Source: Patescibacteria group bacterium
GTDB lineage: Bacteria > Patescibacteriota > UBA1384 > JACPKC01
Length of the DNA: 64,000 nt
Assembly: GCA_050944875.1 (NCBI GenBank)
Contig: JBMNRW010000001.1
Span: 12,526 to 76,525 of the forward strand
Direction: 5' to 3'
Shown: piece after piece, positions 1 to 64,000 of the stretch
Position numbering within the stretch: position 1 is the stretch's first letter
How the letters are laid out: every line of letters begins with the position of its first letter
The notes under the pieces: generated by a model
Seen by the model: the letters and a program-made list of their open reading frames with translations, nothing else
Told to the model about the DNA's origin: nothing
The model's database searches: none
Program-made: the position numbers and the translations under genes

Positions 1-2003
1 GCCGAATCGTTGTTTTCCTTGGCCTTATGGTCGAGGACTTGGACGTCGCGCGACCCGTCGCGGTACACCGTCCCACCCTTACAGTTCAGTGTGTGCATGA
101 GCTTGTACAAGTCACCGACCTGCTCACGGGTGTACTCGTTCGGCACGTTACACGTCTTCGAAATTGCGGAGTCGACCCAGCGCTGGATCGCCGCCTGGAC
201 GCGGATGTGCTCGTCGGGGCTCAAGTCCATCGCCGTGACGAAGTAGTCCGGCTTCTCGCGACCAGGATTGGCCGCCTGCCAGGCCTCGTATACTGCGACC
301 TTCTCCTCGTGGACGCCGAGTCGGCTCTTCCGCTGGTAGGTCCAGTAGTAGAACGGCTCAATGCCGGTTGAGGTGCCAACCATTGTTCCGATGGTGCCGT
401 TCGGCGCCTGCGTGAGCAGGGTGACGTTGCGGAGCCCCTTCTCGCGTACCCACTCGCGGACTTCCTTCGGCATGCCCTTCATGTACCCGCTCTTTAAGAG
501 CTTCGACGCGTTGAAGCGCGGGAAGACGCCCTTCTCCTCGGCGATGTCTGAGCTCATCCGGTACGTCTCGGTCGCGATGAACTCGTAGAGTTTATCGATG
601 AACTGGTTCCCCTCTTCGCTCCCGTACCGAATGCCGAGCTTCACCATCATCTCGGCGATGCCCATCGTGTTGAGGCCGACACGCCGCTCGCTGAACTGCT
701 GCTCTTCGTTCTCTTTGAAGAAGTACGGCGTCGCATCGATGACGTTGTCGAGGAATCGGACCGCGGTGTGGATCGTCTCCTTGAGCGACTCCCACTCGAC
801 GCCCTCGAGCGCTTCGGCCGGCGTGTGCGCGGCATTCGCGGTGTACGACGGCCGCACGAACTTTGCGAGGTTGATCGCCCCGAGGTTGCAGACTGCCCAG
901 CCTGGCAGCGGCTGCTCGCCGCACGGGTTCGTCGAGATGAGTGGCGCGTAGTAGTGGGAGTTCGAGAAGTAGTTCGAGCGGTCAACGAAGAAGAGGCCTG
1001 GTTCAGCGCTCGCCCACGCCGAGTCAATGATCTTGTCCCAGAGCGCGCGCGCCTTCACGGTCTTGTACGTCTTGACCGGCTTTCCCGCTGCTTGCCAGCC
1101 GGCGAGGTCGCCGTTCCACATCGTGTCGTAGTCCGGGTCCGTCCGGTCGGGGAAGACGAAGTCCCAGTCCGCGTCCTCGTCGACGGCTTTCATGAAGTCG
1201 TCGGTGACGCCGACCGAGATGTTTGCGTTCGTGATCTTGCCCATCTCGGTCTTCGAGCTAATAAACTCCTCGATGTCCGGGTGCCAGACGTTCAAGATAA
1301 GCATGAGCGCGCCGCGGCGGCTGCCACCCTGCTCGATGAGGCCGGTGACGAAGCTGTAGAGCGAGCCCCAGCTCACCGAGCCTGAGCTCCGGCCGTTCAC
1401 GCCCTTCACGTAGTCGTAACGTGGGCGGAGCGTCGAGAGGTTCATGCCGACGCCGCCGCCCCGGCTCATGATCTCGGCCATGCGGTTCAAGGTTTCGATG
1501 ATACCGCCACGCGAGTCGTCGGGCGAAGGGATGACGTAGCAGTTGTAGTACGTCAGCGCCTGGTCGGAGCCGGCGCCGGTCAGGATGCGACCGGCCGGGA
1601 CGAACTTCCAGTCCTCGAGCGCGGCGCGGAACTTCTTCTCCCACTTCGTCCGGAGCGCGGCGGTCTTCTCGACAGCGGCGATACCGCGGGCGACGCGCGA
1701 CTGCATCTCGGCCGGGTCAGTCTCGATCGGCTTGTCGACGTGTTCGATCGCGCGGGTCACTTCACTGCCGTCGACGCGGAGCTTCACGGTGACCTGCTTC
1801 GCCTCAATCTTTGTGACGACCCCGATCTCGCGCTGGCCGGTCTCGAGGTCGGTGTTGACGACGACGGTGTTGTCGACGGCGAGCGTCTCCTTCTTTCCGT
1901 CCTTCACTGCGTACCGGTCGAGAAAGATCTTATACCCGATCTCCGACAGTGCGTTCACGGTCGCGGTTTTCGGGTCGTAGGTTGTCGTGGCCGTGTTCGG
2001 CAT
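1..2003 (-). CDS. nrdJ: Class II (adenosylcobalamin-dependent) ribonucleotide reductase, partial; the ORF runs off the window start.
   Basis: It is absent from the ORF track because there is no stop in the window. Minus-strand translation from the ATG at 2001-2003 (RBS aaggagg) gives MPNTATTTYDPKTATV...NCYVIPSPDDSRGGIIETLNRMAEIMSRGGGVGMNLSTLRPR...NPCGEQPLPGWAVCNLGAINL. These are classic class II RNR active-site motifs. Confidence 0.85.
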   Translation of the reverse strand, partial: MPNTATTTYDPKTATVNALSEIGYKIFLDRYAVKDGKKETLAVDNTVVVNTDLETGQREIGVVTKIEAKQVTVKLRVDGSEVTRAIEHVDKPIETDPAEMQSRVARGIAAVEKTAALRTKWEKKFRAALEDWKFVPAGRILTGAGSDQALTYYNCYVIPSPDDSRGGIIETLNRMAEIMSRGGGVGMNLSTLRPRYDYVKGVNGRSSGSVSWGSLYSFVTGLIEQGGSRRGALMLILNVWHPDIEEFISSKTEMGKITNANISVGVTDDFMKAVDEDADWDFVFPDRTDPDYDTMWNGDLAGWQAAGKPVKTYKTVKARALWDKIIDSAWASAEPGLFFVDRSNYFSNSHYYAPLISTNPCGEQPLPGWAVCNLGAINLAKFVRPSYTANAAHTPAEALEGVEWESLKETIHTAVRFLDNVIDATPYFFKENEEQQFSERRVGLNTMGIAEMMVKLGIRYGSEEGNQFIDKLYEFIATETYRMSSDIAEEKGVFPRFNASKLLKSGYMKGMPKEVREWVREKGLRNVTLLTQAPNGTIGTMVGTSTGIEPFYYWTYQRKSRLGVHEEKVAVYEAWQAANPGREKPDYFVTAMDLSPDEHIRVQAAIQRWVDSAISKTCNVPNEYTREQVGDLYKLMHTLNCKGGTVYRDGSRDVQVLDHKAKENNDS

Positions 2004-2062
2004 ACAGCCTCCTTAAGTGGGTGGTGTGTTTCCGGATGCGTAGGTAGCGGACTAGCTTCCGG

Positions 2063-2548
2063 TCATCCAGCCCCGCCTGCCCCGGTTTCGGTCGGTACCT
2101 CTTCCTCGCTCAGGATCTTCCCGAGCTCCGTCTCGAACGCCTCGAGATCCTCGAACGAGCGGTAGACGGAGGCGAAGCGGAGGTACGCGACGGGGTCGAG
2201 GGTCCGGAGGTGCGTGCAGACGTGCTGGCCGATTGTCGCGCTCGAGACTTCCTGCTTGTGTGTCGCGTGGAGCTCGCGTTCGATCGCGTCGGCAATCCGC
2301 TCGGCGTTCGCCATGACCGCCGGCCGCTTCTCTCCGGCCTGCTGGATGCCGTGCAGGAGCTTCTCGCGTGAGAACGGTTCGGTCCGGTTATCGCGCTTCC
2401 GGACAGCCAAGCTAGCGGCTTCGATCCGTTCAAACGTCGTGAAGCGGACCTGGCAGGTCAGGCATTCGCGACGGCGACGAACGGCTTGCGCGTCATCCCG
2501 CGAGTCGATGACCTTGGTTTCGCCGGTTTTACACTCAGGACAAACCAC
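2063..2548 (-). CDS. nrdR: Transcriptional repressor NrdR (zinc ribbon plus ATP-cone).
   Basis: MVCPECKTGETKVIDSRDD...CLTCQVRFTTFERIE is the canonical NrdR N-terminal zinc ribbon. The gene lies immediately upstream of nrdJ on the same strand. Confidence 0.9.
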   Translation of the reverse strand: MVCPECKTGETKVIDSRDDAQAVRRRRECLTCQVRFTTFERIEAASLAVRKRDNRTEPFSREKLLHGIQQAGEKRPAVMANAERIADAIERELHATHKQEVSSATIGQHVCTHLRTLDPVAYLRFASVYRSFEDLEAFETELGKILSEEEVPTETGAGGAG

Positions 2549-2589
2549 GCGTCCCTCCTACGCTTATGTCGTGTCAGAGTGGCGGAAAA

Positions 2590-2636
2590 ACACAACATAT
2601 TGTGGTAGCTCACTCAAACTAACCACCACATGTTGT
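2590..2636 (-). promoter_or_regulatory. Tandem NrdR boxes upstream of the nrdR-nrdJ operon.
   Basis: There are two palindromes: aCACAACATATTGTGg at 2590-2605 and aCCACATGTTGTGGt at 2622-2636. Their centres are about 31 bp apart and they sit in the intergenic region 5' of nrdR. This matches the known NrdR box architecture, two 16-bp palindromes spaced about three helical turns. Confidence 0.7.
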
Positions 2637-2663
2637 GGTCACAAGTCGTCCCGCTGTGGACAA

Positions 2664-3077
2664 TCAGCGGTTCTCGGGGACGTGGAGCGTGATGTGTGCG
2701 AACGGCTCGTTGGCGGACGCGTGCGCAGTCTCGTCACCGTACTCGTCGCGTTCGTCGTATGTGCGGAGTTCGACGGCGATTTCTTGCGGTCGTCGGATAG
2801 TCGCTGCGCGGTCGATGAGTGCTTGCGTTTCCTGCTTTGTCGCATGGAGGAGGTCGGTGATCTCTGCCGGTCCGATGTCGTACGGTTCGTTGTTGCTCAC
2901 GGTGATTCGCGCGATGAACGCCTCGTCGTCCGGTGTCCGTGGCGATTTAACGATGCTCGTAAAGATGTCGTCGAGACTCTGTTCGAGCTCGCTCAGTGAT
3001 CGTACGGTAAACCCAAGGTGAAGCGGCGGTTGCTGCTCCGCTAGGTATCGTTCGGCTCCTTCGAAATTAAAGCGCAT
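2664..3077 (-). CDS. Hypothetical protein.
   Basis: Intact 137-aa ORF with no recognisable motifs. Confidence 0.5.
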   Translation of the reverse strand: MRFNFEGAERYLAEQQPPLHLGFTVRSLSELEQSLDDIFTSIVKSPRTPDDEAFIARITVSNNEPYDIGPAEITDLLHATKQETQALIDRAATIRRPQEIAVELRTYDERDEYGDETAHASANEPFAHITLHVPENR

Positions 3078-3085
3078 GGATCCTC

Positions 3086-3463
3086 CTACTCTCTGAGCGG
3101 CCGGTAGAGCCGGACGCGACCGAGCTCCTCGCCACCTTTTGCGGTACGGCCGATGAGCCAGAACTCATACCAGTGGGCATCGTCTCGCTGGTACGCGACG
3201 TCGAACGCGTCGATCTGGCGTTCGAGCCACAGGATCGCTTCGTCGCTTGCGAGGAAGTCGCTCGGCGGATCATCGATGCCGGTGCCGTTCACGTCCAGGT
3301 CGGTGTGGCGGGTCGGCAGGAGTTCGCCGTACGCAAGGAGCGCAGCGCTGCCACCGAAGTGGTTGAGCGCTTGGCGGTACGCCGCCCAGACGTCGCGGTC
3401 GTGAATGGGGAGCTCAACGAGCGTTTGGGCGGTCGGCGCTTTGTCGCTGTAGACACCAGACAT
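3086..3463 (-). CDS. Hypothetical protein.
   Basis: Intact 125-aa ORF with no recognisable motifs. Confidence 0.5.
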   Translation of the reverse strand: MSGVYSDKAPTAQTLVELPIHDRDVWAAYRQALNHFGGSAALLAYGELLPTRHTDLDVNGTGIDDPPSDFLASDEAILWLERQIDAFDVAYQRDDAHWYEFWLIGRTAKGGEELGRVRLYRPLRE

Positions 3464-3512
3464 ACGTAGAGCCTACCACGAAAGAACGCGACCGTGGCCG
3501 CGTTCTTGGGGG

Positions 3513-4739
3513 TTACTTCAGCTTTCTTCGGATGAAGGCTGGCACCTTCTCGATTTCGTCGTCGTCTTCCACCTCGGGGACTGGCGGCTCTTGGTACTGC
3601 TGCTGCGGCACCTGTTCTTCCGGTTGGTACTGCGGGTGGTACGTCGGCTGCTGCGGCTGCGGCGCGTGCTGTGGCGTTCGCTGCGGGTAGCCCCAGCCAC
3701 GGCCTGTGAGGGCACCAAGGCGCGGGGTGGCCGGCTGGCTCATCGGCTGCGTCTGCTGGGCGGCCTGCTGTTTCTCGCCGCGTGGTAGGCGTTCGTCGAA
3801 ACCGGTCGCGATCACGGTAATCTTCACCTCGCCTGCCATTGCCTCGTCGATGATCGAGCCGAAGATGATGTTCGCGTCTGGATCAGCGGCTTCGGTAATC
3901 GTCTTCGCCGCTTCGTCGATCTCGTACATGCCGAGGTCAGGGCCACCAGTAATGTTGAAGAGAATACCGCGGGCGCCTTCGATCGAGAGCTCGAGGAGCG
4001 GTGAGTCGATGGCGGCGCGGGCGGCTTCGACGGCGCGGTTGTCGCCCGTGCCGTAGCCAATGCCCATGAGCGCGCTGCCGGCGTCCTGCATGATCGTGCG
4101 GACGTCTGCGAAGTCGACGTTGATGATCCCGTGCAAGGTAATGAGGTCCGAGATGCCCTGGACACCCTGGCGTAATACGTCGTCGACGATGCCGAACGCG
4201 TCCATGAGCGAGGTTTTCTTGTCGACAATCTGGAGCAAACGGTCGTTCGGGATGACGATCAAGGTGTCGACCTTGTCCTTCAGCTCCTGGATGCCGAGTT
4301 CGGCAACCTTACGCCGGCGGGCACCTTCGAAGGTGAATGGCTTCGTGATGACGCCGACGGTGAGCGCGCCGAGTTCCTTTGCGATCTGCGCGACCAGCGG
4401 TGCGGCACCTGTGCCGGTGCCACCGCCCATGCCGCAGGTGACGAAGACCATGTCAGCCCCTTTGAGGACCTCGTAGATCTCGTCCTTGTTCTCCTCGGCG
4501 GATTTCCGGCCAACTTCAACATCGGCTCCGGCGCCTAAGCCGCCGGTCGTCTCTTTGCCGATCTGCACCTTGATCGGCGCCTTGCTATCTAAGAGGGCCT
4601 GCGAGTCCGTATTGACCGCGATGAACTCGATGCCTTTGACCTTCGCGTCAATCATGCGATTGACGGCGTTCCCTCCACCACCTCCGCACCCCGCGACCTT
4701 GATGATGGCGAACGACTCGATTTCGCTGCGCTGGCTCAT
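3513..4739 (-). CDS. ftsZ: Cell division protein FtsZ.
   Basis: Tubulin signature GGGTGTG, a Q/P-rich linker and a conserved C-terminal peptide [17 protein letters not shown]. Confidence 0.95.
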
Positions 4740-4760
4740 ATCGAGTGCTCTCCTTGCACT

Positions 4761-6002
4761 TTATGGAAGTAGTTGTTTGAAGAAATCGCGGGCCTTCCCG
4801 ACAACCCCCTCCATATTGTCCAAGGAAAACGGTTTTTGGCCTGGTTCGCGATGCGGTCGACCGCTCAGCCCCCAGAGCGCTAAACCCACGCAGGTAGCGT
4901 AGGCAGGGTCATCCAGCTTGTCAACGCTTCCCATAAACTCGGTATGTGGACGACCGAGCTTCGCCGGCAAGTGCAGGTTCTGCTTCGCGAGCTCGACGAG
5001 GCCGTCCAGGCGTGAGCCGCCGCCCGTGAAGACGACGCCGGCCGGCAACGTTCCGTCCTTGCCGATCTTCCGGAACTCGTCGTTCACGATCATGAAGAGC
5101 TCGGCGAGTCGCGCCTCGATGATCTCGGCGATGTACTTCCGCTTCGGGCGTTCGAGCTCGGTGGGGTCGATGACCGTGAGGTCGATCGTGTCGATATCAC
5201 GGATGTCACCGACGAGTGCGGTGCCGTACCGTACCTTGATCGCCTCAGCCAGGTCGATCGAGGTCTTTAGTCCGATCGCGATGTCGTTCGTGATGTGCAT
5301 GCTCCCGACCGGGAGGACCGCTGCGTGGATGAGGTCGTTCTCCTCGTACACGGCGAGCTCGGTCGTGCCGGCGCCGATGTCGATGAGCGCGACGCCGCTC
5401 TCCTTCTGTCGCTTCGTCAGGATGAGCTCTGCTGTCGCGAGGGGCGAGAAGATCATCTCGTCGATCGCGAGGCCAGCTTGGCCGACGGCCCGCACGAGGT
5501 TCTTCGCTGCCGGTGATGGGCAGCTCACGACGTGTGCGTCGACCTCGAGCCGGATGCCGGTCATGCCCACCGGGTCGACGATGTTCGCTTCCGCGTCGAC
5601 CGTGAACCCCTTCGGGAGGATGTGGATGATCTCCCGGTTTGCTGGCATGGCGATTGCCCGCGCAGCTTCGAGGACGCGATCGACATCCTGCTGGGTAATC
5701 TCGCCGTCAGGGCGTGACACCGCAATGACGCCCTTCGACTGCGTCGTCTCGACCTGGCTGCCAGACAGGCCGACAATCGCGCTCTGGAGCGGGGTCTGTG
5801 CCTGGCGCTCGGCGTCCTCAAGGACAGCAGAGATCGCCGAGACGGTTTCCTCGACGTCAACGACCTGCCCGCGCCGGAGACCGCTGTTCGGCACCTTGGT
5901 CATTGCGAGAATTTCGACGCCGCCCTCGGCGAAGTGGCCGACCGTTGCCGCGATCTTTGTGGTGCCGATGTCGAGGCCAAGGACTACGTTTCGTTGCGCC
6001 AT
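4761..6002 (-). CDS. ftsA: Cell division protein FtsA.
   Basis: Actin-like ATPase motifs VVLGLDIGTTKI and DIGAGTTELAVY. The start is placed at MAQRN (ATG 6000-6002) with a ggagga RBS; the longer ORF to 6149 is an upstream extension. Confidence 0.9.
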   Translation of the reverse strand: MAQRNVVLGLDIGTTKIAATVGHFAEGGVEILAMTKVPNSGLRRGQVVDVEETVSAISAVLEDAERQAQTPLQSAIVGLSGSQVETTQSKGVIAVSRPDGEITQQDVDRVLEAARAIAMPANREIIHILPKGFTVDAEANIVDPVGMTGIRLEVDAHVVSCPSPAAKNLVRAVGQAGLAIDEMIFSPLATAELILTKRQKESGVALIDIGAGTTELAVYEENDLIHAAVLPVGSMHITNDIAIGLKTSIDLAEAIKVRYGTALVGDIRDIDTIDLTVIDPTELERPKRKYIAEIIEARLAELFMIVNDEFRKIGKDGTLPAGVVFTGGGSRLDGLVELAKQNLHLPAKLGRPHTEFMGSVDKLDDPAYATCVGLALWGLSGRPHREPGQKPFSLDNMEGVVGKARDFFKQLLP

Positions 6003-6190
6003 GGACTTCACTCCTCCTGCGCGGCTGACCGCATGTCGGTGGGCGTCTATCGGGGTCAGTATAGCCGTGGGCCTTCCCAGGAGGCAAGCGATTCGGTCGA
6101 CTGCGGCTCGACGTGTGGAAAACAGACTACTTGCCCAACGGGGGTGCACGGTATACTGACGACAGTACCAGGAAGCATGGGAGGTGCATT

Positions 6191-6418
6191 ATGGACGATG
6201 CACTCGATCAGACGCCGGTTGAAGGCGAAGAGGAAGACGTCCAGGGCGACGATCTCGGTGGCGCTGTCGCCGATGACCAGGACCTTGCGGACGGCAATGA
6301 CGCCGTAGCGAACGGCATGGGCGCTGGCAGCGACGATGTCGCGGGTGATGTCAATGATGACGCTATGGGCGACGACCTCGCCGCTGGCGACGAGGAAGAG
6401 GAAGACGAGCAGCTCTAA
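6191..6418 (+). CDS. Small highly acidic protein (75 aa, D/E-rich).
   Basis: A gggaggtg RBS lies 6 nt upstream of an ATG. The product MDDALDQTPVEGEEEDVQGDDLGG...DEEEEDEQL is about 40% D/E. Confidence 0.5.
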   Translation: MDDALDQTPVEGEEEDVQGDDLGGAVADDQDLADGNDAVANGMGAGSDDVAGDVNDDAMGDDLAAGDEEEEDEQL

Positions 6419-6549
6419 GGAGCAGTCTCGTAACGAAGAGCGGGTGGTTCGCCACCCGCTCTTCGTTTGTGCCAGGCAAACCATAGAACCCTGAAACGGA
6501 AGAAGGTCCCGTCGGACCCTCTCCCCCTTCTGTACGGATCAGCTCCGGG

Positions 6550-7164
6550 TTACAGGCCGTTCAGGTCGATCCGTACTGTGCCGTCAATAATGTCGCCGAC
6601 ATCCTGCTCTTCGCCGCGGATGTCGTTGTTCCCTGCGTTGATGTCGCGTCGGATGCGGGTGCGCTGTCGGGACGACTGCTCCGTGTCGACGCTGGTTTCG
6701 TGGTCAATTTCAACTACGGACTCATTGCGCGAGCCGTCGAGCGATCCGCGGTTCGTCACGTCGACAGAGATAGCTGTGGCGGCTGGCGGCGTTGCGACGG
6801 TGTCGCCGTTCACGACAATGGTGCTCGTCGGTTCGCCAGCTGCGCCGGGTTGCTCAACGGAAATGCTCACCGAGATTTGCTCTGTGGAACGTTCTACCTT
6901 CGTGCCGTCGGGTTGCTGCGTTGCTTCGCTCTCGGATTCCGCAGAGCTCTTGTCCGTCACGGACGGCGCGACGCTGTCGTTCCTAGTTTCGATGCTTTCA
7001 CCGGTTTCGGTTACGACTAAAGTCCCAGAGCTTTCGAGCTCCTGGGTGAGGGTGAGATCTGCGACCGCAGCTCGTCCGCCGAGTACCGCGCTCGCGACGA
7101 GCAGTGCGCCGCCGCCGAGGTACCCGATTCGTTTGAGTGCGATGGCAGGCTTCGTCTGTTCCAT
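6550..7164 (-). CDS. Secreted/membrane-anchored hypothetical protein.
   Basis: N-terminal hydrophobic segment and an aggagg RBS. The C-terminus NAGNNDIRGEEQDVGDIIDGTVRIDLNGL resembles the repeat motif of the 44-48 kb proteins. Confidence 0.6.
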   Translation of the reverse strand: MEQTKPAIALKRIGYLGGGALLVASAVLGGRAAVADLTLTQELESSGTLVVTETGESIETRNDSVAPSVTDKSSAESESEATQQPDGTKVERSTEQISVSISVEQPGAAGEPTSTIVVNGDTVATPPAATAISVDVTNRGSLDGSRNESVVEIDHETSVDTEQSSRQRTRIRRDINAGNNDIRGEEQDVGDIIDGTVRIDLNGL

Positions 7165-7279
7165 ACCTGCCTCCTTACGTTACTTCCATTGACTCGCCAA
7201 AGCGAAGCGTTGTCAAGGTGAGGTGTGGACAGATCGATTCAGATGGAATGTCGGACTGAGTAGAGAATGTCGACTTCGA

Positions 7280-7988
7280 TTAAGGTTCTATCGGACGGAT
7301 AAGCGCAGCGTACTGTCCTGCTACGTAGTGACTATTCACAAATATCGGACAGATTGTCCCCGAGTAACCGAGTGCTAGTGCATCTTGTGACGGAATAGGT
7401 ATAAACGGTTTCCAGTTGCTAAGTTGGTGTTGTTCGTAGTCGTCTTGGCTTACTCGACCCACAAAAGCAAAACGTTCAGCCGTTTGATGGTTGTGGTGAA
7501 GGTTATCAGCAGCGAGTGCTGTAATTTTCTCTACCCATTCTCCAACGCTGTCTAAAGCACTGCCGTTGCTAATTTCTATTGATAGGCAATTTGTGAGTGC
7601 TTGGTTAATGCAGGCATAGTCTGCGACAATGACTCGAGTAAGCTGTAGCCGTGCTGAGACTCGGATGAGTGTTTCATCACTTCGCAGAGCGATAAACGAG
7701 CAGTCGTTATCGGGGCAGTGGGTATTGTGAAAATCAAGGACGATATCAAAGTTTTTGCCAATCTCTTTGAGTTCATGCGCTCTTCGTTGTTCATAGGTCC
7801 CAGATGGGTTTCCCCGGGAAGATTCGATTTACGTCTTCTTCGATGTAGCGAACGTTGCTCTGTACGGCTCTTGGGTTGCCAAGAAGGGCGGTTACTCCAG
7901 GGCAGGGGTGATTGATGAGGTGTTGGACGAGCTTAATACCAAGTGGTTCGTTGCTGTGTAGGCCACCGACAACGAGAATGCGTTTCAT
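7280..7988 (-). pseudogene. Degraded succinylglutamate desuccinylase/aspartoacylase-family (AstE/AspA) gene in a low-GC island.
   Basis: The N-terminal fragment MKRILVVGGLHSNEPLGIKL...GNPRA...DVNRIFPG matches the AstE_AspA zinc-peptidase family. The remainder is split over three reading frames (7791-7988, 7576-7794, 7280-7462). Local GC is about 45% against about 62% for the window. Confidence 0.5.
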
Positions 7989-8401
7989 CGCCAGCTCCCC
8001 TCGTCGTCGTGGTCGTGGCCGAGGAGGTGGCGTAGGCCATGTCGGGCGAGACCAACGAGCTCGTCCTCGAGCGTGTCGCCGAAGCGGCCGACTTGGCGTG
8101 TGGCTTGGTCGAGCGAAATGACGATGACGCCGAGCTCGCGCGGTACGCCGGGGAGTTCTGGGAAGACCGCGCCACGGTCGGTGTCGAACGTGGTTGGCAG
8201 CGACAGGACGTCCGTGGTCTTGTCGACGCCCCGATGCTCGCGGTTCAGTCGCTGCATCTCGCTGTCATCAGTGATGAGGAGCTCGATGGCGACGTGCCGG
8301 ATGCTGGGCTCATGAGTTGAGAGTTCGGCTTCCAGGGCATGACGCAACACGTCGCCCGAAACGGGCGACGGTTGCTGTTCGATCAGACGGATAGTCAGCA
8401 T
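7985..8401 (-). CDS. ybeY: rRNA maturation endoribonuclease YbeY.
   Basis: DVLSLP...GVIVISLDQA...HGLRHLLGHDHDDE, with the H-x-x-x-H-x-x-x-x-x-H zinc motif. Confidence 0.85.
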   Translation of the reverse strand: MLTIRLIEQQPSPVSGDVLRHALEAELSTHEPSIRHVAIELLITDDSEMQRLNREHRGVDKTTDVLSLPTTFDTDRGAVFPELPGVPRELGVIVISLDQATRQVGRFGDTLEDELVGLARHGLRHLLGHDHDDEGSWR

Positions 8402-8406
8402 GTGCG

Positions 8407-8853
8407 CTACGCGCCGAGTGCGCGTCGGACCGCTGCTGAGACGCGGGTGCCGTCGGCGCGGCCGCCGAGCGTCGGCATGAGCGCGCCCATGACCTTCCCC
8501 ATGTCAGCCAGGCCGGTCGCTCCGCTCTTCGCCACGGCGTCGCGGACGAGTTGGTCGAGCTCATCGTCGGCGAGCTGTGCGGGGAGGTAGCGTTCGAGCA
8601 CGGCGATCTCCGCCTGCTCTTTGTCGGCGAGCTCAGCCCGGCCGGCGTCGCGGTACTGCGTTTCCGCCTCGCGGCGCTGCTTTACCTCTCGCTGGAGTAC
8701 GGTAATGACGTCGTCGTCACTGAGGTCGCGGCCGATCTCGATCCGCTTGTTCGTGAGGGCGGTTCGCGCCATGCGGAGGGTCGAGAGCTCGATCGCGTCC
8801 CCGCTCTTCATGGCGGCCTTCATGTCGTCGGTCAATCGGTCGATAAGCGTCAT
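8407..8853 (-). CDS. yqeY: GatB/YqeY domain protein.
   Basis: MTLIDRLTDDMKAAMKSGD... is typical of the YqeY family. The start is placed at the internal Met, which has an aggggagg RBS. Confidence 0.75.
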   Translation of the reverse strand: MTLIDRLTDDMKAAMKSGDAIELSTLRMARTALTNKRIEIGRDLSDDDVITVLQREVKQRREAETQYRDAGRAELADKEQAEIAVLERYLPAQLADDELDQLVRDAVAKSGATGLADMGKVMGALMPTLGGRADGTRVSAAVRRALGA

Positions 8854-8884
8854 GGACGCCTCCCCTATTCCCTGCCTGCGTTCG

Positions 8885-9133
8885 TTAGTACCCGCGTCGG
8901 GCACGCTTCCGCGCTGCTTTGCGGATAGCGGCCTTGCGGCGAATGGTCCGTGAAACGTCCTTGTCTCGGAAGCGGCGCTTCTTCACCTCGGAGAGGATGC
9001 GGCTCTGCTGCACCTCGCGGAAGAAGCGGCGGAGCACTACCTCAAAACCCGCTCGGCGATTGCCGGAGCGGTCTCCTCGGTAGTCCCCACGTTGTGCGCG
9101 TGCGTCTTGGAACTCTGCCATCTCGATCATCAC
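8885..9133 (-). CDS. rpsU: 30S ribosomal protein S21.
   Basis: FEVVLRRFFREVQQSRILSEVKKRRF...KAARKRARRG is a basic, S21-like sequence with an aggcgaggtg RBS. Confidence 0.75.
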   Translation of the reverse strand: MMIEMAEFQDARAQRGDYRGDRSGNRRAGFEVVLRRFFREVQQSRILSEVKKRRFRDKDVSRTIRRKAAIRKAARKRARRGY

Positions 9134-9170
9134 CTCGCCTTCCGAGTGGCGTCAGGAATTTGTAGTGGCA

Positions 9171-9512
9171 CTATACCATGCCGCCCAGGCGCTGTCCACC
9201 GAGCAAATGGAGGTGGAGGTGGCTAACTTCCTGCCCGCCGTCCGCCCGGGTATTAAAGATGAGCCGGTACCCGTTCTCGGCGATGCCGAGCGACTCTGCG
9301 AGTGTCTTCGCGACGAGGTGGAGGTGGCCGACGAGCTGAGTGTCGCCCTCCCCCATTTCCGCGATGCTCGCAAGGTGGGTCTTCGGCACAATGAGGACAT
9401 GGGCCGGTGCTTTGGGGTGGATGTCGTCGAACGCGACACACTGGTCGTCCTCGTGGCGGAACGCCGTGTTCAGTTCGCCGCGGCTAATCTTGCAGAAGAG
9501 ACAGTCATCCAT
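9171..9512 (-). CDS. HIT-family (histidine triad) nucleotide hydrolase.
   Basis: HVLIVPK...HLHLHLLGG carries the HxHxHxx triad. Confidence 0.85.
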   Translation of the reverse strand: MDDCLFCKISRGELNTAFRHEDDQCVAFDDIHPKAPAHVLIVPKTHLASIAEMGEGDTQLVGHLHLVAKTLAESLGIAENGYRLIFNTRADGGQEVSHLHLHLLGGQRLGGMV

Positions 9513-9560
9513 AGCGTGCTCCTTTTAGCTCGAGCCTACTCCCCTTTCGGGTAAAGGAAA

Positions 9561-9579
9561 ACCGGCCATGGTGGCCGGT
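9561..9579 (-). terminator. Intrinsic terminator hairpin.
   Basis: Perfect palindrome accggcca-tgg-tggccggt, followed on the minus strand by ttttccttt. Confidence 0.55.
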
Positions 9580-9585
9580 CCGGTC

Positions 9586-9687
9586 TTACTGGTCGCGCTT
9601 GTCGGCCCGGAACATCAGTCCCGAAACCAATGCGACGAATCCTAGGAACCCGCCGACGATCGCGAGTGTCGTCTGCGCTTCATCCAT
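9586..9687 (-). CDS. 33-aa single-pass membrane microprotein.
   Basis: It is below the ORF-track length cut-off. A ggaagggaggtag RBS precedes an ATG, giving MDEAQTTLAIVGGFLGFVALVSGLMFRADKRDQ. It is followed by the terminator at 9561-9579. Confidence 0.45.
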   Translation of the reverse strand: MDEAQTTLAIVGGFLGFVALVSGLMFRADKRDQ

Positions 9688-9779
9688 TCGATCTACCTCC
9701 CTTCCTCGGTATTCTCGTGAATCGAACAGGTGTTTATACTCCTGGTAATTGGAAAAGTCAATGAAGGCAGGAGTGCAGG

Positions 9780-10100
9780 ATGATTACCTACGACGACTTC
9801 GCGAAGCTTGAGATACAAATAGGGACGATTACCGCGGCTGAGAAAGTGGAGGGCGCCGACAAGCTTCTGAAGCTTACCGTTGATTTCGGCAGCGAGACGC
9901 GCCAGATCGTGTCTGGCATCGCCAAGTGGTATGCGCCGGAAGCACTCGTCGGGACGCAGTCGCCGTTCCTCATTAATCTCGAGCCACGGACGATCCGGGG
10001 TATCGAGAGCCAGGGGATGATCCTGGCAACAGGCCTCGATGACCGGGCGGTGCTCCTCCGCCCCACTGAACCGGTGCCGAGCGGCGCGGAAGTCCGCTAG
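9780..10100 (+). CDS. tRNA-binding domain protein (CsaA/Trbp111-like).
   Basis: DFAKLEIQIGTITAAEKVEGADKLLKLTVDFGSETRQIVSGI matches the EMAP/Myf tRNA-binding OB fold. Confidence 0.8.
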   Translation: MITYDDFAKLEIQIGTITAAEKVEGADKLLKLTVDFGSETRQIVSGIAKWYAPEALVGTQSPFLINLEPRTIRGIESQGMILATGLDDRAVLLRPTEPVPSGAEVR

Positions 10101-10107
10101 ACGTGAA

Positions 10108-10133
10108 GAAGACCTGGCACGAGCCAGGTCTTC
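10108..10133. terminator. Bidirectional terminator hairpin between convergent genes.
   Basis: gaagacctgg-cacgag-ccaggtcttc forms a perfect 10-bp stem. Confidence 0.55.
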
Positions 10134-10143
10134 TAAGTTGTGA

Positions 10144-11031
10144 CTACTCCGCGTAGAGGAAGTTGGTTGCCCACTCCTCGATCGCGGGGCGGTCGGCGAA
10201 CGGCCGGAAGCCGAGGCTGCCTCGACCGCGGAGTTCGATCCGCTGCCGACCGCCGTTCGTAAGAACTACGTACGGCTCACAGAAGCAGAATTTGAGTATC
10301 CAAGCCGTGATCACCTCGGCGAGCTCCTCGTCCAGCGCCGCCGGCATGGGGCCGTACACACCATCATTTTTCTGTAGTGGCATGAGCTCGGCCGGATCGG
10401 ACCAGTAGTTCGAGGAGTAATAGGAGATTGGTGACAACTTTTGCTCTGCCATGAGTCGAGCGAAGTCGATGATCGCCGGCTCAAATCGCTCCTGACTCCA
10501 CGACGCGCCGATCAGTACGTGGGCGAAATCGTGCACGAGGGCGTGGAGCAGGATGAGCTTCGTCACTTCCTGACTCGCGAACTCTTCAGGTAGTCGGTTG
10601 AGTGCCACCGTGTACCCGGTGCTTGGTGCCCAGAAGAAGCTGCCGGGGATGATATGGGTTAGCCCGAGCGTTTGGTCCGGGTATATGGTCAGCCCGATTT
10701 GGGCATTCTTGCTGTCTCGGTGCAGGTACACCGTCCTGCCGCCTTGGACAGCATGGAGTACCGGAAGAATGCGCCTCTGCGCCGGTTCAGGAAAGGCAGC
10801 AAGCGCCTGCCAGTACCGGTCAAGTTCGAACTGTCCAGCGAGCTCCTCTGCGCCACTGAGCTGCACATGTTCTGCGCCCTGCGGCCCCTTCGCGAACTGC
10901 TGGAAGCGGGCGACCTTGCGCATGAGCTCGGCCTTCTCGCGTTCCAGCCAGTCGCGCATCGGCGCCAGGTCGAAGCGTTTATCGAGCGTTGTTATTGTCA
11001 AGGAACCACGTCCCTTCTCAGGTTGTTTCAC
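10144..11031 (-). CDS. Hypothetical protein.
   Basis: Intact 295-aa ORF with no confident family assignment. Confidence 0.55.
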   Translation of the reverse strand: MKQPEKGRGSLTITTLDKRFDLAPMRDWLEREKAELMRKVARFQQFAKGPQGAEHVQLSGAEELAGQFELDRYWQALAAFPEPAQRRILPVLHAVQGGRTVYLHRDSKNAQIGLTIYPDQTLGLTHIIPGSFFWAPSTGYTVALNRLPEEFASQEVTKLILLHALVHDFAHVLIGASWSQERFEPAIIDFARLMAEQKLSPISYYSSNYWSDPAELMPLQKNDGVYGPMPAALDEELAEVITAWILKFCFCEPYVVLTNGGRQRIELRGRGSLGFRPFADRPAIEEWATNFLYAE

Positions 11032-11083
11032 CGTTTCGCAACGTGCGAGCGATGAACGCGAGAGTATGCCGGATTACTTCCGA

Positions 11084-12397
11084 TCAGTCAACTACTCTGC
11101 CTGTGGTTGTTGGATGTGTATTGGTCTCGGTCACTCGGAAGATGAGTGCGCCGACGAAGAGGATTGTCCCCGTGACAATGAACGCGGTGCGGAGGTCGTA
11201 GTCGCCAACCGTCGCGAGGAGTGGACGCATGACCGCCGCATAGACGCTCACGAAGAGTGCGATGATCGAGAGCGTCGTTGCGCGGTTTTCGCTCGGGATG
11301 TGCCGGTTCATGTAGTCGGCGAAGACGGGATCCCGCCGGTTACCGGCGGCATCGTTCAGAATGAAGACGAGAATCGCGAGTCCTGGCGTAGCGGTGAACG
11401 CCAAGCCGATCCATGCCAGCGCCGGGAGCATGGTCACGACGAGCGTCGTTCTCATGACACCGAACCGCTGGTCGAGTTTATGGGCGACGAGCTTTGCCGC
11501 CAGCGCTGCCAGTGTTGCGACCGCGACGGCAGTACCGAGCCAGCTCGACGGGGTATTGAGCGACTGGAAGTACGGTGGCGCGAGGCGGTACAGGAGAACG
11601 GAGAACGGCATGGTGAACGCGGAGAGAAGGACAAGGCGGCGGAGCGCACCGTTGTTCCGGAGGAGACGGAAGCCTTCAGTGAAGTTCCGCACAGCCCGTT
11701 CGAGTCCAGGGAGCTGTCGTCTCGAGATGCGCTGCGGTGATTCCTTGACCGTCGAGAGGATGACGAGGGCGATGACTTGTGCACCAGCGGTGAGGAGGAA
11801 GAGTTGGTAGTACTCGTCAAGGCTCTGATTGCTCGCGAGTATGCCAGCGACGAGGCTTGCGATCGCGGTGCCGACGAGCGGCCACGCGCCGTACATACCC
11901 ATAATCCGCTGCATGTCACCCGTGCGCCCAGCCTACTTGAGGTCGTCGTAGATGAGCGCCTGGTCGGAGCCGGAGCTGAAGGCGAGGCCAAGTCCAATGA
12001 GGGCGTGGGCGACAGCGAACTCAATAAAGCTCGAGCCGAGGAGCCATGGGATCCAGCTGAGAAGAATCACGACATTGCCAAGAATGAGGCTCGTTTTCCG
12101 GCCGAGGATGTCGCCGATGATCCCGGTCGGGACTTCGAAGATGATCGCGCTCACCAGGAGGATGGATTCGAGCCAGAGAACGTCGGCGAGCGAGAAGCCG
12201 AGCGCCTGGAAGAAGAGCGGCTGGATCGCGATGCCGAAGTACAGGAACATGAACAACCGCGAGAGCGTCAGTCTGCGGATTGCCGAAGTCACTACTTCCC
12301 TCCTCTGCGTAGGTCCAGTATGGCCGATATCAGCCGAACGCGGAATTGCGCCTACCGCTGTGCGCGGAGGTACTCGCGCCAGTTGTCTTTGAGCCAA
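11084..12397 (-). pseudogene. MFS transporter interrupted by a single in-frame TAG codon.
   Basis: Two ORFs lie in the same frame (11933-12397 N-terminal half and 11084-11914 C-terminal half), separated by an amber codon at 11933-11935. Both halves are hydrophobic multi-TM segments typical of an MFS transporter. Confidence 0.6.
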
Positions 12398-12792
12398 CGC
12401 TTCTCGAATTTCAGTACGTCACCGAGGCCGCGCTGCCGGAGCTCACGGTCGACCACTCCCCCTTTGTGTGGGTGGCTGTAGAGTTGGGGATTCGGTCCGC
12501 CGAAGCCGTGCGCGTAGTGGACGAGCTCGTGGGCGATGACGCCGCGGACGACATCATCGGGAATCGCAGGGTCTTTGAAGTACCCGGTCATCGTAATAAT
12601 CGACCGGCGCTGCGTGGAGCCGTCTGGGTGTTTGACGGCCTTGCGCCCCCACTTAATTGAACCAAGTCGGGTGGCTGCTCGGCGGCCGAACTTGATCCTC
12701 ACGTCGTTCGGCTGCGGCACGTCAGAAAAATGCCGGTACCAGAGCTGAGCCAGCGTTTCCTCGAGCCACGCGTTGTCTCGCTCCTCCTGCAT
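12352..12792 (-). CDS. SprT/YgjP-like zinc metallopeptidase (HExxH).
   Basis: VIAHELVHYAHGF carries an HExxH motif in a fold about 146 aa long. Confidence 0.55.
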   Translation of the reverse strand: MQEERDNAWLEETLAQLWYRHFSDVPQPNDVRIKFGRRAATRLGSIKWGRKAVKHPDGSTQRRSIITMTGYFKDPAIPDDVVRGVIAHELVHYAHGFGGPNPQLYSHPHKGGVVDRELRQRGLGDVLKFEKRWLKDNWREYLRAQR

Positions 12793-12860
12793 CGGAGAGA
12801 GTGTAACACAGGAGGAAATTCCCCTGCGTTTTTCTTCTCATCTGCGGAAAAATAAAAAAG

Positions 12861-12885
12861 AACCCCGCATGCGTAGTGCGGGGTT
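12861..12885 (-). terminator. Intrinsic terminator.
   Basis: Stem aaccccgca-tgcgtag-tgcggggtt flanked by A/T runs; on the minus strand it is followed by cttttttatttttcc. Confidence 0.6.
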
Positions 12886-12909
12886 AAAGAAGGACGGCGC
12901 CAGCGCAGC

Positions 12910-13227
12910 TTAGCCGAGCGACGCGATGAGACGCTCCTCCAGTGCGTGCTCGATCGGTGCGCCATGCAGGTGGTCGTGCTCGACTTCGGTAAGTTCGCCG
13001 TTGCGGTATCGGAATACGGCGGCGAACTTACATCGCTCAACAGGGATGTTAATGGCTTCGGCGATATCGAGCGTGCTCCACCCGAGGCGTGGACCGACGA
13101 CCGCGAAGGGCGTCATCCCGATGGTGAACACCACCACCGCTAGCTCGTAGCCAGCTTTGGCGCGGATGAGCGAGAGCAGGTCAGTGAGGTTACCCTCGTG
13201 AGCCTTGTTCGCGACAATAATCTGCAT
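12910..13227 (-). CDS. Hypothetical protein.
   Basis: 105-aa ORF with a ggagg RBS, preceded by an AT-rich promoter island at 13228-13329. Confidence 0.55.
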   Translation of the reverse strand: MQIIVANKAHEGNLTDLLSLIRAKAGYELAVVVFTIGMTPFAVVGPRLGWSTLDIAEAINIPVERCKFAAVFRYRNGELTEVEHDHLHGAPIEHALEERLIASLG

Positions 13228-13329
13228 CTATCCGTGCCTCCATTCTGTAAAGTGGAAATATACTATACGATTAACATGAATTAATCAATATTTGGTTCAT
13301 ACTGTATTACACGAGTATAAGTGAACTTG

Positions 13330-14514
13330 TCATGTTCTTGGATCGATGTAATAGGTTGTCTTGTGCCATTCTTCAGGTAGGTAGCCGAGCGCGTCCTTGT
13401 TCCCTTTCCCGTAGCCGAACTCTTTCATGAGTTTCGTCGGGGCATTGCGAAGGTGGAGCGGGATCTCGGGCACGGTCTTCGCCTGGATATCGTGGATCGC
13501 CGTATCGATGCCGTCGATGACCGCACGGCTCTTCCGGGCGGTCGCGAGGTAGGTGGCGCACTGCGCGAGCATGAGGCGAGCTTCCGGGTAGCCGGTCATG
13601 TGGACGGCCTGCATCGTCGCGGTCGCGAGGACGAGCGCGGTCGGCTGGGCGTTGCCGACGTCCTCGGCAGCGAAGATGACCATCCGCCGCGCGATGAAGA
13701 GCGGGTCCTCCCCTGCCTCGACCATGCGTGCTAGGTAGTGGAGCGTGGCGTTCGCGTCCGAGCCGCGCATGCTCTTAATAAACGCGGAGATCGTGTCGTA
13801 GTGCCCTTCGCCACCCTGGTCGTACCGCAGGGTTTTCCGCTGCACCGCCTGTTCCATCGTGCGCAGGTCGATTGTAGTTGCGAGCGTCAAGGCGACTTCG
13901 AGCGTGCCGAGGAGCGTGCGGGCGTCGCCGTCCGCTGAGGCGATGAGGTACTCGGCCGCCTCCTTCTTGAGCTTGTGTTCGGGGTAGAGCTTGAGCGCGC
14001 GGCGGACGAGCTCGTGGAGTGCTTTATGTCCCAGGGGTTCAAGCTTCATGACGCGCATCCGTGAGAGGAGCGGCGCGTTTACTTTGAAGCTCGGGTTTTC
14101 CGTCGTCGCACCGACGAGCGTCACGACGCCGCTCTCGACTGCGTGGAGCAGTGCGTCCTGCTGGGCGCTGTTGAACCGGTGGATCTCGTCGATGAAGAGG
14201 ACGGGCGTCGGTTCGTTCAAGCGGCGCATGCCGGCGGCGCGCTCAAGGATGGCGCGGACGTCCTTCACAGTGCCGTCGATAGCGGAGAGCTGCTCGAACG
14301 GCCGTTTGAGCTCGCTAGCGAGGATTCGCGCGAGCGTCGTCTTCCCGGTGCCGGGTGGTCCCCAGAAGAGGATGCTCGGGAGCTGTCCGGCCTTAAGAAG
14401 TCGTGTCAGCGCCTGGTCTCTGCCGATTAGGTGTTCCTGGCCGACAACGGCCTTCAGTGTCGCCGGCCGCATGCGCTCGGCGAGGGGCTTGTGTTCGGTG
14501 TTTGTTCGCTCCAT
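13330..14514 (-). CDS. rarA: Replication-associated recombination protein A (AAA+ ATPase).
   Basis: Walker A GPPGTGKTT, Walker B LFIDEIHRFN and a MgsA C-terminal domain. A TATAGT element about 8 nt upstream of the ATG suggests a leaderless transcript. Confidence 0.9.
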   Translation of the reverse strand: MERTNTEHKPLAERMRPATLKAVVGQEHLIGRDQALTRLLKAGQLPSILFWGPPGTGKTTLARILASELKRPFEQLSAIDGTVKDVRAILERAAGMRRLNEPTPVLFIDEIHRFNSAQQDALLHAVESGVVTLVGATTENPSFKVNAPLLSRMRVMKLEPLGHKALHELVRRALKLYPEHKLKKEAAEYLIASADGDARTLLGTLEVALTLATTIDLRTMEQAVQRKTLRYDQGGEGHYDTISAFIKSMRGSDANATLHYLARMVEAGEDPLFIARRMVIFAAEDVGNAQPTALVLATATMQAVHMTGYPEARLMLAQCATYLATARKSRAVIDGIDTAIHDIQAKTVPEIPLHLRNAPTKLMKEFGYGKGNKDALGYLPEEWHKTTYYIDPRT

Positions 14515-14595
14515 ACGGCTATACTATACCGTTTAGAGTGGGTTTTCCAAGACTTCCTGTGGATAATACTTAATCTGCTAATTGTATTTTGTCGC

Positions 14596-14624
14596 TTGAC
14601 AAATGTGAAAAACTATGGTACTGT
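14596..14624 (+). promoter_or_regulatory. Sigma70-like promoter (TTGACA-17-TGgTACTGT).
   Basis: Consensus -35 TTGACA at 14596-14601, a 17-nt spacer and an extended -10 TGgTACTGT, inside an AT-rich intergenic region. Confidence 0.55.
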
Positions 14625-14736
14625 ACGTTCGTTCCCTGGAAGAGGGGTTTTTCTTTTAGAGAAACCAAGTCAACGCGAATCCCGGTTAATACCCGGGGTG
14701 GTAGCTACCAGGGAAGGGCAGAACGCCCAGAATCCA
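14625..14736 (+). ncRNA. Candidate structured 5' leader (possible riboswitch or attenuator) upstream of the lytic transglycosylase.
   Basis: The leader is about 110 nt with long-range complementarity (ccctgg...ccaggg), a local hairpin cccgg-ttaatac-ccggg, a gggg+T-run and gaatcc/cccggggtg elements. No RBS lies close to the ATG. Confidence 0.3.
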
Positions 14737-15507
14737 ATGCGCATCTATGACCTGTTTAGGAGGGTCAAGAACGCTCTTGGAGCACAGAACGTAACACTTC
14801 GACGCATCGGCGCGTCTGCGCACCTCGCGGTGTCGCTAACCTTGCCGGTGCAGGGTACGCCGCTCACGATGGAGCAGCTCTTCGCGCCGCGAGTTTCGGC
14901 TCAGGTTGAGGAGACGGCTGCTGAGAATGAGCAGGGTACCCGCCGTCAGCTGGTCCTCTCGACCGATCTCCTGCCGGAGCTCATCCGCCTCGCGGAAGAG
15001 CCGAAGCCGGCGATTACGGTTACGGAGTCGCGCGCCGACGAACGCGCCCGCAAGGAGCGTGAGGAAGCGGCGAAGCACGCCCGAGCCGCAGCGATCCGGT
15101 CGCAGACCGTGACCACTACCGGCACGCCGAGCGCCACCCCGGCGGATGTCCCGTTTGAGGTAAAGCGCGCACTCGCTGTGCAGGCGGCAGCTGCGTACGG
15201 TATTGATTGGCGGATTGTGGAAGCAGTCTGGCAGATTGAGTCCGGGAAGCGCTGGAAGACCGATGTTCGGTCGAGCGCTGGCGCCCAGGGTCCGATGCAG
15301 TTCATGCCCGGTACCTGGCGAGCCTACGCAGTGGACGGGAACGGTGACGGTGTCGCCGATATCACGGACGCCCGTGACGCGGTGTTCGCCGGCGCCCGGT
15401 ACCTCGCTGCGAACGGTGCCGCAACCAACGTCGACAACGCGCTCTTCCGGTACAACCACGCGCAGTGGTACGTCGACAAGGTGAAGGCGCTCGCCTATTC
15501 ACTCTAA
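14737..15507 (+). CDS. Lytic transglycosylase (SLT domain) cell-wall hydrolase.
   Basis: AYGIDWRIVEAVWQIESGKRW...GPMQFMPGTWRAY is an SLT-domain signature. The start is uncertain; the ORF is open from 14431. Confidence 0.75.
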   Translation: MRIYDLFRRVKNALGAQNVTLRRIGASAHLAVSLTLPVQGTPLTMEQLFAPRVSAQVEETAAENEQGTRRQLVLSTDLLPELIRLAEEPKPAITVTESRADERARKEREEAAKHARAAAIRSQTVTTTGTPSATPADVPFEVKRALAVQAAAAYGIDWRIVEAVWQIESGKRWKTDVRSSAGAQGPMQFMPGTWRAYAVDGNGDGVADITDARDAVFAGARYLAANGAATNVDNALFRYNHAQWYVDKVKALAYSL

Positions 15508-15570
15508 GCGCATGAGACAGGAGGTATACAGGAGAGAGCCCGATCGGGCTCTCTCCTTTGTTTGACGTGC

Positions 15571-16734
15571 TTACGTGGTGGCAGGTGGCGGTACGGGCAC
15601 CTCGGTGTGCTTGACGTACTCCAGGCGGTCCGGCGGAATGACCTGGAACCACGTCGTACCGGCGACGAGTGGAATCTCTTTCTCATCGGCGCCGCGGAGC
15701 GTCAGCATCGTGTCCTTACGCTCTTTGCGCCAGGTTCCCTCGACGAAGGCGCCGTTCTGGAAGACGAGCGCCTTCCCTGACCCTTCCGTCGTGAAGGTGT
15801 ACTCGCCTTTGCCTTGGTTTGTGTTCGCGTTGTAGCTCCGGTCGACGACGAGGACGACGACGTTCTTCGCGTCGATCTGGTCGCCAGTGACCGCGTCTTT
15901 ATGCGGCGCGCCAGCCATCGTTCGGAGGTAGCGGTTCTCGTCGCGGCTGTAGAGCCACTCCGCCTTGTACGTGTTCGTCGAGTAGTCGACGGTGACGTTG
16001 GCGTCCTGCGGTCGCCGTTCGAGCGGTGCCTCATCGGTGAACGCCATCGGCGTGAAGTCGGCGACAAGCGACGCGCCCTTCTCGCCTGCAAACTCCCAGA
16101 GCTTGTCGGACGTCGTGAAGAGCGTGTGCTCGCTCGCGACACCCGCCTTCGGTTCGCGGAAGAAGTAGGCTGCGGTGTGTGGGAGGTCGGTCACGACGCT
16201 CCCGAGTTGGTCGATAAGCGCGAGGCCGCCTTGGCTGCCGCCCGCGTGCGCGTAGAGCGCCTTGTACCCTGCTGCCCAGCTCACGTACTGCGTGCGAGCC
16301 GACCGGACCGGACCGACTTTCTCCGCCTTCTGGTGCGTGAAGAGCGCCATGAAGCGGGTGATGCCGCCTTCGACGATCGCTTCCCAGACGACGTTCGCGT
16401 CGGCGAGCCCGGCTTGCGGCCGTGCTTCGGGGTGGTTCTCGACCATGACCGCGAGCGGGCGCTTCTTCGCGGCTTCTTCGCTGACTTGGACACCATCGAG
16501 GAGCGACGCGACGGTCTTCGGCGTTTCAACTTCGATTGCTGGGGCGGGCGCGTCGGCTACAGGCGGGGCTGACCGCTCAGTGCGGAAATAGCGTGTGTAG
16601 GCGGCAGCGCCGGCTGCGACCACGACAATGCTCGCTGCGACGAGCGCCATCGACGTTCGCCCCTTGGGGCTCTTGAAGAACGCGCTCAAGCGTTCGAGGG
16701 GGCGTTGCTGTGCGGATAGTGGGCTGGAAACCAT
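15571..16734 (-). CDS. DUF3048 (YerB-like) secreted protein.
   Basis: N-terminal TM segment, then LAVMVENHPEARPQAGLADANVVWEAIVEGGITRFMALF, typical of DUF3048. Confidence 0.75.
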   Translation of the reverse strand: MVSSPLSAQQRPLERLSAFFKSPKGRTSMALVAASIVVVAAGAAAYTRYFRTERSAPPVADAPAPAIEVETPKTVASLLDGVQVSEEAAKKRPLAVMVENHPEARPQAGLADANVVWEAIVEGGITRFMALFTHQKAEKVGPVRSARTQYVSWAAGYKALYAHAGGSQGGLALIDQLGSVVTDLPHTAAYFFREPKAGVASEHTLFTTSDKLWEFAGEKGASLVADFTPMAFTDEAPLERRPQDANVTVDYSTNTYKAEWLYSRDENRYLRTMAGAPHKDAVTGDQIDAKNVVVLVVDRSYNANTNQGKGEYTFTTEGSGKALVFQNGAFVEGTWRKERKDTMLTLRGADEKEIPLVAGTTWFQVIPPDRLEYVKHTEVPVPPPATT

Positions 16735-16744
16735 AGGCTGCTCC

Positions 16745-17833
16745 TTACTTTGCGTGTTTGTGGTAGAGCAGCCAAATGTCGCTCAGAACGGTGCCGAAGC
16801 CAACGAGCCAGGTCGCGAAACCGAGGAACGCGCCGAGCACTGGGACGAGGCTGACGAGTCTGATCACGAACCCGCCGAGCGCGAGGGCGAGGAGGGGTGA
16901 CCACTGCTTCTTCGTGAGGAGGTCGCCAACCCAGATGCTCGTGACGATGTTCCCCAGGAACGCGACAATGCCGAGCACTGCCAGCTCAACGAACGCGAGC
17001 GGAACCGTGACGACGAGGACGAGCGAGAGGATGAAGAGCGCTGGTGCGACGAGGAGCGTTGCGAGGCCAATGAGGAGTGACTGGCCAGGCTGTGCGTAGG
17101 CGTGTTCACGGAGCGCAGTGAGCATCTTGGGTGCAAGAAGGATGAGGAAGGTGCCGAGGACGATGAGGACTATATAGCTGTACAGTTGGCCGAGGAAGTT
17201 CGCGGCGGCCGCCGTTGCTCCTGGATCGGCTGGCGTGCTCGCTGGCGCTGCCTGTAGGTTTACTGTTCCAGCAACTGTCGCCCCTTCCGCACGGACAAGC
17301 GGTTTCGTCGTCGTCCCGGTGACTGCCCCGCCAATCCTGGCGTTATCGCCGAGCGCGAGTGACTCGGACTGGACAGTGACGTTGCCGTCGACCGTCCCAT
17401 CGATTCGTGTCGTTCCGGCGTAGATCTGCACATTGCCACGAACGCTGCCGGTCTGGTCGACCGTGCCGGCGAAGGCGAGGATATCGCCCTCGATAATAGC
17501 GCTCTTCTCGACGATGAGCGTGCCGGCGGCCGCGAAAAGGTCGCCTTTCACCCTGCCGGTAATGCGTACCGATCGGCCGGCGACGACGGCATTGCCGTCG
17601 ACGGTGTTGTCGATGCTGACTTCGCTCCCGGCGAGGAACGCGTCATTGGCGACTGTCCCGCGGATACTGACATCACTTCCACCGGCAAGGACGGTGTCCT
17701 CGACAGTCGTCCCAGCCTCGACGCGGACGTTGCCTGCGCTGTTCGGTTCAAGAATGGTGAACGCCTGGGCGGCGCCGACGGTAAGTGTGAGCGCGACGCC
17801 GAGCGTGGCGAGCGCACTAAACCAATGTCGCAT
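16745..17833 (-). CDS. Secreted bactofilin-like beta-helix repeat protein with a C-terminal polytopic membrane domain.
   Basis: Signal peptide, then repeated GxVxxDxxLAGGSxVxIxGTV units and four or more C-terminal TM helices. Confidence 0.6.
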   Translation of the reverse strand: MRHWFSALATLGVALTLTVGAAQAFTILEPNSAGNVRVEAGTTVEDTVLAGGSDVSIRGTVANDAFLAGSEVSIDNTVDGNAVVAGRSVRITGRVKGDLFAAAGTLIVEKSAIIEGDILAFAGTVDQTGSVRGNVQIYAGTTRIDGTVDGNVTVQSESLALGDNARIGGAVTGTTTKPLVRAEGATVAGTVNLQAAPASTPADPGATAAAANFLGQLYSYIVLIVLGTFLILLAPKMLTALREHAYAQPGQSLLIGLATLLVAPALFILSLVLVVTVPLAFVELAVLGIVAFLGNIVTSIWVGDLLTKKQWSPLLALALGGFVIRLVSLVPVLGAFLGFATWLVGFGTVLSDIWLLYHKHAK

Positions 17834-17883
17834 AGAGGCCCTCCTTAGTACTTCACCACCTAGTATACCACGGAGGTGACAGG

Positions 17884-18426
17884 CTATTCGGCGGTGTAGA
17901 ACTCTGTGTTCTTGAGGAGGATTCGCTCGATTGGTCGGAGTGCGCGGCTGCCGAACCGTTCGAGCTCAGAGAGCGGCTTAATGAGGACGGTGTGCATGCC
18001 AGCGAGCTTGCCGCCGAGCACGTCAGCCAGGAGGAGGTCGCCGAGGATGACCGTCTCGTGCGGCGGTGTCTCCATCCGCTTCGCAGCGCTCCGGAGGGCA
18101 AACGGAAACGGTTTCAGGAAGAAGCCAGTCCCCACGGCTGGAATGCCGAGCACTTTTGTCCGGGTGCGGAGTCGCTCAAAGTCCGCCGGGGCGATCTTGT
18201 TCGACACGATGGTGAGTCGTTTGGCCCCGAATACCGTCACCCATCGCTTCAGGAGTACTTGGATGTCATCGCTGATGACGGACTCGGCGTCGGTAATGAG
18301 GGTATTGTCGAAGTCAAAGATGCAGGCGCGGACGCCGCGTGCATACAAGCGCTTCGGGTCAACGACGGCGAGCGATGGGGCGTACTCGTCCGGCAGGTAC
18401 CAAGCTCGGTGCGGTTTACGTGTCAT
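17884..18426 (-). CDS. HAD-IIIA phosphatase, YqeG family.
   Basis: ACIFDFDNTLI with a downstream GD motif, about 180 aa. Confidence 0.75.
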   Translation of the reverse strand: MTRKPHRAWYLPDEYAPSLAVVDPKRLYARGVRACIFDFDNTLITDAESVISDDIQVLLKRWVTVFGAKRLTIVSNKIAPADFERLRTRTKVLGIPAVGTGFFLKPFPFALRSAAKRMETPPHETVILGDLLLADVLGGKLAGMHTVLIKPLSELERFGSRALRPIERILLKNTEFYTAE

Positions 18427-18489
18427 CAGGAGGAGTATACCGAACAGGGACCCCGGATGGGATCCCTGTCGACAGTTGGTCGGTTTCGG

Positions 18490-19431
18490 TTAGTAGATGT
18501 ACCCACGGATCGCACCGCTGTCCGCGCTTATGCGGCGGGTGTTCGTGCGGTTCCAGCCGCTGTAGTTCATCTCTGAAATGACGATCTCATCGCCCTCGAC
18601 GGCCTCGACGTAGGCGACGTGGCCGATCGGCCCTTCTGACGTCACCACGGCGGCGCCAGGTCGCGGCGCGCTACCAGTAGCGAGGCCGGTGTTCCAGGCG
18701 CTCGAGAGCCAGGCGTTCGCGTTACCGAGCTGGTTCGGGAGGTCTGGCCGCTTTGCCTTTACCCACCAGGTGCAGTAGCCGTAGGCGTACGTATTCCCCG
18801 GTGAAGCAACTCCTTGCCGAGCGGTCGGCGTGACCTGCTGCCGGGCAGTCGTCGTCGCACGCGTTGAGCGGCGGGCGGTTTGCACTTGGCGTTGCGCTTC
18901 GGCGCGGGCAATCGCGGCGCGCTGCTGCCGTTCTCGTTCGAGGCGAGCACGTTCCGCGGCTTCGCGAGCTTCCTGCTCCTTGAGCTCACGCTCAGGGAGT
19001 CCGATCTCGGTCGCGAGGATGAGTGGCTTTGGCGAGACGCCGTCGGCGGTGAGCGATGCGACGAGCTCAGTGTGCACCGCTGCCGGTTCTGCCGTGAGTT
19101 CGATCGCTGCGGTCTCGGGCTCGCTCGACACTACGGCAGCCTGCGCTTCTACTGCTGGATTGAGCGTCACCATGAGGACGGCGGCAAGCCCGGCACGAGC
19201 GCCGTTCATGAGGCTCGGGCCGTAGAGTTTCTTCCGTACCCACAGCCAGCGACGTCCGCTCGCTGTTGTTCCCTCTGCCCAATCACGGACTGCCGCGACC
19301 ACGAGGTCGCCGTTCGTCGTGCGGGTCTTCTGTCCCGTTCGTGCGAGCCCATTCCTTTGTGTGCTCGCCCGGACGGGCTGTCGTATCAGCGGAGGCTCCG
19401 CTGCAGCTGGTACTTGAGCGATTGACGACAT
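18490..19431 (-). CDS. CHAP-domain peptidoglycan hydrolase.
   Basis: The C-terminus GNTYAYGYCTWWV...GHVAYVEAVEGDEIVISEMNY carries a CHAP Cys/His. The N-terminus is a TM segment plus a coiled-coil. The start is at MSSIA (aaggag RBS); an alternative start is at 19446. Confidence 0.75.
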   Translation of the reverse strand: MSSIAQVPAAAEPPLIRQPVRASTQRNGLARTGQKTRTTNGDLVVAAVRDWAEGTTASGRRWLWVRKKLYGPSLMNGARAGLAAVLMVTLNPAVEAQAAVVSSEPETAAIELTAEPAAVHTELVASLTADGVSPKPLILATEIGLPERELKEQEAREAAERARLERERQQRAAIARAEAQRQVQTARRSTRATTTARQQVTPTARQGVASPGNTYAYGYCTWWVKAKRPDLPNQLGNANAWLSSAWNTGLATGSAPRPGAAVVTSEGPIGHVAYVEAVEGDEIVISEMNYSGWNRTNTRRISADSGAIRGYIY

Positions 19432-19610
19432 CGTCAACTCCTTCATTACCCCACGCTGCTGCACTACTCCCCTACTTCCTCCCGTGGCATGCGTCATCCC
19501 CGCGTGGGCGGGCAACAAAAATGACTACCAGCGGAAGTCACGTAGTCGAGTCTAGCAGAGCCTATTTACCTGTCAAGCAACCACTATCAACAGGTTTGGA
19601 ATAGTTTGAT

Positions 19611-20255
19611 TTATTTCCAGTTATTTCCGAGGACGACGAGCAGCTTTGCCGGAGCGGCAATCGTGCTCTCCTCCTGGATGATGCTTGTCTCGCCTAGAGC
19701 TTTGACAAGTTCAACCGCTACTTCGCGGTGTCCGGGCGCGTAGTAGATGGTCGTACGGTCGTACGCGGAACGGGCATTGCCGACCGTGAGGACGGTGTAC
19801 CCTTCCTGTTCGAGCGCGGTTTTAAGCGTCCCAGCGGCTCCCTGCGGCGCGCCACCGTTTAGAATGCGGACCGTTGCGGATTGTGCCGGTTTTTCGGTTG
19901 GCGTAGGTGCTGCCTTGTTCGGTTCTGGCTGCGGTGCGCTCCCGGAACGCTGGTCGTCGAGGACGACGAGCTCGCTCGGGTCGTTCGTGCTCGGTTCGGG
20001 AAGCGATGGTAACGTCGTGTCTTCCGTGGGAACACCCACTGAGTCGCGAGCGATCGTCTCCGGCTGTTCGTCGCCGGGCAGTCCGCCGAGCGCGATGACG
20101 CCGAACGTGCCGAGTGCTAGGACTAAAAGGAAGCCGATGAAACTCCCGCCGCGACGCCTGGGCGCTCGCCTCGACTGCGACGGAGCTCCTGCGGGCGCTG
20201 GGCGCGGTGCAGGAGCTCGTCTGGGGGTGCCTGAGATGCCGTCGAGCGAAGCCAT
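19611..20255 (-). CDS. LytR_C-domain membrane protein.
   Basis: TM helix, then VRILNGGAPQGAAGTLKTALEQEGYTV...IYYAPGHREVAVELVKAL matches LytR_C. The N-terminus is uncertain; the ORF is open to 20396. Confidence 0.6.
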   Translation of the reverse strand: MASLDGISGTPRRAPAPRPAPAGAPSQSRRAPRRRGGSFIGFLLVLALGTFGVIALGGLPGDEQPETIARDSVGVPTEDTTLPSLPEPSTNDPSELVVLDDQRSGSAPQPEPNKAAPTPTEKPAQSATVRILNGGAPQGAAGTLKTALEQEGYTVLTVGNARSAYDRTTIYYAPGHREVAVELVKALGETSIIQEESTIAAPAKLLVVLGNNWK

Positions 20256-20281
20256 AGTACTAGTATACCGCGCTTCGGGCC

Positions 20282-20494
20282 TTAGTGGTGGAGTTGGTTC
20301 GGTCGTGGCTCCTGCCACCGGGCAACGTGGGCGGCGCGCTGCTCGACGTCGTGGGGGATGTTCTGGGTCGCGGGGTTTAAGGGGCCGGTCTGCCACTTGT
20401 CGTACAGGCGGCCGTACCGCTTCTCGAAGAACCCTTCTTTGCGCGGTGCGTTGTACCGCGACTTGACGGGTTGCTTGCGACTCATGCTCTTCAC
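20282..20494 (-). CDS. Small basic hypothetical protein (about 67-70 aa).
   Basis: A strong gggaggaggtg RBS precedes MSRKQPVKSRYNAPRKEGFFEKRYGRLYDKWQTGP.... Confidence 0.5.
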   Translation of the reverse strand: MKSMSRKQPVKSRYNAPRKEGFFEKRYGRLYDKWQTGPLNPATQNIPHDVEQRAAHVARWQEPRPNQLHH

Positions 20495-20507
20495 CTCCTC
20501 CCGAGTG

Positions 20508-21119
20508 CTAGTTGGCGAATGAGAGCTGGCGGATTACGCCGAGTACCTTGCCCTGGATGCTCGCCTTGTCGGTGTAGATCGGTCGGTACTTCGGGTTGGC
20601 CGGCTGGAGCCGGATCCTCCCCTTCTCCTTGTAGAAGCGCTTGAGCGTCACGTTCTCCTCCTCGAGGAGCGCGACGACGATGTCGCCGTTCTTCGGTCGG
20701 TCCGTGCGCTGGATGACGACGTAGTCGCCGTCGAGAATGCCGTCGTCCACCATGGAGTCCCCGCTCACCTTGAGGGCGAAGACGTCGCGACCCATCATGG
20801 ACCGTGGTATATCGATTGTCTCACTTGTTCGGATGGCGGCAATGGGCGACCCAGCGGCAATCGCGCCCATGAGCGGGATCTCGTACGCGCGCTCGTCCCA
20901 GGTGGGGGTGAGCTGCAGGGAGCGGGCTTCGAGCGGATCTTTCTCGAGGTGGCCTTTCTCCTGCAGGGCGCCGATGTGCTCGGCAACAGTCGCGACAGAT
21001 TTGAGCCCGAAGTGCTCGGCGATTTCCCGGTAGCTCGGCGCGTACCCGTGGTCCTCGATGTAGCCGCGGATGTAATCGAGAATGTTCTTCTGTTTTGGGG
21101 TGAGACTCGCTGTGCCCAT
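20508..21119 (-). CDS. lexA: LexA repressor.
   Basis: N-terminal winged HTH and S24 peptidase motifs VSGDSMVDDGILDGDYVVI and GKVLGVIR, including the Ser/Lys dyad. Confidence 0.95.
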   Translation of the reverse strand: MGTASLTPKQKNILDYIRGYIEDHGYAPSYREIAEHFGLKSVATVAEHIGALQEKGHLEKDPLEARSLQLTPTWDERAYEIPLMGAIAAGSPIAAIRTSETIDIPRSMMGRDVFALKVSGDSMVDDGILDGDYVVIQRTDRPKNGDIVVALLEEENVTLKRFYKEKGRIRLQPANPKYRPIYTDKASIQGKVLGVIRQLSFAN

Positions 21120-21128
21120 AGCACCTCC

Positions 21129-21160
21129 TTCGTCAGTCTAATCCGAACAAAGACCGTACA
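21129..21160. promoter_or_regulatory. Conserved operator-like motif A upstream of lexA (candidate SOS box).
   Basis: ccgaacaaagaccgtacacaatgtggataacg matches motif B at 22812-22843 at 26 of 32 positions. It contains the inverted repeat ACACA-a-TGTGG, a GAAC-N7-GTAC direct repeat and a DnaA-box-like TGTGGATAA. Confidence 0.55.
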
Positions 21161-21210
21161 CAATGTGGATAACGATTTTTGCTGTCAAGCGCGGGGGGTT
21201 GTGGATTGTT

Positions 21211-22521
21211 TCACGTCATCGGGAATGGAGCGGGGTTCGGCGGCTCGGGGCTGAATCGACGCTGTCGGCCGTCCGGGACGACGTGGTGGCGGATCGCCCG
21301 GGTGAGGCCGCTCGTCACCGCCCGGCTACCAAAGCGTTCCCGGATGCGGTCGACCGCTCGGGTAAGGAGCGTTGACCGCTCCGGACCGAAGAGCGACTGC
21401 GGCGTGCTCGTTCGGGGCGTGAGCTCGCTGACCGTGAGCGCCGGCATCCGGACTCGTGTCTCAGTCGTGAGCGCATCGAGGTCGTCGAGGACGGCGTCTC
21501 GGACGAGCTGCATCGCCGCAGTGAAGACGTCCTGGTCCGACTCAAGTCGACGGGTTGTCCGTTGGCTCGCCTGCCAGCTCGGTGCCCCGGTCCGGCGGAA
21601 GTAGAGTGTGAGGCGCTGGGCGACGAACCCGCGTCGCCGCATGCGGCTCGCGACCCGTTCGGCGAGCCATATGAGCGTCGGCTCGAGTGCGCGGACCGGG
21701 GTGTCAGCCGGAAGCGTGTACTGGTGGCCGATCGACCGCTCAGCACGGGCTGCCCAGTGCGGGACGACCGGGCTCGGATCAACCCCCTGTCCGACGAGCC
21801 AGAGCTCCCGCTCGTACGGGAAGACCAAGGTGCGGAGCTCATCGAGCGTGCACTCGGCAAGATCCTGGAGCGTGTGGACGCCGCCGCCGCGGAGCCGTCG
21901 GCCGAGCCGCGGCCCGATGCCAGCGAGCTCTTCGATATCGGTTGCGGCGTAGTGGGCGCCACGGGTGCGGGCACGAACGCCGAGCGTCTCGAACGCCTGG
22001 ACGAGTTCGTGCTCGTGGTCGTCGAGGAGCGCGACAACGCCGTCCGGCTTCATGGACTCGCTCGCGAGCTTTGCGAGACGCTTGTTATGTGCGATGCCTA
22101 CCGAGGCGGTGAGAACAGGGCCGAGCGCGTGGCGGAGCCGGGCCTTGAGCGTCCGGACGAGCGAGGTGATGTCGGCGGGCGTGAGCCGGCGGTCGAGCTC
22201 GACGAACGCTTCGTCGATCGAGAAGATCTCGACGTACGGCGAGAGCGTGTCGAGGAGGCCGAAGAGCCGTTCGCTGTACGCGCGGTACTTCGGGTAGTCG
22301 GGTTCGACGATCTGGAGTTCGGGACAGCGCTGAACTGCTTCGCTCGCGCTCATGCCGGTTTTGACGCCTCGTGCCTTCGTCTCGCGCGACGCTGCCGCGA
22401 TGACCGATCGGGTGCCCGGTTTGCCCCCGACGCCGACTGCTCGGCCGCGGAGTAGCGGATTGCACTGCTGCTCGACAGAGGCGAAGTAGCTATTCATGTC
22501 GACGTGGAGGACCCAGCGCAT
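21211..22521 (-). CDS. dinB: Y-family DNA polymerase (DinB/Pol IV-like).
   Basis: HVDMNSYFASVE and SIDEAF catalytic motifs, with a little-finger domain. Confidence 0.85.
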   Translation of the reverse strand: MRWVLHVDMNSYFASVEQQCNPLLRGRAVGVGGKPGTRSVIAAASRETKARGVKTGMSASEAVQRCPELQIVEPDYPKYRAYSERLFGLLDTLSPYVEIFSIDEAFVELDRRLTPADITSLVRTLKARLRHALGPVLTASVGIAHNKRLAKLASESMKPDGVVALLDDHEHELVQAFETLGVRARTRGAHYAATDIEELAGIGPRLGRRLRGGGVHTLQDLAECTLDELRTLVFPYERELWLVGQGVDPSPVVPHWAARAERSIGHQYTLPADTPVRALEPTLIWLAERVASRMRRRGFVAQRLTLYFRRTGAPSWQASQRTTRRLESDQDVFTAAMQLVRDAVLDDLDALTTETRVRMPALTVSELTPRTSTPQSLFGPERSTLLTRAVDRIRERFGSRAVTSGLTRAIRHHVVPDGRQRRFSPEPPNPAPFPMT

Positions 22522-22523
22522 AT

Positions 22524-22781
22524 CTACCGCCTCGCGCCCGTTGGCGCGTCGATCGCCGTGAGGTTTGCCTCAAGCGTTTCGCCGTTCCACTCAAGAATGT
22601 AGACGTTTCTTGCGGCGCTCACCGACCATTGGTAGATCGTGGCCTGCCCCTCGCGGACGCGGTGGTAGCCGTGGATCGCGTCGATTTTGTACGTGCGGCC
22701 GGCGTACCGAAAGAGGTGCGGCCGGGCGTGGCCGTCCTGGAAGATCGTGACGATGTCGATCGGCGTGCGGAGCATTTCCAT
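22524..22781 (-). CDS. Small protein co-transcribed with the Y-family polymerase.
   Basis: An aaaggaggtggg RBS precedes MEMLRTPIDIVTIFQDGHARPHLFRYAG.... Its stop overlaps the dinB start (ATGA coupling). It may be a YolD/UmuD-like accessory factor. Confidence 0.55.
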   Translation of the reverse strand: MEMLRTPIDIVTIFQDGHARPHLFRYAGRTYKIDAIHGYHRVREGQATIYQWSVSAARNVYILEWNGETLEANLTAIDAPTGARR

Positions 22782-22811
22782 CCCACCTCCTTTTCCTACG
22801 TATGCATCGTA

Positions 22812-22843
22812 TACCAAACAAAGACCGAACACACTGTGGATAG
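22812..22843. promoter_or_regulatory. Conserved operator-like motif B between the divergent dinB operon and the 22859-26622 operon.
   Basis: ccaaacaaagaccgaacacactgtggatagtg is the second copy of the lexA-upstream motif. It lies about 30 nt upstream of the small-protein start and about 15-40 nt upstream of the plus-strand operon. Confidence 0.55.
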
Positions 22844-22858
22844 TGCATCGGCTGAGAA

Positions 22859-23239
22859 GTGTGTTCTAAGGCGATCTTCGAAATCATGGGCGCCTATCCG
22901 GCGCTCGGTTTCGAGCAGCTCCATCGCTTTCTCTGTGAAGTGGCGAACGACGATATTGACGAGCTTCTCGCGTTCTTCGCCCACGACGAGGTCAATGAGT
23001 GGTACTACCGTGCCATTCCGGACAAGCGCCAGCGGTTCGTGGAGGCGATGGGTCACACTATCCGCCTCGCCTATCATGGCAACCTCGCCCTGGCGAACCG
23101 GGATCTCGAGGACGACATCGCTCAGTGGAATGAGCGGACGGGGTTGGTGCCGCGTCCGCAGCGCACGCGCCTCATGCACGAGGCTGCGCTCATGCGGCGT
23201 GAGGCCAACCGCGGGTACTACCGAGGGAGGTGGGAGTAA
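22859..23239 (+). CDS. Hypothetical protein, first gene of the candidate SOS-controlled operon.
   Basis: 126-aa ORF directly downstream of motif B, with no recognisable domain. Confidence 0.5.
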   Translation: MCSKAIFEIMGAYPALGFEQLHRFLCEVANDDIDELLAFFAHDEVNEWYYRAIPDKRQRFVEAMGHTIRLAYHGNLALANRDLEDDIAQWNERTGLVPRPQRTRLMHEAALMRREANRGYYRGRWE

Positions 23240-24678
23240 TGTCCGGCATTGACTTCGATAAGCTCTTGCCGCCACCCTGGAAGGAGAACCCGCTCGCGGT
23301 CTTCGGGTTTACGCCCGAGACCGTCCGGTCTGTCCAGGATCGGCCACAGGTGCTGGCGCAGATGGCGCGCATTACGAAGCGCGCCCTCATGCTGGCGCAC
23401 CACGCCGACCACACGGGTTCGAAAGGGAAGGCACAGGCGCTTAACGACGCCCAGACCTACCTCGAGGATCCGTACTGGCAGCGGACGATCGTCAAGGAGT
23501 TCCTTCAGCATGAAGGTAGTGCGAACTACCGGACGCGCAAGCGACTGAAGGAGCTCGAGGAGACGATTGCCGTCCTCGCCCAGGAGCTCGACGAGCTCCA
23601 GACGGGTGGACACGGTTCGCCAATACTTCAGCAGGCGCCCAACGGAAAGGTTGTCAGTGGCGCGTCGCACCCGCTTTGGGTTGCGAGCGCACTACACCTC
23701 AACGGGAAAGCGCCCGACTACGTCCAGGATCATGCGCTTCTCCCCCATGTCCTGCCGGCGCTCGTCGTCGTGAAGGAGGTGGGGAAATCGGGAGCCATGC
23801 ACCTCTACTTCATCGAGGAAGAGTTCGGCTCTGTCATTAAGGTGGCAGACTGTTCTCACTCCTCGACTACCTCCCCGACGCAGCTCCTGACGGACTTCGT
23901 GGCGAAAGAACTCAAGGCGTTGGCGCCGAAGCCCGAGCAGATCGAGCGCTACCTCACGATGTTGAGGACTGGCATCCGGGAGCTTGGGCGTTGGAAAGAG
24001 TATCTGGATCAGGGAGAGTTCTTTCGGCTCCAGCAGCTCCGCCGACGCGTCTGGTGGCCGCAGCTCGATGAGCTGGCGTTTGCGGAGCTCATGTATGCAC
24101 CATGCAGGGAAGCTCGTCCTGAAGACGTGCGGGCCTACGGCGAGCTCGAGGCGCAGAAGCTCTTGTCGAAGAAGCTCGACCTTATTCCCGGCCGTACCAT
24201 TGGTCCGAAGACCAAGGAGCACATGGAGACGCAGGTGTTGCCTGCGCTCATTCAGTCGTTCCTCAATCGGATCGAAGAGGCGGGTCGGGGTGGTGGCGGA
24301 CAGAGATTTCTGTTCGGCACCACTGAGCGTCGAAGGCTTACGCTCAAGCGGCTTCGGGCGCGACTCAAGCCGGTTCGCACCGGCGATATGATTGCCCTAG
24401 GCTCTCTGCCACTTGCCGACTACCAGTCGGTGAAGAAGTGGAGTGCGTACAAGGGCAGTGGTATCGCCGTCGATACGGTGAGTGCGGCGTTTCCGACGCT
24501 TCGGCCAACACTGACTACCGACCACGTCCTCGTTCAGCACAGCTGGGCGATGACGTTCGGGAGAGTGCCAGGTGCTTCGCCGTACGTGAAGCTTGCGCCG
24601 CTTGGACAGATCCAGGCGGTGCAGCGTATCGACGACGAGCTCCTGACAAGTCTCGAAGTCAGACTCTACCCGGCGTGA
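23239..24678 (+). CDS. Hypothetical protein (479 aa) with a weak J-domain-like N-terminus.
   Basis: A gggaggtggg RBS precedes an ATG that overlaps the upstream stop. The N-terminus LAVFGFTPETVRSVQDRPQVLAQMARITKRALMLAHHADHTG...YLEDP loosely resembles a J domain, with HPD replaced by HAD. The rest includes coiled-coil stretches. Confidence 0.55.
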   Translation: MSGIDFDKLLPPPWKENPLAVFGFTPETVRSVQDRPQVLAQMARITKRALMLAHHADHTGSKGKAQALNDAQTYLEDPYWQRTIVKEFLQHEGSANYRTRKRLKELEETIAVLAQELDELQTGGHGSPILQQAPNGKVVSGASHPLWVASALHLNGKAPDYVQDHALLPHVLPALVVVKEVGKSGAMHLYFIEEEFGSVIKVADCSHSSTTSPTQLLTDFVAKELKALAPKPEQIERYLTMLRTGIRELGRWKEYLDQGEFFRLQQLRRRVWWPQLDELAFAELMYAPCREARPEDVRAYGELEAQKLLSKKLDLIPGRTIGPKTKEHMETQVLPALIQSFLNRIEEAGRGGGGQRFLFGTTERRRLTLKRLRARLKPVRTGDMIALGSLPLADYQSVKKWSAYKGSGIAVDTVSAAFPTLRPTLTTDHVLVQHSWAMTFGRVPGASPYVKLAPLGQIQAVQRIDDELLTSLEVRLYPA

Positions 24679-24756
24679 GTCGGTTGGGCTTCGGCCCGCC
24701 GGCTCGCGCCGGTTCGCATAGATTGACTACTGAAAAACAAAGGAGGGCCTTGCGCT

Positions 24757-24921
24757 ATGGCGAAGGCAATGAAGTGGAGGAGTGACCACTCCTACCCCGA
24801 TGACTGTCATGACCTCGTGGTCGTGCTGTCGGGGGTTGAGCAGGTCACCGGCGTCTACCCTGGTAAGATCGATCCCCGGGCGCCGCGCTCGTCGCGGCCC
24901 TGGGTGCGGCTGCGACTTTGA
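24757..24921 (+). CDS. Candidate 54-aa small protein.
   Basis: An aaggaggg RBS lies 9 nt upstream of the ATG. The product MAKAMKWRSDHSYPDDCHDLVVVLSGVEQVTGVYPGKIDPRAPRSSRPWVRLRL is below the ORF-track cut-off. Confidence 0.3.
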   Translation: MAKAMKWRSDHSYPDDCHDLVVVLSGVEQVTGVYPGKIDPRAPRSSRPWVRLRL

Positions 24922-24990
24922 GAGAAGAACCTCGTCGTCCGCAGCTGTTTTTCCGGTGCTGTTTCAACCTTCAACGTCTATGTCGAGGAT

Positions 24991-26622
24991 TTGAACCTCG
25001 GCTACGCGGACGTCCACGCTACGCTCATCCGTTTCTGCTTGCAGGAGCGGGTTGACTATCGATTTACCGATAGCGGAGACGACGAGGAAGACGTTGCGGC
25101 TGTGGAGCGGGCGCAGCAGGGCTTCGATAAGCTCGTGGAGACCTTCGGGGCTCTGCGTGCGAAGATCGACGTGCTCTGCGTGCAGTTCCCCTTCCTTGCG
25201 CCGATCCTCACTCCGTTCGCGCTTCTGCTGGCCGGTCTGTCTGGCCGTCAGGGCGTGGACGCTGAGGTCCAGCTGGATGAGATCGCCGAACGCATGAAGG
25301 AACTCCACTTGGAGTTCGAGAAGGTGCAGGCCGCGGTTCCGCAGCAGGACTTCGAGGAGCTCGTGAAGCTTTCGAAGGAGCAGCACGCCCAGTACGAGAA
25401 GGAGCTCGGTGAAATCCGTACGCTTCTCTCTGTAGCTCAGTCCAAGGCGGAGCGTCTGCAGGCGGTTGAGCGCGAGCTCGCGTCCTTGCAGCGGGAAGTC
25501 AAGGCACTGCGCACTGCTAAGGCGGAGCTCCTCGAACAGAAGCATGAGCTCGAGCGTCAGAAGGCCGAGCTTGAGCCGAAGGCACGGATGCTCCCGGTCG
25601 TCGAGAGTAAGGTCAAGGAATTGACCGAGGCGATCGAGGAGTATATGGGCGAGGAGCAGGAGGACGTGACGGTCCGGAAGCTCCAGCTATTTGAGCAGGG
25701 CCTCGGTCGGTACCAGCGGAGCTACGAGGACGGGCAGAAGAAGCTCGTCCCGCAGCTTCAGCTGCTGACGACTGGCCTGAACAGCTGCCAGGAAGCGTTC
25801 GATCGATTCGAGCGTGGATTGGCCGATTACACCCGGCAGCATCGTGAGCTCCTTTCGGAGATTCGGTCGCTGTCCGAGCAGGCGCTCGAGTGTCCTGAAG
25901 CTGAAGAGTCCCTGAAGGCTGCGTTCCAGCGCCTCAATGGACTCAAGAAGCCCGACGGATCGCTCGAGGATCTGCGTACGAAGCTCGGGCAGCAGCGCCT
26001 TGCGCAGCAGCGGTGCGAGCGCGATTTGCTTGAGTGTGGTCAGGCGCTTCAGTTTATCGGCAAGCAGCGTGAGTTGCTTGAGTCGGTGAACCGCTTCCTG
26101 ACTGCGCTGCCTGAGCGCTTCGACGATTGGTGGGTGTCGCAGTGTTCTAGTATGCGGGCAGCTACCACACTGGTGCCTGAGGCTGAAGCGCCTGCGGAAT
26201 CCGGCGGAGTTCCCCGTCAGCAGTGGTCGACGAAGCTCCTGGAGATGTCGGTTGGTGTACCGCTCGGCGTCCTCTTCGCTCGTGATCGCTTCGACCTGAA
26301 GATGATCCGAGATAAGGAGTCTCGAGAGGCCCACCTTCGGCTCGTGAACCAGGGCGTTGACGTCCGCTGGCTCCTCCGCTGCTTCTTGCCTGGCGAGGTG
26401 GTGACGGCAGAAGTGATCGGCAACCGCATTGCCACGGAGCTACAGGTGCATCCGGGACGGAAGGCGCCTTACCTCAAGGTAGCGCACGGTCTGTTCCCTG
26501 GCCTCATCGAGTGCAAACTGCGTGGCCAGGGCGGAGTGCTCTCGGATGAGTGCGCCGGGCCGATCGCCCGCTTGATCGAACACCGGGTTGGCCAGATGAA
26601 GAACTGGCTCAACCGGGACTAA
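24991..26622 (+). CDS. Large coiled-coil hypothetical protein (about 540 aa).
   Basis: Extended heptad-rich central region (ELGEIRTLLSVAQSKAERLQAVERELASLQREVKALRTAKAELLEQKHELERQKAELE). The annotated start is a TTG, so the true start is uncertain. Confidence 0.55.
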   Translation: MNLGYADVHATLIRFCLQERVDYRFTDSGDDEEDVAAVERAQQGFDKLVETFGALRAKIDVLCVQFPFLAPILTPFALLLAGLSGRQGVDAEVQLDEIAERMKELHLEFEKVQAAVPQQDFEELVKLSKEQHAQYEKELGEIRTLLSVAQSKAERLQAVERELASLQREVKALRTAKAELLEQKHELERQKAELEPKARMLPVVESKVKELTEAIEEYMGEEQEDVTVRKLQLFEQGLGRYQRSYEDGQKKLVPQLQLLTTGLNSCQEAFDRFERGLADYTRQHRELLSEIRSLSEQALECPEAEESLKAAFQRLNGLKKPDGSLEDLRTKLGQQRLAQQRCERDLLECGQALQFIGKQRELLESVNRFLTALPERFDDWWVSQCSSMRAATTLVPEAEAPAESGGVPRQQWSTKLLEMSVGVPLGVLFARDRFDLKMIRDKESREAHLRLVNQGVDVRWLLRCFLPGEVVTAEVIGNRIATELQVHPGRKAPYLKVAHGLFPGLIECKLRGQGGVLSDECAGPIARLIEHRVGQMKNWLNRD

Positions 26623-26674
26623 CACGCTTCTAGATGCGATATGGTTAGTCTGTATCGCACGTAGAAGCCAACTC

Positions 26675-26729
26675 AAAAGACCGGTTCTAACACCCTGCTT
26701 CCAGCAGGGCTAGTTGGGCCGGTCTTTTT
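26675..26729. terminator. Bidirectional intrinsic terminator.
   Basis: aaaagaccgg...ccctgct-tcc-agcaggg...ccggtcttttt forms nested stems with T-runs on both strands, between convergent genes. Confidence 0.6.
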
Positions 26730-26736
26730 CGTGTGC

Positions 26737-27228
26737 CTACTTTTCGTTCCACCGGATCCAGGAGAGGGCGATGCCGAAGGCGACGGCGGCGTTCAGGGAT
26801 TCCTTCTTGCCGTGCATCGGGAGCTGGGCGCGGACATCCGCCAGGCGGAGCGTTGATTCGGTGACGCCGTACAGCTCGTTCCCGACGACGAGCGCGACCT
26901 TGTCGGGCCGCTCCACTCCCCTGCTCCACTCGACGAGCGACACGGCGTCTGTCGTCTGCTCGAGTGCGACGATCGTGAAGCCGTCCGCTTTGAGCTCGTA
27001 GAGGAGCGCTTTGGTATCCTCGCGCTTCGTCCAGGGCAGGATGTCCTCGGTGCCGAGCGCGGTTTTCGCCACACGGGTCCGCACGATTGGTTCGTTGAGG
27101 CCGCGGTGGCCGCCCGTGAAGCCTGCGAGGTAGAGGTGCTCGACGCCCAAGCCCTCGGCCGTTCGAAACGCTGCCCCGACGTTGTAGAGGCTACGGAGAT
27201 TCTCGAGGACAGCGACAATTCGTCTCAT
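26737..27228 (-). CDS. SpoU/TrmH-family RNA 2'-O-methyltransferase.
   Basis: RRIVAVLENLRSLYNVGAAFRTAEGLGV...LVVGNELYGV...ESLNAAVAFGIAL are SPOUT motifs. Confidence 0.8.
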   Translation of the reverse strand: MRRIVAVLENLRSLYNVGAAFRTAEGLGVEHLYLAGFTGGHRGLNEPIVRTRVAKTALGTEDILPWTKREDTKALLYELKADGFTIVALEQTTDAVSLVEWSRGVERPDKVALVVGNELYGVTESTLRLADVRAQLPMHGKKESLNAAVAFGIALSWIRWNEK

Positions 27229-27481
27229 GGCGATTACTGATCCGTCGTGTTGCGTCTCTGGATGAATGGGGTGCGAGCAATGCGTGCTCTGAACACAGCT
27301 GCGAGCTCTGGCGAGACGTAGTAGGCCTGTCGCATCGTCGTGGGGTTGTAGTACTTCGTTTTTGCGCTGCTCGGTAGCGCTGAGGCGCTGGTAGATTGCT
27401 TCGAAGCGGATTCCGTCCAAGACGGGTGTATCGTCGGCGACGGCTCTCTCCCTGACTGCGGTTCTCCCTCCCCTGGCATAT

Positions 27482-28798
27482 TCACTCCTCGGCGAGTTCG
27501 GCGAGGCGCTTTTCGATGACGGATTCGACGTCGTCGAAGTCGACCGTTTCCTGGGTGCCGTCCTTCATATTGCGGACGATGATCGTGCCGTCGATCGCCT
27601 CACGCTCGCCGACGATGAGGGCGAATTTCGCCTCCATCTTGTCAGCGCTCTTCAATTGCGCCTTCAAGGATTCCTTCCCGAGCGCCATCGAGGCGGCATG
27701 GCCCTTCTTCGCGAGCGAGACGAGGAGCGGGATCGCCTTCTTCTTCGCCCGGTCGCCGAGCTGGATGATGAGGATCTCGGTCGAGAGCTCGCGTGGGACC
27801 GGAATCCCCTTGTTGCGCATCTTCTCGACGATCCGCTCGATGCCCATGCCGAAGCCGAACGCCGGCGTCGAGCGACCGCCGAGCAGTTCGACGAGCTGGT
27901 CGTACCGGCCACCGGCAGCGAGGACTGCCTGGCGGTTCTCGTCGTTGCGCTCCCGGATCTCGAAGACCGTATGCGTGTAGTAGTCGAGGCCGCGGACGAG
28001 GTACGGGTTCAGGTCGTACGGCACGCCGGCTTCGTCGAGGTACTCGAGGACCGCCATAAAGTGGGTCCGCGACGCGTCGTCGAGGAAGTCGACGATCTGC
28101 GGCGCGTTCTCGCGGAACTTCAGATCTTCTGGTGCCTTGGAGTCGAGAATCCGGAGCGGGTTCGTCTCGAGCCGGCGACGGCTGTCCTCGCTGAGCTCGG
28201 GCGCGAGCGGCGTGTAGTAGTCGACGAGCGCCTGCTGCATCTTCTTCCGGCTCGTCGCATCGCCGATCGAATTGAGTTCGATGACCGCGTCCTTGTCGAG
28301 ACCGAGGTCTTGGAGGATCTGCCAGAGCGCGAGAATCGTCATCGCGTCTGTGAGCGGCGTGTCGTCGCCCAAGACTTCAGCGGAGAGCTGCGTGTGCTGG
28401 CGGTAGCGGCCTTTCTGGGGGCGGTCGTAGCGGAAATTCTGCGAGAACGTGTAGAGCTTCACCGGCTGCGGCCAGGTGTGCATGCCGTGTTCGATGTACG
28501 CGCGGACGATGCCCGCCGTCGCCTCAGGTCGAAGGACGAGTCCACTATCCCCTGCCTCGAGCTCGGTCGCCCGCGTCCCGGTCCGGGTCACGCCGAAGAG
28601 CTCTTTCTCGACGACGTCCGACGTCGGGCCGGCGCCGCGGAGGTAGAGCTCCTTCGATTCGATAATGGGGGTATCGATGCGGCCGAAGCCGAAGCTCTGG
28701 AGCCGCGTGCGCGCGACGTTATGGATGAGAGTCCAGTACTTCTGCTCGTCGGGGAGCACGTCGCGCATCCCACGAGCGATCGAGACGACATCACTCAT
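27482..28798 (-). CDS. hisS: Histidine--tRNA ligase.
   Basis: Class II aaRS motifs, the HisRS-specific region RGLDYYTHTVFE and a C-terminal anticodon-binding domain. Confidence 0.9.
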   Translation of the reverse strand: MSDVVSIARGMRDVLPDEQKYWTLIHNVARTRLQSFGFGRIDTPIIESKELYLRGAGPTSDVVEKELFGVTRTGTRATELEAGDSGLVLRPEATAGIVRAYIEHGMHTWPQPVKLYTFSQNFRYDRPQKGRYRQHTQLSAEVLGDDTPLTDAMTILALWQILQDLGLDKDAVIELNSIGDATSRKKMQQALVDYYTPLAPELSEDSRRRLETNPLRILDSKAPEDLKFRENAPQIVDFLDDASRTHFMAVLEYLDEAGVPYDLNPYLVRGLDYYTHTVFEIRERNDENRQAVLAAGGRYDQLVELLGGRSTPAFGFGMGIERIVEKMRNKGIPVPRELSTEILIIQLGDRAKKKAIPLLVSLAKKGHAASMALGKESLKAQLKSADKMEAKFALIVGEREAIDGTIIVRNMKDGTQETVDFDDVESVIEKRLAELAEE

Positions 28799-28858
28799 GC
28801 GAACTCCTTTGTGTCGGCGGTATCGTACCAGGTTTGTGCTCCTGGAACAAACCTGTCA

Positions 28859-30367
28859 CTACTTCAGGTGGTAGTACGCCTTGATGTGGGACCGGGCTTT
28901 CTGGGTGGCGACGAACGTGAGCCAGTCGCGCTTCGGCCCCTGCGGGTTTTTCGCCGTCATGATCTCGACGATGTCGCCGTTCCTTAGCTCGGTGTCCAAG
29001 GGGACAATTCTCCCGTCAATCTTCGCGCCCGTGCAGGCGTTGCCGACGTCTGAGTGGATGGCGTAGGCGAAGTCGACCGGCGTCGAGCGGGCGGCGAGCT
29101 TCACGACATCGCCTTGGGGTGTGAAGACGAAGATCTGGTCGGAGAAGAAGTCGACGTGGAGGATGCGCTTCAATTCGTTCGGGTCTTTGAGTGACTCCTG
29201 CCACTTGTTGAGCTCGGCCAGCCACTCGAGCTTCGATCGCGAGTCGCGCTCGGCGACCTGCTTCGCGTGCTTCCCTTCCGAGTAGTGCCAGTGCGCTGCG
29301 ATACCGCGCTCAGCGAGGTCGTGCATCTCCGGCGTCCGGATCTGCACCTCGACGATCTCGCCGTCGGGGCCGAAGATTGTCGTGTGGAGCGAGCGGTAGC
29401 CGTTCGGCTTCGGCGTTGCGATGTAGTCTTTGATCCGGCCGATGAGCGGGTTCCAGCGACTGTGGAGCAAGCCGAGCGTCTGGTAGCAGTCTGCGACCGT
29501 CGGCACGATGATGCGCACTGCGACGAGGTCGTAGATCTTCGAGAGGTCGCCGTCGTAGCGGTTGAGCTTGCGCCAGAGACTGTACAGGTGCTTCGCGCGC
29601 CCGTGGATGCTGACGGACTTAATGTGTTCGGCTTTGAGGAAAGCAGCGAGGAGTTTCTGGAAGCGGACGACGTACGCCTCGCGCTCGGCGATGCGGCTCC
29701 CGACCTTCTCCTGGAGTTCCTTGTACTCGCGCGGGTGGACGTACGGGAAGGCGAGGTCTTCGAGCTGTCCTTTGATCGAGCCCATCCCGAGACGGTTTGC
29801 GAGCGGCGCGTAGATCTCGAGCGTCTCCTGGGCGATCCGTGCTCGCTTGTCTGGGCGGACGGCGTCAAGCGTCTGCATGTTGTGCAGCCGGTCGGCGAGC
29901 TTAATGAAGATGACACGGATGTCGCTCGTCATTGCCAGCAGCATCTTCCGGAGGGATTCTACTTGGCGCTCAAAGTTTTGGGCGGCTTCGGCGCGGCGGC
30001 GGAAGAAGCTTGGTAGGAATGAGAACGAGGGCTTCAGCCGGATGCGCTTGAGCTTGGTGACGCCAGCGACGAGCGCTGCCACTTCCTTGCCGAACTCGCG
30101 CTCGAGGCTTGCGAACGAGGTCTTCGTGTCTTCGAGGACGTCGTGAAGGAGGCTCGCGGCGATCGTGGGGGCGTCGAGCGAAAACTCGGCGAGCTGGCGG
30201 GCAACGGCGAGCGGGTGTTCGATGTAGGGTTCGCCCGACTCCCGAGTAATGCCAGCGTGGGCGGCAGCGGCGCGTTCGTACGCCCGGTCGACGAGCGCGA
30301 GCTCCGCGTCACCCATGTACGTGGCGAGTCGAGTGCGGAGCGCGCTGTACGTCGGGCTAGGCGTCAT
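28859..30367 (-). CDS. rel: (p)ppGpp synthetase/hydrolase Rel, short form with HD, synthetase and TGS domains only.
   Basis: HD domain (HPLAVARQLAEF...LHDVLED), synthetase motifs (YRSLHTTIFGPDGEIVEVQIRT) and TGS (IFVFTPQGDVVKLAARSTPVDFAYAIH). The protein ends about 500 aa in, before the usual helical/ZFD/ACT regulatory domains. Confidence 0.8.
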   Translation of the reverse strand: MTPSPTYSALRTRLATYMGDAELALVDRAYERAAAAHAGITRESGEPYIEHPLAVARQLAEFSLDAPTIAASLLHDVLEDTKTSFASLEREFGKEVAALVAGVTKLKRIRLKPSFSFLPSFFRRRAEAAQNFERQVESLRKMLLAMTSDIRVIFIKLADRLHNMQTLDAVRPDKRARIAQETLEIYAPLANRLGMGSIKGQLEDLAFPYVHPREYKELQEKVGSRIAEREAYVVRFQKLLAAFLKAEHIKSVSIHGRAKHLYSLWRKLNRYDGDLSKIYDLVAVRIIVPTVADCYQTLGLLHSRWNPLIGRIKDYIATPKPNGYRSLHTTIFGPDGEIVEVQIRTPEMHDLAERGIAAHWHYSEGKHAKQVAERDSRSKLEWLAELNKWQESLKDPNELKRILHVDFFSDQIFVFTPQGDVVKLAARSTPVDFAYAIHSDVGNACTGAKIDGRIVPLDTELRNGDIVEIMTAKNPQGPKRDWLTFVATQKARSHIKAYYHLK

Positions 30368-32891
30368 TCGTCCGTTTCGTTCTTGGTGTCCTGACGACCA
30401 GTGTACCGCGTTGCGCCTCGAGACAGAAGGTGTGCCGCTTCGGTGACTGCAAGATCGCATCGCCGACGACGGAGCCAACTTCGTGCTCGACGAGCTTCCG
30501 GATGGCACGGGCATCCTTCATGCTCACAAGCTTCGCTTCGAGGTGGGCGCGAGCGGCGGCGCTCACGGTGAGCGTCGTGCCGTCCGCTATAAGGCGGGTG
30601 CGGAACTTGTCGAGCTCGAGCGTGAGAATAGCGCTCAGTGATTCAGGACTCAGTGGCGCGTAGGTAATGACCTCGTCGAGGCGACCGAGGAGCTCGGGCC
30701 GGAACTGCGCCCGGATCTTTTCGAGGAGCTGCGCGTCCCAGGCAGCCTGCGCGCGCGAGGCGTGCGAGAAGCCGAGGCTGCCGGCCCGCTGCCAGAGCTC
30801 ACTCCCGACGTTGGAGGTGAGGAGGACGAGCGTGTGCTCGAAGTGGATCCGCCGACCCTTCCCGTCAGTCAAGACGCCGTCTTCGAGGATCTGCAGGAGG
30901 ACGTTGAATACGTCCGGGTGGGCTTTCTCGATCTCGTCGAAGAGGAGCACCTGGTGCGGCCGACGGCGGACTGCCTCGAGGAGCTTCGAGCTGTCGTCGT
31001 GGCCGACGTAGCCGGGAGGCGCGCCGATAAGGCGGGAGACCTGGTGGCGCTCCATGAACTCGCTCATGTCGAGTTTAAGGAGTGCGTCCGCTGAGCCGAA
31101 GACTTCTTCAGCCAGGACACGGGCGGTTTCCGTCTTGCCGACGCCGGTTGGCCCAACGAGGAGGAAGCTCCCGAGTGGCCGGGTCCGGTGGCCGACGCCG
31201 CTCTTCGCGCGACGGATGGCGCGTGCGAGGCTTACGAGCGCGCGGTCCTGACCAATGATCTTGGCGCGCAGTGTCGCTTCAAGGCTCAAGAGGCGTTCCC
31301 GTTCGTCTTTCTTCAGCTGTGCGACCGGCACATTCGTCCAGCGACTCATGACCGCGTGGAGGTACGCCGGCGTCAGGGGTACGGCTTTGCGCTTTGTCGG
31401 CACCGATGATTGCTCGCGGCGCTGCTTGAGTTCCAGTTTGAGTGCGTTCTCCTTATCGCGGAGGAACGCTGCTCGCTCGAGGTGCGCGGCGCGGAGCTCG
31501 TACTCTTTCTGCTTCGTGAGCACCTTGAGCTCACGCTCGAGCTCGGCGAGTTCGTCTCGGTTTGTCCGCTGGCTGGCAGGTAGGGTTGCGCGGAGGGCTG
31601 CGGCGGCTTCGTCGATGAGGTCGATCGCCTTGTCCGGGAACCGGCGGTCGTGTAAGTGACGGTCGGCGAGACGCACCGCCTCGTCGAGGATTTCGTCCGG
31701 CAGCTTGACGCCGTGGAACGTCTCGTACTGCGGCCGGATGCCGGCGAGAATCGCCCGTGTTTCGGCGAGCGTTGGTTCGCTGACGATGATTGGCTGGAGT
31801 CGGCGTTCGAGCGCGGCGTCCCGCTCGACGTACTTCTGGTACTCGGTCGTCGTCGTTGCGCCGATGAGGCGGAGGCTCCCCTTTGCGAGCATCGGTTTCA
31901 CGATGTTCGCCGCGTCGAGCGTCCCTTCGGCCCCGCCGGCGCCGATGAGCGTATGGATCTCGTCAACGAAGAGAATCGTCCGTTCCTCGCCCTTGAGCTC
32001 GGTGATGAGTCGGCGGATCCGGTCTTCGAACTGGCCGCGGTACATCGTGCCGGCGACGAGCGCCGAGAGTTCGAGTGAGAGGATACGTGATCCTTGGAGG
32101 TAGTGCGGGACGTCGCCAGCGATCACACGGGCAGCTAGCCCCTCGATGATCGCGGTCTTCCCGACACCGGGTTCGCCGACGAGGACGGGGTTGTTCTTTG
32201 TCTTTCGGCCCAGGATGTGTACGAGGCGTTCGAGCTCAACGGATCGTCCGACGAGCGGGTCAAGCGCCCCCTCTTCGGCGAGCTGCGTGAGGTCGGTCGT
32301 GAATTCGTCGAGGACCGGCGTGCCGCTCTCCTCGTCGTGTTCGTGCTCCTCCGGTTCGGTCCGCTGCTCGCGTGGATCCCCGAACCCGTGCTCGGCCGCG
32401 CCGACCACGCCGAGGATTTCGATCTCGTGGCCGGCGAGTCCGGGTCGGCCTCCGTGCTCGGCGAAGTGTCGCTCGAGCGTCTTTCGGACGTTCCCCGGCT
32501 CGACGCCGAGCTGCTCGATAAGCCGGTAGGCTGTGCACTGCTCGACGACGGTCATCGCCCAGAGCAGGTGCTCAGTATCGATTGTGGGTGAACCCAGTCG
32601 AGCTGCTTGGAACGCAGCCCTTTCGAGGACGGTTTTCGCCTCGGCCGCCATCGTGGTGGATCGCTTCTTCTTCCCGCCCTCAAGCCTGAGGACGAGCCGG
32701 AGCTGGTCGAGTGTCACGGGAATTTTGCGCAGCAACGAGTAGGCCGGTGAGTCCGGCGTAACGGTGAGCGCGAGCAGCATGTGCTCGCTGCCGAGGCCTT
32801 CTTGCATGGCCTCGGCGTAGCGCTGTGATGCCAAGAGGACAGTCCGGGCGTGTGCGCCGAACCGGCCAAAGCTCTCCGGGAGTTCTGCCAT
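30357..32891 (-). CDS. clpC: ClpC-type AAA+ unfoldase (Clp N-domains, two AAA+ modules, LGF ClpP-docking loop).
   Basis: Two Walker A sites ([16 protein letters not shown]), a middle UVR-like coiled coil and a GSLGF loop. The start is at MAELPES (gggaggag RBS); the long N-terminal extension in the track is spurious. Confidence 0.85.
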
Positions 32892-32916
32892 GGGTGGGAC
32901 TCCTCCCCCCTTCTTC

Positions 32917-34146
32917 TTACTCGTCAGCCGAGGTCTCGTCTGTCTCTGCGTTCGCGTTGGTTGCTTCGTCTGTCGCTGTCTCGTCCGACGTCGTTTCTGG
33001 CGTTGCCGCTTCGTCGTTAGTCTCTGCGCTGTCCTCGATGTCGTCGGATGCAGCGTTATCGGTATCGACATCATCAGCGAGCTCTTCGTCGTCCGCTTGG
33101 AACCCTTCCTTCATGATGTCGAGGCTCCAGCCAGTCAATTTGCTCGCCAGCCGGACGTTCTGCCCGCTTCGGCCGATTGCCAACGACACCTGGTCCTGCG
33201 GCACGAAGATCCGCGCCGAGCGCGTCTCCTCGCTGAGCTCAATGGCATCGACTTTCGCCGGTGAGAGCGCGTTCGCGATGAACTGCTTCGGGTCGGCGTC
33301 CCAGAGGATGATATCGATCTTCTCGTCGCCGAGCTCGGTCAGTACTGCCTGGACGCGAATACCGCGCTGGCCAACGCACGAGCCGACCGGGTCGAGGCCT
33401 TCCTGGTGCGCAGCGACTGCCATCTTCGTCCGTGAGCCGGCTTCGCGCTGGATTGCCTCAATGGTGACCGTACCGCTCTGGAGCTCAGGCACTTCCTGCG
33501 TGAAGAGGCCCCGGATGAGATCCGGATGCGACCGCGAGACGAGGACCTTGGGGCCGCGGTTCGTTTCCTCGACGCCCTTCACGTACACCTTGAGCCGCTG
33601 GCCGATGTAGTACCGCTCTTGGTGGACCTGGTCGGGAACGAACATGACTGCGTTTAAGCGGCCGATGTTCACGATCACGTCGCGGCCCTCGATCTGCTGG
33701 ACGGTACCGCCGACGATCTGTCCCTCTTTGTCTTTGAACTCGTCGTAGAGCATGTTGCGCTCGGCTTCGGCGATCCGCTGGATGATTACCTGCTTTGCGG
33801 TCTGCGCAGCAATGCGCCCGAAGTCGGCGTGGTGCGGGAGTGCGATAACGACTTCGCCGCCGACGGCTGCGGACTCGTCGAGCTTCTTCGCCTCACTGAG
33901 CTCGAGCTGGCGTTCAGCCTCCTCGATCTCAGCTCCGTCTTCGAGGACCTCGTATACCTGAAACATCTCGGTCTTCGTGACGTCGCTTCGGTTGAGCTTG
34001 GCGCGGATCACCTGGCCGGACTTGCCGTAGTCTTTGCGGTACGCGGCAGCGAGCGCCGATTCAACGGTCTCGATGACGGTATCGACGGGTAGTCCTCGCT
34101 CCTCAGCTAGCTCTTCGAGTGCGGTCATGAATGGCGACTCTGCCAT
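32917..34146 (-). CDS. nusA: Transcription termination/antitermination factor NusA.
   Basis: NusA N-terminal domain, S1 and two KH domains (GSCVGQRGIRVQAV, AIGRSGQNVRLASKLTGW), plus an acidic C-terminal tail. Confidence 0.9.
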   Translation of the reverse strand: MAESPFMTALEELAEERGLPVDTVIETVESALAAAYRKDYGKSGQVIRAKLNRSDVTKTEMFQVYEVLEDGAEIEEAERQLELSEAKKLDESAAVGGEVVIALPHHADFGRIAAQTAKQVIIQRIAEAERNMLYDEFKDKEGQIVGGTVQQIEGRDVIVNIGRLNAVMFVPDQVHQERYYIGQRLKVYVKGVEETNRGPKVLVSRSHPDLIRGLFTQEVPELQSGTVTIEAIQREAGSRTKMAVAAHQEGLDPVGSCVGQRGIRVQAVLTELGDEKIDIILWDADPKQFIANALSPAKVDAIELSEETRSARIFVPQDQVSLAIGRSGQNVRLASKLTGWSLDIMKEGFQADDEELADDVDTDNAASDDIEDSAETNDEAATPETTSDETATDEATNANAETDETSADE

Positions 34147-34274
34147 AGGTCCTCGCTTTCTTATGTGCAGTATACGATTGGCTCCACGGAGTGTGAAGCG
34201 CGTCGTAGTAGAAAAAGAGCAGCCAACCATCGGTTGCTGCTACTCCTCTATCCTACTCCGAGTTTTGGAGCGCG

Positions 34275-35141
34275 TCAACGGGTTCGCTGCTTCGAGAGAA
34301 AAACGAGGAACGGGAATTGCACTGTCGCTGTGAGGATTCGCGACCAGCGCCAGGGCTGCGTCACTACGCGCCACAGCCACTCTAGGCCAATGGCGCGAAG
34401 CGCGTTGGGTGCGCGTCGGGCAGTGCCGACGTAGAAGTCGAATGCACCACCGACGCCAATCATGACTGGCACGCCGAGGACAGCTTTGTGCGCGTGGATG
34501 AAGAGCTCTTGCCTGGGTGCCCCGAACGCGACGGCGAGGATGTCGGGCTCGGCCGCGCGAATCCGGTCGACAAGCGCGGATTCGTACTCGCCGAGCGGTC
34601 CCTGGCGGTGTTCAGGCTTCGGTACCCCTTCCTCGGCGCCGGCGATATGGAGGCCAGGGAAGTGGTCCGTAAGTGCGTTCGCCGCTGCTTCGGCAATGCC
34701 AGGATCACCGCCAACCAGGTACAGTCGCCAGCCGTTCGCTGCTGCCTCGGCGGCCGTGGCGAGGAGGAGGTCGGTCCCGGTGACAGTGGCAGGAACCGGC
34801 GCATAGGCAGCTGGTTGGCGAAAGAGCGTGAGCGCTCCGACAGCAAGTCCCTGCGCGAACGTGACAACGAATCGCATCGGCTGCCAGCTCGGCGCTGGCC
34901 AGGAGAGGAATGTCGCGGCCGCTCGAACACCGGTGCCGTCGGCCACGCTCAGCTCAGCTTCTTTGAGGACGTGTCGGAAGCGGGTGTTCGTCTGCGCCGC
35001 GACGAGGAACTCTGGGTTGACCGTCGTGATCTGGCTCGGAAGACGACTCGCGACGAACCGACGGACGGCCAAGATCGCCTCCTCGCTCGTCACGCAGTCG
35101 ACTGGGACACCGAGTACCGAGATCCGTTGGCGCGGGGTCAT
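34275..35141 (-). CDS. tagA: WecB/TagA/CpsF-family glycosyltransferase.
   Basis: VLGVPVD...TVNPE...LYLVGG...FPGL...PDILAVAFGAPRQE...IGVGGAFD...GLEWLWR. Confidence 0.8.
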   Translation of the reverse strand: MTPRQRISVLGVPVDCVTSEEAILAVRRFVASRLPSQITTVNPEFLVAAQTNTRFRHVLKEAELSVADGTGVRAAATFLSWPAPSWQPMRFVVTFAQGLAVGALTLFRQPAAYAPVPATVTGTDLLLATAAEAAANGWRLYLVGGDPGIAEAAANALTDHFPGLHIAGAEEGVPKPEHRQGPLGEYESALVDRIRAAEPDILAVAFGAPRQELFIHAHKAVLGVPVMIGVGGAFDFYVGTARRAPNALRAIGLEWLWRVVTQPWRWSRILTATVQFPFLVFLSKQRTR

Positions 35142-35746
35142 TGCAACGGCGCAATCTCCACGTCGGTCATCGTGTCACCAATACGGATCTGGTCGACAAC
35201 GTCCATACCGGCAGTGACTTCGCCGAAGATCGTGTAGTTCGGCGGGAGCGGATTATCCTGGAGCATGATGAAGAACTGACTGCCGTTGGTGTTGGGGCCG
35301 CTGTTTGCCATCGCGACAATGCCGCGGTTGTACGGGCGCTTCACTGGCTCGTCGGCGAAGCGGTACCCAGGTCCGCCGGTGCCGTTGCCACGAGGGTCGC
35401 CACCTTGAATCACAAAGCCGGGCTCCACGCGGTGGAACGTCAGACCGTCGTAGAATCCGTCCTCGGCGAGAAAGACGAAGTTGCTTACGGTGAGCGGTGC
35501 TTCGTCGGCGAAGAGCGCAATGCGGATCTCGCCTTTCGATGTCCGGATGACCGCCTGCTTGTTCTCAACCCGGTCAGCTGGCAGGGTGTCTGGTGCTGCG
35601 TCGTACGTCTTCATGGTCGTGCTCCTCTCGCTTGGTTGTGTTGACTGGGTTGGCTTCGTGGGCGTGCTCGCGCACCCGGTCAGGAGGATTCCAAGAGTGA
35701 GGGCGAGGACGAGGTGGCGGCTAGGCATTGCGTTCAGCTGCGACAA
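35138..35746 (-). CDS. ppiB: Cyclophilin-type peptidyl-prolyl isomerase, lipoprotein.
   Basis: LTGCAS lipobox, then FHRVEPGFVIQGGDP...GIVAMANSGPNTNGSQFFI. Confidence 0.85.
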   Translation of the reverse strand: MSQLNAMPSRHLVLALTLGILLTGCASTPTKPTQSTQPSERSTTMKTYDAAPDTLPADRVENKQAVIRTSKGEIRIALFADEAPLTVSNFVFLAEDGFYDGLTFHRVEPGFVIQGGDPRGNGTGGPGYRFADEPVKRPYNRGIVAMANSGPNTNGSQFFIMLQDNPLPPNYTIFGEVTAGMDVVDQIRIGDTMTDVEIAPLQ

Positions 35747-36128
35747 CGGTCGCCAACTGCTCCGTGAGGTCGGGGTAGGAGTCGAACCGGATCACGCGCT
35801 CAGCCAGTACCTCAATGGTCGGCGAAAGCTCGGCGTCTTCGTTCGCGATCGCGTAGACAGGCTTCCCGAGGGCGGCTGCGTACCCCGCCTCAACGCCGAG
35901 CCCCATCCCCTTTTCAGTTACGTCAAGAATGACGACGTCAGCGTGCTCGATCGCGTCGAACATGAAGGCGAGCCGTTCATCGGGGTCCCGCTCGTCGCGG
36001 CCGAAGTCGTCGAAATCCCTGTTCGTGCAGGTGACGCTGAATCCTGCTCGGCTCGCGGCATTGCAGAGCGATGCGACAACTTCCTCATTGTCTTCGCCTT
36101 CGTACTTCGTGGAGAGATACGCGTTCAT
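35721..36128 (-). CDS. Nucleoside 2-deoxyribosyltransferase-like protein.
   Basis: VVILDVTEKGMGLGVEAGYAAALGKPVY matches the NDT/DNPH1 family motif. Confidence 0.55.
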   Translation of the reverse strand: MNAYLSTKYEGEDNEEVVASLCNAASRAGFSVTCTNRDFDDFGRDERDPDERLAFMFDAIEHADVVILDVTEKGMGLGVEAGYAAALGKPVYAIANEDAELSPTIEVLAERVIRFDSYPDLTEQLATVVAAERNA

Positions 36129-36161
36129 AGTTGGTAGCCTAGTGCGTTTTTCGACGCGTGG

Positions 36162-36605
36162 CTAGTCTTCGTCAATTGCTAAGAGGAGTGTCACTGGCCC
36201 ATCGTTCGTCGACCGGACGATCATGTGCGCACCAAACTGTCCCGTTTGCACGCGCACACCGCGTGCGATGAGTTCATGTTGGACCGCGCGGTAGATGGGT
36301 TCGGCATGCTCGGGCGACGCGGCCCGCGAGAAGCTCGGCCGTGTTCCGTCCAGGGTGGCGTGGAGCGTGAATTGGGAGACGACAAGGATCTCGCCTACGG
36401 TGTCCACGACAGATCGGCTCATCTTCCCCGCCTCGTCGGCGAAGAGTCGGAGCGTCGAGAGTTTCTTCGCGCAGGCCGCTGCGGTTGCAGGCGTGTCGGT
36501 CGGAGCGACGGAGAGGTAGACCAGGAGACCGCCACCGATCGCGCCAACTTCCGCTCCCCCAACCTGCACAGTGGCGCTGGTGACTCGCTGGATGACGGCG
36601 CGCAC
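36162..36605 (-). CDS. dtd: D-aminoacyl-tRNA deacylase.
   Basis: MRAVIQRV...EILVVSQFTLHA...SNDGPVT are Dtd signatures. Confidence 0.9.
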   Translation of the reverse strand: MRAVIQRVTSATVQVGGAEVGAIGGGLLVYLSVAPTDTPATAAACAKKLSTLRLFADEAGKMSRSVVDTVGEILVVSQFTLHATLDGTRPSFSRAASPEHAEPIYRAVQHELIARGVRVQTGQFGAHMIVRSTNDGPVTLLLAIDED

Positions 36606-36607
36606 AG

Positions 36608-37195
36608 CTACTCCTTAGGTTGTAGTCGGCGGTAGATCGCCCGGGTAAGTTCGACGTCGCGTCGGCAGTACTCGTAGATCTCCTCGTACTTGCCGGCTTG
36701 GTAGTAGTCGTAGACCATCGCGCCGTTCATCGACTGCTTCGACGATGGCAGATCGAAAATTTTCGCAAGCTGGTCGAGCCCTGTATGTCCGTCGCCCTGG
36801 TCCCACTCGCGTTTCGTGTCAAAGATTCGGCCGGCCGCAGCGGTGAGCGGGCGCAGATTAGTCGTCATCTGGATATCGTGCACGGTCGTCCGTTTAATAA
36901 TGAAGGGAAGGTCGAACCCGATGATGTGGTGGCCGATGACGCGCTCGGCCTGAGCCGCAACGCGCCAGAACTCACGAAGAATGTCTGCTTCGTTGCCAGT
37001 CAGGACCTTAGCGGGCTGGTCGTCCTGCGCAATGCCGATACAGAAGATTCGTCCCCAGTTGCCTGACAACGAGGTGCCGCGGTGGAAATCGCTAAAGGAG
37101 TTAGCTCGTCCGGGACGACGAGCAAAGAGCTCCCTGAGCGCTGGTTCTGCTTCTGGTGGTGCGGGGAGCGTTTCAATGTCGAAGACAAGGTTCAC
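36608..37195 (-). CDS. Predicted 3'-5' exonuclease (PolB-exonuclease-like, RNase H fold).
   Basis: LVFDIETLP...IGFDLPF...YCRRDVELT are DEDDy-type exonuclease motifs. Confidence 0.65.
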   Translation of the reverse strand: MNLVFDIETLPAPPEAEPALRELFARRPGRANSFSDFHRGTSLSGNWGRIFCIGIAQDDQPAKVLTGNEADILREFWRVAAQAERVIGHHIIGFDLPFIIKRTTVHDIQMTTNLRPLTAAAGRIFDTKREWDQGDGHTGLDQLAKIFDLPSSKQSMNGAMVYDYYQAGKYEEIYEYCRRDVELTRAIYRRLQPKE

Positions 37196-37425
37196 TGGGT
37201 TTCCTCTTGCTCAGCTGGCTGCTCGTCGGCAAACGAAGCGGTGAGCACGTCGAAGCGGTGATCGAACTCGGTCAGTCGGCGTTTCGCTTCGGCGATGCGC
37301 TCGCCTGCCTGCTCGAAGAGCCGGAGGCTCTCTTCCAGACTTACCTGCTCGCTCTCGAGTGACGTGGCGATCGCATCGATTTCAGCCATCAACGTATCGA
37401 ATGAAGGTTGTGTGTGTTCGCTCAT
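37192..37425 (-). CDS. xseB: Exodeoxyribonuclease VII small subunit.
   Basis: 77-aa helical protein with FDTLMAEIDAIATSLESEQVSLEESLRLFEQAGERI, directly downstream of xseA. Confidence 0.8.
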   Translation of the reverse strand: MSEHTQPSFDTLMAEIDAIATSLESEQVSLEESLRLFEQAGERIAEAKRRLTEFDHRFDVLTASFADEQPAEQEETQ

Positions 37426-38676
37426 TTAGATCACCTCTGCTTCTCTGCTACCGTCATGGAATTTCGTTTCGATCCGTTGACCCGACTGGAGGGCGTCAAC
37501 GCTTGTCAGTATCCTACCGGAGGCCTTGTCGACGGTAAACGTGTAGCCTCGGCGAAGGATTGCAGAGGGGTTGAGTGTGCGCAGGAGCGCGGTTTGGCGG
37601 TCAAGTCGCTGCGCAGCGTTTCGTAGTCGGTCATGGACTCGGCTTGCGGTGAGTTCTTTTGTCCGCGCCAGTATCTCGTGATAGCGTTGCCGCCGATACG
37701 CGTGTGCAGCCCGCAGCTGCGTGACGCGACCGGTTGCTCGTTCGACAGCGGCGTGCGCGCGCTGGCGTTGGAGCGCGTAGAGGTGAACTACCCGATCGAT
37801 CTGCTTACGGGCTCGACCGAGGCGTTGCTCGAGCAGGTGTACCTGCTTGGTCTGCAACGCGGTGAGCTCAGCCAGAATGGTTCGCCAATCTGGTACTGCG
37901 CGCTGCGCCGCGTTGCTCGGCGTTGCGGCACGCACGTCGGCCACGAGCTCGGCAATCGTCACATCTTGCTCGTGACCAATGGCCGCGATGACCGGCGTCC
38001 GACTCGCGAAGACAGCCCGAGCTACGCGCTCGTCATTGAATGCCTGCAGGTCCTCTGCGGCGCCCCCGCCACGCGTCAGGAGAATAACGTCGACCGGGTG
38101 TTGTTCGTTGAAGTACCGGAGTGCGCCGATGATCTGCCGTGGTGCGGAAATGCCTTGGACAGTCACCGGTGCCAACGTGAGGGAAAACCCACCCCACCGC
38201 TCCCCAAGTACCTTTCGGACATCGCCGAGCGCGGCTCCGTCTTTCGAGGTGATGAGCCCGATTCGGGCGGGGTACGCGGGCAGCTGCTGCTTATGCTCGT
38301 CGTCAAACAAGCCTTCCGCTTTCAGTTTGGCGAGGAGGAGCTGATAGGCCCGCTGGAGCGCGCCGGCACCGATCGGTTCAACTGCCTCGACCGTAAACGA
38401 GTACTTCCCGTACGGTACGTAGATCCGTGGCGACCCGAGCACCCTCACGTGCATGCCCTCCTCGACAGGAACACCGAGCCGCTGGACGACGCCGAAGCAG
38501 TTCAGCGTGCTCGATTCGTCCCGGAGCGTAAACGTGAGCCACTTCCCCTGTCGGACGCTCACGCCAGCTACCTCACCCGTGACCAGGACGTCGCCGATGT
38601 GCTCGCCGAGGGTAGCGTTGACGAGCTCGTTGAACCCTGCGACGGAGTAGGCTGTGGGCTCAACGAGTTGTGGCAT
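37426..38676 (-). CDS. xseA: Exodeoxyribonuclease VII large subunit.
   Basis: N-terminal OB fold, then ARIGLITSKDGAALGDV...LLTRGGG...AIGHEQD, typical of the XseA catalytic core. Confidence 0.85.
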   Translation of the reverse strand: MPQLVEPTAYSVAGFNELVNATLGEHIGDVLVTGEVAGVSVRQGKWLTFTLRDESSTLNCFGVVQRLGVPVEEGMHVRVLGSPRIYVPYGKYSFTVEAVEPIGAGALQRAYQLLLAKLKAEGLFDDEHKQQLPAYPARIGLITSKDGAALGDVRKVLGERWGGFSLTLAPVTVQGISAPRQIIGALRYFNEQHPVDVILLTRGGGAAEDLQAFNDERVARAVFASRTPVIAAIGHEQDVTIAELVADVRAATPSNAAQRAVPDWRTILAELTALQTKQVHLLEQRLGRARKQIDRVVHLYALQRQRAHAAVERATGRVTQLRAAHAYRRQRYHEILARTKELTASRVHDRLRNAAQRLDRQTALLRTLNPSAILRRGYTFTVDKASGRILTSVDALQSGQRIETKFHDGSREAEVI

Positions 38677-39151
38677 GTTCTGCCTCGATGCGTGTAATCG
38701 CCCGCTCGATGATCGGTCGCAAGGTCCTGTACGAGATTAATCCCCGGAGCTCACGTGGCAGAACCCAATGTACTCGCTGGATGCGTTCGTCGACCTGTGC
38801 GGTCCCGGTCACCGTTGCTGGTGTGCGGAAGAGGAAGTACGACACCGTTTTGTGGACATTCTGCCCAGGGTGCTCCCAGCGGTCGACAAACCAAAACTGC
38901 GTGTTCCCTAGTTCATTAACGAACGTGAGTTCATTGATGGAGACTTCCTCGTGGATTTCCCGGCGCGCCGCTGCTTCGGCCGTCTCCCCCGCTTCGATCC
39001 GGCCTTTTGGGAATGCCCAGCGCCCATGGGAATCTTTGATCGCAAGTACGCGAGCGGCGCCATCGGCATCGAATCGGTAGACGATTCCGCCGGCAGAGTG
39101 TTCGTCGCGTTGATTCTTCATACGAGCGCTACTTATCTGCTGCACGCTCAA
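38660..39151 (-). CDS. NUDIX hydrolase.
   Basis: Nudix box GRIEAGETAEAAARREIHEEVSI. Confidence 0.85.
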   Translation of the reverse strand: MSVQQISSARMKNQRDEHSAGGIVYRFDADGAARVLAIKDSHGRWAFPKGRIEAGETAEAAARREIHEEVSINELTFVNELGNTQFWFVDRWEHPGQNVHKTVSYFLFRTPATVTGTAQVDERIQRVHWVLPRELRGLISYRTLRPIIERAITRIEAEHATTR

Positions 39152-40247
39152 TGAGCGTAACGGTTTCGCGAGCGGCGCGCTCCCAGCTGAACTGCTTGGC
39201 GCGCTCCTTGCCTCTTGTAATCAACCGTTCGGCAAGTCCTTTGTCAGTTACGACTTTTGCGACTCCTTCAGCAATTGCTTCGGCGCGGGTCGCATTCACG
39301 AGTACGCCGGCATCGCTGACGATCTCCGGAATACATGAGGATCGGCTCGCGATAACCGGTACGTCCGACGCCATAGCTTCTAGGAGCGGCATGCCGAACC
39401 CTTCGAACCCAGACGGGAAGACGAAGGCGCTCGCATGGCGGAGCCAGTCCCCGTGTGCTTCGTCGGTTACGTAGCCGACAAGGTGGACGCGCTCGCGAAT
39501 TTCGGGCGGGAGCTCGGCAAGTGCACGAGAAACTGCCGCGTAGCCGTGAGCGCCGGGTTTGCCCGCAAGGACCAGGTGGTGTGGTACGTGGAAGCGCTCG
39601 ACGAGGATTCGGAACGCCTGGATGAGCTTGGGCGTGTTCTTTTTCGCCTCGAGTCTTCCGATGGTGTACAGGTAGGGGCTAACTGCCCGCTGTTCGGCAG
39701 ACGGTTGTTCGCTGATGCCTCGCGGGTGAAAGCGATCGCGGTCGACGCCGTGGTAGATAGTGTGCACCCTTGTTGTCAGTGTGCGGGTGTACCGAAGGAT
39801 GTCTTTCCGTGTCGCTTCGGAGATGGCGATGATCGAGGTGGCGCTACGCCCTACCTGCCAGAGCGCAAACTCTTGGTAGAGCCGCTCGATCGCGCCGTAG
39901 TAGCTCGGGTGGTGCTTGAAGCCGAGGTCGTGCACCGTGACGATAGTTCGCTTTGGGTGAACGAATGGTATCGCGTGCGACGGCACGAAGAAGACGTCTG
40001 GTTGCTGCCGAGTGGCGAACTCAACCGACAGGCGCAGCTGTGTCCAGAGTCGGGGGAATGGCATGATTCGCCACGCCACCTGGGCATTTCCCGTGTCTAG
40101 CGGTGTCGTCGGCATTGCTGGTGCGTAGATCGTGTACGTATGGTGTGGCGCCACGCGAAACATGTGGTACAAAATTTGCCACGTGTAGTGCTCGGTTCCG
40201 GTGTACGTGGACTTCGCGAGTCGTGACCCGTCAATGCCGATGTGCAT
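39129..40247 (-). CDS. GT4-family glycosyltransferase.
   Basis: EGFGMPLLEAMASDVPVIASR is the GT-B retaining glycosyltransferase motif. The start is at MHIGIDG, with an aggagacc RBS. Confidence 0.8.
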   Translation of the reverse strand: MHIGIDGSRLAKSTYTGTEHYTWQILYHMFRVAPHHTYTIYAPAMPTTPLDTGNAQVAWRIMPFPRLWTQLRLSVEFATRQQPDVFFVPSHAIPFVHPKRTIVTVHDLGFKHHPSYYGAIERLYQEFALWQVGRSATSIIAISEATRKDILRYTRTLTTRVHTIYHGVDRDRFHPRGISEQPSAEQRAVSPYLYTIGRLEAKKNTPKLIQAFRILVERFHVPHHLVLAGKPGAHGYAAVSRALAELPPEIRERVHLVGYVTDEAHGDWLRHASAFVFPSGFEGFGMPLLEAMASDVPVIASRSSCIPEIVSDAGVLVNATRAEAIAEGVAKVVTDKGLAERLITRGKERAKQFSWERAARETVTLIERAADK

Positions 40248-40255
40248 GCGGTCTC

Positions 40256-41272
40256 CTACGTCTTTGCCCAGAGGACGGAGCGTTTGTACGCGTCGAGGTG
40301 TTCCGCGGCAATGCCGACACCCTTGGCGGTGCAAAGCATTGGTTCTTCCGCCAGTTGGCACGGGACGCCGGTAATCTTCGTGAAGAGGTTGTCGAGGTCA
40401 CGCAAGAGCGCCCCACCGCCCGTAAGAACGACGCCTTTATCCATGACGTCCGAGGCTAGTTCTGGCGGGGTGTGCTGGAGAACCTCTTTGACCGCTGCCA
40501 TGATCTCGCCAATCGGCTCCTTGAGTGCGGCGACGACGTCACTCGTCTGGACGATGACGCTCTCGGGTAGGCCGGAGACTCCGTTTGATCCGGAGACTTC
40601 CATGGTGAGTTCTTTCTTCGGCTTGAGCGCCGCGCCGATTTTCATCTTCACCTCTTCAGCGGTCCGACGACCGATGACGAGGTTGTACTTCTTGCGGATG
40701 TGGTTCGCGATCGCTTCGTCCATCCGATTGCCAGCGACGCGGACCGACGAGGTCGCAACCATGTCACCGAGCGAGATGACGGCAACTTCGCTTGTGCCAC
40801 CGCCGATGTCGATCACCATGTGGCCGCTCGGCGACGCGATTGGAATACCGGCGCCAAGGGCGGCTGCTACGGGTTGCTTAATGATGTAGGCCGCTTTCGC
40901 GCCTGCGGCGATGCATGCGTCAATTACCGCTCGCTGCTCGGTGCTCGTCGCGCCAGCCGGTACGGAGATGAGGATCTCGGGCCGGACGAGGCGGACACGG
41001 CCGCCGAGCTTGTTGACGAAGTACCGGAGCATGGCCTGGGTGACGCGGTAGTTCGCGATCACGCCGTCTTTCAGTGGGTGTGCGGCGAGAATGCTCTCTG
41101 GCGTTCGGCCAAGCATCTCGCGCGCTTCTTGTCCGATTGCCATGACCTGGTTTGTTCGTGCCTCGATCGCAACAACCGCCGGCTCGTTGATGACGATACC
41201 CTGGCCGGGTACATGGACGAGGACGTTCGTAGTGCCGAGGTCGATGGCAAGTCGGCGGAGGAAGAGCGACAC
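40256..41272 (-). CDS. mreB: Rod-shape-determining protein MreB.
   Basis: AIDLGTTNVLVHV...VIDIGGGTSEVAV are actin-fold motifs. A GTG start with a gaggagg RBS overlaps the end of murA. Confidence 0.9.
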   Translation of the reverse strand: MSLFLRRLAIDLGTTNVLVHVPGQGIVINEPAVVAIEARTNQVMAIGQEAREMLGRTPESILAAHPLKDGVIANYRVTQAMLRYFVNKLGGRVRLVRPEILISVPAGATSTEQRAVIDACIAAGAKAAYIIKQPVAAALGAGIPIASPSGHMVIDIGGGTSEVAVISLGDMVATSSVRVAGNRMDEAIANHIRKKYNLVIGRRTAEEVKMKIGAALKPKKELTMEVSGSNGVSGLPESVIVQTSDVVAALKEPIGEIMAAVKEVLQHTPPELASDVMDKGVVLTGGGALLRDLDNLFTKITGVPCQLAEEPMLCTAKGVGIAAEHLDAYKRSVLWAKT

Positions 41273-41273
41273 G

Positions 41274-42572
41274 CTACGCCTCCTCGCGTGTCATCGTCGC
41301 TCCAATGCCGCGGAGTTTCTCTTCGAGGTATTCGTATCCGCGGTCAAGGTGATGGATGCCCTGCAGGGTAGACTCGCCTTCGGCGACGAGCGCAGCAATC
41401 ACGTGCGCCATGCCAGCTCGAATGTCTGGTACGTCGAGCGTGGTGGCGGTGAGCGGCGCTGGCCCCTCGATTACGGCGAGGTGCCAAGCCCCCTGTCCGG
41501 CGTACCGGCAGGCTTGGTCGCCGCAATCGTCTTGGACGGTGATCTGCGCGCCCATGCGGACAAGGTCATCGGTGTACCCGAAGCGGTCCTCGTAGATCGT
41601 TTCGTGGATAGTCGAACGTCCTTCGGCCTGCGTGAGAACAACAGCGCTTGGCTGCTGCCAGTCAGTAACAAAGCCAGGGAAAACCTGTGTCGTAAGGGCA
41701 GTTGCGTGGAGCGGTCCTGTGCGCCAGACGCGGATCCCTTCGTCGTCGACGCGGAAATCACCGCCCACCGAACGGATGAAGGCGAGGTAGCTCGTGAGGT
41801 GCTCTTGGCGGGCACCCCGCAGGTAAACGTCGCCGCCTGTTGCCAGCGCGAGAGCAGCGTACGACGCGGCTTCGAGCCGGTCCGGAATGAGGCGGTGGTG
41901 TGCGCCGTGCAGTTCATCGACGCCGGTGATATGGATGGTGCCCGGTTCCAAACCGATGATCGCGCCCATATTCTGGAGGAGGCGGATGAGCTCGGCGATC
42001 TCCGGCTCGTTCGCGGCATTGCGAACGATCGTGTTCCCCTCGGCCAGGACTGCTGCCAGGAGAATGGTTTCGGTCGCGCCGACGCTTGGGAATGGGAGCG
42101 TGATGTCGGCGCCACGTAGCCGTGTTGCTCGGGCGTGGTAGCCTTGCTCATCCTCCGTAACGGTTGCGCCAAATGTCCGGAGCGCGTCGATGTGGAAGTC
42201 GACGGGTCGGGCGCCAATTTTGTCGCCGCCGACGCGCGGAACGTGTGCTTCGCCGGTGCGGTGGACGAGCGGCGCGAGCGCGAGGATCGGGAGACGGTTC
42301 CGGCGCGAGAGCTCGGTGATCGTGTTCGTTTGGATCGTGGCGGCGTTCACCGTGACCACGTGTGACTGCCGCTGAACCATCGCGCCGACAGCGCTCGCGA
42401 GCTCGGAGGCGATTGCAGCTTCTCCGTTATCAGGGACGTTCTCCAGTACGCACTCCTCGCCTGTTAGGAGCGTGGCGGGAATGAGTGCATCAATAGTGTT
42501 CTTGCCACCGGCGATTTGTACGTCGCCGTTCACGGGTGATCCGCCCCGGATACGGTAGTGTGGATTATGCAT
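41274..42572 (-). CDS. murA: UDP-N-acetylglucosamine 1-carboxyvinyltransferase.
   Basis: Full-length EPSP-synthase-fold MurA, IRGGSPVNGDVQIAGGKNTIDAL...ARPVDFHIDAL.... The start is set at MHNPHY; the upstream Met at 42653 is possible. Confidence 0.85.
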   Translation of the reverse strand: MHNPHYRIRGGSPVNGDVQIAGGKNTIDALIPATLLTGEECVLENVPDNGEAAIASELASAVGAMVQRQSHVVTVNAATIQTNTITELSRRNRLPILALAPLVHRTGEAHVPRVGGDKIGARPVDFHIDALRTFGATVTEDEQGYHARATRLRGADITLPFPSVGATETILLAAVLAEGNTIVRNAANEPEIAELIRLLQNMGAIIGLEPGTIHITGVDELHGAHHRLIPDRLEAASYAALALATGGDVYLRGARQEHLTSYLAFIRSVGGDFRVDDEGIRVWRTGPLHATALTTQVFPGFVTDWQQPSAVVLTQAEGRSTIHETIYEDRFGYTDDLVRMGAQITVQDDCGDQACRYAGQGAWHLAVIEGPAPLTATTLDVPDIRAGMAHVIAALVAEGESTLQGIHHLDRGYEYLEEKLRGIGATMTREEA

Positions 42573-42653
42573 TAGATCGAGCGTACCGTGCTTCCCTACT
42601 GGCCGCAAGCGATGCTTGAGGAAGTCGCCCGAAGGCAGTACCGTAGAGGACAC

Positions 42654-43367
42654 ATGGAGTACATACCCGCGTTGCGACGAACGAGCTGGGAGGTGGCGGC
42701 GTCGCTCCTCCTCGCGCTGCTAACACTCATCGGCGCGGTAATTCTCTTATTCGGTGCGAACGGGTACGTGGTGGACTTTAAGCGCCTGACTATTGAGCAG
42801 GCCGGACTCATTGTCGTTCGTCCGTCAGTTCGCTCAGCAATGGTCTCGCTGCCGAGCGAAGCGAAGACGAAGCAGCTCGGTCAAGAGTACGTTGCCCAGC
42901 TACTGCCTGGGCGCTACGACGTTACCGTGAGCGCGCCAGGTCGGACGACCTGGTCTCGAATAGTAGAGGTGCAACCGGGTACCGCGGCAGTCTACGGCAA
43001 TGTGACGCTCTTCTACGCTGAGCCCGAGCTCGCAGTAGAGCGGACGGCTGACCGACGTGACCTCGATGTGCCACTGGTTGACGAGTCGATTCTCGTCCGC
43101 GATGGCGAACTCTTGGTTCGGACGCCAGACGGTCTAGTACTCGTCTCGCGGTTCTCTAAACCTATCCGGGCGGCACGGTTCCTCGATGCTGCACACATTG
43201 TCTACCTCATTGGTTCGGACGTGCACATCATCGACCTCGATGGTCGGAGTGACGTGGCGTTTGCCGGACTGTGTCCGACCGGTCTCTGTCGATTCCGCAT
43301 CGAAGACAATGCCAAAACACTGACACTCGTCCAGGCGCTCACTGCCCGGTCCTACCGCATCCAGTAG
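42654..43367 (+). CDS. Membrane-anchored hypothetical protein.
   Basis: TM segment, then a beta-rich domain. The start is uncertain; the ORF is open from 42588. Confidence 0.5.
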   Translation: MEYIPALRRTSWEVAASLLLALLTLIGAVILLFGANGYVVDFKRLTIEQAGLIVVRPSVRSAMVSLPSEAKTKQLGQEYVAQLLPGRYDVTVSAPGRTTWSRIVEVQPGTAAVYGNVTLFYAEPELAVERTADRRDLDVPLVDESILVRDGELLVRTPDGLVLVSRFSKPIRAARFLDAAHIVYLIGSDVHIIDLDGRSDVAFAGLCPTGLCRFRIEDNAKTLTLVQALTARSYRIQ

Positions 43368-43368
43368 G

Positions 43369-44064
43369 TCAGTGTTGCTCGACGGGGCTTGCGAAGACGA
43401 AGAGCCGATTAAGCGTCGTGCCGACTGGCGCACACGTCATAAGCGCAAGTTCATTCGTTATCAGTGTCGGGTCGCGTAGGACTTCCACATCCTTGGGGCC
43501 TACGACGGCTTTCCAGTGTACGGCGTACACGTACGCTGCTTCACCGTGCTTCACGTAGATTCGATCGCCTGGTTCCAGCTTATGGAGCACGGAGAACACC
43601 TTGGTCCAGGGGTTACGCATCCACCAGTACCCAGCCGAGTGTCCAACGATCACTGTCCGTCCGACTTCCCCGGGTAGAACCGTTTCCTCTGCGTGCACGA
43701 CACCTCGTTGCAAGCCGTTTAGTGAATCGGCAATCGGCAAGTTCCAGCCAACCGGAGCGGTCACGCCGATACTCGGAATCTCAATCGTGTCGCGTGGGAG
43801 TTCGGCAAGGACTGCACTGTCCTGCGCGGTTCGGCCGGTAGCTCGGGAGGGTTGCGTAGTACCTCCTGCTTGCTGGAAGTGGTTCAGAGCAAACCGCGCT
43901 CGTTCGAGCTGCGCAGGGAGCGAGAGGAAAACGTAGAACACGATGAATGCGCCAAGCAAAAAGACCACGGCCTGCGCAACGCCAACAATGAGAGAGCTCC
44001 GCGTGCGCCGCTCGATCCAGTGGGCGATGCGATCTGCTTCGTGGGGATGGATATAGGAGTTCAT
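43369..44064 (-). CDS. Sortase (transpeptidase), copy 1.
   Basis: N-terminal TM anchor, HS active-site region (VIVGHSAGYWW), TLxTC-like LMTCAP and downstream Arg. Confidence 0.8.
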   Translation of the reverse strand: MNSYIHPHEADRIAHWIERRTRSSLIVGVAQAVVFLLGAFIVFYVFLSLPAQLERARFALNHFQQAGGTTQPSRATGRTAQDSAVLAELPRDTIEIPSIGVTAPVGWNLPIADSLNGLQRGVVHAEETVLPGEVGRTVIVGHSAGYWWMRNPWTKVFSVLHKLEPGDRIYVKHGEAAYVYAVHWKAVVGPKDVEVLRDPTLITNELALMTCAPVGTTLNRLFVFASPVEQH

Positions 44065-44266
44065 AGTGATGCCAAGGGCTCAACTATACGGTGTAGCCTT
44101 GTGACCCGCAATGCGTCTGCCGCTGCGAGGGGTCAGCTCCGTCCACTGTGGATAACTCGGTTGACATGCCTTCTTACCGTTGCCAGCATCGAAGTAACTA
44201 CAAATCGTGTGGGCCGAAACAACTCACACGGACGAACGTAGAAGCACTAGTTTTGAGGAGGTCCCC

Positions 44267-45202
44267 ATGCGGGCAGCCTATATTGGAAGACTCACAGGCA
44301 GCGGTACTGTCCGTCGGGTCGCTGCTCTTGCGCTGGTAAGTGCACTAGCAGTAGCGCCGTACATGGCTTCAGCCGCGACGGACGCGGAGTTTACGAATCA
44401 CCTGACCGGCGCTGATTCGGTAAACGGCAACACGCTTGAAGGTACGACGACGTTCAACTTCACCGTGACGAACGTTGGTACGGTGACGAATGACTTCGAT
44501 CTCGACCTCAACACGGGCGGGAATACGATTAGCGGTAATACGACCGTCGGGGATGTCTTGACCGGTGACATCGACGCCGAGCTCGAAGTTGAGAATGTGG
44601 TGAATACCGCGCCGGTCGTGGTGCCAATGGGGATGGGCGGTGGCGACGTTACGGTTCGGAGCGAGAACCACCTGACCGGTGCTGGTTCGACGAACACGAA
44701 CACCACAACGACTTCGTCGACTGCAAACATGACGACGACGAATGTCGGAACGGTGACAAACGCGATGACGCTGGCGCTGAATACCGGTAATAACACGATT
44801 GAGAACAATACGACGGTCGGCGACATCTCGACCGGCGACATCCGGGTCCGCGGGCGCGTTGAGAACCGCGTCAACGCCGAGCCGGAAGCAAACGGCCAAG
44901 GTGGCGGTACGATTCCGCCGACGGTGATCCCGCAGCCGACGTACACGAACACCCCGCCAGCGGTCGTCGCCAATCTTCCGGCAGCCACAGTATCCGGGGG
45001 TGGGACGATCGCAAAGGTTGCGCAGACGGTGACGACGCCCAAAAACGAGTTCTTCCCTGCCGGCACAGCGCTCAATGCCGCTGAGATTCTTTCCCTCCTG
45101 GCACTCGCCTTCCTCGCGGTCTACGGGTTCGATCTGATCCAGTACGCCTACCGCCGGCGCGCGCTCGTCGCGCACCAGGTCGGTGCCCTGCGCTTCCTCT
45201 AA
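44267..45202 (+). CDS. Secreted tandem-repeat protein RP1 (two repeat units of about 90 aa) with a C-terminal hydrophobic segment and RRR tail.
   Basis: gaggagg RBS and a signal peptide. The repeat is N-HLTGA[DG]S-N-N...VTN...LNTG-NTI-NTTVGD[VI]-TGDI. The C-terminus FPAGTALNAAEILSLLALAFLAVYGF...RRR has sorting-signal architecture. Confidence 0.7.
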   Translation: MRAAYIGRLTGSGTVRRVAALALVSALAVAPYMASAATDAEFTNHLTGADSVNGNTLEGTTTFNFTVTNVGTVTNDFDLDLNTGGNTISGNTTVGDVLTGDIDAELEVENVVNTAPVVVPMGMGGGDVTVRSENHLTGAGSTNTNTTTTSSTANMTTTNVGTVTNAMTLALNTGNNTIENNTTVGDISTGDIRVRGRVENRVNAEPEANGQGGGTIPPTVIPQPTYTNTPPAVVANLPAATVSGGGTIAKVAQTVTTPKNEFFPAGTALNAAEILSLLALAFLAVYGFDLIQYAYRRRALVAHQVGALRFL

Positions 45203-45310
45203 CACATTGCGGTCGATACCTGCACGGCAGCGCGTGGCTGGTGCATGGTACGAATTAACTCCACGCGCAGAAGTACAAGTTAGTTTCTCTCAGAGGAAAA
45301 GGAGTTTTCC

Positions 45311-46183
45311 ATGAAACTCGACCTCATTACTGCCCGCAACCGGATGCGTGTCGTTGCAGCGGTCGCGGCACTCGCCCTCCTTGGCGGCGCTGGCTCGGCC
45401 TGGGCTGATGTCAACGTCGACGGTTTGAACGAGCGCACGGGCGCTGACTCGGATAACTTTAACACCTACACTGTTGATGACCTTGTTGATGCAGATATCA
45501 TCAACTCGTCATCGGCACTCAACGACGTCCTCCTGAATGTTGACTCGGGTAACAATGATGTTCTCGAGAACACGACGGTCGGTGATGTTGAAGGTGGAGA
45601 TGTAAACGTCGGGGGTTCGTTCTACACCGAACTCAATGCCGGCATGGTTGAGCTCGATGGTATGGCGATGGGCGATGTTGATGCGAGCTTTGAGAACAAC
45701 ACAACTGGCGCCAACTCCGTGAACCGCAACACGCTCGATGTTGAGCGTGATACGCTCGTCACGGTGACGAATGCTGGTTCAGCATCGAACCTCTACGATC
45801 TCACTGTCGATACCGGTGACAACGACACCAACCGCAACACGACGGTCGGTGACGTGTCGACGGGCGATGTCGATATGAACATTGAAGCCGAGACCATGAT
45901 CAATGAAGGTGCTTCCTCAATTGATCTTGGTGATCTTGGTGCGAGCAGCAGTGTTGACGCGAGCTTTGAGAACGCCATCACTGGTGCTGATTCGGACAAC
46001 CGCAACACGGTGATTGTCGATGACGTGAAGGATATTGACGTCACGAACAGTGCGACTGTCACGAATGATCTCGATCTCATTGTCGATACCGGTGACAACG
46101 ACACCAACCGCAACACGACGGTCGGTGACGTGTCGACGGGCGACGTCTCGATCGACTTCAGCTTCACGAACATCCTTAACTAA
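45311..46183 (+). CDS. Secreted tandem-repeat protein RP2 (three repeat units, no C-terminal anchor).
   Basis: aaaggag RBS and a signal peptide. It has three units ending NTTVGDVSTGDV. It also contains a near-exact 62-nt intragenic DNA direct repeat (45806-45867 and 46082-46143). Confidence 0.7.
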   Translation: MKLDLITARNRMRVVAAVAALALLGGAGSAWADVNVDGLNERTGADSDNFNTYTVDDLVDADIINSSSALNDVLLNVDSGNNDVLENTTVGDVEGGDVNVGGSFYTELNAGMVELDGMAMGDVDASFENNTTGANSVNRNTLDVERDTLVTVTNAGSASNLYDLTVDTGDNDTNRNTTVGDVSTGDVDMNIEAETMINEGASSIDLGDLGASSSVDASFENAITGADSDNRNTVIVDDVKDIDVTNSATVTNDLDLIVDTGDNDTNRNTTVGDVSTGDVSIDFSFTNILN

Positions 46184-46199
46184 GGATTTCGTACCTGAC

Positions 46200-46228
46200 G
46201 CGGATTGCAGGACAACCTGCAATCCCGC
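46200..46228 (+). other. Stable hairpin between RP2 and RP3 (possible attenuator or RNA-processing site).
   Basis: gcggattgcagg-acaa-cctgcaatcccgc is a 12-bp stem with no U-tract, and it is immediately followed by the RP3 RBS. Confidence 0.4.
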
Positions 46229-46255
46229 CAGAGACGAAGCAACGAAGGGAGTTCA

Positions 46256-48232
46256 ATGACAGACCAGTACGCACGTTCGCTCCGTCGCACTACGGCACGC
46301 GTCCTCTTTGTGCCGTTTTTCGTGTGGAGCCTGTTCGCGCCGCTCATTACCGTAGCGGCAGAGGGAGAAGTACCTCAAACCGGACCGACCGTCGAGACCG
46401 GGCCGACGCAGCCAACGGGCACCACTGTTGAAACGGGGCCGACGCAGCCAACTGGGCCAACGGGTCCGACTGGTACGTCAGTGGTTGAGCCGGAGCCATG
46501 TACTGACCCGTCATGCTTCTACGGCATGGGGCAGGGCGAGGGTCAGGGCGTTGACCAAGGTGTTGGCCAGGGCGTCCCAGCGGCCGCAGCCGCTACGCCA
46601 ACTGGGACCCTTGCAAACGACACGACCGGTGCTGGATCGACGAATACCAACAGCGCGACTGAGAACAACTCAACCGATATCACGAACCGCAATAACGCGA
46701 CGATTACGAACGACGTCGATATGAGTCTGAGTACCGGGAGCAATACGCTTAGCCAGAACAGCGAAGTCGGCAGCCTGACGACAGGCGACATCCGGGGCTC
46801 GCTCTCGATCGTGAACGCAGCGAACTCCCAGTTCGCACCGGGCAGTAGCGTCGGCCTTGGTACTGCAACCTCTGGTGCCGACGGCGTCCTCCTTATGGCA
46901 GATGGATCTCGGGCGTACCTGCCCTCAAATAGCCAGACCGGCGCCGACTCGACCAACACTAACGCGATTTCCGGCACGAACGCGGTAAGAATCGTCACAG
47001 AGAGCACCGCGCTCGTCGACAACGATATCGACATTGCGGCCTCAACGGGCGGGAACACTATTACGGAGAACACGCTCTTCGGCGATATCACGACCGGTTC
47101 GATCGACCTCGCCGTGAACCTCATCAATCTTCTAAACCTTTTAATGCCCGACACGCTCTTCATGGTCGACCTGTGGAACCTCTACGGAGACGTCCTGGGT
47201 GATATCTTCGCGCCGCTCACGAATAGTCAGACGGGCGCCGGCTCGACGAACACGAACGCGGTCAGTGGGGTGAACACGGCGGATGTGACGGTCACGAGCA
47301 TCGCGGACACGACGAACACGTTCAATATTACAACTGACACGGGCAGCAATGTCCTTGACCAGAACACGGCTGTCAGTGATGTATCGACGGGCGACGTCCG
47401 CATCGATGGCAGCGTCACGAACATCTCGAACGCTGCGACACCCACGTTCTACATCGTGAACGTGCTCGGCAAGTGGAATGGCGGCGCGCTCGCCTTATCG
47501 GCTGGCAGCTACATCATCAATGAGCTTGGCAACTGGCTGACCGGTGCCGACTCGACGAATACGAACACCGTCGACCAGACGAATACGCTCGATATGGACA
47601 TTACGAACACCGCGACCGTGAACAATGGGCTCAATATCTCGGCGAGCACGGGCGGTAATACGATTGCTCGGAACACGGCCGTGGGCAACGTGACCACTGG
47701 AGATATCAACATCATGGCGAACGTCGTGAACTTCCTGAACTCATTCGGTGGCGACCTGTCGAAGTTCTCCCTGGGTGTGATCAATATCTTCGGCGACTGG
47801 GGGAAGAAGCCGACGCCTGCACCGGTGGTACCGCAGGCCGTGGGCCTTGGCCAGGGCGGCGCGCCAGTCGGTGAAGAACAGGATGCGGAACCGATGCAGC
47901 TTGCGACTGTTACTACTGCAACGCAGGGTAAGGTAGCTGAGGTCGCGCCTCAGGCACCAGCTGTGAATCAGGTAGCTCCAGCCATGCAGTCGGTTGTCCG
48001 GCGTCCGGTCACGCAGCTGACGCAGGCTCCGGCACCGTCGGCTGCGACAAGCGCGGGTAGCTCGGTACTGGTCGCGGGAACGAGCTCAGTACCGACTGCA
48101 GCTGACCTCGGTCTCATCGACGGCGAACAGGAACGTGGTTCCTCGGTATCGTACCTCTGGATTGCACTCATCTCCCTCGGGGTGATCTGGGGGGTCTTAG
48201 AACTCGCAGCACTGCGTAAGCAGCGCGCCTAA
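46256..48232 (+). CDS. Secreted tandem-repeat protein RP3 (four repeat units, Gly/Gln-rich spacers, C-terminal TM plus basic tail).
   Basis: gaagggag RBS and a signal peptide. It has four units of ...TGA[DG]STNTN...TG-NT...GD[IV]-TGD[IV].... The C-terminus SVSYLWIALISLGVIWGVLELAALRKQRA is a TM segment plus a basic tail. Confidence 0.7.
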   Translation: MTDQYARSLRRTTARVLFVPFFVWSLFAPLITVAAEGEVPQTGPTVETGPTQPTGTTVETGPTQPTGPTGPTGTSVVEPEPCTDPSCFYGMGQGEGQGVDQGVGQGVPAAAAATPTGTLANDTTGAGSTNTNSATENNSTDITNRNNATITNDVDMSLSTGSNTLSQNSEVGSLTTGDIRGSLSIVNAANSQFAPGSSVGLGTATSGADGVLLMADGSRAYLPSNSQTGADSTNTNAISGTNAVRIVTESTALVDNDIDIAASTGGNTITENTLFGDITTGSIDLAVNLINLLNLLMPDTLFMVDLWNLYGDVLGDIFAPLTNSQTGAGSTNTNAVSGVNTADVTVTSIADTTNTFNITTDTGSNVLDQNTAVSDVSTGDVRIDGSVTNISNAATPTFYIVNVLGKWNGGALALSAGSYIINELGNWLTGADSTNTNTVDQTNTLDMDITNTATVNNGLNISASTGGNTIARNTAVGNVTTGDINIMANVVNFLNSFGGDLSKFSLGVINIFGDWGKKPTPAPVVPQAVGLGQGGAPVGEEQDAEPMQLATVTTATQGKVAEVAPQAPAVNQVAPAMQSVVRRPVTQLTQAPAPSAATSAGSSVLVAGTSSVPTAADLGLIDGEQERGSSVSYLWIALISLGVIWGVLELAALRKQRA

Positions 48233-48252
48233 CCCTATTCGCCTCTCCTCGC

Positions 48253-48876
48253 ATGGACGAGCGCACCCACGCTAGAGCAAGTTGGAAAAAGCTCGGCTGG
48301 GTTGCGCTCGTCTTCGTTGTGCTGGCCGGCTGGTGGTACGCAGAATTTCTGACGAGCATCGTCCGCCCGTCGCTCATTCGGACGGAGCTCATCAGTGCTC
48401 CTCGGGCCGCTGAGCTTCAGGCGCCTGCGTTCGCGTACCCCGCGCTCGGGATTGTCGCACCGGTAGTTGAGGCAGCGGAGACGAGTCCGCTCGCCGCTCG
48501 CGATTGGCAGGTGATCGCCGCTGCGCTGCGGGCCGGCGTTAGTCTGGCATACGAGGGGCCATCCCTTGAGTCGGCCCGACTCGCCTTCGTCACCGGCCAT
48601 TCCAGCGACACGATCCGCCACCCGTACGCGTCGGTGTTCGCTGGCCTGGGGCAGTCACGCATGGGCGATGAGTTTGTCGTGCAGCTTGTCGACGGCCAAC
48701 GCCGGTACCGTGTGAGCGATCGCAGCGTGTACTCCCCGGCTGACCTGGATGCCTTTCGTGCCCTGGAACCGGCCCCGGGTTCTCCTCAGCGTGTTGTTCT
48801 CGTCACGTGCTGGCCGCCATTGACAACGAAGAGCAGACTTGTTGTGACTGGAGAATACGTAGGAGGTGAACAATGA
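48253..48876 (+). CDS. Sortase (transpeptidase), copy 2.
   Basis: N-terminal TM, FVTGHSSD (active-site His) and LVTCWP (TLxTC catalytic Cys). Confidence 0.8.
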   Translation: MDERTHARASWKKLGWVALVFVVLAGWWYAEFLTSIVRPSLIRTELISAPRAAELQAPAFAYPALGIVAPVVEAAETSPLAARDWQVIAAALRAGVSLAYEGPSLESARLAFVTGHSSDTIRHPYASVFAGLGQSRMGDEFVVQLVDGQRRYRVSDRSVYSPADLDAFRALEPAPGSPQRVVLVTCWPPLTTKSRLVVTGEYVGGEQ

Positions 48877-50063
48877 TGAAGGTACTTACAGTGCTCGTAA
48901 TGGTGGTGGTAACCGTCTTCGCACTGCCCACTGGTGTTAGCGCCGAGGAGATGCAAGACCGCGTCATCGTGCGCTTCCGCGCTGGCGTGTCGTCGGATGA
49001 TCAGCAGCGCACTCTCGACAGGGTAGGTGCGCGCGAGCGCCGGTCGTACCGCGTCCTACGCGCCCAAAGCGCTACGGTGTCGTCGAGGGGGCGTGCTGCA
49101 CTATTGTCCGAAGACGCCGTCGAGGGCGTTGATCCGGATCTCGAAGTTTCGGCGTTCTTGACGGTGGGTCAACTAAAGGCAGCTGGCCACCGCGAACGTG
49201 CCCTCGCTTCGTCAACGCAAGAGCTTACGTGGAACTTAACGCGTATTGGTGCGCCGGTCGCGTGGAACGTGGGCCGAGGTGCGGGCACGCGAGTGGCGGT
49301 GCTCGACACAGGCGCGCAGCTTACGCACCCGGATTTAGCCGGGAGGATCGCAGCGTCTCGGAACTTCGTCCGGCCAGGCCGGTCAGCGGATGACGACAAC
49401 GGCCACGGCACACACGTCGCTGGGGTGATCGCTGCTGCGGATAACAGCGTGGGCGTCGTCGGCGTCGCGCCGGACACGAGCCTCCTCATTGCGAAGGTGC
49501 TCGACTCGCGCGGCCGCGGGTACGTCTCGGACATCATTGCCGGCCTTGATTGGGCGATCCAGAACAACGCGCGCGTCGTAAACATGAGCCTCGGCTTGCC
49601 GACCGACGTCCCAAGCTTGCGCCTCGCTGTAGAGCGTACCATGGGAGCTGGCATTAGCGTCGTGGCAGCGGCCGGGAATGACGGCGGCCAAGTGAGTTAC
49701 CCGGCTGCGTATCCAGTGGTAATCGCAGTAGGTGCAACAGACGCTACGGATGCGGTGCCGAGTTGGTCGGCACAGGGGCAGGCGCTCGACCTCGTGGCGC
49801 CTGGCGTCAACGTGAAGTCCACGTACCGTCGAAGCCGCTACGTCACGATGACTGGGACGTCCATGGCGACGCCCCACGTGGCAGCGGCTGCTGCGTTGCT
49901 CTCGCAGCAGCCAACGCAGTGCGATATCGACGGCAACGGCGTCTGCGCGCCAGCTGAGATCGAGGCCAGACTCCGCGCTACCGCAACCGATCTCCTGGCT
50001 AGCGGGTACGACGTGCGCTCCGGCGCCGGTCGGCTCAATGTAGCACAGGCGCTCGGCCGCTAA
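48873..50063 (+). CDS. Subtilisin-like serine protease (S8) with an I9 propeptide.
   Basis: Its start overlaps the sortase stop (ATGA). Signal peptide, then the Asp (VLDTGAQ), His (HGTHVAG) and Ser (GTSMATPH) triad. Confidence 0.9.
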   Translation: MMKVLTVLVMVVVTVFALPTGVSAEEMQDRVIVRFRAGVSSDDQQRTLDRVGARERRSYRVLRAQSATVSSRGRAALLSEDAVEGVDPDLEVSAFLTVGQLKAAGHRERALASSTQELTWNLTRIGAPVAWNVGRGAGTRVAVLDTGAQLTHPDLAGRIAASRNFVRPGRSADDDNGHGTHVAGVIAAADNSVGVVGVAPDTSLLIAKVLDSRGRGYVSDIIAGLDWAIQNNARVVNMSLGLPTDVPSLRLAVERTMGAGISVVAAAGNDGGQVSYPAAYPVVIAVGATDATDAVPSWSAQGQALDLVAPGVNVKSTYRRSRYVTMTGTSMATPHVAAAAALLSQQPTQCDIDGNGVCAPAEIEARLRATATDLLASGYDVRSGAGRLNVAQALGR

Positions 50064-50109
50064 CTCTCGACAGGGTATCTCAGTCCCCGTATAGTGAAGC
50101 CGCTATCCG

Positions 50110-50195
50110 GCCGGAGTGGCGGAATGGCAGACGCGGCGGACTCAAAATCCGCTGTCCGCAAGGACATGTGGGTTCGACTCCCTCCTCCGGCACCA
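50110..50195 (+). tRNA. tRNA-Leu (anticodon CAA).
   Basis: Cloverleaf with acceptor gccggag/ctccggc, anticodon loop cuCAAaa, a long variable arm and an encoded CCA. It is followed by hairpin agcaccc...gggtgct. Confidence 0.85.
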
Positions 50196-50266
50196 CGTAA
50201 CCAGGCAGAGAAGCACCCTGCGGATTCACGGGGTGCTTTCCAGTTCAAGTCAGCACGAGGCGCAGT

Positions 50267-51238
50267 ATGACACGAGGGTTTTGGGACAACTTGCCGCAGC
50301 CCTTCTTCGTCCTTGCCCCGATGGCGAACGTAACCGACACGGTGTTCCGTCAGATCATCCGCAAATATAGCCGGCCGGACGTCATGTATACCGAGTTTGT
50401 GTCGTGTGACGGCCTCTGTTCGGCAGGTCGCGAGCGACTGCTTCGTGACCTCCAGTTCGTCCCGGCGGAGCGGCCGCTCGTCGCCCAGGTGTTCGGCGCG
50501 ACACCCGAGCACTTCTACGAGACCGCGAAGCTCGTCGTCTCGCTCGGGTTCGACGGCATTGATATCAATATGGGCTGCCCTGACCGGGCGGTCGTCCGGC
50601 AGGGCGCCGGCGCGGCACTCATCCGCACTCCCCTCTTGGCGCAGGCGATTGTCCGGGCAACGCGGGACGGTGTACGCGACGCCGGGTCGGCGATTCCTGT
50701 TTCGGTGAAGACCCGGCTTGGCTTCCAGGCTGACGAGGCAGAGCGTTGGCTCCCCCACCTCCTCGAGCTCGACCTGCCGGCGTTGACCGTGCACGCCCGG
50801 ACGAAGAAAGAGCTCTCGGAAGTGCCGGCGCACTGGGACCGGCTATCGGCGGTCGTTGCGCTCGCGGCCGGGACTAGTACACACATCATCGGGAACGGCG
50901 ACGTCACCTCGATCGAGGACGCGCGGGCAAAGAGCGCCGCCTCGGGTGTCGACGGTGTCATGCTCGGCCGGGCGATCTTCGGAAACCCGTGGCTCTTCCG
51001 TGACAATACCGAACGACCGCCAGTGCCCGAGGTACTCAGGGTGGTCGTCGAGCACACGGAGCTCTACGAAACGACGTGGGGCGCGGCGAAGCCCTTCGAC
51101 CTCATGAAGAAGCACTACAAAGCCTACGTCACCGGATTTCCGGGCGCGCACGAGCTGAGGATTGAGCTCATGGCGTGCCGCGATGCTGAGAGCGTCCGGC
51201 GCACTGTTGAGTCCTTCCTCGCCGATACTCACCGGTAG
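50267..51238 (+). CDS. dus: tRNA-dihydrouridine synthase.
   Basis: FFVLAPMANVTDTVFRQI...GIDINMGCP...VSVKTRLG are Dus TIM-barrel motifs. Confidence 0.85.
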   Translation: MTRGFWDNLPQPFFVLAPMANVTDTVFRQIIRKYSRPDVMYTEFVSCDGLCSAGRERLLRDLQFVPAERPLVAQVFGATPEHFYETAKLVVSLGFDGIDINMGCPDRAVVRQGAGAALIRTPLLAQAIVRATRDGVRDAGSAIPVSVKTRLGFQADEAERWLPHLLELDLPALTVHARTKKELSEVPAHWDRLSAVVALAAGTSTHIIGNGDVTSIEDARAKSAASGVDGVMLGRAIFGNPWLFRDNTERPPVPEVLRVVVEHTELYETTWGAAKPFDLMKKHYKAYVTGFPGAHELRIELMACRDAESVRRTVESFLADTHR

Positions 51239-51330
51239 GAGTTGCGCGGTCCGCTTGGAACGCGCCGCGCATTGCCGTACTGTACGAGTACAGAACACTT
51301 CCCAGAACTCTCCGAGGGGAGGTGAGTGGA

Positions 51331-51504
51331 ATGGCAAGGCAGTACGGGCCAAAAGCCCAAGAGTACGTGCACGACGTGATGCACGAGTTCAAGCACGGGA
51401 AGCTTCGGAGTCGCGACGGCCGCACGGTGACAAAGCGCAGGCAGGCGGTAGCGATTGGGCTCCAGAAGGCGCGCAAGGTCGGCGCGAAGGTGTCGAAGCA
51501 GTAG
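51331..51504 (+). CDS. Small conserved basic protein (57 aa).
   Basis: A ggggaggtgag RBS precedes MARQYGPKAQEYVHDVMHEFKHGKLRSRDGRTVTKRRQAVAIGLQKARKVGAKV. Confidence 0.55.
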   Translation: MARQYGPKAQEYVHDVMHEFKHGKLRSRDGRTVTKRRQAVAIGLQKARKVGAKVSKQ

Positions 51505-51602
51505 GCCGCGTAGACGACGAATGGAGTGTGGCGTGGAGTGCTGCGCTCCTTGTTGTTTTGCCGGGAGTCGTCTACACTGCACCGGTTCAACGAAAGGCAG
51601 GT

Positions 51603-54789
<3,187 letters not shown>

Positions 54790-54805
54790 GCATCGGAGGC
54801 ACTGC

Positions 54806-55453
54806 ATGGGACGACTTATCTGCGTACGGCACGGCAAATCAGCGTACAACGCGCTCGGGCTTTGGACGGGACACACTGACGTCGAACTCGTCGACGAAGG
54901 GCGCGCTGAGGCGCGGCGGGCGGGCGAGGCGATCCGCGACATCCACGTGCACGTCGCGCACACCTCGATGCTTACCCGGACGCACCAGACGCTCGACGAG
55001 ATCCTCGCCGCACTTGGTCGCACCGACCTGGATCCGGTCCGCCACCACGCCTTGAACGAGCGGCACTACGGCGTGCACACCAGCAAGAACAAGTGGGAGG
55101 TAAAAGAGGAGATTGGTGAGGAGGAGTTCCAGCGTATCCGCCGCGGCTGGGATACGCCGATCCCCGAAGGCGAGACGTTGAAAGACGTCCACGCCCGGGT
55201 CGTTCCCTACTTCGAGGAATACATCAAGCCCGACCTCATGGCCGGCAAGAACGTACTCGTCGTCTCGCACGGGAATACGTTGCGCGCGCTCGTGAAGCAC
55301 ATCGACGGTATTTCTGAAGAGGAGATCGCGGACGTTGAGATCGCGACCGGTGAGGTCCACTGTTACTCGATGGACGAGGCCGGCAACGTCATCGACAAAG
55401 AGATCCGGACCGCTACGGTTGAGATTGATATCCAGGAGCCGGCGTACGCGTAA
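54806..55453 (+). CDS. gpmA: 2,3-bisphosphoglycerate-dependent phosphoglycerate mutase (histidine phosphatase family).
   Basis: LICVRHGKSAYN (RHG motif), HGNTLRAL and a ggagg RBS. Confidence 0.75.
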   Translation: MGRLICVRHGKSAYNALGLWTGHTDVELVDEGRAEARRAGEAIRDIHVHVAHTSMLTRTHQTLDEILAALGRTDLDPVRHHALNERHYGVHTSKNKWEVKEEIGEEEFQRIRRGWDTPIPEGETLKDVHARVVPYFEEYIKPDLMAGKNVLVVSHGNTLRALVKHIDGISEEEIADVEIATGEVHCYSMDEAGNVIDKEIRTATVEIDIQEPAYA

Positions 55454-55507
55454 CGGGTACATAAGCTCCGCACACTGCGAAAGAGTGGCCGGTTGGCCGT
55501 TCTTTTG

Positions 55508-56758
55508 TTAGAGCGCGTTCGTCCGCGCGATACGGGCGTAGGTGCGGGCGCTCGGCCGAACGCGGCGCTCGAGCGTCTGGCGGTCGACTTCGATGAGGCC
55601 GAACCGCGGCCAGAACCCTTTGTCCCACTCGAAGTTGTCCATGAGCGACCAGTGCAGGTACCCGCGGACGTCGATCCCCTCTTCGATTGCCTGGTGGACG
55701 TACTCGAGCGTCTCGCGGATGAACCACTCGCGGTGCGTGTCGTTCCGGTCGGCCAGGCCGTTCTCGGTAATGTAGACGGGTTTGTCGAAGCTGCCAGCCA
55801 CGCGGAGCGCACCGAGCATCGCCGGCGGGTAGAGCTCCCAGCCGAGATCGGAGCGCACACGGTTCTCGTTCTGGTTACGCGTAAGGCCGCGGATGACGTT
55901 CCGGCCGTAGATGTTTGCGCCGACGAAGTCGAGCTCGGTGCGGATACTTTGGAGGAATCGCCGGTTCCAAAGCCAGTCCGCTAGCCAGCGATGGGCGCGG
56001 GTCACCAGTGAGCCGTCGCCTGATTGCACATCCGTGATCTGCGGGGCAACGCCGACCTGTGCTGTCGGCTGCAGGCTCTTGATCGCGCGGTACGCCCGTC
56101 GGTGCGCCGCCTGGAGTCGCTTGAGTACGCGCTCGTGCGCGACGACGCTCTTGCGTCCCGGCGGCCAGTCGCCGGTCAGGTAGCTGAACGTGGCATAGAC
56201 GTTCGGTTCGTTGAGCGTGATCCAGTACCGGACGGACGGCGCGAGCACCGGAACGATCGCCCGGACGAACGCCTCGAACGCGGCGGGCGTACCCGACCAC
56301 TCCCAGCCGCCTTTGTCACGGAGCCAGAGCGGCACCGGCCAGTGCCAGAGCGTGACGAACGGCTCGATGCCGTTTTGCCTGAGCGTCGCTACCATCTGGC
56401 CGTACCGCGCGATCGCGCCGGCGTCGTACTCCCCTTCTCGCGGCTCCATGCGCGACCAGTCGATCGAGAACCGGTAGGCCGTGAGGTTGAGTTCGCGCAT
56501 GAGCGCAACGTCCGCGTCGAACCGCTCCCAGTGCTCATCAGTTCGCCCGGCGATATAGCTCGCGGGGTCTGTTGCCTCGGATTTTATCTCGTCCCAGACC
56601 GGGCAGAGCTGGCAGAACTTCCGTTCGGCCTCGCTTGCGAGTCGAGTCGCATGTTCCCGCTCCCACGCATCCCAGTCGTTCGTGAGACCGCCTTCAACTT
56701 GGTGCGCCGCCGTGCTCGCGCCCCAGAGAAACCCGTCCGGGAACCGTCGTTCAGGCAT
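55508..56758 (-). CDS. GH1 beta-glucosidase.
   Basis: FLWGASTAAHQVEGG, TLNEP (acid/base) and ITENG (nucleophile). Confidence 0.85.
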   Translation of the reverse strand: MPERRFPDGFLWGASTAAHQVEGGLTNDWDAWEREHATRLASEAERKFCQLCPVWDEIKSEATDPASYIAGRTDEHWERFDADVALMRELNLTAYRFSIDWSRMEPREGEYDAGAIARYGQMVATLRQNGIEPFVTLWHWPVPLWLRDKGGWEWSGTPAAFEAFVRAIVPVLAPSVRYWITLNEPNVYATFSYLTGDWPPGRKSVVAHERVLKRLQAAHRRAYRAIKSLQPTAQVGVAPQITDVQSGDGSLVTRAHRWLADWLWNRRFLQSIRTELDFVGANIYGRNVIRGLTRNQNENRVRSDLGWELYPPAMLGALRVAGSFDKPVYITENGLADRNDTHREWFIRETLEYVHQAIEEGIDVRGYLHWSLMDNFEWDKGFWPRFGLIEVDRQTLERRVRPSARTYARIARTNAL

Positions 56759-57395
56759 GCGTTCCTCCGATCGTGTAGTGAAACTCCCCCGCTCCCTGGC
56801 GCAGGACGACCGGTGTCGCCTGGGTGAGGTCGACGACTGTTGAGGCGGGAACGACGGGCAGATCGCCCGCGTCGAGGATGAGGTCCGGCCTCCGGTCTGG
56901 TGGTAACTGGTCGAGGAGTTCGGCGTGCAGGTCTGCCGTGCGGTAGATGGCGCCCATGCCGGAGAGGTTGGCGCTCGTCGTCGTGTACGGCTCGCCGAAG
57001 GCTTCGGAGAGCGAGCGGATGACCGGGTCGTCGGGAATGCGGACGCCGAGCGTGTTCGTCGTCGCGACCGCGAAGTCGGCGTTTAGGAGGACGAACGTGT
57101 ACGGGCCGGGCAGGTGCGCCTCGAGCACGCGAAGCTGCTCGTTGGTTGCGAGCGTCAGCGCGCGGACGTGGTCGAGGTCGCGGGCGATGACTGAGAACTT
57201 CTTCGCGTGATCGCGTCCTTTGAGGGCGGCGATCCTGGCCATCGCGCGCGGGTTCCGGGCATCGCAGCCCAAGCCGTAGCACGTGTCGGACGGGTAGATG
57301 ATGACGCCGCCACGGCGAAGAACGTCGGCCGCCCGCTCGATTGTCGCGGGTTCCGGCTTTGTGCGTGAAACAGAGATGATTTCCATGGCTTCCAT
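56751..57395 (-). CDS. tsaC: L-threonylcarbamoyladenylate synthase (YrdC/TsaC domain).
   Basis: GGVIIYPSDTCYGLGCDA...SANLSG is the YrdC fold. Confidence 0.8.
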   Translation of the reverse strand: MEAMEIISVSRTKPEPATIERAADVLRRGGVIIYPSDTCYGLGCDARNPRAMARIAALKGRDHAKKFSVIARDLDHVRALTLATNEQLRVLEAHLPGPYTFVLLNADFAVATTNTLGVRIPDDPVIRSLSEAFGEPYTTTSANLSGMGAIYRTADLHAELLDQLPPDRRPDLILDAGDLPVVPASTVVDLTQATPVVLRQGAGEFHYTIGGTHA

Positions 57396-57459
57396 CGTAC
57401 CAGGAAGCGTGCTATACTCCGACCGGAGATTTGGGGTACTATTACCACTTCACTCGTTC

Positions 57460-57535
57460 GGGCCAGTAGCTCAGTTGGTAGAGCGCAGCATTCGCATTGC
57501 TGAGGTCCGGGGTTCGACTCCCCGCTGGTCCACCA
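57460..57535 (+). tRNA. tRNA-Ala (anticodon CGC).
   Basis: Acceptor gggccag with the G3:U70 Ala identity pair, anticodon loop uuCGCau, TpsiC loop GGTTCGACTCC and an encoded CCA. Confidence 0.85.
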
Positions 57536-57549
57536 GGTAGATAGACGTG

Positions 57550-57579
57550 AAAAGACCGGACAACTCTGTCCGGTCTTTT
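57550..57579. terminator. Bidirectional intrinsic terminator.
   Basis: aaaa-gaccggaca-actc-tgtccggtc-tttt is a perfect 9-bp stem with flanking A/T runs. Confidence 0.65.
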
Positions 57580-57589
57580 GGTTGAAGAG

Positions 57590-58234
57590 CTACGTCTCCT
57601 TGCGAACAGCCGCAAAACGGTAGCCCGCATGCCACGTGTCATCCCACCACTGAAGACACAGTCGTCGCTCGCCGCTGCACTCGTCAAGGACTGGCACGCG
57701 GAGATAGCATTTTGGTTTCCTCCACGAAGAACTGAGAGCAACGATAGGGTGTAGACGTTGTGCGTATGGATAGTTTGCGCCCAGGGCGCACAATTCATCG
57801 AGCGTCGCGGGCCGCAGGCCCCGTTGCTCGAGATCTTCAATCACCCACTCCGACGAAACACCATCCTCGTGATCGTACTTGATCAGCTCGATCTCAATCC
57901 ACTCTGTACCTCGGGCATTGTGACAAGGAAAGTATTTGGAGATAAGGTGTTTATCTACCTGATCGTACCTGCCCGCTCGAATCATAGCCTTAAGGTTCTG
58001 ACTGAAGTTAACTTTGACGCGACACATGTCGTCCAGTGGACGCATTGACAGAATTGGTTGGTCATCGGAGGGTAAGAGGGCGTTGCGGAGAGCGTTTCGG
58101 AGCGCTCCCTGGTCCTGTATCCATCGCTGAGCTTGTTCGGGGGCGACGTCTTGCGGTAGCTGGCGGAGCACCGCGGCGGCGAACTCCATCATCTGTCCCG
58201 TCGACACTGAGTCGGTACCAGGAGAATTCGACAT
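57590..58234 (-). CDS. Hypothetical protein in a lower-GC segment next to tRNA-Ala.
   Basis: 214-aa ORF with no recognisable motif. Local GC is about 52%. Confidence 0.5.
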   Translation of the reverse strand: MSNSPGTDSVSTGQMMEFAAAVLRQLPQDVAPEQAQRWIQDQGALRNALRNALLPSDDQPILSMRPLDDMCRVKVNFSQNLKAMIRAGRYDQVDKHLISKYFPCHNARGTEWIEIELIKYDHEDGVSSEWVIEDLEQRGLRPATLDELCALGANYPYAQRLHPIVALSSSWRKPKCYLRVPVLDECSGERRLCLQWWDDTWHAGYRFAAVRKET

Positions 58235-58414
58235 GGTTTTTCCTCCGGTGCACGATCTGCTCGTGCGGGCGAATCTCCGAGAACGTTATTTAAAGGAACG
58301 AGTATGTATACCTAATAGCTGGTGGTTAGTCAACGAAACAATACCGATCAGCGCCCCTCTACATTCCCCAAAGAACCTGCTATCCTCTCGGCAATTTAGC
58401 CAGAGGAGAACTCC

Positions 58415-59077
58415 ATGACTCCGCTCCGTGTGGTCTTCAACTGGGACAGCACGCTCGTCACGATCGAAGGGTCCGCCGCACTCGCTGAGCACAAGGGCAT
58501 TGACGGCGTTGCCGAGCTCACGAACCAGGCGATGAACGGCGAGGCGTCGATCCAAGACGTGTTCCGCCAGCGCTTCGCGCTCCTTCGGCCGACGCTCAAA
58601 GATTTGGAGTGGCTCGCGGGCACGTACGTGGCGCATACGACGCCCGGCGCCCGTGAGATCGTGGCGCACCTGACTGAAGCGGGTCACCAGGTGTACGTCG
58701 TTTCAGCGGCGTACCGGACCGCCATCTTGGAGCCGGCCAAGCAGCTCGGGATTCCTGCCCACCATATCTGCGCGGTGGACGTACTCTTCGACGAGCAGGG
58801 CGAGGCGCACTACGACGCGGAGAACGTGCTCGCGAGCGACGGCGGCATGGAGGTGGTGCTCGCCGAGATCGCAAAGGCTGGGCCGACGATCTACATCGGT
58901 GATTCCGTGCCGGATGCTCAGGCTGGCGGCGCCGTCGACCTCTTCATTGGCTTTGGCGGTGTCATACCGCGCGACGAGGTCGTTTCACTCTCGCCCATCT
59001 ACGTCCGTGAGCCGACGCTCATGGCGGTTGAGACGCACATCGAAGCGTTCGCTGGTGCGCCGGTTCCTGCGGCGTAA
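58415..59077 (+). CDS. HAD-IB hydrolase (phosphoserine-phosphatase-like).
   Basis: VVFNWDSTL (DxD-type motif I), a motif II Ser/Thr, GDSVPD motif IV and a gaggag RBS. Confidence 0.7.
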   Translation: MTPLRVVFNWDSTLVTIEGSAALAEHKGIDGVAELTNQAMNGEASIQDVFRQRFALLRPTLKDLEWLAGTYVAHTTPGAREIVAHLTEAGHQVYVVSAAYRTAILEPAKQLGIPAHHICAVDVLFDEQGEAHYDAENVLASDGGMEVVLAEIAKAGPTIYIGDSVPDAQAGGAVDLFIGFGGVIPRDEVVSLSPIYVREPTLMAVETHIEAFAGAPVPAA

Positions 59078-59155
59078 ACCGCGACTTGTCCCTCGGCTTG
59101 GCCGGCTGGTACGATACCCGCAAGCACCGCTCGGAGGGGAGTAGGAGGAGTTTTC

Positions 59156-60241
59156 GTGGCCGCACTCGATACCGTCCAGCAGCTCGTCGACCTGCATGAC
59201 CGAGAGAACATGCTCCAGTCGATCCGGGATTTCCCGGACCAGATCGTCGACGCGTGGGAGCGATTCACCACGTTCGTCTTGCCGACGCACTACATCCAGG
59301 TCAAGGAAGTCGTCATCCTTGGCGTTGGTTCGAGTGCGATGGCGGCGGTGATGGCCTCGCGGTTCGCCGCCGAGGACAGTCGGATCCCGGTGATCCTCCA
59401 CACGACCAATACCCTACCTGGCCACGTCGACGACCGGACGCTCGTCATCGCGCTGTCCTACACTGGGCAGACCGAGGAGGTTGTCACTGCGTTTCGCGAC
59501 GCGGCTCGCCGCGGGGCGAAGCTCCTCGGTATTTCAACCGGTGGTGAAGTCGGCGCGATCTGCCGCAAGCACCGGGCGCCGCACTTTCAGATCCAGTACG
59601 GCGCACAGCCCCGGGCCGCGTTCGGGTACCTGTTCGTGCCGCTCTTAGCGACGCTCCACCGGCTCGCCTTTATCTCGAAGACTGTCGAGCGCGACCTGTC
59701 CGAAGCAGTCGTGGCGCTCCACGAATTGCAGGCGATGGTCGAACTTACCGTGCCGACCGTCCAAAACCCGGCCAAGCAGCTCGCCGAGAAGCTCGCCGGC
59801 GCGTTCCCGGTCATCGTCTCGTCGCACCTCTTGGCACCCGTCGCGCTTCGTTGGAAGCAGCAGTGCAACCAGAACGCGAAACACTTCGCTGCGGTCGAGC
59901 AAGTGCCCAACCTCACCCACGCCGCGGCGGCCGGGCTCGACTACCCGAAAGCGATCCAGCCCAACCTGCTCTTCCTCTACCTGCGGAGCGGGCACGACAC
60001 TGCGCAGGAGTCGCTCCAGCAGAACCTGTTCCAGACCATTCTGCGCCAGAACAAGCTCGCGAGCGAGGAGCTGGTCGCGAAGCCGCAGGGTTCGCTCCTC
60101 ACCGAGTTCCTGGTCTTAACGCACTGGGCGGACTACGTGAGCTACTACCTCGCACTCACGAACGGAGTTGACCCGACGCCAGTACCGCATATCATGGCTC
60201 TAAGGGAGCAGGAGGCGGCGGCACAAGGATTGCTCCGTTAG
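59156..60241 (+). CDS. Bifunctional phosphoglucose/phosphomannose isomerase (double-SIS, archaeal-type PGI/PMI).
   Basis: GTG start with an aggagg RBS. Two SIS modules (VVILGVGSSAMAA...; FPVIVSSHLLAPVALRWKQQCNQNAKHFA) over about 360 aa. Confidence 0.65.
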   Translation: MAALDTVQQLVDLHDRENMLQSIRDFPDQIVDAWERFTTFVLPTHYIQVKEVVILGVGSSAMAAVMASRFAAEDSRIPVILHTTNTLPGHVDDRTLVIALSYTGQTEEVVTAFRDAARRGAKLLGISTGGEVGAICRKHRAPHFQIQYGAQPRAAFGYLFVPLLATLHRLAFISKTVERDLSEAVVALHELQAMVELTVPTVQNPAKQLAEKLAGAFPVIVSSHLLAPVALRWKQQCNQNAKHFAAVEQVPNLTHAAAAGLDYPKAIQPNLLFLYLRSGHDTAQESLQQNLFQTILRQNKLASEELVAKPQGSLLTEFLVLTHWADYVSYYLALTNGVDPTPVPHIMALREQEAAAQGLLR

Positions 60242-60260
60242 TGCGAACGAAGGAGGGGTA

Positions 60261-61466
60261 ATGAGCGCAATTCGAGCAGTCCGGGCGCGGACAATACTCG
60301 ACTCACGTGCCGGCTACACGCTCGAGGTTGATGTTCTCCTCGATGACGGGACGCTTGGGCGCGCAGCAGTGCCATCGGGCGCGAGCGCCGGCAGTCACGA
60401 GGCGGTGAAGCTCAGTGACACTACGCGGTCGGTGGCGAACGTGAAGACGGTCGGCGCGTTGCTCGTGGGCCATGACCCGGCGCAACAAGAAGCGATTGAC
60501 CGCATTCTCTTGGACGCGGACGGGACGGCGAACAAAGGTGAGCTCGGGGCGAACGTCTTACTCGCGCTGTCGCTCGCGAGCTGTGACGCTGCTGCACAGT
60601 CAGCAAAGACGCCGCTCTACGCCCATATCCACGCGCTGTCGGGTGGTACGGTAGCGCCGGCGCTGCCGACCCCCATGTTCAACGTGATTAACGGCGGGAA
60701 TCACGCGGATAATGCACTCGAGTTCCAGGAGTTCATGATCGTGCCGGCCCGTGATGAGCGGCCGTTCCACGAGAAGATGCGGCTTGGCGTCGCGCTCTTC
60801 CAGGAGCTTCGCCGCGTCCTTCAGGCTATGGGCCACTCGACCGCGGTCGGCGACGAAGGCGGGTTCGCGCCGCGCCTCAACTCGAACGAGGAAGCGATCG
60901 AGCTCCTTGTCCGCTCGTTCGAGGAGTCCCGGTTCCGGGCCAATGATGACGTGACAATCGCGTTGGACGTCGCAGCGAGCGCCATCCCCGACCTCGCACC
61001 GGTCATTTACCCGCACGACGTCTACTCGTACTACGCCAAGCTCGTCGACACCTACCCCATCTCGCTCATCGAGGATCCGCTCACCGAGGACGACTGGCAG
61101 GGTTGGACAAAGCTCACCGCCGCGCTTGGTTCACGTATCTCGATCGTCGGCGACGACCTCTTCACGACGAACCCAGCGCGCATCAAGCAAGGTATCGAAG
61201 TGAAGGCGGCGAACGGCCTGGTCGTGAAGCCGGACCAGATCGGGACGCTCACGGAGACACTGCAGGCGGTGCGACTCGCGCGGCAGGCAGGGATGTCCAT
61301 TGTGATCTCGCACCGGTCCGGTGAGACGGAATCGACGCTTATTGCCGACCTGGCTGTCGGTATTGGCGCCGAGTACATCAAGGCCGGCGCGCCTGCCCGC
61401 GGCGAGCGTGTCGCGAAGTACAACCAGCTGCTGCGCATCGAAGAGCTCATGCGCGAACAAGCCTGA
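60261..61466 (+). CDS. eno: Enolase, divergent second copy (401 aa).
   Basis: [63 protein letters not shown] and AKYNQLLRIEE. The catalytic set is conserved but the surface loops are shortened. Confidence 0.8.
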   Translation: MSAIRAVRARTILDSRAGYTLEVDVLLDDGTLGRAAVPSGASAGSHEAVKLSDTTRSVANVKTVGALLVGHDPAQQEAIDRILLDADGTANKGELGANVLLALSLASCDAAAQSAKTPLYAHIHALSGGTVAPALPTPMFNVINGGNHADNALEFQEFMIVPARDERPFHEKMRLGVALFQELRRVLQAMGHSTAVGDEGGFAPRLNSNEEAIELLVRSFEESRFRANDDVTIALDVAASAIPDLAPVIYPHDVYSYYAKLVDTYPISLIEDPLTEDDWQGWTKLTAALGSRISIVGDDLFTTNPARIKQGIEVKAANGLVVKPDQIGTLTETLQAVRLARQAGMSIVISHRSGETESTLIADLAVGIGAEYIKAGAPARGERVAKYNQLLRIEELMREQA

Positions 61467-61473
61467 GGTGGTT

Positions 61474-63042
61474 ATGCGCAAACTTCTCCTCGTTATCTTC
61501 GACGGCTTCGGCCTCTCCCCTGCTACGAAGGGCAATGCAATCGCGGCAGCGGCAACGCCCACCCTCGATCGCCTCGTGAGCGAGTACCCGTACCTCGCGC
61601 TCACCGCGCACGGGCCAGAGGTCGGGTTGCGCTGGGGCGAGATGGGCAACTCGGACGTCGGCCACGCCAACCTTGGCGCCGGCCGGGTTGTCCTGCAGGA
61701 CGCGACGCGTATCACGCAGGCAATGGAGACCGGTGGCTTTGCGGACAACGAGGCGATCAAGGCGGCGTGCGAAGCTGCCCGCCAGCCCGGCCGGACGCTC
61801 CACATCGTAGGGCTCATCTCGGCCGGTGGCGTCCACGGCCACCTTGACCACCTCTGTGCTATCCTCGACGTGGCGAAGAGCGCGCAGGTGCCCTCAGTCG
61901 CCGTGCACTGCATTACCGACGGCCGCGACAGTCAGCCGAAAGACGCCGCGACGAAAGTGAAGCGTGTCCAGGACGCCGCGATGAAAACCGGAGCCCAGAT
62001 CGCCACGGTCATGGGTCGGTACTACGCTATGGACCGCGATCGCCGTTGGGATCGCACGAAGCAGGCGTACGAGGCGCTCGTCCTCCGGGCCGGTACGCAG
62101 GCGCCGACGCTCGAGGCCGCACTCCAGGCGGCGTACGGCGCGAACCAGAGCGATGAGTTCATCGAGCCGGTTGTTATCGGTGACGCGCCGGCGGTGAAGC
62201 CGGGCGACGTCGTCCTGATCACAAACTACCGCGCCGACCGTATGCGCCAGCTCGTGGCTGCGCTCGTCCAGCCGGGATTCCAGGAGTTCACCCGCAACGA
62301 TCTCGGCGTATCGCTTACGACCTTCACGGACTACCAGGTTGAAGGCGTCGAGGCGCAGGTCGCGTTCCCGCGCGAAACCGTCGACGAGTACTTTGGTGCC
62401 TGTGTCGCGGCGGCGAAGCTCCGCCAGCTGCACATTGGCGAGACGGAGAAGTACGCGCACGTGACGTACTTCTTCAACGGTAGTCACGAGGAGCCGCTGC
62501 CGGGTGAGAAGCGCGTCCTCGTCAACTCGCCGAAAGTCGCCACGTACGACGAGACGCCAGCGATGTCGGCGCGGGAGATCACGGCCGCGGCGATTGATGC
62601 GTATCGGGCAGAGAGCTTCGACGTTCTTATCGTGAACTACGCGAACGGTGACATGGTCGGCCACACGGGCAACGTCGAGGCAACGACCCAGGCAGTCCAG
62701 GTGCTCGATGAGTGTCTCGGGCAGCTCGTCGCTGAGGTTGAGGCCAGGGGGGATATTCTCCTCCTCACTGCCGACCATGGGAACGCCGAGCAGCTCATTC
62801 ACCCGGATACGGGCGACATCGACAAAGAGCACACGGCGAATCCCGTGCCGTTCGTCCTTGTCGACCCGAAGCGACGGGAGGCTGGCCTCAAGGAAGACGC
62901 GAAACTCGTCTTTATAAGTACCGCACCGATCGGCATCCTCGCTGATGTCGCGCCAACGGCGCTCGACCTCCTTGGGATTCCGGTGCCGGACGTTATGACA
63001 GGCAAGAGCTTGGTTCGTGAATTCCGTAACCGCGTCTCGTAG
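61474..63042 (+). CDS. gpmI: 2,3-bisphosphoglycerate-independent phosphoglycerate mutase, copy 1.
   Basis: LVIFDGFGLS, MGNSDVGHANLGAGR (catalytic Ser), SAGGVHGH, GRYYAMDRDRRWDR, and a gaggtgg RBS. Confidence 0.85.
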   Translation: MRKLLLVIFDGFGLSPATKGNAIAAAATPTLDRLVSEYPYLALTAHGPEVGLRWGEMGNSDVGHANLGAGRVVLQDATRITQAMETGGFADNEAIKAACEAARQPGRTLHIVGLISAGGVHGHLDHLCAILDVAKSAQVPSVAVHCITDGRDSQPKDAATKVKRVQDAAMKTGAQIATVMGRYYAMDRDRRWDRTKQAYEALVLRAGTQAPTLEAALQAAYGANQSDEFIEPVVIGDAPAVKPGDVVLITNYRADRMRQLVAALVQPGFQEFTRNDLGVSLTTFTDYQVEGVEAQVAFPRETVDEYFGACVAAAKLRQLHIGETEKYAHVTYFFNGSHEEPLPGEKRVLVNSPKVATYDETPAMSAREITAAAIDAYRAESFDVLIVNYANGDMVGHTGNVEATTQAVQVLDECLGQLVAEVEARGDILLLTADHGNAEQLIHPDTGDIDKEHTANPVPFVLVDPKRREAGLKEDAKLVFISTAPIGILADVAPTALDLLGIPVPDVMTGKSLVREFRNRVS

Positions 63043-63062
63043 CTACACGGAAGGGGTACCGC

Positions 63063-64000
63063 ATGGCGAAACCAGCAGTCACTGACCTGCGGTCTGGGAC
63101 GGGTCCAGTCGTCCTCCTTATTCTTGACGGCTGGGGGTTGTCGCCGAGTTGGTCGGGGAACGCGATCGCGCTTAACGACCCGCCGACGTTTTCGTACCTC
63201 TGGAAGTACTACCCGCACGCCGTCCTTCAGGCGTTCCGCAAGGTCCCGGGCGTTACCAGTGCAGTCGGCTCGTCAGAGATCGGCCACGCGTCCATCGGAT
63301 CCGGCCGACTCATCGAACAGGACCTGGTCGAGATCAACCGGATGATCGACGACGGGCAGTTCTTCGCGAATCCAACGCTCATCGCTGCGTTCGATCAAGC
63401 CATGGCACAAGGGAAGGCTGTTCACCTGACCGGGCTCCTCTCTGACGGCGGCGTGCACGGCGACCACCGTCATGCCCATGCGCTCGTCCGGCTTGCGCGG
63501 CAACGCGGCGTGACGAAGCTCTGGCTCCACCCCATCCTGGACGGCCGCGATGTCGAGCTGCGTTCGGCGCACCGATACGTCGACGAGCTCGAACGCGTCC
63601 TCGCCGTCGAGGGGATTGGACGGATCGCGACGGTGGCCGGTCGGTACTACGCTATGGACAAAGGCGAGTACTGGGATCGGACTGCACTCACCTACGAGGG
63701 CATGGTGTTCGGCCATGGCCGACATTCCTCGAGCGCGCACGCTGCGGTTACCGAGGCGTACGACCAAGGCCTGGACGATGAGCACGTCAGACCGACGGTC
63801 CTCGCGCCAACCGGAACGCTAGCGCCTGGCGACGTCGTCGTTCACTGGAACTTCCGCGCAGACCGCGGTCGCCAGCTCGTTCAGGCGCTCATGGACCGGT
63901 CGGCTTTTCGTGCGTTTCCGTTCCGGCGGCGCTACCCACTCGCCGGCGTCAGCGTTGTCACGCTTACCGACTACCACCTCGAGCTCCCGCAGTGCCAAGT
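63063..64000 (+). CDS. gpmI: 2,3-bisphosphoglycerate-independent phosphoglycerate mutase paralog, copy 2; partial, runs off the window end.
   Basis: It is absent from the ORF track because there is no stop. The ATG at 63063 gives VVLLILDGWGLS...VGSSEIGHASIGSGR...SDGGVHGDHRH...GRYYAMDKGEYWDR. Confidence 0.8.
   Translation, partial: MAKPAVTDLRSGTGPVVLLILDGWGLSPSWSGNAIALNDPPTFSYLWKYYPHAVLQAFRKVPGVTSAVGSSEIGHASIGSGRLIEQDLVEINRMIDDGQFFANPTLIAAFDQAMAQGKAVHLTGLLSDGGVHGDHRHAHALVRLARQRGVTKLWLHPILDGRDVELRSAHRYVDELERVLAVEGIGRIATVAGRYYAMDKGEYWDRTALTYEGMVFGHGRHSSSAHAAVTEAYDQGLDDEHVRPTVLAPTGTLAPGDVVVHWNFRADRGRQLVQALMDRSAFRAFPFRRRYPLAGVSVVTLTDYHLELPQCQ

Follow-up and report, generated by a model that had tools for sequence, protein, structure and literature searches.

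What is the 32-nt motif that stands 5' of lexA, and again 5' of a translesion-polymerase operon, in this Patescibacteria genome: one LexA operator of unusual sequence, as the original prediction had it, or something else? In the 64,000-nt stretch of DNA analysed here (the window), its two copies occupy positions 21143-21174 and 22814-22845 of the plus strand, rather than 21129-21160 and 22812-22843 as first placed, and they are identical at 27, not 26, of the 32 positions. The view that such a match exceeds chance is borne out, as the 26-nt core AACAAAGACCGWACACAMTGTGGATA with up to three mismatches occurs in the 64 kb only at these two copies, where none is expected by chance and 0 of 100 dinucleotide-preserving shuffles gave a match. 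The gene context was also rightly described, copy 1 lying 5' of lexA and copy 2 between the small-ORF/polymerase operon and a divergent plus-strand ORF. We regard the motif as quite probably a composite module for promoter control that combines two distinct predicted protein-binding sites, a LexA operator and a DnaA box.

The finer features first reported for the copies need some correction. The direct repeat GAAC-N7-G(A/T)AC attributed to both is found in copy 1 (GAAC-N7-GTAC) and not in copy 2, which reads AAAC-N7-GAAC; the inverted repeat ACACA-N-TGTGG is there, but with perfect arms of just 4 bp (CACA-N-TGTG); and the embedded DnaA-box-like TGTGGATAA is perfect in copy 1 and reads TGTGGATAG in copy 2. 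As a loose pattern, GAAC-N7-GWAC has 9 matches in the window against 4.4 expected, a number reached in 3 of 100 shuffles, and with this weak enrichment it is only weakly informative and too loose to use by itself. It was this pattern that first revealed the rarA site described below. An RNA element was considered and rejected: Rfam at gathering thresholds finds two tRNAs only in the window, and the folding of both intergenic regions is no better than that of shuffles (z = +1.2, +0.8 and -0.25).

Read on the gene strand, the left 17 nt of the motif are GT(A/T)CGGTCTTTGTT(C/T)GG, a direct repeat TTCGG-N6-TTCGG. Predicted LexA operator 1, in the lexA promoter (21143..21159, minus strand), reads GTACGGTCTTTGTTCGG, that is T(A)CGG-N6-TTCGG; it lies 24 nt 5' of the lexA ATG and aligns with the repeat 5' of lexA in the related loci L001-L003, L097 and L098. 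Predicted operator 2, at the small-ORF/Y-family polymerase operon (22814..22830, minus strand), reads GTTCGGTCTTTGTTTGG and aligns with the polymerase-operon promoters of L002, L003 and L097/L098. A third copy of the direct repeat, which the original prediction had missed, is predicted operator 3 at rarA (14493..14509, plus strand; GTTCGGTGTTTGTTCGC), which is in opposite orientation to rarA and covers its codons 2-7 and the last base of its ATG. A position weight matrix (PWM) built from lexA-upstream sites of relatives gives just three high scores in the window (27.8, 28.4 and 24.3 for operators 1, 2 and 3, a range of 24-28), the next unrelated match scoring 14.5; with a later PWM from 58 sites the three score 18.4, 22.9 and 22.6. 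The position of operator 3 is kept in L096, a conservation that could partly reflect conserved codons as the site lies within coding sequence; in L098 and L099 a repeat is found just before the rarA -10, and L097 has none, so that a rarA repeat is retained, with shifting position, in four of five syntenic genomes.

As was first stated, the motif differs from both the Cheo box and the palindromic box of actinobacteria: GAAC-N4-GTTC is absent from 21120-21210 and 22782-22885, and the half-sites are direct, not inverted. The Cheo box of Gram-positive bacteria (GAAC-N4-GTTC) and the actinobacterial TCGAAC-N4-GTTCGA have the tetranucleotide GAAC/GTTC in common with the sites described here, as well as the classes of gene regulated, but the Cheo box is palindromic, with 4 bp between its arms, whereas the direct half-sites here lie 11 bp apart.

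The lexA gene itself (20508..21119, minus strand) encodes 203 aa with the Pfam domains LexA_DNA_bind and Peptidase_S24 and scores 204 bits against TIGR00498 (cut-off 111). Ala89-Gly90, Ser122 and Lys160 are invariant in our alignment (A1), and the protein is intact, with its DNA-binding domain (wHTH), Ala-Gly cleavage site and Ser/Lys dyad all present. The polymerase operon begins with an 85-aa ORF (22524..22781, minus strand) and continues with the gene for a Y-family (DinB-like) translesion DNA polymerase of 436 aa (21211..22521, minus strand; Pfam IMS, 1.3e-37, and IMS_C), which the NCBIfam DNA polymerase IV models match below their equivalog cut-offs. The rarA/mgsA gene (13330..14514, minus strand) encodes replication-associated recombination protein A, 394 aa long (Pfam MgsA_C, 2e-49, AAA_assoc_2 and AAA) and 100% identical to a protein so named by NCBI.

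We compared the window with 85 related lexA loci from Patescibacteria-type genomes and metagenomes, lexA being the anchor gene of every locus. This comparative footprinting, which had been proposed along with the motif, places the direct repeat within 200 nt 5' of lexA in 58 of the 85 loci and finds it 5' of the small-ORF/Y-family-polymerase operon in many, which upholds the claim that the motif is a mark of SOS promoters and includes a predicted LexA operator. Column counts over the 58 sites give TTCGG-N6-TTCGG, with the T, T, C and G of each half-site near-invariant; a G 5' of the half-site TTCGG is weak and its CG(G) strong. Outside lexA promoters, the top PWM matches lie mostly 5' of the small-ORF and polymerase operon (L002, L003, L016, L018, L023, L024, L026, L028, L060 and L097 carry the repeat there), and the rarA repeats of L096, L098 and L099 complete the picture in relatives. 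The window covers none of recA, uvrA and ruvAB. LexA identity among the genomes with conserved elements is 42-81%.

In these relatives the repeat usually takes up the 17 bp that separate a TTGACA-like -35 from a TATAAT-like -10. A TTGACA-like hexamer (at least 4 of 6 positions) ends 0-3 nt upstream of the repeat at 36 of the 57 sites with sufficient flanking sequence, and a TATAAT-like hexamer (at least 4 of 6) starts 0-2 nt downstream of it at 44 of the 57. The hexamers of the window are weak matches, and a sigma-70 consensus scan of 21100-22900 returned no promoter at threshold; the overlap of operator and promoter in the window therefore rests on homology with the AT-rich relatives. Read from the sequence only, the candidate lexA -35 would be a perfect TTGACA (21183..21188, minus strand), 17 nt from CATTGT (21160-21165), and ATTAGA (21137-21142), immediately after the repeat, is an alternative candidate -10. 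At the polymerase operon, TATACG (22808-22813) directly follows operator 2 and is likely the -10.

From these elements one may picture a 17-nt LexA operator with an 11-bp period, which on the gene strand reads (G)TTCGG-N5-(G)TTCGG and to which a LexA dimer would bind head-to-tail on one face of the helix. The repeat fills the -35/-10 spacer in the AT-rich relatives and, in the window, would abut the likely -10 or cover the transcription start; with operator and promoter overlapping in this way, bound LexA would exclude RNA polymerase. According to this model, LexA would repress lexA itself, the operon of the small ORF and the Y-family polymerase, and rarA, and DNA damage would bring about derepression through RecA-stimulated self-cleavage of LexA at Ala89-Gly90 by the Ser122/Lys160 dyad.

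Contrary to what was first thought, the sequence of this operator is not unusual for LexA, and it is not newly defined for the lineage. Its direct-repeat architecture, 11-bp period and TTC core match GTTC-N7-GTTC, an established class of LexA motif in Alphaproteobacteria (PMC4951493, PMC8565304) that is found also in Acidobacterium capsulatum. Boxes of the alphaproteobacterial class and the repeat described here both occur in the lexA promoter, 5' of translesion-polymerase genes and over core promoter elements, the last being clear for our repeat in the relatives; the conserved half-site is TTCGG here as against GTTC in the alphaproteobacterial box. For Patescibacteria, a direct-repeat LexA motif is already on record as a citation, PMC7739468 naming Sanchez-Osuna et al. 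2017 among such cases. Because the window organism is a Patescibacteria MAG, our repeat most likely belongs to the motif class of that study (Sanchez-Osuna, Barbe & Erill 2017, Environ Microbiol 19:3465), so far as the study is described by those citing it. The papers citing it give no motif sequence, and its published consensus would presumably be TTCGG-N6-TTCGG. The LexA half of the module is thus not new, its direct-repeat class being already known; what it would confirm is a small SOS regulon of lexA, the Y-family polymerase with its partner protein, and rarA. To our knowledge, the recognition-helix region of the LexA encoded here, KSVATVAEHIGALQEKG, is unlike that of alphaproteobacterial LexA. 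Such a difference would agree with an origin independent of theirs, as PMC7739468 suggests.

The right part of the motif is TTATCCACA, an exact consensus DnaA box (TTWTNCACA). A perfect copy of this 9-mer at lexA (21164..21172, minus strand) precedes operator 1 by 4 nt in the direction of the gene; the copy at the polymerase operon (22835..22843, minus strand) reads CTATCCACA, with one mismatch, and lies 4 nt upstream of operator 2; and at rarA a perfect copy (14558..14566, minus strand) is found ~50 nt upstream of operator 3 and 7 nt upstream of a promoter-like TTGGAA-16-TATAGT. A DnaA site had originally been put forward as an alternative to LexA, but the data indicate both sites side by side. 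Another perfect box of the window (44147-44155) is found 5' of a sortase gene, and sortase is not an expected DnaA target. A replication origin (oriC) within the window was rejected as an explanation: each promoter has a single box, 9 boxes with at most one mismatch are scattered over the 64 kb, and dnaA is not among the genes of the window.

The box, like the repeat, recurs in relatives. Orthologous lexA promoters carry TTTTCCACA or TTGTCCACA, and polymerase-operon promoters carry TTATCCACT (L003 and L098), TTGTCCACA (L002) or a perfect TTATCCACA (L016). Within 250 nt 5' of lexA, a perfect TTATCCACA is present in 25 of the 85 loci, amounting to 28 copies where 0.19 are expected; in the remaining 632 kb of these loci there are 8 perfect copies against 5.8 expected, a 105-fold difference in rate. 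A box with at most one mismatch lies within 70 nt at 6 of 11 polymerase-operon promoters (~5% expected). No recognisable DnaA box is found in ~70% of lexA promoters and in 5 of the 11 polymerase-operon promoters, so that the LexA/DnaA pairing is frequent but not obligatory. Relative to the repeat, the box starts anywhere from about -115 to +67, with clusters at -26 to -22 and -12 to -11 and in both orientations, and such variation within preferred classes argues for a separate binding protein. Depending on the relative, the box overlaps the -35 region, abuts the -35 or sits downstream of the -10, a spread of positions that fits repression better than activation. The palindrome ACACA-N-TGTGG was also considered as an operator core and rejected: it occurs only in the window and in L097, where the two elements are 5 nt apart, and L002 and L003 lack it despite a spacing of 3-6 nt.

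The same type of box is conserved outside the SOS genes: among orthologous promoters, those of nrdR have it in 3 of 3 genomes and those of ftsA in 3 of 4. The nrd genes of E. coli are DnaA targets. All four Patescibacteria dnaA loci examined (L051, L100, L101 and L102) also have a conserved box, ~30-35 nt before the dnaA -35, where TTATCCACA, TTATCCCCA, TTTTCCACA or TTTTCCCCA is followed by an ATCAACA or ATTAACA half-box. In L051, dnaA was located by tblastn with a B. subtilis DnaA sequence as the query, which served for locating only, and its product retains the domain-IV signature RDHTTV. We infer the DnaA specificity in these organisms from the identity of the consensus and from the one conserved box per dnaA promoter; an oriC-type cluster of TTATCCACA was not found beside dnaA in the four loci.

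How securely can the two halves be assigned to two proteins? That the whole 26-32 nt unit, ACACA-N-TGTGG included, acts as one unusual LexA operator is suggested by the identical spacing of the halves in both window copies and by a similarly short spacing at the polymerase-operon promoters of L002 and L003 and at the lexA promoter of L097. Among relatives, however, the distance from the repeat to TGTGGATAA and its orientation differ over the wide range given above, the box being often inverted and its CCACA element starting 25 nt before the repeat in the lexA promoters of L001-L003. Moreover, 32 of the 58 loci with the repeat have no CCACA element, the palindrome is missing in most relatives, and at nrdR, ftsA and dnaA the CCACA element occurs without any repeat, all of which makes a single operator very improbable. 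It is marginally less credible still that the direct repeat serves a regulator other than LexA and lies near lexA by coincidence. Direct repeats are indeed atypical for a symmetric dimer, but direct-repeat LexA motifs have been documented experimentally in other phyla (PMC4951493, PMC7739468), and presence in 58 of 85 lexA promoters and at translesion-polymerase operons is the signature of SOS autoregulation combined with translesion synthesis. Two near-identical copies ~1.7 kb apart might also be taken for a recent duplication, for dispersed repeats or mobile-element ends, or for structured RNA, without regulatory role; we give this hardly any credence, as the resemblance between the two 32-mers stops at the motif borders and the elements are kept at orthologous promoters although the LexA proteins have diverged to the extent noted above.

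A LexA operator beside a separately bound box is the reading we prefer, and the strongest of its rivals concerns the protein that binds TTATCCACA. A lineage-specific regulator could do so, or the box could be an upstream promoter element, for DnaA is identified by the match to its consensus and by which kinds of genes have the box, dnaA has no oriC-like cluster beside it, and the sortase gene is preceded by a perfect box as well. Against this stand the exact agreement of the 9-mer with the DnaA consensus and its conservation 5' of dnaA, nrdR and ftsA. A fixed promoter element, in addition, would not occur in both orientations and on both sides of the -10, nor is the box enriched in the flanks, which contain other promoters (8 copies against 5.8 expected in 632 kb). 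We consider a binder other than DnaA unlikely, though by no means negligible.

DnaA is the most likely protein to occupy TTATCCACA and would probably bring an input of replication status to the same promoters as LexA. The sequences show conservation, positions, enrichment and associated genes, from which we infer both which proteins bind and the sign of the DnaA effect. The closest known case is that of E. coli, in which DnaA joins LexA in repressing uvrB, recN and dinJ (Wurihan et al. 2018, PMC6015884); SOS output, it was proposed, is thereby tied to the state of replication (PMC6015884). The E. coli promoters and those described here have DnaA and LexA boxes together in SOS promoters. They differ in that the pairing here involves the promoter of lexA itself and the translesion-polymerase operon, consists of single consensus 9-mers beside a predicted direct-repeat LexA site, and recurs across the lineage (25 of 85 lexA promoters). 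DnaA is also a transcription factor in its own right: a review names dnaA itself as the first gene under its regulation and includes DNA-repair and cytokinesis genes (PMC8203912). In those systems, too, 9-mers that match TTATCCACA, single or in pairs, are found close to promoters, and the boxes kept here 5' of dnaA, nrdR(-nrd) and ftsA(-ftsZ) follow the same pattern, whereas the core SOS regulon (lexA, Y-family polymerase and rarA) is outside the DnaA regulons described. In B. subtilis, the DnaA-mediated response to replication stress is described as RecA-independent (PMC8203912).

With this in mind, we see about an even chance that in Patescibacteria (CPR) the core SOS regulon is under DnaA as well as LexA throughout the lineage, the DnaA box having been recruited repeatedly and in several geometries beside the LexA operator at lexA, the translesion-polymerase operon and rarA. 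Literature searches on the DnaA box with CPR or LexA returned no description of such a lineage-wide LexA/DnaA pairing. If the model is true, these minimal genomes gate mutagenic repair by both DNA damage (RecA/LexA) and replication status (DnaA-ATP). The coupling of replication initiation to the damage response, so far known only from a few E. coli promoters, would then be part of the lexA promoter itself throughout a major radiation of bacteria. As most CPR/Patescibacteria have yet to be cultivated and their genomes are very small, promoter architecture is among the few routes to their physiology, and the window offers three short DNA targets for in-vitro tests with two easily expressed proteins.

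Two sets of genes around operator 2 are of less familiar kinds. The divergent operon (22886..26622, plus strand), which shares a 104-nt intergenic region with this operator, comprises three ORFs of 117, 479 and 543 aa, the last encoding a coiled-coil protein. Searches of Pfam, NCBIfam and PHROGs found no Pfam or PHROG family for its products, apart from weak coiled-coil matches of the 543-aa protein to SMC/Rad50, and no homologue was found among 95 loci. The 85-aa ORF that opens the polymerase operon is all-beta and of no known family: it has no Pfam, NCBIfam or PHROG match, and its AlphaFold model (pLDDT 75) has no significant match in the PDB (best E 0.57, TM <0.4). A word-indexed search for its homologues returned 2 proteins only; a profile search gave 102 cluster representatives at E<=0.001, mostly of 66-115 aa, of which ~14 are long multi-stretch proteins and probably spurious. 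Homologues of this ORF precede the Y-family polymerase gene in 11 loci.

The 32-nt motif is present twice in the window. Copy 1 (21143-21174) is separated by 24 nt from the downstream lexA gene (20508-21119, minus strand; Pfam LexA_DNA_bind and Peptidase_S24; TIGR00498 at 204 bits, cut-off 111). Copy 2 (22814-22845) lies within the 104-nt gap between an 85-aa ORF (22524-22781, minus strand), first in an operon with a Y-family translesion polymerase (21211-22521, minus strand; Pfam IMS and IMS_C), and a divergent ORF that starts at 22886 on the plus strand. Both 32-mers of the original prediction thus exist, but not at the positions assigned to them (21129-21160 and 22812-22843). The copies are identical at 27 of 32 positions, and their likeness ends at the motif borders. 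With up to 3 mismatches, the 26-nt core matches only these two copies in the 64-kb window, and had no matches across 100 dinucleotide-preserving shuffles. Of the internal features originally described, GAAC-N7-GWAC does not occur in both copies, as copy 2 reads AAAC-N7-GAAC; the ACACA-N-TGTGG inverted repeat is present, but its perfect arms span only 4 bp; and the DnaA-box-like element is a perfect TTATCCACA in copy 1, with copy 2 carrying TGTGGATAG instead. The G+C content of the window is 62%, and the nearest relatives of its LexA (80-81% identity) come from Berkelbacteria and Saccharibacteria MAGs. Its RarA matches at 100% identity a protein encoded on a 175-kb contig of a 'Patescibacteria group bacterium' MAG.

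On the gene strand, the left half of the motif reads GTACGGTCTTTGTTCGG at lexA and GTTCGGTCTTTGTTTGG at the polymerase operon. Related lexA loci (L-numbers below denote fetched related loci) were sampled from genomes (15) and metagenomes (80), using a LexA alignment that shows no variation at Ala89-Gly90, Ser122 and Lys160. The direct repeat TTCGG-N6-TTCGG, with up to 2 core mismatches and within 200 nt upstream of lexA, was found in 58 of the 85 loci whose upstream region was examined, with T, T, C and G of both half-sites near-invariant. In AT-rich loci the layout is TTGACG-TACGGTTTTTGTTCGGG-TATTAT (L005) or TTGCCA-GTTCGTGTTTTGTTCGG-TATAAT (L004); -35-like hexamers directly adjoin the repeat at 36 of 57 sites and -10-like hexamers at 44 of 57, so that the repeat takes up the 17-bp spacer, where repressors classically bind. 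A PWM derived from the relatives' lexA-upstream sites gave three strong matches in the window (scores 24-28; the next scored 14.5), at lexA, at the polymerase operon and at 14493-14509, the last of which falls on the opening codons of rarA/mgsA (Pfam MgsA_C, 2e-49). In the related loci, once matches upstream of lexA and second sites in lexA promoters were set aside, most of the strongest matches lay upstream of a conserved operon in which an ORF of 73-96 aa is paired with a Y-family polymerase gene. Among four syntenic genomes retrieved via RarA orthologues (L096-L099), the rarA repeat is in the same place in L096, is shifted to just before the -10 in L098 and L099, and is absent from L097; such site turnover, with regulation apparently retained, is typical of true regulon members. 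The proposal of an SOS operator is borne out for the left half, which is found upstream of lexA in 58 of 85 loci and at translesion-polymerase operons, and whose sequence places it in the direct-repeat class of LexA operators.

In many relatives a second copy of the direct repeat, in inverted orientation, occurs just downstream of the lexA -10 (L018 7935-7982; L019 652-699; L021 223-271; L035 2471-2510; L055 about 1730-1769; L057 7939-7978), so that two direct-repeat sites bracket the promoter; unlike these, the lexA promoter of the window has a single direct repeat. Half-site variants were also seen: TTCTA-N6-TTCTA in one AT-rich group (L007, L042, L044, L048, L050, L052, L087) and TTCGC(C)-N5/6-TTCGC(C) in loci of 58-74% G+C, probably from other phyla (L068, L069, L076, L078, L085, L091). 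Both retain the 11-bp period.

The right half, upstream of the repeat on the gene strand, reads TTATCCACA at lexA and CTATCCACA at the polymerase operon, and a perfect TTATCCACA is also found ~50 nt upstream of rarA. Its distance to the repeat varies among relatives: the box starts 25 nt before the repeat in L001-L003, and in the 58 repeat-bearing loci box starts cluster at -22 to -26, forward and adjoining the -35 as TTATCCACAgTTGACA, and at -11/-12 in inverted orientation, with copies at +42 to +45 in some. Because this distance is not fixed, and because 32 of the 58 loci lack the box altogether, it is not part of the LexA site; rather, the right half is a separate element, identical to the DnaA box. 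The ACACA-N-TGTGG palindrome occurs only in the window and L097, in both of which the elements are 5 nt apart, and is absent in L002 and L003, where the spacing is 3-6 nt. In the 250 nt ahead of lexA, 25 of 85 loci have the perfect 9-mer (a total of 28 copies versus 0.19 expected, P about 1e-50), and elsewhere in the 85 loci, over 632 kb, 8 copies occur (5.8 expected); most lexA promoters have no box. At polymerase-operon promoters, 6 of 11 carry a box (up to 1 mismatch) no more than 70 nt from the repeat (~5% expected, P = 6e-6). Six of the nine window boxes with up to 1 mismatch are intergenic (P = 0.002), and one perfect TTATCCACA (44147-44155, minus strand), near which there is no LexA repeat, is found between a sortase gene (43369-44064) and its divergent neighbour, upstream of the former.

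Other readings of the motif fare poorly. An RNA element is contradicted by the lack of Rfam matches at the motif and by folding z-scores of +1.2, +0.8 and -0.25, and a duplication remnant by the conservation of the elements at orthologous promoters in loci whose LexA proteins are 42-81% identical. A replication origin is excluded since the boxes are single and dnaA is absent from the window. A Cheo box was also rejected, as no GAAC-N4-GTTC is present in the intergenic regions that hold the two copies. Direct-repeat LexA boxes, GTTC-N7-GTTC, are established in Alphaproteobacteria (PMC4951493, PMC8565304), and a Patescibacteria study (Sanchez-Osuna et al. 2017) is counted among the cases of evolving direct-repeat recognition by LexA (PMC7739468). 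Going by that mention, the left half belongs to a known class already reported for the superphylum, and the finding is therefore ordinary as the unusual new operator originally envisaged. In the searchable literature we found no description of a frequent, lineage-wide pairing of the direct-repeat operator with a consensus DnaA box. The lead of greatest interest is this pairing, found here at lexA, at the translesion-polymerase operon and at rarA.

The case for DnaA as the protein that would bind the boxes is indirect but coherent. A box at 2655-2663 (minus strand), TTGTCCACA, directly precedes nrdR (2063-2548; Pfam Zn_ribbon_NrdR and ATP-cone) and is kept in L096 and L098. It is followed by two NrdR-box-like palindromes, ACCACAACATGTGGT and ACCACAATATGTTGTGT (about 2589-2640, minus strand), which suggests that nrdR regulates itself and also receives a DnaA-type input. 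In E. coli, DnaA is known to act on nrd genes. Another box, TTTTCCACA (6114-6122, minus strand; kept in L096 and L099, not in L098), precedes by ~30 nt a promoter-like site of ftsA-ftsZ, TTGCCT-17-TATACT (ftsA start likely near 6003; ftsZ 3513-4739). The dnaA promoters of four Patescibacteria loci carry a single DnaA-type box with a half-box after it, e.g. TTATCCACAgatAATCAACA, ~30-35 nt upstream of the -35 (L051 7548; L100 3846; L101 3871; L102 about 420); in these loci the rnpA/rpmH-dnaA and dnaA-dnaN intervals contain no oriC cluster of several boxes. The DnaA of L051 retains the domain IV RDHTTV signature, and the mostly intergenic position of the window boxes fits this reading. Described DnaA targets include dnaA itself, through autoregulation, and cytokinesis genes (PMC8203912). 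A direct precedent for the pairing is the co-repression of E. coli uvrB, recN and dinJ by DnaA and LexA (PMC6015884). The case also has weak points: no cluster of the oriC type turned up, a perfect box stands before a sortase gene, and the box is missing from most lexA promoters.

With this in mind, one may propose that LexA dimers on the 11-bp-period repeat would occlude the core promoters of lexA and the polymerase operon and, at rarA, block the transcription start region, and that RecA-stimulated LexA self-cleavage would de-repress all three. The window lexA promoter could consist of a perfect TTGACA (21183-21188), 17 nt and CATTGT, in which case the spacer would hold the DnaA box and the repeat would lie at +1, or could use a homology-based -10, ATTAGA, directly after the repeat; in either arrangement both elements would overlap the promoter. 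DnaA at TTATCCACA may in turn modulate the same promoters by replication status, with uncertain sign. Since box positions are so spread among relatives (overlapping the -35 region, adjoining the -35, or downstream of the -10), repression is more likely than activation. Upstream of rarA (14515-14550, minus strand), a TTGGAA-16-TATAGT promoter-like site ends with its -10-like TATAGT 8 nt before the ATG, and a Shine-Dalgarno sequence is not apparent at the start; the mRNA from which rarA is translated may be leaderless or nearly so.

The 85-aa ORF is a member of a small-protein family with 102 cluster representatives (profile search, E<=0.001), mostly of 66-115 aa; the window product is predicted to be all-beta (pLDDT 75), with no PDB fold match and no Pfam, NCBIfam or PHROG family. 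Homologues were found by tblastn in L002, L005, L006, L018, L024, L026, L035, L050, L057, L059 and L060, with similar small ORFs at the same position in L023 and L028. The small protein (73-96 aa) is always encoded ahead of the polymerase gene, in some loci in the order lexA-small ORF-polymerase, and by positional analogy with YolD and UmuD could be a polymerase accessory factor. The divergent operon (22886-26622, plus strand) shares a control region with the polymerase operon and encodes products of 117, 479 and 543 aa without family assignment, the last with weak SMC/Rad50-type coiled-coil similarity; as none of the 95 loci has a homologue, it resembles accessory DNA that was inserted beside an SOS promoter. 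The only Rfam matches in the window are two tRNA genes (50110-50192 and 57460-57532, both plus strand). L098, the closest complete syntenic relative, has a phage Mu Gam-like gene (147-773; Pfam Phage_Mu_Gam) next to its Y-family polymerase gene, on the upstream side; there is no counterpart at that place in the window.

Follow-up and report, generated by a model that had tools for sequence, protein, structure and literature searches.

A three-gene module with a J-domain protein beside the lexA and dinB genes of a Patescibacteria bacterium

The window analysed here is a stretch of 64,000 nucleotides from an uncultivated high-GC bacterium of the Patescibacteria (CPR), and it carries a module of three co-directional genes beside those of LexA and DinB. 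Gene 1, orf126 (22859-23239, plus strand), encodes 126 aa counted from a GTG and has an alternative ATG at 22886. Gene 2 (23239-24678, plus strand) encodes a J-domain protein of 479 aa from an ATG with the ribosome-binding site (RBS) GGGAGGTGGGAG, or of 482 aa from a GTG further upstream. The two genes overlap as TAATG, which bears out the translational overlap described in an earlier note on this DNA. Gene 3 begins with orf54 (24757-24921, plus strand; RBS AAAGGAGGG), an N-terminal fragment that ends in the stop codon TGA at 24919-24921, and its remainder follows in frame at 24922-26622, where the annotated orf543 starts from a TTG (24991-26622, 543 aa). The context of the module is formed by three minus-strand genes: the SOS genes lexA (20508-21119) and a dinB-type Y-family polymerase gene (21211-22521), together with p85 (22524-22781), a small ORF coupled to dinB. 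A bidirectional intrinsic terminator (26675-26728, both strands) is common to the module and the convergent spoU-like gene; the earlier note had listed this terminator, and its hairpin folds strongly (-33.6 kcal/mol, z = -5.6), with an A-run and a U-run on its sides. Secreted repeat proteins encoded at 44-48 kb were also checked and have no relation to the module.

The codon-position GC content and the dN/dS values against a 96%-identical contig (L001) indicate that genes 1 and 2 are coding and under selection. GC3 in the module genes is 0.75-0.79 and GC2 approximately 0.4, matching the adjacent genes, while antisense ORFs score worse; the GC content of the module equals that of the host, and its GC3 is slightly below that of the flanking core genes. 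Substitutions between the window and L001 fall mostly at codon position 3, and dN/dS is 0.06 for orf126 and 0.13 for orf479 at dS of 0.16-0.5, which shows strong and continuing purifying selection on both genes. As the earlier note had remarked, a recognisable catalytic motif is missing: neither a Walker A motif ([AG]xxxxGK[ST]) nor a nuclease motif is present in any module protein, and profile searches found no DNA-repair domain in the three. No dnaK gene was found within the 64-kb window.

Gene 2 is shown to carry an N-terminal J domain, located approximately at residues 17-95 (nt 23287-23523). The earlier note had guessed at such a domain in the 479-aa protein, with HAD in place of the HPD triplet, and the guess is now backed by profile matches, by the predicted fold and by homologues bearing HPD. 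A profile of the seven-member gene 2 family matches solved J domains, namely those of TIM14 (8.7e-6) and Sis1 (1.3e-5) and also of Jac1, DNAJA1 and DnaJ. The window protein alone has no PF00226 match at E <=1, and the homologue P0004 matches PF00226 (DnaJ) with 6.6e-5 and 23.4 bits, below the gathering score of 27.8. In the structural model, helices 36-54 and 62-76 are predicted to form the characteristic helix II-loop-helix III hairpin with HAD (residues 55-57) in the loop, and the best matches by sequence and by fold include TIM14 and TIM16; a Foldseek search of the whole model against the PDB returned no match at E <=0.001. The J domain is directly followed by a short coiled coil (residues 95-122), and the central and C-terminal alpha/beta regions, which have no known fold, are kept across the family.

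The HPD tripeptide is essential for J-domain function, and altered motifs define the type IV J-domain proteins (PMC13254874). HPD is found in P0002, P0004, P0005 and P0006; the window copy, P0001 and P0003 have HAD. The best reading of gene 2 is a class C or "type IV" J-domain protein, and it is the HAD that places the window copy in the type IV or pseudo-J-domain category. It shares a recognisable J fold with altered HPD with known members such as Pam16 (the partner of Pam18/TIM14) and DNAJB13 (PMC13254874), but it differs from them in that the replacement is confined to the central proline, the basic residues of helix II (KRAL..) are retained and most of its relatives keep HPD. HAD probably weakens or abolishes the stimulation of the DnaK ATPase, and a gene 2 protein of this type may act as a scaffold, competitor or recruiter; loss of function through HAD is presumed here, while most relatives still have HPD.

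Gene 3 is interrupted. The earlier note had listed three co-directional ORFs of 126, 479 and about 540 aa; their existence, sizes and plus-strand location hold, but the third is part of a full frame of 621 codons in which orf54 and orf543 are split only by the TGA at 24919-24921. The pieces are 54 aa and approximately 543-566 aa long, and the downstream frame is open for 566 codons. After the TGA the N-terminal domain continues, followed by a hydrophobic segment (residues 137-162 of the joined protein), a coiled coil of approximately 300 aa and a C-terminal region of approximately 150 aa. The joined N-terminus aligns with the downstream protein of the homologous locus L046 across the TGA (z = 6.4, 0/500 shuffles), and a gene call at the position of orf54 is also found in L001 and L002. 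The TGA is a genuine stop under the standard genetic code: recoding of UGA (genetic code 4 or 25) was dismissed, since the well-aligned genes rarA, dinB, hisS and eno2 stop at a TGA and have normal lengths. An assembly error at this site is unlikely, as 17.7 kb are identical in an independent Logan assembly, with the same reads possibly underlying both.

The description of the third protein as a coiled coil has stood up well: it has long helices, and its matches are weak and of the coiled-coil type. In NCBIfam the matches, TIGR02168 (1.4e-5) among them, cover the coiled coil alone, at 23 bits against a cut-off of 567, and in PADLOC-DB 2.0 coiled-coil stretches match JetC (5e-5), LmuB and PbeC. 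A single-sequence AF2 model (pLDDT 49.5) was too poor for a fold search, the C-terminus of gene 3 and p85 gave no meaningful match in the PDB, and a word-indexed homology search with the joined gene returned only near-identical copies. Long antiparallel-type coiled-coil stretches and weak profile matches are what the protein has in common with the SMC, Rad50 and MukB ATPases; it differs from them in having neither Walker A/B heads nor a hinge, and it scores hundreds of bits under the family cut-offs.

The gene 2 family is extremely rare, with six representatives among 1.84 billion proteins. Its homologues always lie closely packed between an upstream gene of approximately 200-300 aa and a downstream gene of approximately 550-640 aa, and co-directional trios with overlapping or closely spaced genes are found in five independent contexts; conservation of the three genes as a unit, which had been proposed as a check, was thus observed. 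These modules adjoin EF-Tu/S10/sigma-factor genes, thyA or unknown genes, or sit on short contigs, and neither the upstream nor the downstream neighbours have a Pfam match. L046 and L047 have homologous upstream genes (5e-14). In both copies that can be read far enough, the window and L047, the downstream protein is a coiled coil, and homology between gene 3 and the L047 downstream gene is not significant. In the window, the place of the 207-303-aa upstream genes is taken by orf126, a helical protein approximately half as long as these positional counterparts; it has no family match and no meaningful match in the PDB, is not significantly similar to the upstream genes by pairwise shuffling (z <=1.2) and is undetected by an HMM built from them. 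Word-indexed searches with orf479 and with the family alignment found nothing beyond near-identical copies, peptide-pattern scans of genomes, metagenomes and viruses found no relatives, and tblastn of orf479 against phage and plasmid collections found nothing. The family alignment is too divergent for pattern design; a hand-built degenerate J-domain pattern of 165 nt recovered the known members and nothing in metagenome or viral contigs.

Between p85 and orf126 lies a divergent spacer of 77 nt with a LexA-type operator and the promoter motif of the p85-dinB operon (22812-22842, minus strand), 17-47 nt upstream of the orf126 GTG. With its direct repeat (TTCGGTNTTTGTTCGGTA), the operator is of the true Patescibacteria LexA type, and its box TTCGGTCTTTGTTTGGTA at 22812-22829 stands 29-47 nt upstream of the GTG on the opposite strand. 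The box has one mismatch to a consensus that occurs with no mismatch upstream of lexA and p85 in two other genomes (L004 and L018), and the direct repeat is recovered in three Patescibacteria lineages. A 26-nt operator-like motif occurs exactly twice in the window (21146-21171 and 22817-22842; 0 expected by chance), and the second box and motif copy (21141-21171) lies upstream of lexA. The claim that the module stands directly downstream of an operator-like motif is right about the motif, which is real and present in two copies, and has to be amended in that both are oriented and placed for the minus-strand genes. The asymmetric box is oriented like the minus-strand gene in 6/6 lexA and p85 instances from the three genomes, and its place in the L004 and L018 lexA promoters is between -35 and -10. 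As far as sequence tells, the box is primarily that of the divergent p85-dinB operon. An SOS regulon of Patescibacteria has reportedly been described by Sanchez-Osuna, Barbe and Erill in 2017 (Environ Microbiol 19:3465). That study of 2017 is cited in PMC8565304. The window resembles this regulon in that a conserved LexA box precedes lexA and a dinB-type polymerase gene; it differs in the J-domain module, which has no box in the other genomes examined and is linked to the regulon by adjacency in the window genome only.

The earlier note had taken the trio for an SOS-controlled, DNA-damage-inducible operon, in which one box in the 77-nt spacer would govern both divergent promoters under LexA repression and the products would serve damage tolerance together with DinB. 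The shared spacer is the sole argument for such co-regulation: it is so short that both promoters must overlap, a good match to the direct repeat lies close upstream of orf126, and it is possible that LexA at the box also occludes a plus-strand promoter. In addition, the left edge of the box has a 9-nt inverted copy over the orf126 start, which forms the right arm of an inverted repeat (GAACACACT / AGTGTGTTC, 22827-22866, arms 22 nt apart) and overlaps the GTG. Against this, the orientation of the box follows the minus-strand gene, no recognisable plus-strand sigma-70 promoter was found for the module, and DNA-repair domains are absent from all three proteins. The linkage to lexA and dinB, which had been proposed as a further check, is not conserved: neither gene is among the annotated neighbours of the homologous modules (five contexts), no LexA box (<=4 mismatches) was found in L046-L049 (five homologous contexts, three with DNA), and p85-dinB has no divergent module-like partner in L018, nor in L004 over the flank covered. 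Within this small sample, SOS regulation seems not to characterise the module family; for the window copy, damage-inducible control is possible, but we regard it as unlikely.

Two further explanations leave the operator aside. The combination of HAD, an interrupted gene 3 and a short gene 1 could mean that the window copy is decaying, a remnant of an accessory module that has lost its function and persists by inertia; the in-frame TGA under the standard code, the half-length orf126 and the slightly lowered GC3 would all fit. The low dN/dS of genes 1 and 2 speaks against it, as does P0003, which also has HAD and is flanked by intact neighbours of 260 and 641 aa, and gene 3 itself keeps a strong RBS at orf54, a region nearly invariant between strains and 566 open codons downstream of the TGA, so that we find decay quite improbable. 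An anti-phage defence system or mobile-element cargo, in which the J protein would sense or exploit the state of the chaperones and the coiled-coil protein would serve as effector or SMC-like sensor, might be suspected from the rare and patchy family, its varied genomic contexts and the matches to coiled-coil regions of JetC, LmuB and PbeC. These matches, however, are confined to coiled-coil stretches at E 5e-5 or worse, with none for genes 1 and 2, orf54 or p85; moreover, Walker A and nuclease motifs are absent, phage, viral-contig and plasmid collections hold no relatives, the module is without a flanking integrase or tRNA gene, and its GC content is that of the host. We therefore hold a defence role to be very improbable.

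J-domain proteins determine where Hsp70 acts. To our knowledge, the class C J-proteins of bacteria that come with dedicated operon partners have for the most part not been explored, and work on those from the candidate phyla radiation is very scarce. The reading that we favour, and consider probable, is that the window, part of a high-GC Patescibacteria chromosome, holds a rare, conserved module of three genes with a class C J-domain protein at its centre, that the J domain targets DnaK to the coiled-coil partner and that the LexA box primarily serves p85-dinB. The J domain of gene 2 would dock on DnaK (Hsp70), its conserved C-terminal part would bind the operon partners, and DnaK would thereby be directed to the coiled-coil protein for its assembly, remodelling or release, by analogy with other dedicated J-protein operons. 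One such operon is atcJ-atcA-atcB-atcC of Shewanella oneidensis, where the genes of a J-domain protein and of its partners stand together (PMC6715715). The likeness to this class C (type III) system is one of gene organisation only: a J-domain protein shares an operon with proteins of unknown fold, and the part outside the J domain is believed to anchor DnaK to the partners. The window protein differs in its 479 aa with large conserved central and C-terminal regions, in its coiled-coil partner of approximately 600 aa and in HAD for HPD. TopJ of Mycoplasma terminal-organelle assembly (NCBIfam NF037946 / TIGR03835) likewise has a J domain on a long non-canonical body and a coiled-coil-rich cytoskeletal target, but the domain architectures are unrelated, and P0004 matches the TopJ families weakly (E 0.002-0.009), over the J domain only and far below the cut-offs.

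A bolder version would make the module a chaperone-targeting machine of Patescibacteria-like bacteria, consisting of J-protein, adaptor and membrane-associated coiled-coil scaffold, which in this lineage has been wired into the minimal SOS regulon via the p85-dinB operator. Damage would then induce a structural system that recruits DnaK or, with HAD, sequesters it, and one possible purpose would be division arrest or envelope remodelling; we give this version a slim chance. If LexA co-control were true, a chaperone-linked function would be added to the very small Patescibacteria SOS regulon. For the favoured chaperone-targeting module, the present value lies mainly in a solid improvement of the annotation (a recognised J domain, an interruption in gene 3 and an operator attributed to p85-dinB), with no demonstrated new damage-response system. 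The gene 2 family has very few members, and public resources annotate no domain in it. Natural variants with HPD and with HAD occur in the same conserved three-gene frame, and they offer a convenient test bed for the question of whether altered-HPD J domains are dead, regulatory or differently active.

Between genes 2 and 3, a strong GC-rich hairpin (24670-24712, plus strand) without a clear U-tract spans the gene 2 stop codon, and it could act as an intercistronic stabiliser or attenuator. The 230 nt that follow it are unusually conserved against L001.

The gene order around the module was taken from gene calls on an identical Logan contig (L002). To its left, on the minus strand, lie CHAP, LytR_C, a 67-aa ORF, lexA, dinB and an 85-aa ORF (p85); the module itself occupies the plus strand with ORFs of 126, 479, 54 and 543 aa, and spoU-like, hisS and relA/spoT genes follow on the minus strand to the right. 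The window has a GC content of 62%, and no species representative has a HisRS that exceeds 47% identity to the one encoded here, with the best matches in Saccharibacteria, Berkelbacteria and Parcubacteria MAGs, thus the stretch comes from a poorly sampled, high-GC lineage of Patescibacteria/CPR. The plus-strand ORFs are real genes, and the observation made in the earlier note is largely confirmed and refined. Their codon-position GC is like that of the neighbouring genes (GC3 0.75–0.79, GC2 0.37–0.49), and against L001 (a 1951-nt contig from another sample, with a protein of 96% identity) substitutions fall mostly at third codon positions, with Nei-Gojobori dN/dS of 0.06 for orf126 and 0.13 for orf479 (off-frame control, 1.7). 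The proposed translational overlap of the first two ORFs is found as TAATG, where the ATG of orf479 at 23239, preceded by GGGAGGTGGGAG, overlaps the stop of orf126, and the expected terminator is present at 26675–26728, where the sequence folds into a hairpin (−33.6 kcal/mol, z = −5.6) bordered by an A-run on one side and a U-run on the other. Another strong hairpin, at 24670–24712 between genes 2 and 3, had been overlooked. The region of this hairpin and orf54 (24679–24909) carries only 2 differences in 231 nt against L001, compared with approximately 5.5% elsewhere, and dS differs threefold between orf126 (0.50) and orf479 (0.16); both features suggest either mosaic recombination or an extra constraint such as RNA structure.

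The third ORF had been described as about 540 aa, and an ORF of 543 aa does exist, but the description missed orf54 (24757–24921, with the ribosome binding site AAAGGAGGG), which lies in the same frame and is separated from orf543 by the TGA at 24919–24921 alone, so that the whole frame comprises 621 codons. The neighbours of the homologues that correspond to gene 3 are each encoded by one gene (548 and 641 aa), and the alignment of the joined gene 3 N-terminus with the downstream protein of L046, a contig with a homologous module, runs on through the stop (z = 6.4, 0 of 500 shuffles). Recoding of TGA was rejected because rarA, dinB, hisS and eno2 all terminate with this codon as an ordinary stop; taken together, these observations indicate that gene 3 is interrupted or split. 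Its coiled-coil character, claimed earlier, holds: profile searches matched nothing but the coiled-coil stretches of SMC, Rad50 and JetC, with scores far under the cut-offs, a search for a Walker A motif found none, and there is one hydrophobic segment at joined residues 137–162. The name "prefoldin subunit 5" given by a JGI source to the 543-aa protein (24991–26622) is spurious and driven by the coiled coil. As a side observation, the 25 window genes that were checked end in TAG (10), TAA (9) or TGA (6) despite 62% GC, an under-use of TGA for so GC-rich a genome.

Run exhaustively against 1.84 billion representative proteins, phmmer found only six members of the family. Between NPLAVFGF and H-P/A-D the N-termini can be aligned gap-free; HPD is present in four members, and HAD in the relative P0003 as well as in the window protein and P0001, which are nearly identical to each other. 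The earlier suggestion of a J domain is borne out by three results: P0004, a relative with HPD, matches Pfam DnaJ (6.6e-5, below the gathering score), the family profile matches the solved J domains of TIM14 (8.7e-6) and Sis1 (1.3e-5) and more weakly those of Jac1, DNAJA1 and DnaJ, and in the AF2 model of orf479 (mean pLDDT 60, around 80 in the J region) HAD sits in the loop between helices 36–54 and 62–76. Fold and family searches recognised nothing in the rest of the protein; family members share a conserved C-terminal block around G388. Current reviews describe the HPD tripeptide as indispensable for stimulation of the Hsp70 ATPase and place J domains in which it is altered in a separate group, type IV or pseudo-JDPs (PMC13254874, PMC10410713).

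Homologues occur on five independent contigs, and in each the J gene lies between two co-directional genes, often overlapping, that are without Pfam matches. The upstream gene of these homologous modules encodes 207–303 aa and the downstream gene 548–641 aa where complete. For the flanking genes, homology can be demonstrated only in part: L046 and L047 have homologous upstream genes (5e-14), and the downstream fragment of L047 is a coiled coil like the window gene 3, while tests of orf126 against the upstream genes of the other modules demonstrated none.

The 26-nt motif AACAAAGACCGWACACAMTGTGGATA has exactly two copies in the window, one ahead of lexA and the other ahead of p85-dinB. These three genes are also linked in two other loci, L004 from Saccharibacteria and L018 from Berkelbacteria, and the operator core, the direct repeat TTCGGTNTTTGTTCGGTA, is found there without mismatch upstream of both lexA (L004 11462–11479, L018 16718–16735) and p85 (13197–13214, 19401–19418), in every case on the same strand as the gene it regulates. 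The window boxes for lexA (21141–21158) and p85 (22812–22829) obey the same rule, so the box is a bona fide LexA-type operator of these minus-strand genes. In both loci the repeat lies between −35 and −10 (TTGACA and TAATGT at lexA), and only about 7–8 nt separate the −10 from the ATG, suggesting that the lexA and p85 mRNAs of these loci are leaderless. A weaker box-like site, TTCGGTGTTTGTTCGCTC (14494–14511, plus strand, two mismatches), overlaps the first codons of a rarA/mgsA-like AAA gene (13330–14514, minus strand) approximately 225 nt upstream of an SLT transglycosylase gene, and may be a third SOS site or a product of chance. p85 (22524–22781, minus strand; L018 19429–19677; L004 13336–13545) is translationally coupled to dinB. 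In MAGs of Berkelbacteria and Saccharibacteria it is likewise conserved upstream of dinB and behind the LexA box (33% identity, E 2e-9 and 1e-7). Pfam, NCBIfam and PDB gave no match; p85 may assist the Y-family polymerase as an accessory factor specific to Patescibacteria, analogous to UmuD or YolD.

The reading with the best support, which we consider probable, sees in these genes a dedicated module around a class C J-domain protein that would direct DnaK to the other products of its operon, the coiled-coil protein being the likeliest target; AtcJ-AtcABC (PMC6715715) and TopJ offer organisational precedents. What is new is the setting: the J-domain protein belongs to a conserved three-gene arrangement that had not been described before and is known to date from only a few metagenomic lineages. 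The label of an SOS-controlled DNA-damage module was drawn from adjacency, and we regard such control as unlikely. The box lies 29–47 nt from the GTG of orf126 inside a 77-nt spacer, so steric co-repression of a putative plus-strand promoter by LexA is possible; however, no plus-strand promoter is recognisable and no box was found near the homologous modules where DNA is available. The expectation of a conserved unit linked to lexA and dinB stood in its first half only, as the annotated neighbours of the homologous modules are EF-Tu/S10/sigma-factor genes or thyA and include neither lexA nor dinB.

With HAD in place of HPD, gene 3 split and gene 1 short, the window copy might be taken for a decaying one. 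Purifying selection still acts on genes 1 and 2, and HAD also occurs in P0003, whose neighbours are intact, so the copy is not simply dead and we consider decay improbable. A role in defence or as a mobile element is more improbable still; searches of phage, viral and plasmid collections returned no relatives of the module.

Elsewhere in the window, three consecutive predicted secreted or anchored proteins of 331, 290 and 675 aa (44207–48232, plus strand), with no Pfam match, carry repeats of the type TGADSxNxNT...TGxNTxxxNTxVGDxxTGD in a stretch of lower GC (0.57–0.59), and have no relation to the J module. Two enolase paralogues (53497–54789 and 60261–61466, plus strand) share one glycolytic neighbourhood with pgi and iPGM.

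What the first reader, a model, noticed from the sequence alone, without database searches (positions are those of the whole stretch)
44990..48232. Non-canonical C-terminal sorting signals on RP1 and RP3, and none on RP2.
- RP1 ends with FPAGT...(19 hydrophobic residues)...YRRRAL.
- RP3 ends with VPTAAD...LGLIDGE...(20 hydrophobic residues)...LRKQRA.
- Both have the architecture of a sortase cell-wall sorting signal (motif, TM segment, basic tail) but lack LPXTG.
- RP2, the middle gene, has no anchor at all. This pattern would be expected if RP2 is a major polymerising subunit and RP1/RP3 are anchoring or tip subunits.
- The two sortases may recognise an unusual pentapeptide such as FPAGT.
Basis: inference. 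Interest (0 to 1): 0.55.

Follow-up and report, generated by a model that had tools for sequence, protein, structure and literature searches.

The report
Variant sortase signal FFPAG in CPR bacteria
In an uncultured ultra-small (CPR/Patescibacteria) bacterium, three related surface repeat proteins sit between two sortase genes; the first carries a strictly conserved FFPAG motif where relatives have the classic LPXTG cell-wall anchoring signal, which points to an undescribed sortase specificity.

Summary
RP3 (46256-48232) ends with a TM segment plus LRKQRA. RP2 (45311-46183) has no anchor. Two catalytically intact sortases flank the genes. The window is a Patescibacteria MAG.

The order RP1-RP2-RP3-sortase recurs in 12 of 12 complete loci that hold an FF-type RP1. 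Eleven loci with RP2 and RP3 but no FF-type RP1 show no sortase nearby.

In 37 of 37 non-redundant RP1-type proteins a pentapeptide [FY]F[PA][AS]G, with invariant Gly, lies 5-8 residues before the TM. Two of them carry canonical LPITG at that spot. Larger paralogues carry RFPVAG or LPxAG.

So RP1 very probably bears a variant sortase signal.

RP3's VPTAAD sits where orthologues have LPQVAG, but it is degenerate and poorly conserved. What is invariant in RP3 is W-x3-E inside the TM, so RP3 is probably simply membrane-anchored.

RP2 never has an anchor and no lysine is conserved. Sortase-catalysed polymerisation of RP2 is therefore unsupported. A chaplin-like arrangement, with anchored paralogues plus a secreted one, fits better.

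No paper or curated model describes the motif or the protein family.

The parts
42588..43367 (+). Conserved accessory gene (259 aa): N-terminal TM plus a weak CarboxypepD_reg-like domain
   Evidence: Pfam PF13620 at 25.7 bits, below its cut-off. Orthologues sit at the same position in L001, L003-L006, L012 and L084.
43369..44064 (-). Sortase 1 (231 aa), divergently transcribed from RP1; present only in the Berkelbacteria-like clade
   Evidence: PF04203 at 84.3 bits. His (GHS), Cys (MTCAP) and Arg (NRL) are conserved and there is an N-terminal TM. Best NCBIfam class is C, at 58.7 bits against a cut-off of 160. Best PDB matches are class C sortases.
44267..45202 (+). [quoted passage not shown]
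   Evidence: ORF and translation. Homologues and alignment A1. No Pfam or NCBIfam hit.
45050..45064 (+). FFPAG motif of RP1 (residues 262-266 counted from the Met): the candidate sortase recognition pentapeptide
   Evidence: F, F, P and G are invariant and A nearly so in A1. [FYLI][FPIV][PAIQ][ASTV]G is present in 37 of 37 RP1-type proteins, two of which have LPITG.
45068..45199 (+). RP1 hydrophobic segment (45068-45139) and Arg-rich tail with an extra C-terminal stretch (45140-45199)
   Evidence: Hydropathy scan and coordinates.
45311..46183 (+). RP2: secreted, very acidic three-repeat protein (43 Asp, 2 Lys) with no C-terminal anchor
   Evidence: Orthologues all end in ...FSFTN[IV]LN or similar without a TM.
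46256..48232 (+). RP3: 658-aa secreted protein with a collagen-like G-P-T tract (46379-46474), four repeats, a low-complexity linker and a C-terminal TM
   Evidence: 100% identical to an NCBI 'Patescibacteria group bacterium' hypothetical protein.
48089..48106 (+). VPTAAD of RP3: degenerate counterpart of the LPQVAG/PQVAG motif seen in orthologues
   Evidence: Positional comparison of 51 RP3-type C-termini. [VI]AG is seen in 11 of 51, against 2.2 expected from shuffles.
48152..48229 (+). RP3 TM segment with invariant Trp and Glu (W-x3-E), followed by the LRKQRA tail
   Evidence: W645 and E649 are invariant in A3. The pattern recurs in 51 non-redundant RP3-type proteins.
48253..48876 (+). Sortase 2 (207 aa), 20 nt downstream of RP3; the sortase that always accompanies FF-type RP1
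   Evidence: PF04203 at 49.6 bits. GHSSD, VTCWPP and R are invariant in A6. Present in 12 of 12 complete FF-type loci. Best class is C, at 40.4 bits against a cut-off of 160.
48873..50063 (+). Secreted subtilisin-like S8 peptidase, overlapping the sortase 2 stop by 4 nt; a clade-specific accessory
   Evidence: PF00082 at 199 bits. Present in the window, L001, L003-L006, L008 and L084; absent in L007, L021-L023 and L082.

Best explanation
The locus encodes a CPR-specific surface assembly made of three paralogous, beta-rich Asn/Thr/Gly repeat proteins.

- All three are exported by Sec signal peptides (inferred from the sequences).
- RP1 carries a variant cell-wall sorting signal: FFPAG, then a TM segment, then an Arg cluster. 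The dedicated membrane-anchored sortase 2 cleaves it, most likely between Ala and Gly, and transfers RP1 to a cell-envelope acceptor, presumably a peptidoglycan precursor (inferred). In this clade sortase 1 may also take part.
- RP3 stays in the membrane through its own C-terminal helix, which has a conserved W-x3-E. Its ancestral LPxAG-like motif has decayed; here it reads VPTAAD.
- RP2 is released without an anchor. It associates non-covalently with its anchored paralogues through the shared repeat domain.

In logic this resembles Streptomyces chaplins, where long forms are sortase-anchored and short forms are secreted and co-assemble.

Shown: the gene order, the motif conservation, the sortase catalytic residues and the co-occurrence of FF-type RP1 with sortase.
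Inferred: cleavage, the scissile bond, the acceptor and the co-assembly.
For: 1. Both sortases have the Pfam Sortase domain, with conserved His, Cys and Arg and N-terminal TM anchors.
2. The FFPAG block is invariant among RP1 orthologues while the flanking linker varies. Across representatives clustered at 50% identity, 37 of 37 RP1-type proteins have x-x-x-[A/S/T/V]-G with invariant Gly, 5-8 residues before the TM. Two have canonical LPITG at the same site.
3. Within the wider family the series LPxTG, LPxAG, FPxAG and FFPAG all occur. FPx[AST]G occurs 30 times just upstream of the TM and never elsewhere in 85,621 residues.
4. Co-occurrence: 12 of 12 complete loci with an FF-type RP1 have a sortase-2-type gene right after RP3 (window, L001, L003-L007, L021-L023, L082, L084). 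Eleven loci with RP2 and RP3 but no FF-type RP1 have no sortase within 8-10 kb.
5. The S8 peptidase and sortase 1 are absent from several FFPAG loci. Sortase 2 is therefore the only constant enzyme.
6. RP2-type proteins never have a TM.
7. RP3-type proteins keep an invariant W and E in the TM, but no conserved pentapeptide.
8. The chaplin precedent for anchored long forms comes from PMC5148588.
Against: - There is no biochemical evidence of cleavage.
- With G as P1', FFPAG lacks both the Pro at P3 and the Thr at P1. Every characterised sortase signal has a PXT core (PMC5148588).
- RP1's tail continues for about 12 mostly hydrophobic residues beyond the Arg cluster, which is unusual for a sorting signal.
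- FPVAG- and LPITG-bearing paralogues (L014, L018-L020) have no sortase within 10 kb, so adjacency is not universal.
- The co-occurrence counts are not corrected for phylogeny.
- The fold of the repeat domain could not be predicted (pLDDT 38 and 41), so co-assembly is pure inference.
- Peptidoglycan as the acceptor is assumed only from MurA and MreB next door.
Confidence: 0.6

Rival explanations
1. Classic covalent sortase pilus. RP2 is the major pilin polymerised by the sortases, and RP1 and RP3 are tip and base subunits.
For: Three paralogous genes sit between two sortases. Both sortases score best, though weakly, against class C pilus-sortase models and structures.
Against: - Covalent polymerisation needs a sorting signal on every incorporated subunit and a conserved acceptor lysine.
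- RP2 and all roughly 60 of its homologues lack any sorting signal.
- No Lys is invariant in A1, A3 or A4, and RP2 has only 2 Lys.
- The class C cut-off is missed by a wide margin: 58.7 and 40.4 bits against 160.
- Many lineages have only one sortase.
Confidence: 0.1
2. Both C-termini are ordinary, uncleaved membrane anchors. FFPAG is a structural juxtamembrane element, and the sortases act on other substrates encoded elsewhere.
For: - RP3's motif is not conserved, but its TM is.
- RP1's tail is longer than a typical sorting-signal tail.
- Sortase-1-like enzymes occur alone elsewhere, and one sits next to an LPRTG protein.
- FPVAG loci lack a nearby sortase.
Against: - A five-residue block is invariant inside an otherwise variable linker.
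- It is replaced by canonical LPITG in homologues.
- FF-type RP1 co-occurs with sortase 2 in 12 of 12 loci, against 0 of 11 without it.
- Close sortase-2 relatives were found only in RP cassettes or on contigs cut off upstream of the sortase gene.
Confidence: 0.2
3. The sorting signal is real, but sortase 2 joins RP1 to another RP protein rather than to peptidoglycan. For example, it could link RP1 to the N-terminal amine of mature RP2 or RP3. The result would be a membrane-tethered heteropolymer with RP3 as the base.
For: - RP3 is a conserved, membrane-anchored partner encoded immediately upstream of sortase 2 in all loci.
- RP2 and RP3 form the universal core pair.
- RP2's mature N-terminus (AWA|D[VI][DN]) is conserved.
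Against: No conserved nucleophilic Lys is present. There is no precedent in this family. The idea rests on inference alone.
Confidence: 0.1

Closest known systems
LPXTG/LAXTG cell-wall sorting signals processed by class A-F sortases
   Same: The tripartite layout is the same: a short motif, a hydrophobic segment of about 20 residues, then a basic cluster, on a Sec-exported protein. A membrane-anchored sortase with the His/Cys/Arg triad is encoded next door. Homologues of RP1 carry true LPITG at the same position.
   Different: The motif is FFPAG, or [FY]F[PA][AS]G. Aligned on the Gly it has no Pro at P3 and no Thr at P1. Characterised sortases all use a PXT core (PMC5148588). No NCBIfam sorting-signal model matches it. 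The tail is longer than usual. Neither sortase reaches any class cut-off.
Streptomyces chaplins with class E sortases (SrtE1/SrtE2; ChpA-C)
   Same: A set of paralogous secreted proteins shares one domain. Some members are anchored through a non-canonical sortase signal (PMC5148588). That other members are secreted without an anchor and co-assemble on the surface is recalled from general knowledge of chaplins, not from a paper read here.
   Different: There is no sequence relationship: no Pfam or NCBIfam hit to any known family. The repeat domain differs (about 70-aa Asn/Thr/Gly-rich units). There is an extra TM-anchored giant member (RP3). The organism is a CPR bacterium. Amyloid-like assembly was not shown.
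Sortase-assembled Gram-positive pili (class C sortases; SpaA, RrgB and GBS pilins)
   Same: Several structural genes are clustered with one or two dedicated sortases, whose weak best matches are to class C enzymes.
   Different: The middle subunit has no sorting signal and there is no conserved pilin-motif lysine. The class C threshold is missed. No Ig-like CnaB/CnaA domains were detected.
Pam pili of CPR bacteria (PamA/PamB, Ca. Mycosynbacter amalyticus)
   Same: A CPR-restricted extracellular filament system encoded by an operon of secreted, previously unannotated proteins, some with C-terminal TM anchors (bioRxiv 10.64898/2026.03.03.709456).
   Different: Pam pilins have Ig-like folds and are joined by donor-strand exchange with PapD-like chaperones. 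In the parts of the paper read here, no sortase is listed among the pam operon components. The RP proteins are repeat proteins with sortases and no chaperone-like genes. No sequence comparison with Pam proteins could be run here.

Membership tests
Sortase superfamily (PF04203) | Pfam Sortase domain above the gathering score | tested here: met
   84.3 bits (43369-44064, minus strand) and 49.6 bits (48253-48876, plus strand) against a cut-off of 26.6.
Sortase superfamily (PF04203) | Catalytic His, Cys (TLxTC-like) and Arg conserved | tested here: met
   GHS, [MV]TC and R are invariant in the orthologue alignments A6 and A7 and aligned with each other. They also align to class C structures.
Class C (pilus-specific) sortase | NCBIfam NF033745 score at or above the curated cut-off (160 bits) | tested here: not met
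   58.7 and 40.4 bits. All 11 sortase-2 orthologues match best to this model, but only weakly, with a best E-value of 6.8e-17.
Class C (pilus-specific) sortase | Substrates are pilins with both a sorting signal and a conserved acceptor Lys | tested here: not met
   RP2 has no sorting signal. No Lys is invariant in A1, A3 or A4.
Class A, B, D, E, F or GN sortases | NCBIfam class model at or above its cut-off | tested here: not met
   All class models lie far below their cut-offs (140-166 bits). The best non-C scores are 54.2 bits (class E) and 51.8 bits (SrtD) for sortase 1. No reference phylogeny was built.
LPXTG-type cell-wall sorting signal | LPXTG, or a known variant pentapeptide (LAXTG, NPXTN, LPXTA) | tested here: not met
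   RP1 has FFPAG and RP3 has VPTAAD. No NCBIfam sorting-domain model matches, even at E up to 10.
LPXTG-type cell-wall sorting signal | Motif followed within a few residues by a hydrophobic segment and a basic tail, on a protein with an N-terminal signal peptide | tested here: met
   For RP1, G266 is followed after about 8 residues by a 15-residue hydrophobic core and then YRRR. For RP3 the TM is followed by LRKQRA, but the motif lies 15 residues upstream of the TM. Signal peptides were judged by inspection only.
LPXTG-type cell-wall sorting signal | Cleavage by sortase and covalent linkage to peptidoglycan | not testable with these tools
   This needs an in-vitro cleavage assay, or mass spectrometry of the mature protein.
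Chaplin-like anchored-plus-secreted paralogue system | Paralogues sharing one assembly domain: some sortase-anchored, some secreted without an anchor | tested here: met
   RP1, RP2 and RP3 match each other at E-values of 1e-23 to 1e-43. RP1 and RP3 are anchored and RP2 is not.
Chaplin-like anchored-plus-secreted paralogue system | Homology to the chaplin domain, or demonstrated amyloid assembly | tested here: not met
   There is no Pfam or NCBIfam hit to any family and no PDB relative. Assembly was not tested.

The most novel reading that the evidence does not exclude
Sortase 2 founds a CPR-specific sortase class. Its recognition signal, [FY]F[PA][AS]G, has lost the PXT core common to all characterised sortase substrates. 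It tethers one member of a very large, undescribed family of extracellular repeat proteins (about 1,300 clusters at 50% identity). Together with an unanchored paralogue and a membrane-anchored paralogue, that member builds a new kind of surface fibre or coat on ultra-small bacteria.
Probability: 0.35. Interest if true: 0.7.

Novelty: new variant of a known kind. Interest (0 to 1): 0.55.

Why it matters
- Sortases are reported in more than half of CPR genomes (PMC6744442). None of the papers found and read here describes their substrates or recognition motifs.
- A dedicated sortase paired with a conserved FFPAG signal gives a concrete, testable enzyme-substrate pair in this uncultured radiation. 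If the specificity is real, it widens the known sortase code beyond the PXT core.
- Such an enzyme could also serve as an orthogonal tool for sortase-mediated protein ligation.
- The substrates belong to a large, unannotated, CPR-wide family of secreted repeat proteins. These are likely to shape the cell surface of episymbiotic bacteria, so they bear on how these cells attach to hosts.

Tried and rejected
- **Structure prediction.** AlphaFold2 on RP2 with a 37-sequence alignment, and on a single repeat with 98 repeats, gave pLDDT 38 and 41. No fold could be assigned and no fold search was run.
- **PDB profile search.** A search with the RP2 alignment found nothing at E up to 1.
- **Family scans.** Pfam and NCBIfam gave no family for RP1, RP2 or RP3. 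The C-terminal peptides alone matched no sorting-signal model.
- **Genome scan.** The 26-sequence alignment failed because it had no conserved stretch. A narrower alignment worked.
- **Metagenome scan with sortase 2.** It returned mostly distant sortases without RP neighbours, and close relatives on contigs cut off upstream of the sortase gene. It added little.
- **Literature.** Searches for FPVAG, FFPAG and LPXAG, and for sortase together with CPR or Patescibacteria, found no description of this motif or family. The Pam pilus preprint describes a different system.
- **Rejected: the S8 peptidase as the processing enzyme.** It is absent from five FFPAG loci.
- **Rejected: exosortase, archaeosortase or rhombosortase signals such as PEP-CTERM or PGF-CTERM.** No model matched, no such enzyme was seen in the cassette, and sortases are present instead.
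- **Not done.** A sortase phylogeny with reference sequences was not built, because no reference set was available offline.

Full report
**What is at the locus**

ORF listing and domain scans show a compact cassette:

- A 259-aa TM protein with a weak CarboxypepD_reg-like hit (42588-43367, plus strand).
- Sortase 1 (43369-44064, minus strand).
- RP1 (44267-45202, plus strand; ATG preceded by GAGGAGG).
- RP2 (45311-46183).
- RP3 (46256-48232).
- Sortase 2 (48253-48876).
- A secreted S8 subtilase (48873-50063), followed by tRNA-Leu.

RP1, RP2 and RP3 are paralogues built from 2, 3 and 4 copies of an Asn/Thr/Gly-rich unit of about 70 residues (..N..TGA.S.N.N...N.A...N.....TG.N....NT..G...TGD......N..N). 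They match each other at E-values of 1e-23 to 1e-43. They hit no Pfam, NCBIfam or PDB family. RP3 is 100% identical to a hypothetical protein of an NCBI 'Patescibacteria group bacterium' MAG. The nearest named relatives are Berkelbacteria MAGs, so the window comes from a CPR bacterium.

**Check of the observation**

- RP1 does not stop at YRRRAL. It continues with VAHQVGALRFL.
- RP2 ends in ...DVSIDFSFTNILN with no hydrophobic segment.
- In the whole 64-kb window, RP1 and RP3 are the only secreted-type ORFs with a C-terminal TM plus basic tail. There is no LPXTG-type candidate elsewhere in the window.

**RP1 carries a conserved motif**

- In the alignment of RP1 with its nine database homologues (35-99% identity), F-F-P-(A)-G is invariant or nearly so. 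The linker before it and the residues after it vary.
- An exhaustive profile search found 1,284 family representatives at E up to 1e-3.
- Among all short anchored (RP1-type) members from that search and from the fetched loci, 37 of 37 non-redundant sequences have a pentapeptide [F/Y/L/I]-[F/P/I/V]-[P/A/I/Q]-[A/S/T/V]-G.
- The Gly is invariant and lies 5-8 residues before the hydrophobic core.
- Thirty-five of the 37 are FF-type: FFPAG, FFPSG, FFAAG, YFAAG, FFQAG, FFPVG, YFPAG, YFPSG, FVPAG or IIPAG. Two (L014, L020) have canonical LPITG in the same place.
- The residue after the Gly is A, S, G, T, Q or D.

The conserved unit is therefore FFPAG.

The larger paralogues help with the register. 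Of 121 anchored members of 450 aa or more, 30 carry RFP[V/T/A][A/S]G, 7 carry LPx[T/A]G, and 5 carry LPxSG or LPxGG, all upstream of the TM. FPx[AST]G never occurs in the remaining 85,621 residues of those proteins. The series LPxTG, LPxAG, FPxAG, FFPAG keeps [T/A/S]-G fixed. I therefore favour cleavage between Ala and Gly, at roughly 70:30. This is inference.

**Link to the sortases**

- Both sortases keep the His (GHS), Cys (TC) and Arg residues and an N-terminal TM.
- Neither reaches any NCBIfam class cut-off. The best match is class C, at 58.7 and 40.4 bits against 160. All 11 sortase-2 orthologues behave the same way.
- The best solved relatives are class C enzymes of S. agalactiae and A. 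oris, at E-values of about 1e-7.
- Gene context was examined in 25 related loci that held RP genes. They were chosen through RP1, RP2, RP3 or the RP3 alignment.
- Every complete locus with an FF-type RP1 has the order RP1-RP2-RP3-sortase 2. This holds in 12 of 12: the window, L001, L003-L007, L021-L023, L082 and L084 (in L007 the first two genes are swapped).
- Sortase 1, the S8 peptidase and the 259-aa protein occur only in the Berkelbacteria-like clade.
- Eleven loci have an RP2-type plus an RP3-type gene but no FF-type RP1. None has a sortase within 8-10 kb. They are L009-L011, L013-L016, L018-L020 and L083.
- These counts are not corrected for phylogeny. They still identify RP1 as the likely substrate and sortase 2 as the constant enzyme.
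- Sortase-1-like enzymes occur alone in other metagenome contigs. In one case (L043/L045) such an enzyme sits next to an LPRTG protein. Sortase 1 may therefore be a more general enzyme.

**RP3**

- In the ten-sequence alignment, the only invariant C-terminal residues are W645 and E649 inside the TM. W-x(2-4)-E followed by basic residues recurs in 51 non-redundant RP3-type proteins.
- Upstream, many orthologues have LPQVAG, LPRVAG, PQ[VI]AG or xxVAG about 12-15 residues before the TM. [VI]AG is seen in 11 of 51, against 2.2 expected from shuffles, and none of 500 shuffles reached 11. Most of these cases come from one clade.
- The window's VPTAAD occupies that position with Asp in place of Gly. 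L003, P0012 and P0013 have nothing recognisable there.
- RP3 therefore appears to carry a decaying LPxAG-like signal. It is best read as a membrane-anchored subunit.

**RP2**

- All RP2-type homologues, about 60 in total with three or four repeats, lack a TM. Near orthologues end in a conserved ...FSFTN[IV]LN.
- An unanchored RP2-type gene immediately precedes the large anchored gene in every locus examined. This pair is the universal core of the system.
- RP2 is extremely acidic, with 43 Asp and 2 Lys.
- No lysine is invariant in any of the three alignments.
- Sortase-catalysed polymerisation requires a sorting signal on the donor subunit and a conserved acceptor lysine (established knowledge of class C pilus assembly).
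- The pattern fits non-covalent co-assembly of a secreted paralogue onto anchored paralogues. In Streptomyces chaplins, the long forms ChpA-C are anchored by class E sortases through a non-canonical LAXTG signal (PMC5148588).
- Structure prediction failed twice (pLDDT 38 and 41), so the fold and mode of assembly remain unknown.

**Comparison with what is known**

- Sortases are reported in more than half of CPR genomes (PMC6744442). I found no paper describing their substrates or motifs.
- The recently described CPR Pam pili are a different system, built by donor-strand exchange; no sortase is listed among the operon components in the parts I read.
- The 2016 SrtE1 paper states that all characterised sortases recognise a PXT core. 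Aligned on the Gly, FFPAG has neither the Pro at P3 nor the Thr at P1.
- NCBIfam (June 2026) has no model that matches these C-termini.

**Verdict**

The finding is real and partly well interpreted. RP1 very probably bears an undescribed variant sortase signal tied to a dedicated, unclassified sortase. RP3's supposed motif is a degenerate remnant. RP2 is a secreted partner, not a sortase-polymerised pilin. I rate this a new variant of a known kind: sortase-dependent surface display, on a large uncharacterised CPR protein family. Confidence in the overall model is about 0.6. Interest is 0.55.

Noticed in passing
window 44267-48232; P0001-P0295: The RP repeat family is very large: 1,284 representatives at E up to 1e-3 among clusters at 50% identity, and 211 at E up to 1e-30. 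Almost all named hits are CPR MAGs. It has no Pfam, NCBIfam or PDB relative, and AlphaFold2 cannot fold it even with a 98-repeat alignment.
   Followed up: partly
window 46379-46474 (RP3 residues 42-73): RP3 and its orthologues start with a collagen-like tract of G-P-T/G-P-Q triplets. One homologue has a Pfam Collagen hit and another is annotated 'collagen-like protein'. This suggests a trimeric stalk at the end far from the membrane.
   Followed up: no
window 48152-48229; 51 RP3-type proteins: The TM of RP3-type proteins has an invariant Trp and a membrane-embedded Glu (W-x3-E-x-x-A-x-R/K). This looks like a conserved C-terminal domain in its own right. It occurs in loci both with and without a nearby sortase.
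   Followed up: partly
window 48065-48079; RP3-type and larger paralogues: A short [V/I]-L motif (QVLGAS, QILTAA, VLVAG, LVLAAS, or ILRR just before FPVAG) lies about 10 residues upstream of the sorting-motif position across distant subfamilies. It may mark the end of the folded ectodomain.
   Followed up: no
P0052, P0057, P0072, P0073, P0077, P0080, P0082, P0092 (L020 10001-12205): One subfamily of 720-740-aa RP3-like proteins has a different conserved C-terminus, [RHY]F[SG][AT]DPG[LI]FD[DG]F[KR]L.YL followed by a TM and basic tail. In L020 it is followed by a small RP1-like protein with canonical LPITG.
   Followed up: no
L015 2467-5697, L016 9599-12892, P0112, P0124, P0127: Some large family members end in dockerin-like repeats (D.N.DGKV...D.SI....W; a Pfam dockerin hit in P0124) instead of a TM. 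This suggests an alternative, non-covalent mode of attachment.
   Followed up: no
L018 6328-16151, L019 7275-19146: FPVAG-type loci (Andersenbacteria-like) share a different conserved neighbourhood and no sortase. It holds a CAP-domain protein, a 190-210-aa Cys-containing secreted protein, a four-repeat unanchored RP, the roughly 1000-aa FPVAG protein, a roughly 300-aa TM protein, a roughly 160-aa tail-anchored protein and a TrwB/VirD4-like ATPase.
   Followed up: partly
L043 5698-8435, L045 3082-5819: A sortase-1-like enzyme (62 bits to sortase 1) lies directly downstream of a 539-aa protein ending in ...YELPRTGGT plus TM plus basic tail. This hints that the sortase-1 lineage handles canonical LPXTG.
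   Followed up: no
window 39129-54789 compared with L001 and L084: Synteny around the cassette is conserved between the window and two Berkelbacteria MAGs. On one side lie a GT4 glycosyltransferase, MreB and MurA; on the other lies enolase. The cassette therefore sits next to cell-wall and cell-shape genes.
   Followed up: partly
window 45140-45199 (RP1 tail): After the Arg cluster, RP1 orthologues keep a second hydrophobic or amphipathic stretch of about 12 residues (ALVAHQVGALRFL; ALIYRYAAILPVL). This is unusual for a sortase sorting signal and is unexplained.
   Followed up: no
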